Shown here piece by piece: positions 1 to 40,804 of a DNA stretch of 40,804 bases. Under the pieces are notes generated by a model. That model had not been told where the DNA came from. It saw only the letters and a program-made list of their open reading frames with translations, and did not search any database. Source of the DNA: Pyrinomonadaceae bacterium (GTDB lineage: Bacteria > Acidobacteriota > Blastocatellia > Pyrinomonadales > Pyrinomonadaceae). Numbering within the stretch: the stretch's first letter is position 1; each line of letters starts with the position of its first letter. The stretch lies in contig JBGTRS010000001.1 in the NCBI GenBank assembly GCA_041940665.1, positions 1 to 40,804 of the forward strand, in the 5' to 3' direction. The position numbers and the translations under genes are program-made.

Positions 1-513
1 ACGCCGCTCAAACCGCAGACGCTTTACGGCCGGTGCAAACTCGATCTGTTTGAAAAACTGTCCGCCATGGATTTGAATTTCGCCTGGGGCCGAATTTTTT
101 TCCTTTACGGCGAATATGAACATCCGCGAAGACTGGTTTCGTCGGTGATAAACTCTCTGCTTGAAAATGAATTTGCCGATTGCTCGCACGGCAGACAAGT
201 CCGCGATTTTTTGCACGTCAAAGAAGTTGCCGAGGCGTTTGTCGCCTTGCTTACGTCGGATGTCAAGGGCGGTGTGAACATCGCTTCCGGCGAGCCGATA
301 ACGATCGGAGAAGTCGTCGAAGAGATCGCCTCGATCATCGGAAACCCCGAAAAAATCCGCTTCGGAGCGATTCCGGCACCGGAAACCGAGCCGAAAAGAA
401 TCGTCGCCGATGTAACTCGTCTGCAAGATGAAGTAAAATGGAAACCGCAGAAAGATCTGAGACAGAGTTTGCAAAAAACCGTCCAGTGGTGGATAGATCA
501 GAAAAAAATATAG
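1..513 (+). CDS. NAD-dependent epimerase/dehydratase family protein, 5'-truncated by the window edge
   Basis: Frame 1 is open from nt 1 (TPLKPQTLYGRCKLDLFEKL...). This places an SDR-type YxxxK (YGRCK) upstream of the listed Met at 67. The C-terminal part resembles extended-SDR sugar epimerases. Stop at 511-513. Confidence 0.8.
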   Translation, partial: TPLKPQTLYGRCKLDLFEKLSAMDLNFAWGRIFFLYGEYEHPRRLVSSVINSLLENEFADCSHGRQVRDFLHVKEVAEAFVALLTSDVKGGVNIASGEPITIGEVVEEIASIIGNPEKIRFGAIPAPETEPKRIVADVTRLQDEVKWKPQKDLRQSLQKTVQWWIDQKKI

Positions 514-539
514 TGTAAAAAATAACTTACCGAAATTTT

Positions 540-1634
540 ATGAAAGTTTTAGCAATAGTTCCTTACCATTTGGACTTTTGTGCCGGGCAAAGATTCCGCA
601 TCGAATTGTGGGCGAAAGAACTTGAAAAACGCGGCATCGAGGTCGAGTTTTTGCCGTTCACGAATGAAAACCTGACGGATGTGCTGTATCAATCGGGAAA
701 AATCGCCAAAAAAGCGGCGTTGATGCTTTCGGCATTTGCCACACAACTTAAAAATACCTTTAAGGTTTCAAAACCCGATGTCGTTTTTATCTACCGTGAA
801 GCCGCCATCATCGGCCCCGCGATCATCGAAAAGATCGTCCGCCGATGGAACGTGCCGATCGTTTACGACATTGACGAACCGCTTTTCGTGCCGTATAAAA
901 GCCCGGCCAACGGACATTTAAATAAGTTAAAGTTCTTCTCGAAGGTTGATGAATTTTTCAAAATGAGCGACACGGTTTTTGCCGTCAACCAGGCGATCGC
1001 CGATTATGCCGGAAAATTCAACAGCGACGTCCAGATCGTCCCGATGACGGTTGATCTCGATAGATACAAACCGTCCGACACGCCGAAAAAGTCCGACGAA
1101 AAGCCGGTCATCGTCTGGGTCGGCACCAGCACGAATCAGCCGAATGTCGAACTGGCTGTTCCGGCATTACGGCGGGTTCGGCAAAAAGTTGATTTCAAAT
1201 TGCGGATCATCGCCGATGACCCGCAGGACTTTGAAGGCTTGGACGTGGAATTTATCAAATGGACTTTTCACGACGAGGTGCGGCTTTTGCAGGAATCGGA
1301 TATCGGCATCGTCCCGGTCGAGAAAAGCGTCTGGAGTCCCTGGAAATTTTTCTTCAAAACCGTCCAGTTTTTAAGTTTGGGCTTGCCGGTGATCGGCACG
1401 GCGACGGGTTCCAATCTGGAGATCATCGAAGAAGGCCGGAACGGCTTTCTGGCTGAAAACGAACAGGATTGGTATGATAAATGTTTGATTTTGCTTGAAA
1501 ATCCCGAAATGCGTCGGCAATTCGGGGAACACGGCAGAAAAGCCGCCGTCGAAAAATTCAACATCGAAAATCAATACGATTTTCTGGAAAATCAATTCCG
1601 AAAACTTTACGAAAAGAGAGAAATTGCCGTATGA
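540..1634 (+). CDS. Glycosyltransferase, GT4/GT-B family
   Basis: 364-aa ORF. The C-terminal half (LGLPVIGTATGSNLEIIEEGRNGFLAENEQDW...NPEMRRQFGEHGRKAAVEKF) matches the typical Glycos_transf_1 signature. It is packed tightly with its neighbours. Confidence 0.85.
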   Translation: MKVLAIVPYHLDFCAGQRFRIELWAKELEKRGIEVEFLPFTNENLTDVLYQSGKIAKKAALMLSAFATQLKNTFKVSKPDVVFIYREAAIIGPAIIEKIVRRWNVPIVYDIDEPLFVPYKSPANGHLNKLKFFSKVDEFFKMSDTVFAVNQAIADYAGKFNSDVQIVPMTVDLDRYKPSDTPKKSDEKPVIVWVGTSTNQPNVELAVPALRRVRQKVDFKLRIIADDPQDFEGLDVEFIKWTFHDEVRLLQESDIGIVPVEKSVWSPWKFFFKTVQFLSLGLPVIGTATGSNLEIIEEGRNGFLAENEQDWYDKCLILLENPEMRRQFGEHGRKAAVEKFNIENQYDFLENQFRKLYEKREIAV

Positions 1635-2461
1635 ACGCCAACATTGATGCCAAAACCGTCGAGGGATTCGGCAAAGAATGGAGCAGATTTGACCAGACGG
1701 GACTTGACCAAACCGAACATCGGCAGATCTTCGACAGCTATTTCTCGATTTTTCCGTGGGATGATCTGCCGGAAAATGCCGTCGGTTTCGATCTCGGGTG
1801 CGGTTCGGGACGGTGGGCACAGCTGGTGGCCCCGCGGGTCGGAAAACTTTTTTGCATTGATGCAAGTAAAGATGCTCTCGAAGTGGCCAAAAGAAATCTG
1901 CGGGATGAAACGAACTGCGAGTTCTGCCACGCTTCGGTCGAAGCTATTCCGCTTGAAAATAACTCGATGGATTTCGGTTACAGCCTCGGCGTTCTGCATC
2001 ACGTGCCCGACACTTTTGAAGGTATCGGGCAGTGCGTTTCAAAATTGAAAAAAGGTTCGCCTTTTTTGATCTATCTCTATTATGCCTTTGATAACCGTCC
2101 GGCGTGGTTTCGCACGCTTTGGAAAATTTCCGATATTTTCCGCCGCGGAATTTCCAAATTGCCGGACGGACTGCGGCATCTGGTTGCCGAGATGATCGCC
2201 GCGGTTGTTTATTTCCCTTTAGCGAGAACGGCCTATCTGCTTGAAAAAGCGGGTTTGAACGTCTCGGCGTTTCCGCTTTCGATCTATCGGGACAAGAGTT
2301 TTTACACGATGCGGACGGATGCCCTCGACCGGTTCGGCACGAGGCTCGAGCAAAGATTTACCCGCAAACAGATCGAAGAAATGATGACCAAAGCCGGACT
2401 TGAAGATATTCGCTTCAGCGATAAAATACCTTTTTGGTGTGCGGTGGGTTTTAAGAAGTAA
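1631..2461 (+). CDS. Class I SAM-dependent methyltransferase
   Basis: 276-aa ORF overlapping the upstream stop by 4 nt. SAM-binding motif I is VGFDLGCGSGRWA, followed by DFGYSLGVLHHV. Confidence 0.85.
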   Translation: MNANIDAKTVEGFGKEWSRFDQTGLDQTEHRQIFDSYFSIFPWDDLPENAVGFDLGCGSGRWAQLVAPRVGKLFCIDASKDALEVAKRNLRDETNCEFCHASVEAIPLENNSMDFGYSLGVLHHVPDTFEGIGQCVSKLKKGSPFLIYLYYAFDNRPAWFRTLWKISDIFRRGISKLPDGLRHLVAEMIAAVVYFPLARTAYLLEKAGLNVSAFPLSIYRDKSFYTMRTDALDRFGTRLEQRFTRKQIEEMMTKAGLEDIRFSDKIPFWCAVGFKK

Positions 2462-2466
2462 ATTTT

Positions 2467-4179
2467 ATGTATATTTTAGGTTTAACAACATTGGGCGATT
2501 CCGCCGCGAGTTTGATAAAAGACGGCGTGCCGGTGGCAATGGCGGAAGAAGAGCGTTTTTCGCGTAAAAAACATCACAGCGGTTTTCCGTACAAGGCGAT
2601 CGAGTATTGTCTGGATCAGGCGGGCATCACCTTAAAGGATGTCGAGCATGTCGGACATTACTGGAAACCCTGGATTCTGCGGCATAAAGCGATGCAGGCT
2701 GTAAAGGCGGCGTTCGTTTCGCGGGCTATGTTTAAGGCGAGAGCCGACCGCGGCGTGGCTCAAGTTTCGGACAGCTATCTCGGAATGTTCCGCCACGCCA
2801 GGCGTCTGCGTGAACATTTCGGCGAAAGCGGTTTTAAGTTTCACTACATCGAACATCATCAGAGCCACGCGGCTTCGGCCTTTTTCGTCTCGCCGTTTGA
2901 ATCCGCCGCAATTTTGACCTGGGACGGAACGGGCGAGGATACGACGACGCTTTTCTGTCACGGCCAAGGCAATCAGATCAAGGTCTTGAAAAGGATCAAA
3001 CTGCCGCACTCGCTCGGCCAGTTTTATTCCGCCGTGACTAATTATATCGGGTTCGATATGTTCACGGGCGATGAATGGAAGGTGATGGGACTCGCCGCTT
3101 ACGGCAAACCGAAATTCTATGACTTTTTCAAAGACAAGGTTTTGACCACCGACGGAAACGGCGGTTTTAAGTTCGATATAAAGGTTTTAGACCATCACCT
3201 CGCCAAACATTATCAATTTCCCGAACAGATCGTGAAAGAGATCGGCCCGGGCCGCCAGAAGGGCGAAGAACTGACCGAACACCACTGGGACATCGCCTGC
3301 TCGGCTCAGAAAGTCCTGGAAGATACGGCGATCCATCTCGTCAAACAGATCAGGGAAATGACGGGCGAAGAAAATCTCTGTATGGCGGGCGGCGTCGCGT
3401 TCAATTCGGTTATGAACGGCCGCATCTTTCACGAAACGCCGTTTAAGAATTTCTTTGTTCAGCCCGCCGCGGGCGATGCCGGCTGCAGTTTGGGAGCGGC
3501 CCTGATGGTCTGGCATCAGAAACTCGGCAATCCGCGAAAATTTGTGATGAATCACGCTTACTACGGCCCGCAATTTACCAATGAAGAATGCCGGAAGGTT
3601 CTGGACGAAGCGGGGTTGAAGTATGAAACTCTGCCGGATGAGGAGTTACTGCCGAAACTGGCGGAAATGATCTCGGAAGGGGCGATCGTCGGTTGGTTTC
3701 AGGGACGGATGGAATGGGGGCCGAGAGCTCTGGGAGCGAGAAGCTTCGTCGCCGATCCGCGCCGCAAGGATATGCGTGAGATTCTCAATCACAAGGTCAA
3801 ACTGCGGGAATGGTTCCGGCCGCTCGCACCTTCGATGCTCGAAGAATACGGCACGGAGATTTTCGGCAAAGAACATCACGACCCCTTTATGATCACGGTC
3901 ATCGAAGTGTCGGAAGATTGGAAAGAGAAAATTCCGGCGGTCGTTCATGTGGACGGCACCGCCCGTCCGCAGATGGTCAACAGGGAGGTCAATCCGCGGT
4001 ACTGGAATCTGATCAATGAATTCAAGAAACTGACCGGCATTCCCCTGCTTCTGAATACATCCTTCAACATCCAGGAACCGATTGTCTGTACACCGGAAAA
4101 TGCGGTCAACACTTTCAGAAATGCGAACTTCGACGCATTGGTTCTGGAAAACAATCTGGTCTTGCGGAGCGAAAATTAA
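2467..4179 (+). CDS. Carbamoyltransferase, NodU/CmcH family
   Basis: 570-aa ORF. The N-terminus MYILGLTTLGDSAASLIKDGVPVAMAEEERFSRKKHHSGFPYKAIEYCL and the C-terminal VHVDGTARPQ...LLLNTSFN are characteristic of NodU/CmcH O-carbamoyltransferases. Confidence 0.9.
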   Translation: MYILGLTTLGDSAASLIKDGVPVAMAEEERFSRKKHHSGFPYKAIEYCLDQAGITLKDVEHVGHYWKPWILRHKAMQAVKAAFVSRAMFKARADRGVAQVSDSYLGMFRHARRLREHFGESGFKFHYIEHHQSHAASAFFVSPFESAAILTWDGTGEDTTTLFCHGQGNQIKVLKRIKLPHSLGQFYSAVTNYIGFDMFTGDEWKVMGLAAYGKPKFYDFFKDKVLTTDGNGGFKFDIKVLDHHLAKHYQFPEQIVKEIGPGRQKGEELTEHHWDIACSAQKVLEDTAIHLVKQIREMTGEENLCMAGGVAFNSVMNGRIFHETPFKNFFVQPAAGDAGCSLGAALMVWHQKLGNPRKFVMNHAYYGPQFTNEECRKVLDEAGLKYETLPDEELLPKLAEMISEGAIVGWFQGRMEWGPRALGARSFVADPRRKDMREILNHKVKLREWFRPLAPSMLEEYGTEIFGKEHHDPFMITVIEVSEDWKEKIPAVVHVDGTARPQMVNREVNPRYWNLINEFKKLTGIPLLLNTSFNIQEPIVCTPENAVNTFRNANFDALVLENNLVLRSEN

Positions 4180-4192
4180 GTCTTTTTTATAA

Positions 4193-5571
4193 ATGGATAA
4201 AATTCTTGCCATACTGAGTTTTTTGACGGGCGTTGCCATCGTTATTTTTGCCTTTCCCGAAGGTAATGTAGCTGTTTTGGTAGCGGCTATGACTGCCGGT
4301 ATTGCACTTTTTATAATTCGCACTCAATTTCCCGATGATAAAATATTTCTGACCCGCATCTTTTTGATCGGCTTATTGACGAGAATTCTTTTCGGTTTAA
4401 TTATCCATATTTTCGATTTACGGAATTTTTTCGGAGGAGATGCTGATACCTACAGCCACTTTGGAAACGAGTTGATGAATACCTGGTTTTCCTCATCGCA
4501 AGCCGATGTTGATCCGCTGTTAAAAATACGCGTAAACGGCGTCGGATGGGGAATGTTTTATCTGGTTGCCGTTTTATATTCAATTACGGGTCCGAACATC
4601 CTGGCCGCTCAATTTTTCTGTGCCGTCTTCGGTGCGGCGATTGCCCCTCTGATCTATATTTGTGCATTTAAGATATTTAAAAACCGGCGGGTCGGACAGG
4701 TTGCCGCCATCTTAGCCGCCGTCTCACCCTCTTTCATTATTTGGTCGGGGCAACTTATGAAGGATGGATTGATCATCTTTTGTCTGGTTTTGGCCATGAC
4801 GATGGTTTTGAATTTACAGAAAAAATTCAGCTATTTACCTTTTGCTTTACTGATGATCTCTCTTTTCGGGGTTATTTCTCTCAGATTTTATGTTTTTTAT
4901 ATGGTCGCGGCGGCGGTTGTCGGGACTTTTATAATCGGCTTCAGCAACACGCCGCAGGCTATTTTCAGAAGACTCGTGGTGCTCATCCTGCTCGGAGTCG
5001 GTTTAACATATCTCGGTGTTATCAGATATGCCGGAACGGAATTTGAAAAGTTCGGCAATCTCGAAAGAGTCCAGGCCGCCCGAACCGATCTGGCCACCCG
5101 GGCGGATTCAGGATTTGGCGAGAACTTAGACGTTTCAACCACCGAAGGAGCGATTCAGGCAATTCCGATCGGGTTAACATATCTGATGCTGGCTCCGTTT
5201 CCCTGGCAAATTTCAAATTTTCGCCAGCTGGTCACCTTGCCCGATATGCTCATCTGGTGGGCTTGTATTCCTTTTTTGATCAGCGGTCTGATATATTCGG
5301 TCAAAACCGTCTGCGCGGCTCCTTGGGAATATTGATTTTCTCGATAATGTTGTCGCTCGCCTATTCGATCTTTCAGGGAAATGTCGGGACAGCCTATCGG
5401 CAAAGAACGCAGATCCAGGTTTTTCTGTTCATATTCGTCGGTGTCGGCTGGACGATCTATCTGGAACGCAAGGAAAATGAAAAAATGCGAAAACTTGCTC
5501 AAACACGAAATCTTGAAAAAAGATTGCGAGAAAACGTGAGAATTCGTAATGAATACGAAGATCAGGAATAA
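4193..5571 (+). pseudogene. Polytopic membrane protein of the polysaccharide locus (GT-C or polymerase-like), with an apparent 1-nt frameshift
   Basis: The frame-2 ORF 4193-5335 (380 aa) has many hydrophobic helices and a DADTY loop. It stops just where the frame-1 ORF, open to 5571, continues with another hydrophobic segment and a basic tail (LRGSLGILIFSIMLSLAYSIFQGNVGTAYRQRTQIQVFLFIFVGVGW...). Adding one A at the A-run 5303-5306 would read ...GLIYSVKNRLRGSLGILIF... Confidence 0.6.
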
Positions 5572-5583
5572 AATAGAAATAGA

Positions 5584-7464
5584 ATGTGCGGAATAGTCGG
5601 AATAGCAAACACAAACTCACGCTCGATAAACCGTGAAGTTTTGGAAAAAATGAACGGAGCGATCACGCATCGCGGACCGGATGAAGACGGTTTTTATGTC
5701 AAGGAAAATATCGGTCTGGCGATGCGGCGGCTCTCGATCATAGATTTGGCGGGCGGACAACAGCCGATCTTTAATCACGACAAAACAAAGGCGATCGTCT
5801 TTAACGGCGAAATTTATAACTTTCAGGAACTGAGAAAAAATTTGGAAGACGAGGGCGATAAATTTTACACCCATTCCGATACGGAAGTCATCCTTCATCT
5901 CTACGAAAAACACGGCGTCGAATGTCTGCAATTCTTACGCGGAATGTTCGCCATCGCCATCTGGGACGATCGGGAAAAATCGCTCTTTCTAGCCCGCGAC
6001 CGCGTCGGTAAAAAACCGCTTCTCTATTCACATCAAAAAAATGGTGATCTCATATTCGGCTCGGAATTTCAGGCAATTTTAAAACACCCGGAAATCTCGC
6101 GGGAAGTTGACCTTGAAGCGATTGATAATTATCTGACGTTTATCTGCGTTCCCGCCCCGCAGACGGCTTTTAAACAGATCCGCAAACTCAAACCCGGCCA
6201 TTGGCTTTTGTGGAAGGACGGCGAAATAAAAACCGAGAGATACTGGACGCTCGATTATTCAAAAAAGATAAAGATTTCCGAAGAAGAAGCGATCGAGGAA
6301 ACGACGCGGATCTTACGCGAAGCCACGAAATTGCGGCTGATCTCGGAAGTTCCTTTGGGAGCGTTTCTGTCGGGCGGGGTTGATTCATCCTGCGTCGTCG
6401 CTCTGATGGCACAGGAGAGTGAAAAACCCGTCAAGACATTTTCCATCGGTTTTGAAGAACAGGATTACAGCGAATTAAAATATGCGAAACGAGTCGCCCG
6501 TCACGTCGGAGCGGAATATAACGAATTTATCGTCAAGCCCGATGCTCTCGAAGTTCTGCCGACTCTGGTCGAACATTACGGCGAGCCTTTTGCCGATCCA
6601 TCGGCCCTCGCCACCTACTACGTGTCAAAGGAAACCCGCCAATATGTCACCGTTGCTTTGAACGGCGACGGCGGCGACGAAAGTTTTGCCGGCTACGAAA
6701 GACATTTTGCGATGAAAATTTCGGAGAAATATCATATCGTTCCCGAATTCGTCCGTCGCCAACTGATCGAACGGGCTTTCCTGGCAATTCCGAGTTCGAC
6801 GGATTTCCGCAACCGTTTTACGCGTCTGAAAAGATTCTTAAAAGCCGCGTCGCTCGAAAAAGATCAGAGATACCTGCGGTGGATGAGCAATTTTCAGCCG
6901 CACGAAAAAGAAGAACTCTATACGGCCGACTTTTCCGAAAAAGTCGCCGGCAACGCTCCGGTTAAATTTATCAGCGAGATCATCAAACAGAACAATAAAG
7001 GCATCGTTGACGCAACGCTTTACACCGATATTTTGACCTATCTGCCGAACGATCTGCTCGTCAAGGTTGATATTGCGGCGATGTCCGTTTCGCTCGAAGC
7101 CCGTTCGCCGTTTCTCGATCATAAATTGATGGAATTTGCCGCCACTCTGCCGGAAAACATCAAACTGAAAGGACGCGAAAACAAATATCTGCTCAAAAAA
7201 GTCGCTTCGCGACTCGTTCCGAATGAAGTTATTTACAGGCAGAAAATGGGTTTTGCCGTTCCGATCAGCCATTGGTTTCGCGGCGAAATGAGCGGTTATG
7301 TCGAAGAAAACCTGCTTTCTGAAAAGTTTCTCGGCAGAAATCTTTTCAAAGAAAGCTACATCAAACATATTATCGAAGAGCATAAAGCCGACAAACAGGA
7401 CAATTCCTGGAAACTCTGGAATCTTCTGATGCTCGAACTCTGGTATCAAAGATTTATAGATTAA
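5584..7464 (+). CDS. asnB: Asparagine synthase (glutamine-hydrolysing) family amidotransferase
   Basis: 626-aa ORF. It starts MCGIVGI (Ntn Cys2) and has the SGGVDSS PP-loop motif. Its position in a polysaccharide locus suggests a sugar-amidating paralog rather than housekeeping AsnB. Confidence 0.9.
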   Translation: MCGIVGIANTNSRSINREVLEKMNGAITHRGPDEDGFYVKENIGLAMRRLSIIDLAGGQQPIFNHDKTKAIVFNGEIYNFQELRKNLEDEGDKFYTHSDTEVILHLYEKHGVECLQFLRGMFAIAIWDDREKSLFLARDRVGKKPLLYSHQKNGDLIFGSEFQAILKHPEISREVDLEAIDNYLTFICVPAPQTAFKQIRKLKPGHWLLWKDGEIKTERYWTLDYSKKIKISEEEAIEETTRILREATKLRLISEVPLGAFLSGGVDSSCVVALMAQESEKPVKTFSIGFEEQDYSELKYAKRVARHVGAEYNEFIVKPDALEVLPTLVEHYGEPFADPSALATYYVSKETRQYVTVALNGDGGDESFAGYERHFAMKISEKYHIVPEFVRRQLIERAFLAIPSSTDFRNRFTRLKRFLKAASLEKDQRYLRWMSNFQPHEKEELYTADFSEKVAGNAPVKFISEIIKQNNKGIVDATLYTDILTYLPNDLLVKVDIAAMSVSLEARSPFLDHKLMEFAATLPENIKLKGRENKYLLKKVASRLVPNEVIYRQKMGFAVPISHWFRGEMSGYVEENLLSEKFLGRNLFKESYIKHIIEEHKADKQDNSWKLWNLLMLELWYQRFID

Positions 7465-7470
7465 TTAAGA

Positions 7471-8313
7471 ATGCGTGTCGTCATTTTAACAAACGAACAG
7501 GGGAATCAAACGGCTTTGTGCAACAAATTTGCCGAAAAATTCGATGTGGCAGCCATCGTTCTGTCTCAAAACATCCCGAAGAAAAAACCTTCCCTTTCAA
7601 AAAAAGCGAATCTTCTCGTCAAACGCCTGGCCGGCCGGACATTCGGACGCGAATTCGTGGACGTCTGGTTTGAAATGCAGAAAAAATACGACTCGCTTTA
7701 CCCGGATTTTCCCGAAGCGGAAATCGTTCGCGTCGAAAACGTTAACGCCAAAGAGTCCTTTCAAACGATCGAAAAACACAAACCCGATCTGGTCATCGTT
7801 TCGGGAACGAATCTGGTCGGCAAAAAGGTAATCAAAACGGCACAGGAAAGACGCGGGATCGTCAATCTCCACACGGGCATTTCGCCGTATGTCAAAGGCG
7901 GTCCGAACTGTACGAACTGGTGTCTGGCCAAGGGCTGGTTTCATCTGATCGGCAATACGGTCATGTGGCTGGATCTGGGCATTGACACCGGCAACATCAT
8001 CGCCACCGAACAGACGCCTCTGGACGGAAATGAGAGTTTGTTCGATCTGCACTGGAAGGTGATGGAACACGCCCACGACATCTATGTAAGATCGGTCGAA
8101 AAAATTGCCGCCGAAGAAAATGTTCATTCCGTTCCGCAAAATGAGATCGGCGAAGGTTCGCTTTTTTACACGGCGGACTGGAACGCCCGGGCGATGAGAG
8201 ACGCTTCAAGAAATTTCAAAAACAAATACGCCGCCTATTTTGCCGACCGGGAAAAACACGCGGAACTGACCGCCGGACTTAAACTTTATCCCGTCAATGA
8301 TGCTAAAAAGTAA
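7471..8313 (+). CDS. Formyltransferase-family protein (Formyl_trans_N-like)
   Basis: 280-aa ORF. DLVIVSGTNLVGKKVI...GIVNLHTGISPYVKGGPN...WLDLGIDTGNII resembles the N/H/D catalytic core of formyltransferases. There is no C-terminal OB-like domain. Confidence 0.7.
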   Translation: MRVVILTNEQGNQTALCNKFAEKFDVAAIVLSQNIPKKKPSLSKKANLLVKRLAGRTFGREFVDVWFEMQKKYDSLYPDFPEAEIVRVENVNAKESFQTIEKHKPDLVIVSGTNLVGKKVIKTAQERRGIVNLHTGISPYVKGGPNCTNWCLAKGWFHLIGNTVMWLDLGIDTGNIIATEQTPLDGNESLFDLHWKVMEHAHDIYVRSVEKIAAEENVHSVPQNEIGEGSLFYTADWNARAMRDASRNFKNKYAAYFADREKHAELTAGLKLYPVNDAKK

Positions 8314-9256
8314 ACTCAAAAATTTTTATTATTCCGCCGCTTCCCTGTTCGGGCTGGACAAAAGGCGTCTGCAAAAACTCCGGGCGGATAATAAAATTGC
8401 CGTTCTCAATCTGCACCGCATCTCGCCCGAAAAAAATCCTTTCTGGTCGCCGCTTCACCCGCAAATCTTTGAAGAGCTTTTGAAATTTTTGAATAAAAAT
8501 TTCGAGGTCTGTCTTTTCAGAGAAATCCGTGAAAAACAAGATTCGGAAAAGCCTCTGGCGATTATTTCATTTGATGACGGTTATCGGGATTTTGTCGAAT
8601 ATGCCGTTCCTCTGCTGGAGAGATACGATGTCAAAGCAAATATGAACATCATTCCCGCCTGTGCCGAATCCGGCGAAGCGATGTGGAACATCAAACTTTA
8701 TGATTTTTTGAACTCCGCTCCCGTCGAACTTATCAACGAGATAAAATTGCCCGGATTTGACGGCAAGATAGAAACCGACACCGAAGAAGATAAATTAAAA
8801 TACGGCTTACGGATCAGCCGTTTTCTCAAATTGCGTCCGCGTTCCGAACGCGAAAAAATCCTCGAACTACTCGAGCCTTTCTATGAAAAGATCGAATTTC
8901 GGAAAACCGAAATGATGAATGCTCAGGAAATAAAAAAAATTGCGGCAACCCACGAAGTCGGCGTGCATTCATATACTCACGAATCAATGGCTTTTGAGAA
9001 AAGCGAGTTTTTTGAAAATGATTTCTTTCGATGCAAAAACTATTTTGCGGAAAAACTTAGTTTGCCTCTGGAAATTTACGCTTTTCCAAACGGAAGTTAC
9101 CGGAACGAGCAGATTGATTTTTTGCAGAAAGAAAATATAAACCATATTTTGCTGGTTGATGAAAAATTTGCGGATGCATCAAGCAATATTTTTCCGAGAA
9201 TAACGACCTACGGCAAAAACGGTTTGGAGGTCAGAATGAAAGCCCTGGGATTCTAA
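8297..9256 (+). CDS. Polysaccharide deacetylase (CE4) family protein
   Basis: 319-aa ORF overlapping the upstream gene by 17 nt. It has the ISFDDGYRDF motif, followed by HSYTHE and the AFPNGSY region. Confidence 0.8.
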   Translation: MMLKSKLKNFYYSAASLFGLDKRRLQKLRADNKIAVLNLHRISPEKNPFWSPLHPQIFEELLKFLNKNFEVCLFREIREKQDSEKPLAIISFDDGYRDFVEYAVPLLERYDVKANMNIIPACAESGEAMWNIKLYDFLNSAPVELINEIKLPGFDGKIETDTEEDKLKYGLRISRFLKLRPRSEREKILELLEPFYEKIEFRKTEMMNAQEIKKIAATHEVGVHSYTHESMAFEKSEFFENDFFRCKNYFAEKLSLPLEIYAFPNGSYRNEQIDFLQKENINHILLVDEKFADASSNIFPRITTYGKNGLEVRMKALGF

Positions 9257-9269
9257 AGAGAGCGAACTT

Positions 9270-10442
9270 ATGAGGGTAACGATAATTTTTGCGGCGATTT
9301 TTTCTCTTTTTACGGCGGGCTGTGTTTCATCGCCCGAACCGACGGGTTTAGCGAAAGACGAGATCGTTTCAACAAAAGATTTCGGGAAATCAAAAAAAGA
9401 AACAAAATTTAAGGTCGAAACGGTGGCGAGCGGTTTGGAAGTGCCGTGGGGTTTTGCATTTTTATCCAAAGATAATTTACTTTTTACCGAGCGGCCGGGC
9501 CGGGTGCGGATGATCGAAAACGGAAAACTAAAGGACGGTGTGATCTACAAAGTTCCCGATGTCGAACCGACGGGCGAAAGCGGTTTGATGGACATTTCGC
9601 TTCATCCGAATTTCAACTCCAATAAATTCGTCTATCTCGCTTACGCCTACAAAAACGAGGACAAGCAAAACGTCAAGATCGTCCGCTATAAATTCGACGG
9701 AAAGATTCTGAACGAAGATAAGGTGATCATCGAAAAAATTCCCGCCGCTCCGAATCACGCCGGAACCCGGGCCAGATTCGGTCCCGACGGCAAACTCTAC
9801 GTGACGACCGGTGATGCGACCGACTGGAATCTCGCTCAAAAAACCGACTCCTTGGCGGGAAAGACCCTGCGTTTGAATGATGACGGAACCGTTCCGAAAG
9901 ACAATCCGTTCGTCAATGACAAAAATTACCGTCCCGAAATCTGGACGATCGGCCACCGCAACGCTCAAGGGCTGGCGTGGCAGCCCGGAACGAATCTGAT
10001 GTTTCAGACGGCTCATGGTCCGAGTCATTTTGAAGGCCGGGGCGGCGGGGCGGATGAGGTCAACATCGTCGAAAAAGGCAAAAATTACGGTTGGGCGGAA
10101 ATTTACGGAAATATGAAAAAAGATGGAATGGAATCGCCCCTGCTCGAATACACGCCGGCTTGTGCTCCGGCGAGTGCGATGTTCTACAACAGCAATAAAT
10201 TTCCCGATTTCAGAGGCGATCTCTTTTTCGGATGTTTACGCGGCGTGCGGATCATCCACGTCAAACTGGACGGCCGCAAAGTTATCGGACAGGAAGACAT
10301 TCTCAAAGGAAACTTCGGCAGAATCCGCGAGATGGCCGAATCGCCCGACGGCTACATATATTTTTCCACCTCGAACCGCGACGGCCGCGGTAATCCCGCA
10401 ACGGACGACGACCGGATTCTGCGGCTTGTCCCGGCAAAATAG
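9270..10442 (+). CDS. PQQ-dependent sugar (glucose/sorbosone) dehydrogenase, lipoprotein
   Basis: 390-aa ORF. Lipobox LFTAGC. ETVASGLEVPWGFAFL...LFTERPGRVRMI, HAGTRARFGPDGKLYVTTGD and IWTIGHRNAQGLAW are typical of soluble aldose sugar dehydrogenases (YliI-like). Confidence 0.85.
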   Translation: MRVTIIFAAIFSLFTAGCVSSPEPTGLAKDEIVSTKDFGKSKKETKFKVETVASGLEVPWGFAFLSKDNLLFTERPGRVRMIENGKLKDGVIYKVPDVEPTGESGLMDISLHPNFNSNKFVYLAYAYKNEDKQNVKIVRYKFDGKILNEDKVIIEKIPAAPNHAGTRARFGPDGKLYVTTGDATDWNLAQKTDSLAGKTLRLNDDGTVPKDNPFVNDKNYRPEIWTIGHRNAQGLAWQPGTNLMFQTAHGPSHFEGRGGGADEVNIVEKGKNYGWAEIYGNMKKDGMESPLLEYTPACAPASAMFYNSNKFPDFRGDLFFGCLRGVRIIHVKLDGRKVIGQEDILKGNFGRIREMAESPDGYIYFSTSNRDGRGNPATDDDRILRLVPAK

Positions 10443-10451
10443 CTGAAAAAT

Positions 10452-10500
10452 GAAAAGTGATAATTTTCAATGCAAAAGTACATATCAGTTATCACTTTTC
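10452..10500 (+). terminator. Possible stem-loop downstream of the sugar dehydrogenase gene
   Basis: A perfect 12-bp inverted repeat, GAAAAGTGATAA (10452-10463) with TTATCACTTTTC (10489-10500), encloses a 25-nt loop. No clean T-run follows. Confidence 0.3.
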
Positions 10501-10644
10501 GAACCATCCCATTTTTCCAAAACTTTTTACGAAATCCGGCGTAAAACCACATTTGCGAATGACGATCCGTTGTTTACGTGCATCTAAAGTTCGGTTCAAA
10601 CAAAAAATCTACTGCAATAATTAATTTTTACAGGAGTTTATTTA

Positions 10645-12341
10645 ATGAAATTACGTTCAAATATAATCTGGCAAAAATTCTTTGCCCTTTTCGTGATGTT
10701 CGCTTTACTGAGTGTTCCCGCGTTCGCTCAGATGGCGGCAACCGGAACCGTTCCGGTCAAGAAACGAGTTCGCTTTCCGCAACGGAACAGAAACTTACCC
10801 AGGGGATCACCATTGATTCGATCAAAAAATATACCAACGCACTTGCCTCGGACGAGATGGAAGGCCGCGGCACGATGCAACCCGGGGGCGATAAAGCGGC
10901 CAACTGGATCGCCGGACAGTTCAAATCTCTCGGCTTAAAACCGCTCGGCGATAAAGATTCTTATCTGCAATCGATCAAATTCAAAGAAACCGTTTTCACA
11001 CCGGAAACCGCTTTCGAGGTCGGTGAAGATAAATTCAAGATGGGCAAGGATTACGGATTTATTCCGTTGCCCTTTAAAAAAGAAAACGCCGATGTTAATG
11101 CCGAAATGGTCTTCATCGGCTATGGGATGGAGCTTTTTTCAAAAAAATCGGACATCCTTTCCAAGATCAAAGGTAAAATCGTTGTAATGATCGAAGGTCC
11201 GCCGGCAAGTGTTCCGAAAAAAGAATGGGAAGAAAAAAACGTCAGCATCGCAATGTTTCAAGGATTGGTGGCCAATGGCGTAAAAGCAATTATAACCATC
11301 GGAAATGGCCGAGAAGGCGATAAATCGGAAGAATATATCGATTATTTTGGCCGCCGGCAAATCGCTTTGGCGGATGAACAAGATTCACCTGCACCGTTTC
11401 CGATTCCGCCGTTGATGATGGTTAATCGTGCCACGGCTCAAAAATTATTCGCCAAATCGGACGTTGAATTTACCAAAGCAATGGCAGATGCCGAATATAA
11501 TACATTCAACTTTTTTGAACTAAAAAATTCGGCAAAGATCGTCACCAAATATGAAACTAAAAAAGGCACGAGCAGTAATGTCGTCGGCTATATCGAAGGA
11601 TCCGATCCGAAATTAAAAAATGAAGCCGTGCTTTTCTCGGCTCATTACGATGCTTACGGCGTTGAAAACGGCAAAATCTACAACGGTGCGGCGGACAACG
11701 CCCTCGGCACGGCGGAAATGCTGGCGGTCGCCGAATCGTTTTCAAAAATGAGCGAAAAACCGAAACGGTCGCTCATCTTCATTGCCGTTACGGGCGAAGA
11801 ATACGGACTTTACGGCTCGAAATACTGGGCGAATGAGCCGACCTGGGACATCAAAAAGGTGGCGGCGAACTTAAATCTCGACGGCATCGGCACGGAAGTC
11901 TTCGGTCCGGTTAAAAATATGGTCGGGTTCGGGGCGGAATACTCGACTCTGGGAGCGATGCTCGACGACGTCGCCAAATCCTACGGCATAAAAATTATGC
12001 CCGACCCGCAACCCGAAGAAAAAGTTTTCACCCGCTCGGATCATTATTCGTTCGTCAAACGCGGCGTCCCGGCTCTGATGCTGATGGGGGCTCCCGAAGG
12101 CACAAAGGAAGAATTGATCGCCAAGATCAAGTCTTGGGAAAAGGTCAATTATCATCAGCCGACCGATGACGTGATGGAAAACTGGGATTGGACAGGAGCG
12201 AAAACCGTCGCCGATATGATGGGCGTTCTCGGTTTGCGAATCGCCAATCAGGAAAAAATGCCCGAATGGCTGAAAGGCACGCGCTTCGGCGATCTCAAAC
12301 GCGGAAACACCAAAGATATTCCCGAAGAAGACGAGAATTAA
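10645..12341 (+). pseudogene. Secreted M28-family aminopeptidase with an apparent 1-nt frameshift just after the signal peptide
   Basis: AGGAG (10632-10636) lies 8 nt upstream of ATG 10645, which opens a frame-1 signal peptide (MKLRSNIIWQKFFALFVMFALLSVPAFAQ). The M28 body (DEMEGRGTMQPGGDKAANWI...SAHYDAYG...GAADNALGTAEML...TGEEYGLYGS) is in frame 3. One extra A near 10762-10764 would read ...VPVKKTSSLSATEQKLTQGI... Confidence 0.7.
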
Positions 12342-12353
12342 GTTAAACGCATA

Positions 12354-12416
12354 AAAAAAGTGAAGGAGCGAAAAAGTCTGTGTATTACCCGGCTTTTTCG
12401 CTCCTTCACTTTTTTA
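12354..12416. terminator. Bidirectional rho-independent terminator between convergent genes
   Basis: Perfect 17-bp stem GTGAAGGAGCGAAAAAG (12361-12377) with CTTTTTCGCTCCTTCAC (12394-12410). An A-run (12354-12360) precedes it and a T-run (12411-12416) follows. Confidence 0.8.
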
Positions 12417-12420
12417 CTTT

Positions 12421-13002
12421 CTACCGTCTTCTTTGACAGGAAGATTTCCAGAAAGCATTTGCTTTCCCGTCGTTCATTGATTCGCCGACCCATTTAAAAC
12501 CGTCTTTGGAAATACCGGAAAAGGTCAGACGGGTTCCCTGTTTATTATCGCCCTGCCGCATGACGAGGTTTTCTCCTTCCCTGACACCTTCCCAGACTCC
12601 GCTCGCATAATTCGGCATACGGAAAAACGTCACCTTCCATTTTTTCTCTTTCGCGTCGAAAATCCTGATGTTCGAGGTCGAAAACGCCGGACTCCAGTAT
12701 TGATCTAAAATGCCGTGTCCGTTCAGAAAATATTTCGCGTTCCAGACGGCCGGAAATTTCGCCCATTTGCCCGTTTGCGGATTGAAAATCTCGTCCATGC
12801 ATTCAAATTCGCCGATCATAAACGCAAACTGAGCGGTCTCCGGCGGGGCGTCCGGGTTTAACCGGCCGAACGGAAATGCGGGACTTGCTTCAAAGCCCAT
12901 CGAAGTTTTCGGAACAGAATTGGTTTGAGCCGAAACGAAAAAAAAAGATACTGACAAAATGAAAAGCAGATGCAGTAAGCGGAATAATTTTTTTTCAGGC
13001 AT
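12421..13002 (-). CDS. Secreted hypothetical protein (possibly DUF1579/lipocalin-like)
   Basis: 193-aa ORF with an N-terminal signal peptide (LLHLLFILSVSFFFVSAQ). I recognise no catalytic motifs, and the family assignment is only an impression. Confidence 0.55.
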   Translation of the reverse strand: MPEKKLFRLLHLLFILSVSFFFVSAQTNSVPKTSMGFEASPAFPFGRLNPDAPPETAQFAFMIGEFECMDEIFNPQTGKWAKFPAVWNAKYFLNGHGILDQYWSPAFSTSNIRIFDAKEKKWKVTFFRMPNYASGVWEGVREGENLVMRQGDNKQGTRLTFSGISKDGFKWVGESMNDGKANAFWKSSCQRRR

Positions 13003-13113
13003 TTGATCTTCTCCAAAGGTTTATTTTGAACGGAATGCCGCCATTCTTTCACAAAGCCTGCTAAATGTCTTGAAAGAGTCTTGAAATTTTCTTTAAAGTT
13101 TTTTGGTCAGTAT

Positions 13114-14118
13114 TTACATACCCGCCAGAGCCACGCCGTCCGGTCCCGCTCCGGCTTCAGCCCGCCCGATAACCTCGTATTTTCCGAGATCGATCTTTAT
13201 CACGCCGTCCTTTTGCACGGTCGTAACGAACGCAAATCTGCTGTCTTTCGAGAAGATTAGGCCTAGGGGAACATCTTCCAAACTCAGACGCTTTATCTCT
13301 TTCCGCGTTTTGGCATCGGTGAACACGAGTTCTTTTTTATTCGGAAGAGTCGAAACGACCTGCTTGCCGTCGGGCGTAAATCGGACGCGATACGGTCTTT
13401 CGCCCAAACTTATTTTTTCGACGACTTTTTTGCTGGCCGTATCAACGACATCAATTGCACCTTCAGCATTCAGACCGACCCAAACTTCTCGGCCGTCGGG
13501 CGAAAGGTCAATCGCTTCGGGCTGTTTGCCGACGGGAATCTGCGTAATCTGCGAACCGGCGGGCGGAATGTTCTGGAGTTCGAACATCGTCACCGAATCA
13601 GAGCCGATATTCGCCGTGTAAAACCGCTTCTGATCGGATGATCCGACCACCATATGCGAAGCGTTCTGACCCGTTCCCATGATCCAATCAACCTTATTTG
13701 TTGCGGGATCGAACCTCGCGATCGCCCGGTTCGTCTCCGCCGTGAAGTAGATTTTTCCGCCGATCTCCTGAATGCCGTGCGGACGCATCAGGGGCGAAAG
13801 GTCAACGCGGCGAAGTTCTTTCATCGCTTTTAAGTCAATCACCGACAGCGAACTTCCCGGCGTCTGCGAGCCGTAATTGGCGACAAACGCCGTTTTGCCG
13901 TCTTGAGAGACGACGACCTCGTGCGGCGCATCGCCGACCGTGACGTTGCCCAAAACCTTCATGGAATGGGCTTCGAGAATCGTCAGAGATGCTCCGGCTT
14001 TATTTAAAACCAGTAAAAGCGGTTTGTCGGAAGATTGGTTATCCTGCGAACAGGCGATCAGCGGAAAGGCGAACAATAAAAATGCGTATGAAAATAAAAA
14101 GGGGCGTATGAATTTCAT
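13114..14118 (-). CDS. YVTN/YncE-like beta-propeller repeat lipoprotein
   Basis: 334-aa ORF. Lipobox PLIAC. It has repeated roughly 40-aa units of the form ...G..P.gi..spDGk..yvan....svsviD... Confidence 0.8.
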   Translation of the reverse strand: MKFIRPFLFSYAFLLFAFPLIACSQDNQSSDKPLLLVLNKAGASLTILEAHSMKVLGNVTVGDAPHEVVVSQDGKTAFVANYGSQTPGSSLSVIDLKAMKELRRVDLSPLMRPHGIQEIGGKIYFTAETNRAIARFDPATNKVDWIMGTGQNASHMVVGSSDQKRFYTANIGSDSVTMFELQNIPPAGSQITQIPVGKQPEAIDLSPDGREVWVGLNAEGAIDVVDTASKKVVEKISLGERPYRVRFTPDGKQVVSTLPNKKELVFTDAKTRKEIKRLSLEDVPLGLIFSKDSRFAFVTTVQKDGVIKIDLGKYEVIGRAEAGAGPDGVALAGM

Positions 14119-14190
14119 ATCGTTTCTCCTGATTTTTAGGTTTGATATGAATTTTACGCCGCTTTCAGAAAAAGGTTTCTATTAAAAACT

Positions 14191-14329
14191 GTAACGCCAT
14201 CGTCCCGGTGGCTGTCCTGAGACCGTCCCGGTCTCAGATTCAACATTTAATAAATACAACATTAATCAAAATAAACTTGATGTGGCGGCGGGACGCACGC
14301 CACGACTGCCACCGAGGTGGTGGCGTTAC
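14191..14329. repeat. 139-bp intergenic palindromic element with GC-rich, internally repetitive arms and an AT-rich centre
   Basis: The terminal inverted repeats are GTAACGCCATCGTCCCGGTGGC (14191-14212) and GCCACCGAGGTGGTGGCGTTAC (14308-14329), matching 18/22 overall and 9/9 at the tips. Internal hairpins are TGAGACCG-TCC-CGGTCTCA (14218-14236), GTGGCG...CGCCAC (14282-14303) and GCCACC-GAGGT-GGTGGC (14308-14324). The CGTCCCGGT core appears twice, with GGGACG on the opposite arm. The right tip overlaps the msrA stop codon. Confidence 0.55.
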
Positions 14330-14871
14330 GGTTTCAAGCGATGAGCGAATTTTTGCCGGAATTTCCCGACTTTCGGGCTGACGACCGCCGCACAATAGGG
14401 CTGGTTCGGATTTTTTTCAAAATAATTCTGATGATACTCTTCCGCCGGATAAAAGTTTGTAAATTCAGTAACTTCCGTGACGATCTCGTCATCAAAAACG
14501 CCCTCGTTCTCAAGTTCTTCGATAACTTCATCCGCCGTTTCCTTCTGTTCCGGGGAATGATAAAAAACCGCCGAGCGATAGGACGAGCCGACATCGTTGC
14601 CCTGCCGGTTTAAGGTCGTCGGATCGTGCGTCCCGAAGAATATCTCCAAAATTTCTTTATATGAAATCTCGTTCGGGTTAAATCTTATCTGCACGACTTC
14701 GGCGTGGCCGGTTGTTTCCGAACAAACTTCCTGATAGGTCGGGTTTTCCGTATGCCCGCCCGAATATCCCGACACGACATCTTCGACGCCCTGCACGGCA
14801 TCAAAAACCGCTTCCGTACACCAGAAGCAGCCGCCGCCCAGGGTTGCTGTTTCTAAAGAATTATTTTCCAT
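14326..14871 (-). CDS. msrA: Peptide-methionine (S)-S-oxide reductase
   Basis: It has the GGGCFWCTEAVF active-site motif and the GYSGG and HDPTTLNRQG motifs. The ORF is open to 14892 (TTG), but the first ATG at 14871 (MENNSLE...) is the more likely start. Confidence 0.9.
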   Translation of the reverse strand: MENNSLETATLGGGCFWCTEAVFDAVQGVEDVVSGYSGGHTENPTYQEVCSETTGHAEVVQIRFNPNEISYKEILEIFFGTHDPTTLNRQGNDVGSSYRSAVFYHSPEQKETADEVIEELENEGVFDDEIVTEVTEFTNFYPAEEYHQNYFEKNPNQPYCAAVVSPKVGKFRQKFAHRLKP

Positions 14872-14949
14872 AAATTTATGTTGGCAAATCAAAGATCGGA
14901 ACGCAAGCGTCCCGCTTGCAATAAACGCAACTGCGTTCAGCAGGCGAAT

Positions 14950-15606
14950 CTATTTCTTCGATTTTAATGCTTCCGCCTGTTTTGCCCGGTCTTCATCGGA
15001 AAAATCCAAAGATGCCGCCATTTTTGAACGGCGATATCCGGCGACGTTTTGAGCTACCGACGCGAAGGCTTCCTGCGTGCCGATGGTGTTGGCCGCGTAG
15101 GTTAAAGCCGCGTTGGCACTGATGCCGATGGCTTCGGCACTCAGGATCGCATCCTGATTCGCCCCGATAAAGATAAACTGCCAATTATAGACATCGCGTT
15201 GATGCGAGATCATTTCGTTGATCTTCGTCGCCGAAAACTCTTTCGAAGCGTTTTCAAAACCGTCCGTCAAGATGACGAAAACGACCGAATCCGGTCTTTC
15301 CGCTTCGTCCAAAGCCGCCAGTCTCTGTCCGACGGAATTTACGGTGCGTCCGACGGCGTCATAAAGGGCGGTCATTCCGCGTGGCTGAAAAGTTTCCTGC
15401 GTTAGACGATCGGCCGTCTGAATATCCTTATCGGAATAGACGACCTCATATTGATCGTCAAACTGGACGAGCGAGATCGCCGCTTCGCCTTCGACCTTCT
15501 GCTGTTCGGCGAGAAAATTATTAAATCCGCCGATCGTGTCCGATTTGACGCTTTCCATCGAACCCGAACGGTCGAGAATGACCGTAATATCCGTTTTATC
15601 TTTCAT
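14950..15606 (-). CDS. Stand-alone von Willebrand factor type A (vWA) domain protein
   Basis: 218-aa ORF. The MIDAS motif is DRSGSM, followed by GMTALYDA and ILTDGFEN. There is no signal peptide or TM segment. Confidence 0.8.
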   Translation of the reverse strand: MKDKTDITVILDRSGSMESVKSDTIGGFNNFLAEQQKVEGEAAISLVQFDDQYEVVYSDKDIQTADRLTQETFQPRGMTALYDAVGRTVNSVGQRLAALDEAERPDSVVFVILTDGFENASKEFSATKINEMISHQRDVYNWQFIFIGANQDAILSAEAIGISANAALTYAANTIGTQEAFASVAQNVAGYRRSKMAASLDFSDEDRAKQAEALKSKK

Positions 15607-15763
15607 ATCATTTTACTCCTTTTTTTTCACGGCAAATCTTCGCTTGATCGAGGTTTCGGCGGTTTGATCTGCTCATATATAGACGACGCAAGCAAAGCCG
15701 GCATCTTGCCTTTCGCCTTTGCAACTTTTAAAAATAATGTTCATTTTATCAAATGATGATGTT

Positions 15764-16987
15764 TTACATTTCAGGTTTGTCCGCTTTTATCATCGCCGCC
15801 ACTTCGCGTCCCGATTTCATCGCACCGTTGAGCGACGGATATGCCGTATAATCTCCGCACCGGTAGGTGTATTCGTTGATCTTTAAATCCGGTTTGCTCC
15901 GTGAATCTTTCAGATATTGCGGTAAAGCTTCGGGAATTTTGTAGGTTTTCAGATGCCGCCAGTTTTTTCCGCCGCCGAACCATTTATCCAGGTCGTTTTT
16001 GATTGTTTCTTCCGAAACCTCTTTGTTGCCAACAAGGTTTGCGGAAATCAAGGTTTTGCCGTTTGCGGAATAATCCGGCACGGCATCGGAGGCGGGAAAA
16101 ATATGATCGATCGGTTCTTCTCTGTTGGAATTGATGATGAGATACGCTTCGTCCTCAAATTCGAGCGGAGAATCGCTTTCAAAATAAATACAGGTCGTCG
16201 AGTTAAATTCGGTTGCCGATTTTTCACCGAGCAGTTTCGCCGCCGTGTTCGCATCCGCGGCAATGACGATCTTTTCGGCCGCGATCTTTTCGCCGTTTTC
16301 TAAATGAACGGTCTTTCCTTCAATTTTTTGAACACGGGTATTCAACCTGATCTGACCTTCTGACAAATTACCGGCGATCTGTTCGGGAATCGCCTGCATT
16401 CCGGCGGCGGGAACGACGACCTCGCCTTTGGAAAATTGGCCGTATAGAAATTTAAATAGATCGGCTCTTGTTTCTAAATTTCTTTCTAAAAAGACACCGC
16501 GGAAAAACGGCACGAAAAAGCGTTCGATGATCCGGTCGGTATAGCCGAAGTATTTTAAGAAATCGTGCGTCGTGCGTCGCTCACTCGACTGGGCGGGATC
16601 GGTCAGACTTCGCGTATCGAGATTCATCTGAAAAACGTGGAGTTTATCGAGCAAACTTCCGACGGGTGCGAAAAGTGCCTTTGGTGCCGTCCAAATGTCT
16701 TTTAAGGGATTCGGCATGACGAAAAAGTCGTCGCCGTAGCGGATTCTCGCTCCCGAAGGAATTTCCCTGAAATTCAGTTCGCCGTAATTCAAAAGTTTTT
16801 GAGCTTCGGGATAAGACGTTAAAAAGACCTGAAACCCGCGGTCGAGCTTGAAGCCGTCCACCTCATCCGTTCTGACACGCCCGCCGACCGCATCCGACGC
16901 TTCCAGGACGGTTGCTTCAATTCCTTTATCTTTTAAGTATTTCGCACAGGTCAAACCGGCGATTCCTGCTCCGATTATTACGATCAT
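15764..16987 (-). CDS. FAD-dependent oxidoreductase, amine-oxidase/phytoene-desaturase-like
   Basis: 407-aa ORF. The N-terminal dinucleotide fold is [18 protein letters not shown]...[14 protein letters not shown], and the C-terminal motif is [16 protein letters not shown]. Confidence 0.85.
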
Positions 16988-17044
16988 AATTTTTGTTTTA
17001 TCAATTGAAAATCAACCCTCAATGCTCTCTGTGGATAAATTTCT

Positions 17045-18520
17045 TTATAAATTCTCCAAGAATTCTTTGGCATTCTCAATATGGGCCGACCTTTTTTCCG
17101 CATCCATTTTGTCGAAATTGCCGATGAGCATCGCCAGACGCGGATTTTTCGAAAGTTTATCGCGGTGCGAATCCATAAAGTTCCAGAAAAGTCCGTCCCA
17201 GGTTTCCTGCCAATCGCCTTTTTTGTGGCCGCCCATTTTGCTCAAGTAATTACTGCCGCTGATATAGGGCTTTGTCGCCATCATTCCGCCGTCGGCAAAC
17301 TGCGACATCCCGTAAACATTCGGCACCATCACCCAATCGTAGGCGTCTATGAAAAGTTCCATAAACCAAAGGTAAACTTCGTCCGGGTCGAACTCGCACA
17401 AAAGCATAAAATTTCCGAGGATCATCAGACGCTCGATATGATGGCAATAGCCCGTTTCCAGAACCTTTTTGATCGTTATATCAACGGGTTCGATGCCCGT
17501 TTCGGCAGTCCAGAAAGATTCGGGAATCTTACGCTTAAAACCCCAATAATTCATAGTCCGTTCCTTTGAACCGACCTTTTCATAGACGCCGCGGATGAAT
17601 TCCCGCCAGCCGATGATCTGCCGTACAAAACCTTCGAGCGAATTTGTCGGAATATCTTCTTTCTCGGCAAATTCAAGCGTTCGGTCAATCACCTTTTCGG
17701 GCGTAAGCAAACCGGAATTTATCAAAGGTGATAAAACGCTATGATTTATGATCTTTTCATCCGCAACGATCGCGTCTTCATACGTGCCGAATTCCTCAAA
17801 GCGTTTTTTCAAAAATTGCTCAAGCCAGTTCTCAGCTTCTTTGAAAGTCGCCGGGTAATTGAATTCGCCCTCCAACTCGCCGTAATTATCACCGAAATTT
17901 TCTTTGACGTATTTTTCGGCTTCTTTGGTGAATTTATTTTTTTCGGGAAATTCGACTTCCGGCGGCGTTTTGTCTTTCGGATATTTTTCGCGGTTTTCGT
18001 CGTCAAACGACCATTTTCCGCCTTGCGGCTCATCGCCGTTTTCGATCAAGATACCGCGTTTTTGTCTTTGCTGTTTATAAAACGCCGTCTGAAAAAATTT
18101 CTTGTTCTTGCTGCCGAAGTATTCTTTCAGGTCTTCTTTTGAATTCAGAAACAGCGGCGTCGTGAGGATTTCCAATTCGAGTTTGTCCACTGCTTTTTCG
18201 CGGATTCGCTTTTCGAGCCAGTTGTCCGTTACATCGCAGAATCGAATCTTTTCAAAACCTTCTTCGATCAAGTAGGGAATCAGATCTCTGACATCGGAAA
18301 TATCTTCGCTTGATTCGACATATCTGACCTTCAAACCATTTTCCTTCAAAAAATCCTCGTAAAATTTCATCGTCGCCCGATGGAATTTGAGTTTCTGTTT
18401 GTGAAACTTGTAATGCCGGAAAAACAAAAATTCTTCGACCAGAAGAACTTCCGAACCCTCACAGATCGCCGGATTTTCCTCGAATAACTGGTGCGGAAAA
18501 ATCAGTGTCGCTGTTTTCAT
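17045..18520 (-). CDS. Cryptochrome/photolyase-family protein of the COG3046 (FeS-BCP / bacterial 6-4 photolyase-like) type
   Basis: 491-aa ORF. Motifs are IFPHQLF..., SVLSPLINSGLLTP, IGWREF, ETGYCHHIERLMILGNF, FIDAYDWVMVPNVYGMSQFADGG and TKPYISGSNY. Confidence 0.85.
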   Translation of the reverse strand: MKTATLIFPHQLFEENPAICEGSEVLLVEEFLFFRHYKFHKQKLKFHRATMKFYEDFLKENGLKVRYVESSEDISDVRDLIPYLIEEGFEKIRFCDVTDNWLEKRIREKAVDKLELEILTTPLFLNSKEDLKEYFGSKNKKFFQTAFYKQQRQKRGILIENGDEPQGGKWSFDDENREKYPKDKTPPEVEFPEKNKFTKEAEKYVKENFGDNYGELEGEFNYPATFKEAENWLEQFLKKRFEEFGTYEDAIVADEKIINHSVLSPLINSGLLTPEKVIDRTLEFAEKEDIPTNSLEGFVRQIIGWREFIRGVYEKVGSKERTMNYWGFKRKIPESFWTAETGIEPVDITIKKVLETGYCHHIERLMILGNFMLLCEFDPDEVYLWFMELFIDAYDWVMVPNVYGMSQFADGGMMATKPYISGSNYLSKMGGHKKGDWQETWDGLFWNFMDSHRDKLSKNPRLAMLIGNFDKMDAEKRSAHIENAKEFLENL

Positions 18521-18543
18521 TTTATCCCCTTATTCTTACGGTT

Positions 18544-18693
18544 TTACTTGCTCTTATTTTTATTCAGACGGCATTTGTCACTGCAGTATTTTACATCCGT
18601 CCAAACCTTTTCCCATTTTTTCCGCCACCTAAAAGGTCTTTGGCAAACAACGCAAATCTTTGCCGGCAGGTTTTGTTTTTTGACATCTTTCAT
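18544..18693 (-). CDS. DUF2256-type small zinc-ribbon protein (49 aa), absent from the supplied ORF track
   Basis: My manual reverse-strand translation gives [49 protein letters not shown], with ATG at 18693-18691 and TAA at 18546-18544. The CxxC...CxxxC pattern and the RKKWEKVW core match DUF2256, a family typically found next to photolyase/cryptochrome genes. A GGGGA Shine-Dalgarno-like motif for the next gene follows 23 nt downstream. Confidence 0.8.
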
Positions 18694-18700
18694 ATTTTTT

Positions 18701-18776
18701 GCCCGCTAATTTACGCGAATAAACGCGAATTATTTATGTGAATTTATTAGCGTAAATTAGCGTAGATTAGCGGGCC
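18701..18776. repeat. 76-bp palindromic element with 10-bp periodic arm units, immediately upstream of the DUF2256 start
   Basis: The outer inverted repeat is GCCCGCTAATTTACGC (18701-18716) with GCGTAGATTAGCGGGC (18760-18775), matching 15/16. The arms consist of about 10-nt units (TTAGCGTAAA / TTAGCGTAGA / TTAGCGGGCC, and TTACGCGAAT / AAACGCGAAT). ATTTTTT is present on both flanks (18694-18700 and 18777-18783). Confidence 0.65.
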
Positions 18777-18795
18777 ATTTTTTCTTAAACCTATC

Positions 18796-19905
18796 TTAAC
18801 TAAACAAAGTTTCGCGTTTCATGAACTTTTTGCCCTGTTTCCAGTATTTGAAAAATGACGGGAAATATCCTTTTACTTCCGGAAAGAGCCAATCTCTGTC
18901 TTGCTCGTTTCCGACATAATGCGTGGCGGTCGGATGTTCTTTGAAATAAATCTCATCGAGTCCAAAGTCTGTTTTTAGTTCATCAAACTCGCCCGTATAT
19001 ATTTGAATTCGCTCGATGTTTTTTGACAGATTCAAAATAAAATCGAGGGTCTTCGGCGAAACCGGATATTTTTGAAAATGACTTGGCTCAAGCAATAAAA
19101 TGCGGTTGGCGGCGAGGTCTTTTTTCCAGAACGGATCGAGATTGTAAAAGTTATAGATAAGCGTCGGTTTTGAATTATCAATTTCGATCTTCTCCGAACT
19201 TTCGGGAAGTTCGGTTTCGAGATTCGGTTTTTCCGTTTCCCGCAAAACATCGGGAATTTCCAGAACGGGAAAATCCTCATATTCGACATCGAGGAAGGTC
19301 TGTTTTTGGGAGGTCTTGCAGTATTTATTGATGTTTGCCTGATTGGCGTAGTATTTTTTGTGGCTGAACGATCCGGCTGTCCATTGCCAGCTCAGAGCGT
19401 TGCTTGCCCAATCGGCATCGAGCAGATGAAAATAGAACCATTTTGCCGGAAGATGCCAGTAACTTTTAGCGATGTTGCAGACGACGGAAGCGATATACAT
19501 CCGCTGATGGTTGTGGACATAACCCGTTTCGTATAAATCGTTTATGCCGTCATCAATCGCTTCGATCCCTGTTTCCGCCTGCCGAACCGCGGTCGGCATT
19601 TCGTAATTTTCAACGTCTTCCGGCGGACGCTTCAAATCCTCATTGACCGCCTCGCCCTTCGCCATCCAGACTCTTTGAAAATAATCACGCCAGGCGAGTT
19701 CCTGAATGAATTTTTCAATCTGCCGCGGATTAAAACCGCGTTCGATGACCGATTCGAGAACCGTTTTGGTTGAAATCACACCGCGACTGATATACGGCGA
19801 AAGACGCGTCACCGCACCGTCTAAGTAATTCCGCGTTCTGCCGTATTCGACCGGTTCGATCTCCCCAACCTTTTCGAGGATTTTATCTATTTTTGTTACA
19901 AACAT
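18796..19905 (-). CDS. Photolyase-family flavoprotein with inverted domain order (FAD-binding domain N-terminal; NewPHL-like)
   Basis: 369-aa ORF. Residues 1 to about 200 carry FAD_binding_7 signatures (TRLSPYISRGVIS, IQELAWRDYF, TGIEAIDDGINDLYETGYVHNHQRMYIASVV, LLDADWASNALSWQWTAGS). The canonical N-terminal alpha/beta domain is missing. Instead, a roughly 150-aa region follows the catalytic domain. Confidence 0.75.
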   Translation of the reverse strand: MFVTKIDKILEKVGEIEPVEYGRTRNYLDGAVTRLSPYISRGVISTKTVLESVIERGFNPRQIEKFIQELAWRDYFQRVWMAKGEAVNEDLKRPPEDVENYEMPTAVRQAETGIEAIDDGINDLYETGYVHNHQRMYIASVVCNIAKSYWHLPAKWFYFHLLDADWASNALSWQWTAGSFSHKKYYANQANINKYCKTSQKQTFLDVEYEDFPVLEIPDVLRETEKPNLETELPESSEKIEIDNSKPTLIYNFYNLDPFWKKDLAANRILLLEPSHFQKYPVSPKTLDFILNLSKNIERIQIYTGEFDELKTDFGLDEIYFKEHPTATHYVGNEQDRDWLFPEVKGYFPSFFKYWKQGKKFMKRETLFS

Positions 19906-19939
19906 CTTTCCCTGCTTGTTCTTTTCTCAAATTTTTGGT

Positions 19940-20012
19940 GTGAATCAATGACAGGAACGAAACGCCAGCATCTTGCTGGCGTTCCATTTCAAAAGTTTTA
20001 CCTTTGATTCAC
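19940..20012 (-). terminator. Nested palindrome / probable terminator downstream of the 1234-aa oxidoreductase gene
   Basis: A perfect 10-bp stem, AACGCCAGCA (19961-19970) with TGCTGGCGTT (19974-19983), has a TCT triloop. It is nested inside a 9-bp inverted repeat, GTGAATCAA (19940-19948) with TTGATTCAC (20004-20012). It lies directly after the stop at 20016. There is no strong U-run. Confidence 0.5.
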
Positions 20013-20015
20013 ATT

Positions 20016-23000
20016 TTATTTTGCCAAAACACGGTCAAGCCACATATTCGAGAGTTTTTCCTGGATCGAATTCGCCCGCAGGCGGTCGTTCAGGTTTTTG
20101 AAATCTACAAAATCCAGGTTTTGATCCTGATTAAAACAGGAAAAAACAAAAACCTCTTCGCCCGTGTGCGGATTGACATGGCGTTGCAGGCATTGGGCAC
20201 AAATTTCCTTCATCATACACTGCATCGGACTGTTGATCGAACCGATCGCCGTATGCTGTTCTTTCAAGAAAGGCTTCAGGGTCGAATATCTCGCTTCCTT
20301 GACGCCGTTCATCATCCGGTCGGAACCGATGACAATCATCCGGTCAACGTCCTTTAAGTTGACGGTTTGCTCACCGAGTTCGCCTTTCGCATAAGCGATC
20401 ATCGCTTCGACGATATTGCCGCGGAAATGAAAATCCTGCGAACGGTGCGGCTGAATTTCGACGCCGTAATCGGTTGCCCAAATGACCTGATCGGTGCGTT
20501 CTTCGATCTCTTCGCGTTTGAAAAGATCGGCACCGTCCTTGTAGCCGGCAAAGTATATGACCTTGTTATTGTTTTTGCGAAGTGCTTCGGCGATCGAGAA
20601 TAAAACGGCGTTACCGAGTCCGCCGCCGGCCAAGAGAACCGTTTCGTTTTCGGGAATTTCCGTCGGCGTTCCGGTCGGTCCCATGACGACGACCTCTTCA
20701 CCTTCTTTTAAGAATTGGCACAAACGCGAGGACGTTCCCATCTCCAGAACGATCATCGAAAGCAAACCCTTTTCTTCGTCAACCCACGCACCCGTGAGTG
20801 CGAGTCCTTCCATCATCAGGCGTTTGCCCTCGACGACCGGAGCATTCGTCTCAAAATTCTGCAGACGGTAAAATTGTCCGGGTTCGAATTTCCGAGCCTG
20901 CAAAGGTGCTTTGACAATGACGTCAACGATCGTCGGCGTCAGGCGTTCGACCTTGACGACGAAAGCCCGCAGTTGCTCATCCAGAACGGCTTTTAATTTA
21001 TTGAAGATCGCGTCCTTTTCTGCCTGCGGCAAGTCGCCCTGTTCTTTTAATTCGTCCTCGAAAATCTTGACGACCTCGCCGTAACCGTGTTTGGCCGAAG
21101 CCATCGCTTTGACGACATTTCCCGCAAACGAAGGATGATTATCGCCGTAATAGGAGATGAATTTGCCGTCCTTTTCATACGACGTGAAAAATCCGCCCTT
21201 GGCTTCGCGGACGTGGTAACTTCCGTCGCCGTTCTTGAAAACCTCGTGCGGTTCGAAATATTGCCGCCATTCGTCGAGTTTGAACGTGCCGGGAAATTCC
21301 TTTTCGTAGATGACGTTCGGAGCCGTCCCGGCCGCAACGCAGACGGTTTTGGCCGGAAAACGCACCGTTTCGCCCGTCATATCGAAGCGTCCCGTTTCTT
21401 CGTTGTATCTCAGACGCTCAAAGATGAGGGCTTTGACGGCGTTGTTTTCGTCCGGCACGGCCTCGATCGGCGTCATCAGTTCGACAAAATTGATGCCTTC
21501 TTCAAGGGCTTTTTCGACCTCTTCGTGATTTAAGCGATAGGCGGGCGAATCCTGCAAGCGTTTGCGATAGACGAGCGAAACGCCGCCCCAAGATTGAATA
21601 AGCGGCACGAAATTCGGTTCTTCACCCGCTTCTTCGGCTCGTGTCCGTTCTTCGCGGATCGCCTTGCCGTGAACGATATATTCACCCAGGACCTTTTTTT
21701 CTTCTTTGTCAAACTGTTTCCAAACCTCTTCTTCGCCGATCGCTGCGGAGATCTCCTCGAATTTTTCGAGCATTTTTTCGACCTGCACCGGATAATAAGC
21801 GAAAAGTTCGGTCGCCGTATCAATTCCCGTCAAACCGCCGCCGATGACGACCGCCGGAAGACGCATCTGCAGATTGGAAAGCGTATCCTTTTTGAACGCT
21901 CCCGTCAGTTGCAGAGCCATCAGAAAATCCGATGCCTGACGAATCCCGCGGATCAGATTGTTTTTCATCTTGACGATCGTCGGTCTGCCCGCACCTGTTG
22001 CGATCGCGATGTGATCAAAGCCGAAATTCCAGGCGTCTTCGATCGTAAATGTTCCGCCGAAACGAATCCCGCCGTATGCCCGGAAACGCTTACGCCGAAA
22101 CAAGATAAGCTGAAGCATCGTCAGAAAATTCTTGTCCCAACGCACGGTGATGCCGTATTCGGAAACGCCGCCGAAACCCGACAGGATTCTTTCGTCGAGA
22201 TCGTCTTTGATCTGATTGATGTCTTTGACGGGTTTCGGACACATCTGCCCGTGTTTGCCCGTCCAGATGTCGTTTAAGGGTTCGATCTTCAAACCATCAA
22301 CACCGATCACGCCGAAACCTTCGTTCAAAAGATAATGAGCGAGTGTGTAGCCGGCCGGCCCCAAACCGACAACGAGGACGTTTTTGCCGTTATACGGGAG
22401 CGGATACGGTCTTTTCGCATTCAAAGGATTCCAGCGGGTTAAAAGAGAATAAATCTCAAATCCATACGGCAAGTCCAAAACATCGGTCAGCGAAGCAGTT
22501 TCCACCAAAGGAATGTTGACCGGCTCTTGTTTTTGGAAAATACAGCCCTTCATACAATCGTTGCAGATCCTATGTCCCGTTCCGGCACACATCGGATTGT
22601 CGATCGTCACCAGTGCCAGAGATGCAATGGAGTCGCCCTGACCTTTGAGCATATGCATTTCGGAGATCTTTTCGTCGAGAGGACAGCCCGCCGTTTTGAT
22701 ATTCAGGGGATTTTTCTGCACATTGCCGTCGCGGTCGTGCAAACCTTTCGAGCAGGAATCCTTATCGCGTTCGTGGCAGATCAGGCAGTAATCAATCTCA
22801 TTCAATGCATCCCGACGCGTGCCGCGATAATCGGTCAAGCCGAAACCGTCGCGGCGGCGTAAAGACTCATCCGGTCCGCGTAAGGCTTCGGGAATGTCTT
22901 CCGTATAGCGTTTGATGTGAACCAAGTTTTGATAATCGAGCGGCCGCGGGGTTTTGAAGGCATACCATTTCTTTTCCTTTCTATAAAACTGAAACGCCGA

Positions 23001-23720
23001 CCAGATCTCGAAAATCTGCAGAACTGCCTTGACTTGAAGCAGTTCGCCCGTGCCGTCGATCTCGGTCACGAACCGCGAAAAGACATTACCGAAGGTTGAA
23101 TCCTTTAATTTGTCGTAGGCTTTATGAATCTTGTTCAAGGTTTCCTGAACCTCGGTCGTCACGTCCAGGTCTTTGGTCAAGGTTTCTTCGGCTTCGAGGA
23201 GTTCGGCGACGATCGAAGCAATTGCCAGTTCTTCATCGTGGATCAGAACTTCCATAAACTCGCCGTTCTTTAATTGGCGAATGGCTTCGGCTAATTCCGA
23301 TTCCTTGTAATCGCTTAATTTATCTTCTTTGAATGAACGAATCGCCCGCCGCTGGACGAAAAATTTATATTTCCAGATCGGATTGTCTCTGAGAATCTCC
23401 CGTTCGAGTTCCCGGCGTTCTTTCGTGATGCCGAACATTTTGGCGATAAATTCCGAAAGATACGGGGCGGAATCCGTCAGAATCTTCGAAGCGACCTTTG
23501 ATTCATAACCCAACCCGCGTCTTTCGATGTATTCGAGCAACGCTTCGTGAAGAACGGGTTCTTCTTCCGCTAGTTCGGCGTAAAATTTTTCCGCCAACTC
23601 TTTTAAGCGGGAAGCATCAAAAAGATCAGAATACTTAAAGCCGGAAATGCCCAATTCAAAATCGTGATCTCGGGAAAAGTTTTTTGTGTTGATGTTTTCT
23701 TGTTCTAAAGTTCCAATCAT
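20016..23720 (-). CDS. Large fusion oxidoreductase: unknown N-terminal domain, then a GltD/NfnB-like FeS flavoprotein, then a PyrK/NfnA-like FAD/NAD(P) plus 2Fe-2S domain
   Basis: 1234-aa ORF. The central region has Cys-rich FeS motifs (CLICHERDKDSCSKG, GCPLDEKI, GHRICNDCMKGCIF) and two Rossmann folds (VLVVGLGPAGYTLAHYL, AVVIGGGLTGIDTATEL), as in glutamate synthase small-subunit homologs. The C-terminal third has a ferredoxin-reductase-like fold (FEPGQFYRL, VLLAGGGLGNAV) and ends with CMMKEICAQC...FSC (Cx5Cx2C...C). Confidence 0.85.
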   Translation of the reverse strand: MIGTLEQENINTKNFSRDHDFELGISGFKYSDLFDASRLKELAEKFYAELAEEEPVLHEALLEYIERRGLGYESKVASKILTDSAPYLSEFIAKMFGITKERRELEREILRDNPIWKYKFFVQRRAIRSFKEDKLSDYKESELAEAIRQLKNGEFMEVLIHDEELAIASIVAELLEAEETLTKDLDVTTEVQETLNKIHKAYDKLKDSTFGNVFSRFVTEIDGTGELLQVKAVLQIFEIWSAFQFYRKEKKWYAFKTPRPLDYQNLVHIKRYTEDIPEALRGPDESLRRRDGFGLTDYRGTRRDALNEIDYCLICHERDKDSCSKGLHDRDGNVQKNPLNIKTAGCPLDEKISEMHMLKGQGDSIASLALVTIDNPMCAGTGHRICNDCMKGCIFQKQEPVNIPLVETASLTDVLDLPYGFEIYSLLTRWNPLNAKRPYPLPYNGKNVLVVGLGPAGYTLAHYLLNEGFGVIGVDGLKIEPLNDIWTGKHGQMCPKPVKDINQIKDDLDERILSGFGGVSEYGITVRWDKNFLTMLQLILFRRKRFRAYGGIRFGGTFTIEDAWNFGFDHIAIATGAGRPTIVKMKNNLIRGIRQASDFLMALQLTGAFKKDTLSNLQMRLPAVVIGGGLTGIDTATELFAYYPVQVEKMLEKFEEISAAIGEEEVWKQFDKEEKKVLGEYIVHGKAIREERTRAEEAGEEPNFVPLIQSWGGVSLVYRKRLQDSPAYRLNHEEVEKALEEGINFVELMTPIEAVPDENNAVKALIFERLRYNEETGRFDMTGETVRFPAKTVCVAAGTAPNVIYEKEFPGTFKLDEWRQYFEPHEVFKNGDGSYHVREAKGGFFTSYEKDGKFISYYGDNHPSFAGNVVKAMASAKHGYGEVVKIFEDELKEQGDLPQAEKDAIFNKLKAVLDEQLRAFVVKVERLTPTIVDVIVKAPLQARKFEPGQFYRLQNFETNAPVVEGKRLMMEGLALTGAWVDEEKGLLSMIVLEMGTSSRLCQFLKEGEEVVVMGPTGTPTEIPENETVLLAGGGLGNAVLFSIAEALRKNNNKVIYFAGYKDGADLFKREEIEERTDQVIWATDYGVEIQPHRSQDFHFRGNIVEAMIAYAKGELGEQTVNLKDVDRMIVIGSDRMMNGVKEARYSTLKPFLKEQHTAIGSINSPMQCMMKEICAQCLQRHVNPHTGEEVFVFSCFNQDQNLDFVDFKNLNDRLRANSIQEKLSNMWLDRVLAK

Positions 23721-24012
23721 ATTAGTTTGTAAAATGCAGATTATAAAAATTTATCTTAAAAGGAAAAATATATCATTTGAGTTTGCCGGGAAACAAAGCG
23801 GGAAAGGTTTATCCGGGTTGGAGTTTTTTGCTTAAACAGCGGAAAAAGTGTATATTTCTCAAGTATTTTTAAGCTGAAGACTTTGGATATATTATAGTAA
23901 AAGGTTATATTAAGGGTTTGACTAATAAGTTTTGGTTGAGTTATTTCTCGCATTTAATAATGCTCGGCTTAAATTTATCTAAGTTTTAATATTTAGAGGT
24001 TTTATAATAAAT

Positions 24013-26610
24013 ATGGAAACAGATGAAAGGCTGCTGCCGGTTCCTGAAGTAAAAGATTCGCACGCCTCCAAAAATTTACAAACGGCAAATCACGAGTATC
24101 CTCCGAGTTATTCACCGTTCTACGACGAAGATTCATTTAATGACAAGCGTTCGATTCGCGAATATTTTAATGTTATCTACAAACGTCTGCCGTATATTCT
24201 GGCACTGACGCTTTTGACCACTGCGGCCGTCGCCTTTTATATGTACCGGCAGCCCTCGATCTATCAGGCAAATACGACTCTGATAATCGAACCGCGAAAG
24301 CCGAAACCGCAAAATACGCAATCGGTCAATATCAATTTCGGAAACGATCAGAATTACTACAATACGCAACTCGAACTTCTCCGCAAACCCGATCTGATGC
24401 AGGACGTTGTTATCAGGCTCGGTCTTCATAAAAATCCGAATCTGATGGACAACAACCGCAAAGGCGTTTTTGCAACCATCAGTTCGATCTTTTCCGGTGA
24501 AGAAAAACCGCCGACGATTAACAATGAATTGCCGGTTATTTCAACTGAAAATCCGGAAGAAATAAACCGGATTGAAACGACAAATCTGACACCGCAAGAA
24601 AAAGCACTGGCCGAACGCTATGCCGCGTCTTTGCTCGGCGGTTTGAGCGTCGAACAAAGGGAACGCACGAATCTGGTTACATTGAGTGTGATCAACACCA
24701 ATCCGTCTCTGGCGGCCAAGGTTTCCGATGCGGTCGCGACCGTTTTTATCGAACAGGATATCAAACGCGAAACGAGCGGAGCGGAAAAAGCCTACCGTGA
24801 ACTGACCAAATCGATCGAAGAATTGAAAAACACGATCGCCGCCAAAGAACAGGCTTTTATCAATGAAATGAGATCGAGCGGACTCGCCCTCGGCGACGGC
24901 AAGGTCAGCGAACTTTCCGCCGAAGAACTCGGTACGTTAGGTAAACAGAGACTCGATGCGATTGATGAACGAAGAAGAATCGAAGCCGAATACAATGCCG
25001 CCTCGCGTTCCAATAATCCGTACGGACTTTCGGACGGTTCGGGCAGTCAGGTAGCTTCTTCTCTGCGTGAAAGAAACGAAGAACGAAAAGCAAAACTCGA
25101 TGAGCAGTTACGCGAAATAGACAAACAAATAAAAGATTTGGAAGTTGCTAAAAGCGAGCTGTTGGTTAAATATACGCCGGAATATTATAAAGTTAAACAA
25201 GTCGAGGCAAAAATCAGAGATTTAACGGAATTTCGTGAAAAAACGGAGAGAGAACGCACCCAAAAAATCGAATCCGAAAAACAAAAGACGGAAAAAGAAG
25301 TTCAATCCGATATAGTCAGTGCTTTACGGGCCAAACTCGAAGCCGCCCGCAAGAGAGAAAGTCAATTAGATGCGGCTTATACCAATGCGATCAATTCAGC
25401 CAATATCAAGGGTGTCGCGGAAACAAAGCTGACGACCTTGAAACGCGAGATCGAAACCTATCGCGAACAGCTCGATACGTATATCAAGACTCAGAAAGAA
25501 CAGGAATTGGCCATTCAAAGCAGTCGTCCCGACAATATCAATATTTCGGCAAATGCCGTGACGCCGACGGCTCCGATCGGTCCGAACAGAAACCGTAATA
25601 TCGTCATAGCCTTTCTGGTCTCCTTGATCGGCGGCATCGGTCTATCATTCCTGCTCGATTATCTCGATGATTCGATCAAATCTTCGGATGACATCGGCCG
25701 ACATTTGGGCTTGCCGACGCTTTCTTTGATCCCGCATCATAATCTGGTTGAAAAGAAAAAACGCAAGATGCTCTCGGTCGGCGAAAACGGTCTGGCTTCT
25801 TCAACGGCTTTGATCGCCCTGGAGGACAACCGCTCGGCCATGGCCGAAGCCTATCGGCATCTGCGGACTTCGCTTTTGTTCTCGTCCGCCGGAAAACCGC
25901 CCGAAACGATTCTCGTTACGTCTTCACAACCGGCCGAAGGCAAAACGACGACGGCGATCAACACGGCGATTACTTTGGCACAATCGGGAGCCGATGTCGT
26001 TTTGGTAGATTGCGACCTGCGGCGGCCGCGTCTGCATAATCATTTCAATATGGAAAACTCGCACGGATTGACCAACTATCTGTCGGGCGAACGAGATACG
26101 GATAATCTTCTGAGACCCGTGCCGCGTCTGCCGAACTTGAAGGTCATTACGAGCGGCCCGATACCGCCGAACCCGGCCGAACTTTTGAGTTCCAATGAGA
26201 TGAAGCATCTTTTGCAGTTCTTAAAAGGTAATTTCAAGCATATCGTGATTGATTCACCGCCGGCAATTTCATTTACCGACGCGGCGATTCTCTCGACTCT
26301 GGTTGACGGCGTTGTCCTGGTAGCAATGGCCGGCAAGAGTTCGATTCACTTGATGCGCCGCTTCAAACAGCGTCTTGCCAATATCGGGGCGAGAGTTTAC
26401 GGCGTTGTCTTAAACGGCATCAAACCGAACTCGGTTGACTACGGATATTACGGTTATGGCTATACCTACAGTTATTACAATTCAAACGAAGAAGATTCGA
26501 CGCCCTCGATGAACGGGGACTCGAAAAATTTTTCCGATGAGAATTTTTTTAATGAGGATGAATATATCGAGGTCGAAGAAGATGAATTGATTCACGATAC
26601 GAAAGATTAG
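24013..26610 (+). CDS. Polysaccharide co-polymerase / tyrosine autokinase (Wzc/EpsB/GumC-like)
   Basis: 865-aa ORF. It has an N-terminal Wzz-like region with a TM helix, a long coiled coil and a second TM helix. The BY-kinase domain has Walker A (SSQPAEGKTTTAINTA), Walker A' (VVLVDCDLRRP) and Walker B (HIVIDSPP). The C-terminal Tyr cluster is DYGYYGYGYTYSYY. Confidence 0.9.
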   Translation: METDERLLPVPEVKDSHASKNLQTANHEYPPSYSPFYDEDSFNDKRSIREYFNVIYKRLPYILALTLLTTAAVAFYMYRQPSIYQANTTLIIEPRKPKPQNTQSVNINFGNDQNYYNTQLELLRKPDLMQDVVIRLGLHKNPNLMDNNRKGVFATISSIFSGEEKPPTINNELPVISTENPEEINRIETTNLTPQEKALAERYAASLLGGLSVEQRERTNLVTLSVINTNPSLAAKVSDAVATVFIEQDIKRETSGAEKAYRELTKSIEELKNTIAAKEQAFINEMRSSGLALGDGKVSELSAEELGTLGKQRLDAIDERRRIEAEYNAASRSNNPYGLSDGSGSQVASSLRERNEERKAKLDEQLREIDKQIKDLEVAKSELLVKYTPEYYKVKQVEAKIRDLTEFREKTERERTQKIESEKQKTEKEVQSDIVSALRAKLEAARKRESQLDAAYTNAINSANIKGVAETKLTTLKREIETYREQLDTYIKTQKEQELAIQSSRPDNINISANAVTPTAPIGPNRNRNIVIAFLVSLIGGIGLSFLLDYLDDSIKSSDDIGRHLGLPTLSLIPHHNLVEKKKRKMLSVGENGLASSTALIALEDNRSAMAEAYRHLRTSLLFSSAGKPPETILVTSSQPAEGKTTTAINTAITLAQSGADVVLVDCDLRRPRLHNHFNMENSHGLTNYLSGERDTDNLLRPVPRLPNLKVITSGPIPPNPAELLSSNEMKHLLQFLKGNFKHIVIDSPPAISFTDAAILSTLVDGVVLVAMAGKSSIHLMRRFKQRLANIGARVYGVVLNGIKPNSVDYGYYGYGYTYSYYNSNEEDSTPSMNGDSKNFSDENFFNEDEYIEVEEDELIHDTKD

Positions 26611-26637
26611 ATAGTTCAAAACCTTTGATTTTTTTTC

Positions 26638-26670
26638 AAGCCGGATGTTTTTCTCATCCGGCTTTTTGTT
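26638..26670 (+). terminator. Rho-independent terminator of the Wzc-like gene, overlapping the 3' end of convergent rfbD
   Basis: The stem AAGCCGGATG (26638-26647) with CATCCGGCTT (26655-26664) has a 7-nt loop and is followed by TTTGTT. Confidence 0.6.
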
Positions 26671-27508
26671 TATCCAAAAATCTTTCCAGAGCATTTTCCC
26701 AAGGCGGCATCGGCGAAAGTCCGCTCCTTTCGCTCACCAAACATTTCAGCCGTGAATTTTTCGGACGCGGAGCGGGACGCTTCAGATCATTATAAAAAAC
26801 CGCCTCAATGAGATTTTTGTCAAAATTTCCAAGTTTGCAGATCTTTTCCGCAAATCCGAGATAGCTCGTTCCGCTTCCCGCATTCGTGATGTGAAATGTT
26901 CCTGAGAGGTCTGATTCGACAAGTTCCCGCAGACGCTTTGCAAGGTCAACGGCAAAGGTCGGCGTGCCGTAGGAATCCCTGATGGCTTTGATTTTTTTCC
27001 CTTCAGCGAGCAGGTCTTTGATGCGGCTTAAAAAATTCCTTCCGGCAAAGCCGAAGATCCAGCCCGTGCGGACAATTATCGAACGCACATATTGCTCTTT
27101 TGCCAGCTGTTCGCCGGCAATCTTTGCTTTTCCGTAAACGCTGTCGGAATCTGGCCGGTCGTCCTGCGTATAGAATCCTTCTTTCGCACCTCGGAAAACA
27201 TAATCGGTGGAGATGGTCAAAAAACGGCAGTTTGTTTCCTTTGTGGCAATCGCCAGATTTTCCACGCCCGCGGCATTGACCGCGTAGCAAACCTCCTGAT
27301 TCGTTTCCGCTCCGTCAACGTCGGTATAAGCGGCACAATTGACGACCGCATCGGGTTTGTCCCTTTGAATTATCTCTGAAACCTTCCCTTCATCGGAAAT
27401 ATCCAGTTCTTGATGAGTATAGGCGAGAACTTCATCGCCGATTTCTTCGCAATGACGGGCAAACGCTTGAGCGACCATGCCGTTCGCCCCCGTGATGAGA
27501 ATTTTCAT
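26654..27508 (-). CDS. rfbD: dTDP-4-dehydrorhamnose reductase
   Basis: 284-aa ORF. It has the MKILITGANGMVAQ Rossmann motif, ISTDYVF, the catalytic YGKAK (YxxxK) and the RTGWIFG motif typical of RmlD. Confidence 0.9.
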   Translation of the reverse strand: MKILITGANGMVAQAFARHCEEIGDEVLAYTHQELDISDEGKVSEIIQRDKPDAVVNCAAYTDVDGAETNQEVCYAVNAAGVENLAIATKETNCRFLTISTDYVFRGAKEGFYTQDDRPDSDSVYGKAKIAGEQLAKEQYVRSIIVRTGWIFGFAGRNFLSRIKDLLAEGKKIKAIRDSYGTPTFAVDLAKRLRELVESDLSGTFHITNAGSGTSYLGFAEKICKLGNFDKNLIEAVFYNDLKRPAPRPKNSRLKCLVSERSGLSPMPPWENALERFLDKQKAG

Positions 27509-27573
27509 AATCTTAAAAGGATTAAACCAAAATATCGGTAAATAAAAAAAAACGAATTACGAATTACGATCTT

Positions 27574-28188
27574 CTACTTATTCAACTTCCGCATTTGTTT
27601 GAGCAGGATTTGAGCGTGTTCTTTCGGCGAGTTTATATTTTTAAGCACAATCCGGGCATCGCTTTCGTTAGCGTTTTCAATCTCGACATCGCCGAAGCCG
27701 AGCATTCTCTGCATAAAGTTGGCCGAAACGGTGACGTCCTGAATTATGCGGAGCGGCACATTGCGGGTCGTTTTGTTAAATAACCCCTCGTCAATCTCGA
27801 CCTTTGAATCGGTCAGAGTATATCTGACCATCTTTTGTTTAAGATGAAAATAGGCCGGAATCAACAATAGCGAAAGTCCGAGCAGAACGACCGCGATCGA
27901 AGAAACGATGAACGAAGCGGAAAAAGTCCCGAGCAGTGCTAGCAGAGCCGCCAGCAAAAGCCCGCCGATAACCGCCAGGACATAGCCCAGTTTCACGAAG
28001 ATCAAAGTCGGACGGATCGAAAAGATATTTTCTTCCGTGTCTTCAGCCTGTTCCGAGTCTTCACCCAGATCGGTTGCCCGGCGGGCAACCTGCGTTTCCT
28101 CTTCGTCAACCGCCTCAAATCTGTTTCCGCATTTCTGGCAGAAAACCGCTTCATCCGAATTTTTCGCACCGCATTTTATACAAAACAT
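27574..28188 (-). CDS. Zinc-ribbon plus membrane-flanked bacterial PH (YdbS/YdbT-like) domain protein
   Basis: 204-aa ORF. MFCIKCGAKNSDEAVFCQKCGNRF is a CxxC...CxxC ribbon. Two TM helices follow, then YTLTDSKVEIDEGLFNKTTRNVPLRIIQDVTVSANFMQRMLGFGDVEI (bPH_2-like). Confidence 0.7.
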   Translation of the reverse strand: MFCIKCGAKNSDEAVFCQKCGNRFEAVDEEETQVARRATDLGEDSEQAEDTEENIFSIRPTLIFVKLGYVLAVIGGLLLAALLALLGTFSASFIVSSIAVVLLGLSLLLIPAYFHLKQKMVRYTLTDSKVEIDEGLFNKTTRNVPLRIIQDVTVSANFMQRMLGFGDVEIENANESDARIVLKNINSPKEHAQILLKQMRKLNK

Positions 28189-28197
28189 AGTTTTTCA

Positions 28198-28302
28198 GGG
28201 ATGAGTGTTAAGGGATGAGGGAATCGGCTACAAATTAAAAATTCCGATTCAAATTCGTAAAAACACTCATTCCTTGTCCCTTATCACCAATCCCTCGTCC
28301 TT
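28198..28302. repeat. Intergenic composite inverted repeat built from GGGATGAG-type purine units and their pyrimidine complements
   Basis: GGGATGAGTG (28198-28207) pairs with CACTCATTCC (28264-28273) at 9/10, and GAATCGG (28221-28227) pairs with CCGATTC (28243-28249). TAAGGGATGAGGGAAT (28209-28224) resembles the reverse complement of 28286-28302 (AAGGACGAGGGATTGG). The centre is AT-rich. A further GA-rich tract lies at 28381-28400. Confidence 0.5.
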
Positions 28303-28332
28303 AAAATAATACATAATTTCTGCAATTTAAAC

Positions 28333-28363
28333 AAAAAAAGCGGCCGGAAGCCGTTCCAGCCGC
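28333..28363 (-). terminator. Rho-independent terminator of the lytic transglycosylase gene
   Basis: The minus-strand RNA reads GCGGCUGGAA-CGGC-UUCCGGCCGC, a 10-bp stem with one G-U pair, followed by UUUUUUU (plus-strand A-run 28333-28339). It lies 47 nt after the stop. Confidence 0.75.
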
Positions 28364-28409
28364 ATGTCATTTCGACCAAGAGGAGAAGAGAGTGGGAGGG
28401 TTTGAATTT

Positions 28410-29240
28410 TTATTGCGAGACCAGACGCATTCTGCCGTCCGGTAATTTGACCGTCAAAACCTCCGGTTCATAGACCGTCAGGGGTTTTGTTTCTTCTTTT
28501 TCGATCTTTTCGGCAACCTCTTTATCATCGGGTTTTTGAACCGTTTGCAAATAACCGCCGTTGCTGATCGTTTTGTAGCGACCCGTAATGCGGCGGACAT
28601 ATTCGCGTGTTTCCCGGTACGGCGGAACATTGTTCCCGTATTTCATCACCGCCCCTTCGCCGGCATTGTAACCGGCCAGAGCCAGGACGACGTCGCCGTC
28701 AAATTTGTTCAAAAGCCAACGCATATATTTTACGCCTGCGTCAATGTTCTGCCGCGGATTGTAAATATCGGTAACACCGAATCTTCTGGCGGTGGCGGGC
28801 ATCAACTGCATCAGACCGCTCGCTCCCTTGTAGGATGTCGCCCGAATCTTGAAGGCCGATTCCTGATGCATCTGGGCGTAGATCAAAAGCGGATCAATAT
28901 TGTAGCGGCGGCAGGAATCTACGATATAAGTATCAATGACCGAATTGCCCGTCGTGAAACCGTGCATCTCCTTATTTGTTCCCATCACGAGTTTTGTGCT
29001 GTAGGAAGGATTGGTCGTTTTGTTCAGACCCATTCCTTCGTCAGCATCCATTGTCTTTTTGCTGTTTGCTGTTGTTTTCTTTGATGTGCTTTTTGAAGAG
29101 ACGATCGGTTTAACGGTCGGTGTAACCACCTCAACGCCGCGTGATGTGTCGAAGTTATCAAAAACTCTCGAACGGGTTTGAGCGAATAAAGGGGAGACGG
29201 ACAATAGACAAATTATCACGAGAAGCAATTTTTTTTGCAT
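28410..29240 (-). CDS. Lytic transglycosylase (SLT domain), secreted
   Basis: 276-aa ORF with a signal peptide (LLLVIICLLSVSPLFAQ). The SLT catalytic region is IYAQMHQESAFKIRATSYKGASGLMQLMPATARRFGV...LALAGYNAG. Confidence 0.85.
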   Translation of the reverse strand: MQKKLLLVIICLLSVSPLFAQTRSRVFDNFDTSRGVEVVTPTVKPIVSSKSTSKKTTANSKKTMDADEGMGLNKTTNPSYSTKLVMGTNKEMHGFTTGNSVIDTYIVDSCRRYNIDPLLIYAQMHQESAFKIRATSYKGASGLMQLMPATARRFGVTDIYNPRQNIDAGVKYMRWLLNKFDGDVVLALAGYNAGEGAVMKYGNNVPPYRETREYVRRITGRYKTISNGGYLQTVQKPDDKEVAEKIEKEETKPLTVYEPEVLTVKLPDGRMRLVSQ

Positions 29241-29464
29241 ATCTTTTGGTTACCTTTTCTTATATTGAGGGGGCCGAGGACGGGGTTGAAAAATTTTTCT
29301 TTTTTTATTAAACGGAATTTTTCCGCCTACTTAATAAATAAAAACCTAATAGTCTCATTTTTCCACAAAAAGTTTTACTATTGTTTAAACTTTTTTACCA
29401 AGTGATATATTAACCTGCTTCCATTCCTTTCTACAAACAAAAAAATCATATATCTTTGTAAATT

Positions 29465-30688
29465 ATGATCTATCTTTCGCAGGTTTTGGGTCGTCCGATC
29501 TACAGTTTTGCGGGCGAGGAAATTGCGACGATCAAGGATGTCGTCGTTTTATACGGAAACGAAGACTACGCCCCGATGATCGGACTCGTCGCCCGCTACC
29601 GCCGCCGTCTGTTTTTTATGCCGAAGGAACGGCTCAAGGAATTCGGCCGGAACGGAGCAAAATTAGAAACCGATATTCTCGATCTGACGCCGTTTTCGCG
29701 ACGTGACGGCGAAATTTTGCTGGCGAAGGATGTTTTGGATAAACAATTGATAGACATTGACGGCAAAAGGGTCGTCCGCGTCAATGATGTTCAACTCATC
29801 GAAACCGGAAAAGAATGGCGGGTGGCCGGTGCCGATGTCAGTTTACAGGGCTTTTTGCGACGCCTGTTCCCGGCCGGAATTTATCCCGGCAAAAAAGTGG
29901 TCGAAGTGATTGACTGGGCGGATGTCGGATATTTAGCCACCGATTCAAAGACCGTCACGGTGCAGCTCAAATCTTCCAAAGACAAACTTTCCAAACTTCA
30001 TCCGGTCGAGATCGCCCAGTTGGCCGAAGCCCTGTCGCCCGTTCACCGGATGGATATCGTCGGCTCGCTCGATGATGAGATCGCCGCCGATACTTTGGAG
30101 GAAATGTCCACGGAAAACCAGGCGAGAATTCTGGAAGAACTCGACGAAGAGCGGGCAGCCGACCTTTTGGAGGAAATGTCGCCCGACGATGCGGTGGATG
30201 TTCTCGAAGAACTTGACGACGAAAAGGCTCAGGAACTTTTCGCTCTTATGGAAGAACACGAAAAGGTTGACGTCGCCGAGCTGATGTCCTACGAAGCGGA
30301 CACGGCGGGCGGGCTGATGACGACCGAATTTGTCGCCATTCCGCAAAATCTGACCGTCGCCCAGGCGATCAATTATCTCCGGCAGATGGCGAAAACGCCG
30401 CATATGATCTATTACATATACATCACGGAAAACGAAAATTCCCGGCGACTCGTCGGAATCATTACGCTCCGGGTGCTGATCCTCGCCAATCCGGAAGATA
30501 CGATCAGCGATCTGATGCGGACGGATTTTCAAGCGGTCAGCCCGGGCGAACCTTCCGAGGATGTCGCGCTGAAGATCGCCGAATACAATCTGCTCGCTCT
30601 GCCCGTTTTGAATGACGAGGGTGAGATTTTAGGAATCGCGACGGTTGATGACGCCATGGAAATTTTATTGCCGAAGCGGTTTGATTAG
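29465..30688 (+). CDS. Soluble PRC-barrel-like / MgtE N-terminal / CBS-pair protein with no MgtE membrane domain
   Basis: 407-aa ORF. The N-terminal region of about 170 aa looks PRC-barrel-like (LGRPIYSFAGEEIATIKDVVV..., LIDIDGKRVVRVNDVQL). An acidic helical MgtE_N repeat follows (ADTLEEMSTENQARILEELDEERAADLLEEMSPDDAVDVLEELDDEKA), then a CBS pair. The ORF stops without TM helices, and only about 100 bp remain before the convergent gene. Confidence 0.8.
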   Translation: MIYLSQVLGRPIYSFAGEEIATIKDVVVLYGNEDYAPMIGLVARYRRRLFFMPKERLKEFGRNGAKLETDILDLTPFSRRDGEILLAKDVLDKQLIDIDGKRVVRVNDVQLIETGKEWRVAGADVSLQGFLRRLFPAGIYPGKKVVEVIDWADVGYLATDSKTVTVQLKSSKDKLSKLHPVEIAQLAEALSPVHRMDIVGSLDDEIAADTLEEMSTENQARILEELDEERAADLLEEMSPDDAVDVLEELDDEKAQELFALMEEHEKVDVAELMSYEADTAGGLMTTEFVAIPQNLTVAQAINYLRQMAKTPHMIYYIYITENENSRRLVGIITLRVLILANPEDTISDLMRTDFQAVSPGEPSEDVALKIAEYNLLALPVLNDEGEILGIATVDDAMEILLPKRFD

Positions 30689-30727
30689 ATTTTATTGATA
30701 TTTTGAATCTATAGTTCCAAGCAAAAA

Positions 30728-30765
30728 GAAAAGAGGCCGGCTTAAATTCAAGCCGGCCTCTTTTC
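30728..30765. terminator. Bidirectional rho-independent terminator between convergent genes
   Basis: A perfect 16-bp stem, GAAAAGAGGCCGGCTT (30728-30743) with AAGCCGGCCTCTTTTC (30750-30765), has a 6-nt loop. The 5' flank is A-rich and the 3' flank is T-rich. Confidence 0.85.
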
Positions 30766-30786
30766 TTTTCAAACAGACGCTTCAAT

Positions 30787-32145
30787 TTATTGTTCCGCGA
30801 CAAAATCAAAGTCGCTGACATTTCCGCTCAGCGTAATCATTTGCGTCGGTTGAGCAAATGTATATTGCTTGGATGAAACGGTGACCGTATATTCCTGCCC
30901 CGTCTGCAAATCCCGGAAATTGTAGTAACCGAAACCGTTTGTTCGCACCGTGACCGGAGCGGACAGATTGCCGCCGGATATGGTCACTAAAGCATATGGA
31001 ATGCTTCTGCCGTTGGCACTCAAAACCCGTCCGCCGAGCGAAGCGGTCGCCTGAGCCGGAATCATCGCGTAAGCGTGAATTTGTCCGTTCAGAACGCCTG
31101 TCCCGATGATAATACCGTCATCGCTGATGGCTTGCCCCGATGATGAAGTATTCATTGACAAGTCCCAACCGGAATTTGCCGGGATCAAATCCTGCAGACG
31201 GTATGTGTTCGTGCCGTCATAAAGAAACGGAATGGCGAATGCCGACGACGCCGTGCCGACCGCCCAGCCGTTGGAATTGACGCCGCGTGCCGAACCTTGC
31301 GACGTGCCGGTGGGAAGCGGAATTTCCGTCATTCCGTTGGCCTGCGTCCAGATAAACGGTCTGCCCGAACCCTGATTCTGCATACTCGAGCCGACGACGT
31401 GACCGTTGTTACTGACATCAAATGCTATTGCTCCGTTGGCGTTCGGCAATGCACCGACTTCAAACGCCGAACTACTGCCGATGTCATAAACCATTCCGAC
31501 ATTGCGGGCGGCATTGTTCGGGTCAATTCCGGGACCGACAACGCGGCCGAAATCGTTGATCTTAAACGCGGTTGTAAAAAAACTACCGCCGGATGTCGTC
31601 TGCGTAATAATATCCGCATTTCCGTTGCTGTAAATAACGCCGCGTTGGAGGCTTCCGCCGTTTACCGAACCGACCGCCACGCCCGAAGCGTTGATGTCAT
31701 TGGCATCGCCGAGTGTTTCGCCGGAAGGAAGCGGAAGCTGCGAAACCACTCCGTTTTGCCAGATGACGGGCAGACGTCCCGTGCCGGAAAATGAGTTGGC
31801 ACAGGTGCCGACAATGAAACCGATGTCGTTCGCACCGGCTGAAAGACAATATGTCCGTCCCGCAAGATTTGGAAGTCCGACGATGCCGCCGCCGTTTGTC
31901 CAGGAAAACGCCTGCGATCCGCCGCTTCGCAGTGAACGTCCCAAACCGACTCCGCCGGCGGAAACGCCTAAACCCTGCGATGCCGAATCGGTTTGCAAAA
32001 CACCGATGTCAAAAATCTGATACTGCGGCGGCGGATTGCCGGTGTTTGCTTCGGATTTTGAATCCTTGAATTTACTTTGGGCAAAGGTGGGAACCGTAAT
32101 TAAAGTTAATGCCAAAATTGTTGCGAAAAACCTTTTGAATCTCAT
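30787..32145 (-). CDS. Secreted repeat protein (HAF-type extracellular repeats) with a C-terminal carboxypeptidase-regulatory-like beta-sandwich
   Basis: 452-aa ORF with a signal peptide (ILALTLITVPTFAQ). It has repeated ...A.dIN..G.vVG... units (ANDIGFIVGT, ANDINASGVAVGS, INDFGRVVGP, VSNNGHVVGS, VNSNGWAVGT). The C-terminus is GGRVLSANGRSIPYALVTI...TNGFGYYNFRDLQTGQEYTVTVS. Confidence 0.7.
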   Translation of the reverse strand: MRFKRFFATILALTLITVPTFAQSKFKDSKSEANTGNPPPQYQIFDIGVLQTDSASQGLGVSAGGVGLGRSLRSGGSQAFSWTNGGGIVGLPNLAGRTYCLSAGANDIGFIVGTCANSFSGTGRLPVIWQNGVVSQLPLPSGETLGDANDINASGVAVGSVNGGSLQRGVIYSNGNADIITQTTSGGSFFTTAFKINDFGRVVGPGIDPNNAARNVGMVYDIGSSSAFEVGALPNANGAIAFDVSNNGHVVGSSMQNQGSGRPFIWTQANGMTEIPLPTGTSQGSARGVNSNGWAVGTASSAFAIPFLYDGTNTYRLQDLIPANSGWDLSMNTSSSGQAISDDGIIIGTGVLNGQIHAYAMIPAQATASLGGRVLSANGRSIPYALVTISGGNLSAPVTVRTNGFGYYNFRDLQTGQEYTVTVSSKQYTFAQPTQMITLSGNVSDFDFVAEQ

Positions 32146-32271
32146 TTATAATTTCTCCTCGTTGCTGAATAATTTTTTGCTCTCTACAACCAATAACGGA
32201 TTTCGGAACAAAACCGGCTCAAAATAATTTGAAAAAAAAGTTATAATCGGCTTTACTTTAAATAAAATAGC

Positions 32272-32844
32272 GTGGAAAACGATAAAACAAAAGAAGTTAC
32301 GGTCTTTTTAAAAGCCTGGAGCGGCGGCGACCGTCAAGCGGCTGATAGTCTTTTATCGCTTGTCTATAAGGAAATGCGGAAACTTGCCGCGAGTTATCTG
32401 CAACAGCAACGCTCCGACCATACTTTGCAGCCGACCGCCCTCGTTCACGAAGCCTATCTCAAACTTATTAACTCTTCGCAAGTCAACTGGCAGGATCGGG
32501 CACATTTTTTCGCCGTTGCCGCCCAAACGATGCGGAATATTTTGGTTGACCACGCCCGGGCGGTTGCGGCGGACAAACGCGGCGGCGGATTGCAAAAGAT
32601 CGAACTCGATGAAGCCGTCGGATTTTCCGACAAACAGGATGTTGATCTGATTGATCTGGACGAAGCCCTCCAACAACTCGCCGAACAGGATGAGTTGCAA
32701 AGCCGGATCATCGAACTCCGGTTCTTCGGCGGACTGACGATCGAGGAAACGGCGGAGGTTTTGGGAGTTTCTCCGGCAACCGTTAAACGCGAATGGGCGA
32801 TGGCGAGAGCTTGGCTTTTTAGAAGGATGAAGGAGAAAGGATGA
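32272..32844 (+). CDS. ECF RNA polymerase sigma factor, TIGR02999 (ECF43-like, kinase-associated) type
   Basis: 190-aa ORF with a GTG start. The N-terminal signature VTVFLKAWSGGDRQAADSLLSLVYKEMRKLAASYLQQQRSDHTLQPTALVHEAYLKL and the region-4 HTH (LTIEETAEVLGVSPATVKREW) fit this family. A Ser/Thr kinase gene follows 60 nt downstream. Confidence 0.9.
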   Translation: MENDKTKEVTVFLKAWSGGDRQAADSLLSLVYKEMRKLAASYLQQQRSDHTLQPTALVHEAYLKLINSSQVNWQDRAHFFAVAAQTMRNILVDHARAVAADKRGGGLQKIELDEAVGFSDKQDVDLIDLDEALQQLAEQDELQSRIIELRFFGGLTIEETAEVLGVSPATVKREWAMARAWLFRRMKEKG

Positions 32845-32903
32845 GAGATGATTTTCAAAGCAGTTCTTTTTTTCTTTATGCTTTATCCGACACCATTTGA
32901 TTT

Positions 32904-35384
32904 ATGCTTGAAAAAGAGAAATGGCAAAAAGCAAAAGAGATTTTCCAAACGGCTTTGAATTTACCTTCTGCCGAACGCCCGGCGTTTATCGAAAAAGCAT
33001 CGGACGGTGATGAGCAGATAAAAATGGAAGTCGAAACGCTTCTCGAAGCCCACGAAGAAGCCGGAGACTTTATCAACAAATCCGCTTTTTCGGTCGCGGA
33101 TTTTGTCACCGATACGCCGAAAACATCTTTGATCGGACAAAAGATCGGTGTCTATGAGATCGAACGCCAGATCGGCCGCGGCGGGATGGGGGCGGTTTAT
33201 CTGGCCAGACGAGCCGACCAGACTTTCGATAAACGGGTCGCTGTAAAGCTGATCAAACGCGGTTTCGACACGGATGAAATTATCCGCCGTTTTCGAAATG
33301 AACGACAGATCCTTGCCGGTCTCGATCATCCAAACATTACACGCCTGCTTGACGGCGGAGCGACAGATGACGGTCTGCCCTTTCTCGTTATGGATTTTGT
33401 CGAAGGCGAACCGCTGACAAAATTCAGCCGGCAACAAGAACTTTCAATAAAGGAGCGTTTAGAACTTTTTCTTAAAATCTGCTCAGCGGTTCAATATGCT
33501 CATCAGAATCTGATCATTCACCGAGACTTAAAACCCTCGAATGTTTTGGTCACAAACGACGGCACACCGAAACTGCTCGATTTCGGTATCGCCAAACTCG
33601 TTGCCGATGAGTCACAGGCGGAAACAATGAACACTTTGACGCGGGTGATGACACCGGAATATGCTTCGCCCGAACAAATTCAAGGAAAACCGATCACGAC
33701 CTCATCGGATGTTTATGCGTTAGGCGTTATTCTTTACGAACTGCTGACGGGAGTGAGACCTTATAAAATTAAAAGCAGAAGTGCGGAAGAAATCTCGAAG
33801 ATCATTACCGACAGCGAACCGGTCAAGCCGAGCGATGTAATTCAAGACGGGGAGAGGGGGAGACGGGGAGAACGGGAGAGTAAGAAAAACTCCCCATCTC
33901 CCCCTCTCCCGTTCTCCCCGTCTCAACTAAGGGGTGATTTGGACAACATCGTTCTGATGGCGATGCGGAAAGAACCCGAACGCAGATATTCATCGGTCGA
34001 GCAATTTGCCGAAGACATCAAGCGTTATCTAAATGGCTTGCCGGTCATTGCCCGTCAAGACAGTTTTGCTTATCGCACATCAAAATTCATAAACAGAAAC
34101 AAGGTCGGCGTGGCGGCGGTCGGCGGAGTCGCCGTTTCGCTCATTGCCGGAATTTTGACGACGACCAGGCAAGCCCGCATCGCCCGCCGACAACGCGATA
34201 AAGCCGAAAAGATCAACAAATTCCTGCAAAAAATGCTCAGTTCCGCCGATCCGCGTGCTGTCGGCAAAGACGCAAAAGTCGTCGAAGTCTTAAAGATCGC
34301 CGCCGATTCGGTCGAAAATGATTTTGCCGGATCGCCCGAAATTGTCGCCGATCTACGCACGACCATCGGTCTGACGTTTTTGAGTATCGGACAGATCGAG
34401 TCTGCCGAACCGCATCTCGCCGAAACCCTGGAAATCCGCCGAAAGCTTTTCGGTTTGGAAAATCCCGAAACGGCCGTAAGTTTAAATAACTTCGGAAAAT
34501 TACTGCAGGCCAAGGGCGATCTGAAACGGGCGGAAAAACTTTTCCGGCAAGCTCTAAAGATTCTGCAAAAGGTTCATCGAAATGATTCGATGGAATCTGC
34601 CGAAGTGCTTGGCAATCTCGGTTATCTTTTGATGCTCGAAGGAAATTACGAGGAAGCGAAAAATCTGCATCACGAGAAACTGAAAATCATTCGCCGGATT
34701 TCGGGCGAAAAAGATTCGGAATTTGCCCAGACATTGAGCAGTCTGGCAAACGTCTATTCTGTTACGGGCGATAAAAAAACCGCCGAAGCGATGCACCGCC
34801 AGGCTCTTCGTTTAACGCAGAAACTCTATGACGTTGAACATCCGGATACCGCCACGGCGATGCTTCATCTGGCGATTACGATCATTCCTACAAAACCCGC
34901 CGAAGCCGAATCTTTGTTTCGTCAGACCTTGGCTTCCCGCCGCAAATTCTTCGGCGAGGGACATACCGAAACCGCCTGGGCGATCTATTATCTCGGCGAT
35001 GTTTTCCTGCGAAATGGAAATTATGAACGAGCCGCCGAATGTGCGACGGAGATTCTCAATTGGCGTGGAAATTCGATTCCCGAAACGCATTCGGTCATCA
35101 ACAGTACACTTTTGATGCTGGGAAGATGTTATCTGGGTATAAATCAAACGACCGAAGCCGAACCGCTTTTGCGTGAATGTGTGAAATTAAGAAAAGAAAC
35201 CCTGCCGGCCGATCATTGGCTGATCGCCACCGCCGAAGGCTATTTGGGAGAATGTCTTCGGCAGTCGGGCAAAGTTGAAGAAGCCGAAAATTTATCGCAG
35301 AAAAGTTATAAAACTTTGTTGGATAAATTAGGCAAAGATCACGAACATACCGTACTCGCCCGGAAAAGACTCGACAAATTTTAA
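32904..35384 (+). CDS. Ser/Thr protein kinase with a TM segment and C-terminal TPR repeats
   Basis: 826-aa ORF. Hanks motifs are GRGGMGAVYLA, VAVKLIK, HRDLKPSNVL, DFGIAKL and TPEYASPEQ. A TM helix (VGVAAVGGVAVSLIAGILTT) is followed by TPR_12-like repeats. It contains the palindromic insert at 33846-33922. Confidence 0.9.
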   Translation: MLEKEKWQKAKEIFQTALNLPSAERPAFIEKASDGDEQIKMEVETLLEAHEEAGDFINKSAFSVADFVTDTPKTSLIGQKIGVYEIERQIGRGGMGAVYLARRADQTFDKRVAVKLIKRGFDTDEIIRRFRNERQILAGLDHPNITRLLDGGATDDGLPFLVMDFVEGEPLTKFSRQQELSIKERLELFLKICSAVQYAHQNLIIHRDLKPSNVLVTNDGTPKLLDFGIAKLVADESQAETMNTLTRVMTPEYASPEQIQGKPITTSSDVYALGVILYELLTGVRPYKIKSRSAEEISKIITDSEPVKPSDVIQDGERGRRGERESKKNSPSPPLPFSPSQLRGDLDNIVLMAMRKEPERRYSSVEQFAEDIKRYLNGLPVIARQDSFAYRTSKFINRNKVGVAAVGGVAVSLIAGILTTTRQARIARRQRDKAEKINKFLQKMLSSADPRAVGKDAKVVEVLKIAADSVENDFAGSPEIVADLRTTIGLTFLSIGQIESAEPHLAETLEIRRKLFGLENPETAVSLNNFGKLLQAKGDLKRAEKLFRQALKILQKVHRNDSMESAEVLGNLGYLLMLEGNYEEAKNLHHEKLKIIRRISGEKDSEFAQTLSSLANVYSVTGDKKTAEAMHRQALRLTQKLYDVEHPDTATAMLHLAITIIPTKPAEAESLFRQTLASRRKFFGEGHTETAWAIYYLGDVFLRNGNYERAAECATEILNWRGNSIPETHSVINSTLLMLGRCYLGINQTTEAEPLLRECVKLRKETLPADHWLIATAEGYLGECLRQSGKVEEAENLSQKSYKTLLDKLGKDHEHTVLARKRLDKF
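33846..33922. repeat. 77-bp G-tract/C-tract palindromic element inserted in-frame in the kinase CDS, flanked by TCAA direct repeats
   Basis: The left arm is GACGGGGAGAGGGGGAGACGGGGAGAACGGGAGAG, the loop is TAAGAAAAAC, and the right arm is TCCCCATCTCCCCCTCTCCCGTTCTCCCCGTC. 33862-33880 is a perfect 19-nt reverse complement of 33904-33922. TCAA occurs at 33842-33845 and 33923-33926. The element plus one TCAA is 81 nt (27 codons). Confidence 0.8.
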
Positions 35385-35416
35385 CATGATTTTCAATACC
35401 GGATTGTCTGCTGAAT

Positions 35417-35995
35417 TTACTGGATCATTGATTGAATCTGCTTCACAATCTCGTCAATACGAGGGATATATTCTCCTTCTGTCGAGACTTTGATCGTAGG
35501 AACATCCAATTCCGGAACTGTGTAACCGCCGGGTGATAAAAATTCGCCCGTCTTCCTGAAATGAGCAACCCGATTATCACCGTGATAAAACTCCCGATTC
35601 GGATCAGCCAAGCCTCGTTGAAGATGACGTTTTGCGGCAGCCGAATCATCAATCGAACATAAAATAATCATCGGCAAACCTAATTCAAGAATGCCAGGCA
35701 TCCGGAACTCCCAAACACTGTGTTGAAATGCGGCTTCGATGACGACGGAGATCTTATTCGCAAGATATTGATTTACTGTGGCAAAGAAAAAGTCGGAAAT
35801 CAAAGCATTTGTGTCGGGCGGAAGATCGTCGTGTTTTATCCGGAAGGTATTGACGTAACCCTCTTTAATTTCATCGCGGCTGATCACGGGCATCCACAGG
35901 CGTTCCCCAAGTTTTTTGGCAAGAGTGGTTTTCCCTGCTCCGGCCCGGCCGGTGATGATGATACACTTTGGTTTTCTGGTTATGTTTCCCGTCAT
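35417..35995 (-). CDS. P-loop ATPase/kinase (AAA_33 / zeta-toxin-like fold)
   Basis: 192-aa ORF. Walker A is ITGRAGAGKTTLAKKL, followed by ISRDEIKEG. It starts 20 nt after the stop of the upstream kinase gene, so the two are probably co-transcribed. Confidence 0.7.
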   Translation of the reverse strand: MTGNITRKPKCIIITGRAGAGKTTLAKKLGERLWMPVISRDEIKEGYVNTFRIKHDDLPPDTNALISDFFFATVNQYLANKISVVIEAAFQHSVWEFRMPGILELGLPMIILCSIDDSAAAKRHLQRGLADPNREFYHGDNRVAHFRKTGEFLSPGGYTVPELDVPTIKVSTEGEYIPRIDEIVKQIQSMIQ

Positions 35996-36015
35996 CCTTC
36001 CAATATCTAACCTTT

Positions 36016-38439
36016 TTATTTATCCAACCCGACCTTTCTTATCAAATCCCGAAAACGCGGATCATCCCGCAGGTCGTCAACGAGCGGTTCGACGTTCAAA
36101 AAAGGCATAAATCCGGAACGTTCCTTGTAAGCCTTTTCAAACCACTCGAAAGTTTTGTCGAAATCCTTTAAGCCGAGATAGATGACGGCGAAATTGTATG
36201 ACGGAACGAATTGTTTTTCGGCTATCTTTTCCAAGTTTTCCAAAACATCCGAAGCCTTTTCCGTTTCTTCCGCGATGCCGTAGGCAAAACCCAAGTATGC
36301 TTCAAAGGCAAGACCGCCGCTCGAGAATTCGACGGCCTTTTGCAGAGCGTTGATCGCTTTTTCCGTTTCGCCTTTTTGCAGAAATGCGAGTCCTAAATTC
36401 CGATAGGCAAAGGTTGAATTTTTTTCCATTTCGAGAGCCTTCCGGCATTCGGCGATGGCTTTGTCGAATTCGCGGGCAAAGTAAAATCCGTAACCGAGAG
36501 AGATGTGCGAAAACGGCGAAAGCGGATCTAGTTGCTGGACTTTTTGACATTGCTCGATGGCTTCCCGGTGCCGTCCCATTGCTTTCAAGTAAAACCCGTA
36601 ACCGTCGTAGGCGTTCGGATAATTGGGCGAAAGTTCGACGGCACGTTTGAATTGTTTTTCGGCTTCCGCAAAATCCCAATCGTAGAGCAGACTGCAAAAA
36701 CCGAGCGAACAATGAGCTTCGCCGAGCGTTTCGTCTATTTCGAGAGCCTTCAAAGCGGCGGCCTTGGCTTTCGGATAAGCTTCCGAAGGCAGCCAACCGC
36801 CGGTCGAAGAAGCTAAGAAACCATACGCTTCGGCAATTCCCGAATAGGCGAGAGCGTAGTTCGGGTCGAGATCAATCGCCTTTTGAAAAAATTCGATGCC
36901 TTTTTTGATCCATTCTTCCGTGCGTTTGGCCGTCACGAAATATCTGCCTTTCAGGTAAAAATGATAGGCCTCGATATTTTCCGTGTAACGTTTGACCAAT
37001 TGCCCGGTGTGTTCGCCCGTGATCTTCAGCCGCAGAGTCTCGCTGATGTCGCCGGCAATTTCTTCCTGAAGCGTGAAAATATCGGTCATTTTATGGCGGT
37101 AGCGTTCGCCCCAGATCTGCGATTCGTTTTTGATGTTGATCAATTCAGTCGTAACGACCAGGGATTCGCCGATCTGCAGAATTCTCCCCGCCAGAACCGC
37201 ACAAACGTCCAACTCTTCGCCGATCTTTTGCGGATCTTCGGTTTTGTCTTTGTATCGAAAAACCGTGCTTCGCGGAATGACCCGCACATCTGAAACACTC
37301 GAAAGCGTGTTGATGATCGATTCGGTAATGCCGTCGCTTAAATATTCCGTGTTCGCATCTTTACTGCCGTTGACCAGCGGCAGAATCGCTAAGGATTCGA
37401 TCCGGTCTGCAGAAGAAATGATCCGGGTTGACTGAAAGGAATCCGGCGAAAAAATTGCCGTTTCTCTTTCCGAATGATCGGTCTCGACCTCGGCAATATC
37501 GGGCAGTTCGCCCGAATCCTTCACCCGTTTTAATTCCGATTCAAACTCGATTCGTTGTTTGAGTTTTCTCAGATCCGTCAGAAATTCTCCGATCGTCTGA
37601 TAGCGTTCTTCGATCTTTTTCGAAAGTGCTTTGGAAACGCAAAGATCGAGTTCGGAAGAAGCGTTTTTGAAATATTCTTTTAGGGGTTTCGGGTTTGTCT
37701 GCAAGATCGCGGCGATGACATCGCTGACCGTTTCGCCGGCAAAAGGAGTCTGTCCGGAGATCATTTCATAGACGACGATGCCGAGACTGAAAATATCGCT
37801 TCGCGTATCAACCTGTAAGCCTCTCGCCTGCTCCGGCGACATATAATTTGCCGTTCCGAGAATCATTCCCGGATTCGTGAGCGACGCGGAAATAATTTCC
37901 CCTTTTCCCTTTTTCCCTTTCTCCCTTTCTTGCAGTTTGGCCAGACCGAAATCCAGAACCTTGACGTAGCCGTCGTGTCTGACCATTATATTTTCGGGTT
38001 TGATGTCGCGGTGAATGATTCCCGCCTCGTGTGCCGCCATGAGAGCATTGGCAATCTGGACGGCGATGTCGAGCGATTTTGTTAAATTTAGAGATCTATT
38101 TTTAATGTGTGTGCGAAGCGTTTCGCCGGCGACATATTCGGTGGCGATGAAATTGATGTCTTCCGTTTTGCCGATGTCGAAAATAGTTAAGATGTTCGGA
38201 TGATTGAGAGCCGAAGCTGAATACGCTTCACGCATAAATCTTTCGACCGCCGAATTATTTTTGACAAGTTTCGCGGGCAAAACCTTGATCGCCACATCAC
38301 GTTTGAGCCGCGTATCGCGGGCGTGATAGACCTCGCCCATACCGCCGGAACCAATGGCGGATAAAACCTCGTAATTCCCGAATTTTTCACCGATTTTCAA
38401 CACGATTTTTTTAGTGAAAGCATTATAACATTGTTTCAT
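36016..38439 (-). CDS. Ser/Thr protein kinase with a TolB_N-like middle domain and C-terminal TPR repeats
   Basis: 807-aa ORF. Motifs are GSGGMGEVYHA, VAIKVL, HRDIKPENIM, DFGLAKL and GTANYMSPEQ. The middle region is SLAILPLVNGSKDANTEYLSDGITESIINTLS. Multiple TPRs follow (AIDLDPNYALAY..., AVELSPNYPNAY...). Confidence 0.9.
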   Translation of the reverse strand: MKQCYNAFTKKIVLKIGEKFGNYEVLSAIGSGGMGEVYHARDTRLKRDVAIKVLPAKLVKNNSAVERFMREAYSASALNHPNILTIFDIGKTEDINFIATEYVAGETLRTHIKNRSLNLTKSLDIAVQIANALMAAHEAGIIHRDIKPENIMVRHDGYVKVLDFGLAKLQEREKGKKGKGEIISASLTNPGMILGTANYMSPEQARGLQVDTRSDIFSLGIVVYEMISGQTPFAGETVSDVIAAILQTNPKPLKEYFKNASSELDLCVSKALSKKIEERYQTIGEFLTDLRKLKQRIEFESELKRVKDSGELPDIAEVETDHSERETAIFSPDSFQSTRIISSADRIESLAILPLVNGSKDANTEYLSDGITESIINTLSSVSDVRVIPRSTVFRYKDKTEDPQKIGEELDVCAVLAGRILQIGESLVVTTELINIKNESQIWGERYRHKMTDIFTLQEEIAGDISETLRLKITGEHTGQLVKRYTENIEAYHFYLKGRYFVTAKRTEEWIKKGIEFFQKAIDLDPNYALAYSGIAEAYGFLASSTGGWLPSEAYPKAKAAALKALEIDETLGEAHCSLGFCSLLYDWDFAEAEKQFKRAVELSPNYPNAYDGYGFYLKAMGRHREAIEQCQKVQQLDPLSPFSHISLGYGFYFAREFDKAIAECRKALEMEKNSTFAYRNLGLAFLQKGETEKAINALQKAVEFSSGGLAFEAYLGFAYGIAEETEKASDVLENLEKIAEKQFVPSYNFAVIYLGLKDFDKTFEWFEKAYKERSGFMPFLNVEPLVDDLRDDPRFRDLIRKVGLDK
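37899..37930. repeat. Four tandem 8-nt units inside the kinase activation-loop coding region
   Basis: The plus strand reads CCCCTTTT CCCTTTTT CCCTTTCT CCCTTTCT. The sense (minus) strand reads AGAAAGGG AGAAAGGG AAAAAGGG AAAAGGGG, encoding QEREKGKKGKGE directly after DFGLAKL. Confidence 0.75.
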
Positions 38440-38526
38440 AGATGAAACAATGTTTCTTTCTTTGTTTTTTATTCACCAAAGATATTTGGTATTCTTCTAC
38501 AAAAACATCAACTATTCAAAGTAAAT

Positions 38527-39204
38527 ATGACAAAAAACAGTTCCGTATATGTCAACGAGATCGCCGGGACATTCAAGAAAAATGCCGTTCCCGAAAACAT
38601 TCCGTGGATGAAAAAATATATGAAAAACCGCTTTGAATTCTTCGGCATAAAATCGCCGGAACGCAAAATCATTTTAAATGAATTTTTTGCGGAAAAAGGG
38701 TTGCCAAAATTTGAGGATTTGGATGCAATAGTTAATGAATTATTTAATTTGCCCGAACGCGAATTTCATTATTTTGCTGTCGAGCTTTGCGGAAAATTCA
38801 AAAAAAGATGGACTGCCGCATCACTCACACTTTTTGAAAAAATGGCGACCACAAAATCCTGGTGGGATTCGGTTGATTATATAAAAAGCGTCTGTTTGAA
38901 AGATTACTTTTTGAGATTTCCCGAAAACCGACGCGAGATCACACAGCGTTGGATCAATTCGGAAAATATTTGGTTACAGCGTCTGAGCATTATCTTTCAA
39001 CTCGGTTACAGAGACAAAACCGATGTCGAATTATTAAAAAGGAACATTTTGCAATTGAGTGATTCAAAGGAATTTTTCGTGCAAAAAGCGATCGGCTGGG
39101 CTTTGCGGGATTATGCGAGAACCGATGCTGAATTTGTAAAGAACTTTGTAGCCGAAAATGATCTAAAACCTTTGAGCGAACGCGAGGCTTTAAAGAATCT
39201 CTGA
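38527..39204 (+). CDS. DNA alkylation repair protein (AlkC/AlkD-like HEAT-repeat family)
   Basis: 225-aa ORF. Family-typical strings are MKNRFEFFGIKSPERK, WWDSVD, LQRLSIIFQL and QKAIGWALRDYAR. Confidence 0.8.
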   Translation: MTKNSSVYVNEIAGTFKKNAVPENIPWMKKYMKNRFEFFGIKSPERKIILNEFFAEKGLPKFEDLDAIVNELFNLPEREFHYFAVELCGKFKKRWTAASLTLFEKMATTKSWWDSVDYIKSVCLKDYFLRFPENRREITQRWINSENIWLQRLSIIFQLGYRDKTDVELLKRNILQLSDSKEFFVQKAIGWALRDYARTDAEFVKNFVAENDLKPLSEREALKNL

Positions 39205-39371
39205 AAAACTTTTTGCAGCATTCAATAAATATGACATCATTTTAATCTCGAATACAAAACGGTTTGTCAGAGATTTGATGCTGACTATCACAAATACCTG
39301 TTTTTAGGTTCTTAATGGACATAAAGTCTAGATCAATTTTGTATTAATATTAAACGAACAGGAGATAGTTT

Positions 39372-40181
39372 ATGAAAAGACTTGCACTTATATCTATTTT
39401 TTCGATTTTAGCTTTTACGGTAATTTCTGCTCAAACAAAAGGTAAAAAGGAAACACCCAAACCCGATAAACAAACGGGAACGGGAAACGAGGTGAGTTTC
39501 AAATCAAAGGATGATGTAACGCTTTTTGCCGACATCTACAACTCTAAAAAGGGGAAATCCGCACCTTTGATAATGCTTTTTCATCAAGGCGGCGGCGATG
39601 CGAGAGGCGAATATATGCCTTTAATCCCGCGTCTGCAAAAAGAAGATTACAACATAATCGCGGTTGATCTGCGGACAGGCGGAAATCGTTTTGAAAGCGA
39701 AAACAGAACCGTTGTAAATCTAAAAGGCAAAGAATACGGTTACTGTGAAGCTTATCCCGATCTGGAAGCCACGCTTGATTTTGCTAAAAGCGAAGGTTTT
39801 ACAGGCAGACGAGTTGCCTGGGGAAGCAGTTTTAGTGCCGCTTTGGTTTTCCAACTCGCCGCCAAACGCGGAGAAGATCTGGCGGGAATTCTGGCATTTT
39901 CTCCGGCTTCGGGCGGTCCGATGACCGAATGTAAACCCGATCTGTTTGCCGCAGACGTTAAAATTCCAACGCTTGCTTTGCGTCCGAGATCGGAGATGCA
40001 GAGTGAAGCATCGCAGAAACAATTTGAAACATTCAAAAAACATCAGATTCAAACTTATATTTCGGAGAACGGCGTTCACGGCTCTTCAATGCTCAATTCC
40101 GCAAGCGTCGAAGGAAGCGTCGAAGAACATTGGCAAGTTGTTTTAGACTTTATAAAACAGACGTTCGGCAAAACGGAATAA
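39372..40181 (+). CDS. Secreted alpha/beta hydrolase (dienelactone-hydrolase-like)
   Basis: 269-aa ORF. AGGAG lies 8 nt upstream. It has a signal peptide (LISIFSILAFTVISAQ), an HQGGGD segment and a nucleophile-elbow-like VAWGSSFSA. Confidence 0.65.
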   Translation: MKRLALISIFSILAFTVISAQTKGKKETPKPDKQTGTGNEVSFKSKDDVTLFADIYNSKKGKSAPLIMLFHQGGGDARGEYMPLIPRLQKEDYNIIAVDLRTGGNRFESENRTVVNLKGKEYGYCEAYPDLEATLDFAKSEGFTGRRVAWGSSFSAALVFQLAAKRGEDLAGILAFSPASGGPMTECKPDLFAADVKIPTLALRPRSEMQSEASQKQFETFKKHQIQTYISENGVHGSSMLNSASVEGSVEEHWQVVLDFIKQTFGKTE

Positions 40182-40317
40182 AATGTCTGAACCGAAACAT
40201 TATCAAAACAGGTTCGTAAAAACATTGACACCGAAAATTTAGCTTGTCAGCCGTTGCGATAAGCTGTTAAATTCATATTTGTAATAATAAAAAATCGAAG
40301 GAGTCCTAAAAAAAATT

Positions 40318-40804
40318 ATGAAACGCAAAAGTATCTTTTTCGCGGCATTTTTAATGGCCGCCGTCTTTTTCGCATCAACGAACACGGGAAATGCCGAAGA
40401 TGTTTTTCCGGTCGGAACGAAACTCGATAATTTTACGATGCCCGCTCCCGATGGCAAAGAGCATTCGTACAATGATCTGAAGGGCGAAAACGGAAGCTTG
40501 ATCGTTTTTCTTTCGATCCAATGTCCGGTCGTTAAATTATACGACGACCGCATCAACGAGATCGCCGAAGCTTATCAAGCCAAGGGCATAAACTTTATCG
40601 GCATCTATTCAAATCATACCGAACCCGCCGCGGATGTTCTCGAATACACCAAAGGAAAATACAAATTTCCCGTTCTGATCGATAAAAACAATGTCTTTGC
40701 GGACAAACTCGGGGCGACCAAAACGCCGGAAGTTTATTTCTTTAACGCCGATGATGTTCTCGATTATCACGGGGCGATCGACAACGACCGCTACGGTAAA
40801 AACA
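40318..40804 (+). CDS. Secreted thioredoxin-fold redoxin family protein, 3'-truncated by the window edge
   Basis: It is absent from the ORF track because it has no stop in the window. GGAG lies about 15 nt upstream of ATG 40318. My manual translation gives MKRKSIFFAAFLMAAVFFASTNTGNAEDVFPVGTKLDNFTMPAPDGKEHSYNDLKGENGSLIVFLSIQCPVVKLYDDRINEIAEAY...TPEVYFFNADDVLDYHGAIDND. This is a redoxin-like pattern with a single Cys in QCPV. Confidence 0.75.
   Translation, partial: MKRKSIFFAAFLMAAVFFASTNTGNAEDVFPVGTKLDNFTMPAPDGKEHSYNDLKGENGSLIVFLSIQCPVVKLYDDRINEIAEAYQAKGINFIGIYSNHTEPAADVLEYTKGKYKFPVLIDKNNVFADKLGATKTPEVYFFNADDVLDYHGAIDNDRYGKN

Follow-up and report, generated by a model that had tools for sequence, protein, structure and literature searches.

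An in-frame hairpin of inverted G-rich octamer arrays in the αG-αH loop of a Pyrinomonadaceae Ser/Thr kinase

The window, by which we mean the whole 40.8-kb stretch of Pyrinomonadaceae DNA that was analysed, contains an ECF sigma factor gene followed by a gene for a Ser/Thr kinase with TPR repeats. An imperfect palindrome of 79-80 nt (33845-33924) lies inside the kinase gene and is codon-aligned with it. The features of the locus are as follows.

32272-32844, forward strand: ECF sigma factor gene, upstream of the kinase gene
32904-35384, forward strand: host gene, encoding 826 aa (Ser/Thr kinase followed by a transmembrane segment and TPR repeats)
33846-33926, forward strand: the 27 codons encoded by the palindrome (81 nt, codon-aligned), residues 315-341, DGERGRRGERESKKNSPSPPLPFSPSQ
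33845-33880, forward strand: 5' arm, about 4.4 tandem octamers, AGACGGGG / AGAGGGGG / AGACGGGG / AGAACGGG / AGAG (repeat search, TRF)
33881-33889, forward strand: loop or spacer TAAGAAAAA separating the arms (11 nt in the 34-nt register)
33890-33924, forward strand: 3' arm, about 4.4 tandem octamers, CTCCCCAT / CTCCCCCT / CTCCCGTT / CTCCCCGT / CTC (repeat search, TRF)

In the 34-nt register the arms (33845-33878 and 33890-33923) show 85% complementarity. Pairing is perfect across the 21 nt of the inner arms, 33860-33880 and 33904-33924, and the perfect 19-nt core described in a sequence-only reading of this DNA falls inside them. TRF assigned both arms a period of 8 and 4.4 copies. The octamer consensus of the 5' arm is ACGGGGAG (89%), and the reverse complement of the 3' arm gives the same consensus; the whole element is a single palindrome of tandem units. 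The 5' arm consists of purines except for two C and carries four G-tracts. As that reading had noted, the G-quadruplex pattern G3+N1-7 is found on the 5' arm of either strand, as a sequence pattern of four G-tracts, and an antisense ORF (33720-33926) runs across the palindrome. The element begins with GACG and ends with CGTC, and the final bases of its 3' arm overlap conserved S-Q codons. An Rfam scan of the window at gathering thresholds gave no match and a tRNA scan of the window found none. The terminator scan made no terminator-like call at the element, whose tail is CUCAACUAAGG, and an intrinsic terminator (a GC-rich hairpin followed by a U-run) was rejected on these grounds.

The RNA folding check proposed in the sequence-only reading bore out its view of the palindrome. 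The fold energy is -61.5 kcal/mol, compared with -34.0 ± 3.7 in dinucleotide shuffles (z -7.5; none of 200 shuffles was as good). When synonymous codons were resampled with the peptide unchanged, the energy was -30.2 ± 5.7 (z -5.5). Because none of the 1000 synonymous recodings folds as well as the observed sequence, the palindrome is a nucleotide-level feature.

The encoded segment corresponds to the αG-αH surface loop of the kinase domain, where the StkP alignment breaks. The AlphaFold2 model has helices at residues 294-303, 309-323 and 345-353, with pLDDT below 50 at residues 322-332; the segment is thus modelled as a low-confidence surface loop between helix αG and helix αH. The sequence-only reading had expected an uninterrupted helix once the segment was removed, and the site is this loop, not a helix. 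The αG-αH loop is expanded throughout this kinase family, the shortest among 120 homologs being 16 aa. The homologs of the host gene belong to named Pyrinomonadaceae, in agreement with the earlier suggestion of an acidobacterial signalling gene; they keep the pairing of sigma factor and kinase, and the homologous sigma gene carries PF07638. The host gene is a mosaic, with the kinase C-lobe nearest to P0026-like paralogs and the N-terminus and TPR part nearest to P0002; P0001 came out as a mosaic in the sequence comparison of homologs.

A hairpin-type loop peptide occupies the αG-αH site in about 33 of the 120 closest homologs (Pyrinomonadaceae), and a same-site hairpin was confirmed at the DNA level in 9 of these ~33. 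The fold z-scores of the same-site hairpins are -6 to -9 in L081, L082, L084, L085, L086 and L088, and about -2.5 in L083 and L217/P0066. Same-site hairpins were also present in L071 (z -8.2) and L079 (z -4.0). The last two, together with L010, L030 and the background hairpins, came from a scan of genome contigs with the kinase alignment, whose listed matches rested on generic kinase motifs and were mostly distant kinases at 35-45% identity. Within each gene the octamer consensus agrees between the arms, and it differs from gene to gene. In the examples below the consensus of the 5' arm precedes that of the 3' arm.

Window: ACGGGGAG in both arms
L081: AAAGGGAG / AAGGGGAG
L085: AAGAGGAG in both arms
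L088: ACGCGGCG / ACGCGGAG

The hairpin units differ even on one contig (L086, L188, L113). Sequestration of a Shine-Dalgarno sequence, suggested by the GGAG core, was rejected because the unit types GTGACAA, AGTTGAA and GGATTTC lack GGAG. Hairpins in the kinase family range from near-perfect through decayed to absent, and of adjacent paralogs some have a hairpin and some do not. In L087, the closest ortholog at 73% identity, this loop contains a pair of direct octamer arrays and no hairpin, so the history of the site is not one of simple vertical descent. Genes of one loop type group together more strongly in the kinase-domain tree than in the TPR tree. A small sample of homolog clusters of at least 90% identity was searched for length polymorphism, and at 99.5% identity or above the loops proved identical.

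Arrays of the same build extend well beyond kinases. Scanning metagenomes for inverted arrays of the GGGAGANN type gave at least 120 stretches, and none of the 80 inspected lies in a kinase. Members of the class mostly have 2-4 units per arm (n=113). They are mainly intergenic or at gene ends, some being called as tiny hypothetical ORFs, and the repeat unit varies between loci and within contigs. The orientation bias is strict, with the G-rich arm 5' in every case, whichever strand is read. Several arrays are in frame in real genes, namely those for carB, an ABC ATPase, AcrB and a hybrid histidine kinase. The inserts in the carB, ABC_tran and ACR_tran genes are clean, and the one in carB, of 35 aa, falls between residues 630 and 634 of E. 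coli CarB. The clean inserts in carB and the ABC ATPase show that such hairpins do arise de novo in genes, and the kinase copy, too, may have originated by an insertion mechanism. A search with the hairpin-translation peptide, limited by its low-complexity query, returned 34 weak matches, mostly tiny hypothetical ORFs.

Among known systems, the closest relatives are the inverted G-rich heptamer repeats of Xanthomonas and Nostoc and, in behaviour, the Rickettsia palindromic elements (RPEs). RPEs form families of 100-150 bp with a recognisable consensus, occur in multiple copies per genome and are confined to Rickettsia. They are palindromic DNA inserted in frame in protein-coding genes, including housekeeping genes, where they add a surface peptide and do not destroy the protein (mentioned in PMC1779305 and PMC10969869). 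The likeness to RPEs drawn by the sequence-only reading is apt in this respect, as hairpins of the same build lie in frame in carB, the ABC ATPase, AcrB and other genes. The description of RPEs nevertheless sets them apart: here only the repeated octamer is shared, no sign of copy-like spread is seen, and the phylum is different. Membership is not expected, since the host belongs to Acidobacteriota.

The G-rich heptamer simple-sequence repeats (SSRs) described by Rehm et al. (2015) are GGGAATC in Xanthomonas and GGGGA[C/T]T in Nostoc/Anabaena; Xanthomonas has 70-75 cases per genome of two convergent arrays able to form a stem-loop, and related genomes retain the repeat type but differ in repeat length (PMC4692102). 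Like our element, with its period of 8 and 4.4 copies per arm, the SSR pairs are two close convergent arrays, each usually built of about four tandem G-rich units of 6-9 nt, with four G-tracts and G-quadruplex potential. They differ in being heptamers of a single genome-wide sequence that are mainly intergenic and under-represented in coding regions, whereas here the unit is an octamer of the GGGAGANN family and specific to the locus, and the copy studied is translated in frame and common to a clade of paralogous kinases. The cyanobacterial STRR heptamers and the TAACTGA repeats of Beggiatoaceae are 7-nt tandem repeats dispersed in the genome and occasionally found in ORFs or inverted (MacGregor, 2015, PMC4679880). 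Our arrays resemble them as short tandem repeats that are sometimes inside ORFs and sometimes inverted; unlike ours, the STRR and TAACTGA repeats mainly form direct arrays upstream of start codons, built from one fixed heptamer, and their forward orientation has stop codons. REPs and REPINs, tagged with GTAG or CGTC (Di Nocera et al., 2013, PMC3733652; Bertels and Rainey, 2011, PMC3116915), are extragenic, present in many copies of the same sequence per genome and linked to a RAYT transposase. They share with the window copy a short GC-rich imperfect palindrome and its GACG...CGTC ends; the tag is not conserved in the homologous kinase hairpins, and the arms here are tandem arrays. Membership of REP/REPIN was rejected, because only some copies have the tag, and the element lies within a gene and occurs once in the window. 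Finally, template switching during replication creates and maintains hairpins (Monttinen and Loytynoja, 2022, PMC8794818). Multi-nucleotide copying from arm to arm yields perfect or compensated stems without selection and is documented in coding DNA (PMC8794818, PMC8604942). It is a mechanism and not an element family, and the tandem-octamer build and the G-first bias lie outside its description.

The sequence-only reading took the palindrome for an inserted MITE-like element. What stands of this is a DNA-level palindrome translated in frame, the segment 33846-33926 being 81 nt and encoding DGERGRRGERESKKNSPSPPLPFSPSQ; the target-site duplication, a recent insertion with an empty site and the family of like-sequence copies are not supported. 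TCAA is indeed found at 33842-33845 and 33923-33926, the supposed duplication, but the right-hand copy represents the S-Q codons of 'SQL[RK]GDLDNI', a stretch conserved after every loop type, including short hairpin-free loops. That reading had itself named a TCAA flank within longer conserved coding sequence as an outcome speaking against insertion; the other outcome it named, a segment conserved without the palindrome, is not what we see, as homologs keep the two together. The empty-site junction 'VIQ|LRGDLD' occurs in 0 of the 120 homologs, and the unit changes from locus to locus, even on one contig (L086, L188, L113), with no second copy in the window. A MITE in the strict sense, with a fixed-length target-site duplication and empty sites in orthologs (120 homologs compared), was rejected. 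More broadly, a non-autonomous mobile element (MITE, REP/REPIN or RPE-like) could have hit the loop repeatedly as a preferred or permissive target. The similarly built hairpins found in at least 120 stretches of metagenome DNA (0 of 80 inspected in a kinase), the clean in-frame inserts in carB, ABC_tran and ACR_tran and the phage-like contig with four such hairpins would fit this explanation, as would the occurrence of different palindrome types at one kinase site (GGATTTC-type in L030) and the resemblance of the GACG and CGTC ends to CGTC-tagged REPs (PMC3733652). However, an excess of flanking direct repeats, sought in 112 similar hairpins, was not found (5 repeats of at least 4 nt observed, 7.3 expected), the termini are not conserved (L081-L085 lack the GACG/CGTC ends, which only some copies have), and the loop type goes with the kinase-domain phylogeny. 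We therefore consider a mobile element unlikely.

It is also rather unlikely that selection maintains the hairpin, or an alternative G-quadruplex or cruciform, as a cis-acting signal within the gene, for example to pause translation between the kinase domain and the membrane/TPR part, as an RNase site or as an octamer phase-variation switch. Strong structure is present at one site in homologs down to ~50% identity with compensating arm changes, several homologs have a second repeat-built hairpin at the sigma-kinase junction, and each arm has the four G-tracts noted as a G-quadruplex requirement for the Xanthomonas repeats (PMC4692102). A change in copy number of the 8-nt unit would shift the reading frame, but loop length and sequence are identical within clusters of at least 99.5% identity in a small sample, so hypervariability is not seen. 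A comparison of G.U with A.C mismatches, used to look for selection on the sense-strand RNA, had the opposite sign from that expected under such selection: of 11 kinase hairpins, 10 fold less well as sense-strand RNA than as antisense, because the sense-strand mismatches are of the A.C kind. The mRNA-structure idea was down-weighted accordingly. The hairpin has decayed or is missing in many members of the family, among them the closest ortholog and an adjacent paralog, and neither a terminator-like tail nor an Rfam match was found. Selection of the segment purely as a protein linker (a charged stretch, then an SP-rich stretch) with an incidental DNA palindrome would explain why the loop end 'LPFS.SQL' is well conserved as protein in G-type homologs. 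The synonymous recodings strongly disfavour this explanation; moreover, the arms co-vary at the nucleotide level and such hairpins are also seen in non-coding DNA, where they are called as tiny hypothetical ORFs, which makes it very improbable. Fold-back chimeras in amplified metagenomic DNA can yield palindromes, but an assembly or amplification artefact is scarcely credible here: same-site in-frame hairpins are found in independent assemblies (ENA, JGI, NCBI, Logan), and the reading frame and downstream domains are intact.

We propose that the element, an inverted pair of G-rich simple-sequence arrays, is probably maintained as a palindrome by slippage together with template switching and translated as a disordered loop. 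It consists of about four GGGGAGAC-type octamers, a short spacer and about four reverse-complement octamers, in frame in the αG-αH surface loop of an ECF-sigma-associated Ser/Thr kinase of Pyrinomonadaceae. The structure appears to be inherited with the kinase domain and not delivered by recent transposition, and homologous recombination between paralogs may move domain and loop as one. The palindrome would be maintained by concerted evolution: replication slippage may spread a variant octamer inside one arm, and intrastrand (quasipalindrome) template switching may copy it to the opposite arm. Template switching is known to create and maintain hairpin stems (PMC8794818) and to homogenise the arms of inverted repeats in coding DNA (PMC8604942). 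We infer both processes from the overall pattern and not from individual reconstructed events, and the strong hairpins across homologs that are only 50-57% identical could also be attributed to selection for structure. Because the arms are polypurine and polypyrimidine, there is no stop codon in any frame, and the array can therefore lengthen or shorten in a permissive loop. The translation product would be a disordered Gly/Glu/Arg-rich segment followed by a Ser/Pro/Leu-rich one. An effect on expression, through ribosome slowing or formation of a G-quadruplex or cruciform, is possible as a secondary consequence.

The kinase hairpin of this soil acidobacterium is probably an old, self-renewing loop feature that exemplifies a widespread repeat class, found in essential genes too, and not the product of a fresh insertion by a jumping element. 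More tentatively, it might belong to an undescribed, widespread class of 'G-first' inverted arrays of 7-8-nt repeats, generated and renewed through a specific templated mechanism (slippage primed by a hairpin or G-quadruplex, or an unknown enzyme). Such arrays would be spread among soil bacteria, cyanobacteria and phages and would time and again give rise to disordered loops in conserved proteins (carB, ABC ATPases, RND pumps, kinases). If so, the orientation bias would be a signature of the generating mechanism. For annotation, many 'hypothetical proteins' of 40-80 aa rich in GERG/SPSP are hairpin shadows, and a 4-nt flank repeat is insufficient for a MITE call. Hairpin-forming arrays have so far been described as intergenic curiosities of a few genera; they can persist for long inside coding sequence and can split highly conserved enzymes such as carbamoyl-phosphate synthase. 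The hundreds of paralogous kinases, with hairpins from perfect to decayed, provide a system for testing how stems are built and kept up without selection. The same set could be used to study the birth of disordered protein loops and the cause of the fixed G-first handedness.

A repeat search resolved the palindrome in the kinase gene into nested inverted arms, with further pairing in several shifted registers. The parts of the element in the window are:

33845-33878 and 33890-33923: outer arms, 34 nt each, 85% complementary, spacing 11 nt
33860-33880 and 33904-33924: inner arms, 21 nt, perfectly complementary
33842-33845 and 33923-33926: the two TCAA copies
33846-33926: 81 nt, codon-aligned in the 826-codon ORF 32904..35384, encoding DGERGRRGERESKKNSPSPPLPFSPSQ

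The sequence itself is as the sequence-only reading described it; the interpretation given there, a MITE-like element inserted into the gene, holds only in part. Both arms consist of tandemly repeated octamers, about 4.4 copies apiece (TRF period 8), and the 3' arm, read as its reverse complement, has the same consensus as the 5' arm, ACGGGGAG. The element occurs once within the 40.8-kb window. The RNA fold of a 97-nt stretch has an energy of -61.5 kcal/mol, compared with -34.0 +/- 3.7 kcal/mol for dinucleotide shuffles (z -7.5). When DGERGRRGERESKKNSPSPPLPFSPSQ was recoded with the codon usage of the window, the mean was -30.2 +/- 5.7 and none of 1000 back-translations reached the observed value. 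The palindrome therefore belongs to the DNA itself and does not simply follow from the peptide sequence.

The ORF encodes, in order, a Hanks-type Ser/Thr kinase domain, a membrane segment and TPR repeats, and its nearest database relatives are from named Pyrinomonadaceae (Acidobacteriota). An ECF sigma gene lies immediately upstream, a pairing kept in homologs. In several homologs a second repeat-built hairpin spans the sigma gene stop codon (heptamer GGATGAA/GGATGAG, arms up to 34 nt, 97% complementary; homologous loci L086:6335-6405, L081:388-437 and L088:1-78); the window retains only a weak relic at 32822-32844 (GAAGGAT x3.3, fold z about 0). The alignment with StkP, among solved kinases, reaches the end of helix F/G, breaks and restarts at 'LRGDLDNIVLMAMRKEPERRY'. 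In an AlphaFold2 model (34-sequence alignment, mean pLDDT 76.5), residues 315-341 lie between helices 294-303/309-323 on one side and helix 345-353 on the other; pLDDT drops below 50 at residues 322-332. Based on the alignment break and the helix positions, the site is the αG-αH surface loop, and not the interior of a helix as had been proposed. The neighbouring convergent kinase gene (minus strand, 36016..38439) carries one octamer array at 37896-37928 (TTTCCCTT x4.1, 92% matches), which encodes EREKGKKGKGE directly past the DFG motif, in the activation-loop region; a complementary arm is absent nearby.

The stretch from 'KPS' to 'L[RK]GDLDNI' encloses a long loop, of 16 to 65 residues, in each of the 120 best homologs aligned (49-73% identity). 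About 33 have a G-type loop, a hairpin-type peptide (e.g. LRKGEREKGRKGERE...SPSPLLPFSPSQ), about 25 an N-type loop ending in NPKSKIQNPK, and about 44 a short loop of 19-21 residues (e.g. VVTQGRKIGNRQPAIGSQ), while ~18 fall outside these classes. 'SQ' precedes L[RK]GDLDNI in every loop type, and the right-hand TCAA, previously taken for one copy of a target-site duplication, is therefore ancestral coding sequence. The proposed empty site, VIQ joined directly to LRGDLD, is absent from the alignment. DNA was available for eleven homologs, and the structures recorded at the loop site are:

L081, L082, L084, L085, L086, L088: strong hairpins, z -6 to -9
L071: strong hairpin, z -8.2
L079: hairpin, z -4.0
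L083 and L217/P0066: decayed hairpins, z about -2.5
L030:6180-6291, an acidobacterial MAG: a different perfect palindrome, 27-nt arms, 58-nt spacer, with a heptamer unit given as ATTTGGG and as GGATTTC/GGATTTG
L087:1040-1115 (P0002, the closest ortholog, 73% identity, same gene neighbourhood): hairpin absent, z 0
L217/P0052, a paralog 7 kb from P0066: short loop without structure

The homologs show that the hairpin is not a one-off insertion. Since the L087 loop carries two direct octamer arrays (AGTCCAAA x4, then AATCCGCA x4) instead of a hairpin, this kinase loop seems to attract 8-nt repeats in general, whether inverted or direct. In MAGs labelled Verrucomicrobiota (L003, L005, L044) and an acidobacterial one (L033), '..RNPKFLRGDLDNI' is all that the kinase loops retain, and it resembles a remnant of the right arm of the L030-type palindrome.

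Both arms of a given gene have a common octamer consensus, which varies from gene to gene at 1-3 of 8 positions (5' and 3' arms: window, ACGGGGAG in both; L081, AAAGGGAG / AAGGGGAG; L085, AAGAGGAG in both; L088, ACGCGGCG / ACGCGGAG). A change common to all units of both arms cannot have come from independent point mutations; turnover of units within an arm by slippage and transfer between arms are therefore required. Slippage would spread variant octamers inside an arm, and intrastrand template switching would carry them between arms. Such switching is established for quasipalindromes, where it creates and maintains stems (PMC8794818, PMC8604942, PMC7202029), and we infer that it acts at the kinase hairpins. 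Between P0038 and P0159 (92% identical, N-type loop), the left loop half reads GKWKVESGKSDSV versus QKSKVQSPKPEDE at equal length, as if all repeat units had changed together from TCC to TGG, judging from the proteins. In a neighbour-joining tree of the kinase domain the loop types group into blocks; they are more dispersed in the tree of the TPR part. The window protein is also a mosaic: residues 240-300 are 83% identical to the homolog P0026, whose TPR part matches at only about 40%, whereas P0002 is 80-87% identical over the N-terminus and TPR part. Because of these two observations, the hairpin appears to move with the kinase domain through descent and recombination between paralogs. We consider it probable, with moderate confidence, that the element is an inverted octamer array which is inherited, homogenises itself and is tolerated as a disordered loop of the kinase.

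Similar arrays are widespread. A metagenome scan (GGGAGANNGGGAGA, a gap of 15-45 nt, then TCTCCCNNTCTCCC) matched at least 120 stretches; 0 of 80 among the loci listed were relatives of the kinase. The arms hold 2-7 tandem GGGAGANN octamers with locus-specific NN, on contigs of 39-73% G+C. Many of the listed hairpins are intergenic or at gene ends, and database gene callers annotate some as 37-84-aa 'hypothetical proteins' in cyanobacteria (Symploca, Crocosphaera) and Acidobacteria. At least seven lie in frame within genuine genes and are flanked on either side by Pfam domains (ABC_tran, CPSase, ACR_tran, HATPase_c/Response_reg, PSD1, DUF7133, MMPL). The carB hairpin adds 35 residues between positions matching E. 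coli CarB 630 and 634, and its flanks align cleanly. This carB gene (L160:7334-10576) has a second GDGEKG...PPSPAP segment upstream of this insert, and an AcrB-like ORF (L140:2576-6070) contains GE-rich/SP-rich segments at three places, of which one derives from a hairpin with 10-nt units at 3153-3249; one gene can apparently hold several such inserts. The window has three further strong hairpins, all intergenic, which look like bidirectional terminators or members of the same class:

12354-12415: perfect 23-nt arms, between convergent genes
30724-30769: 23-nt arms, 96% complementary, between convergent genes
18701-18775: 30-35-nt arms of 10-nt repeats, between two minus-strand genes

Rickettsia palindromic elements (RPEs) are famous for in-frame palindromic inserts inside protein genes, and the kinase element and the carB insert share this behaviour. 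This part of the proposed mobile-element likeness stands; the likeness to MITEs failed, with neither target-site duplication nor empty site in the tests that could be run, and the conserved tag of REP elements is lacking. The nearest description is that of the G-rich heptamer arrays of Xanthomonas and Nostoc, typically of four units, mainly intergenic and under-represented in coding DNA, of which a Xanthomonas genome has 70-75 convergent pairs able to form stem-loops or G-quadruplexes (Rehm et al., PMC4692102). The kinase element is likewise an inverted pair of tandem G-rich units, about four per arm, but its unit is an octamer, no single unit is used genome-wide and, chiefly, it is translated and conserved at one site across a paralog clade.

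A mobile-element origin of the kinase element would fit the cleanly flanked in-frame inserts of its class, as in carB. We nevertheless regard it as unlikely: across 112 class hairpins, flanking direct repeats of at least 4 nt are not in excess (5 versus 7.3 in shuffled pairings), a match like TCAA being expected in about 6% of cases, and the right TCAA and the missing junction argue against it at the kinase itself. Hairpins sharing a contig usually differ in unit (L086, L113, L188) and are therefore not copies of one element. A selected cis-acting role for the hairpin is likewise unlikely; nothing in the present analysis supports it positively. Of 11 kinase hairpins, 10 fold less stably as sense-strand than as antisense RNA, their mismatches being A.C on the sense strand and G.U on the antisense, a pattern which selection acting on the mRNA would not leave. 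The element has neither a terminator-like tail nor an Rfam match. Kinase hairpins occur at all stages of decay, and within clusters of at least 99.5% identity neither the length nor the sequence of the loops varies, with no sign of rapid phase variation in this small sample.

Two unrelated high-GC contigs (L148:1472-1618, L163:1196-1355) each have a G-type hairpin inside the spacer of a larger, C-first palindrome (arms of 37-43 nt, CCTCACCCCCCG.CCCCCTCTCCCATC...), possibly a distinct, conserved element. A 260-nt perfect palindrome (L103:1539-1798; 130-nt arms, spacer 0, GAGAGGGA-type repeats, contig 39% G+C) is probably something of another kind, perhaps eukaryotic or artefactual.

Across all loci, when the arms of a hairpin consist of tandem units, the G/purine-rich one is almost always on the 5' side, on both strands. 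The viral contigs L209-L216, with the same motif, have eight such G-first hairpins and one C-first match, the latter not a true hairpin. Four GGGAGAAA/GGGAGAAG/GGGAGATG hairpins lie on one 43-kb phage-like IMG/VR contig (L211, L212, L213), at least one beginning directly after a stop codon. The architecture of bidirectional terminators (A-tract ... T-tract) may explain part of this handedness, but not the G-rich coding cases. Possibly, 'G-first' repeat hairpins make up a general class with a specific mechanism, which seeds new loops in conserved proteins, and this class would merit a dedicated census.
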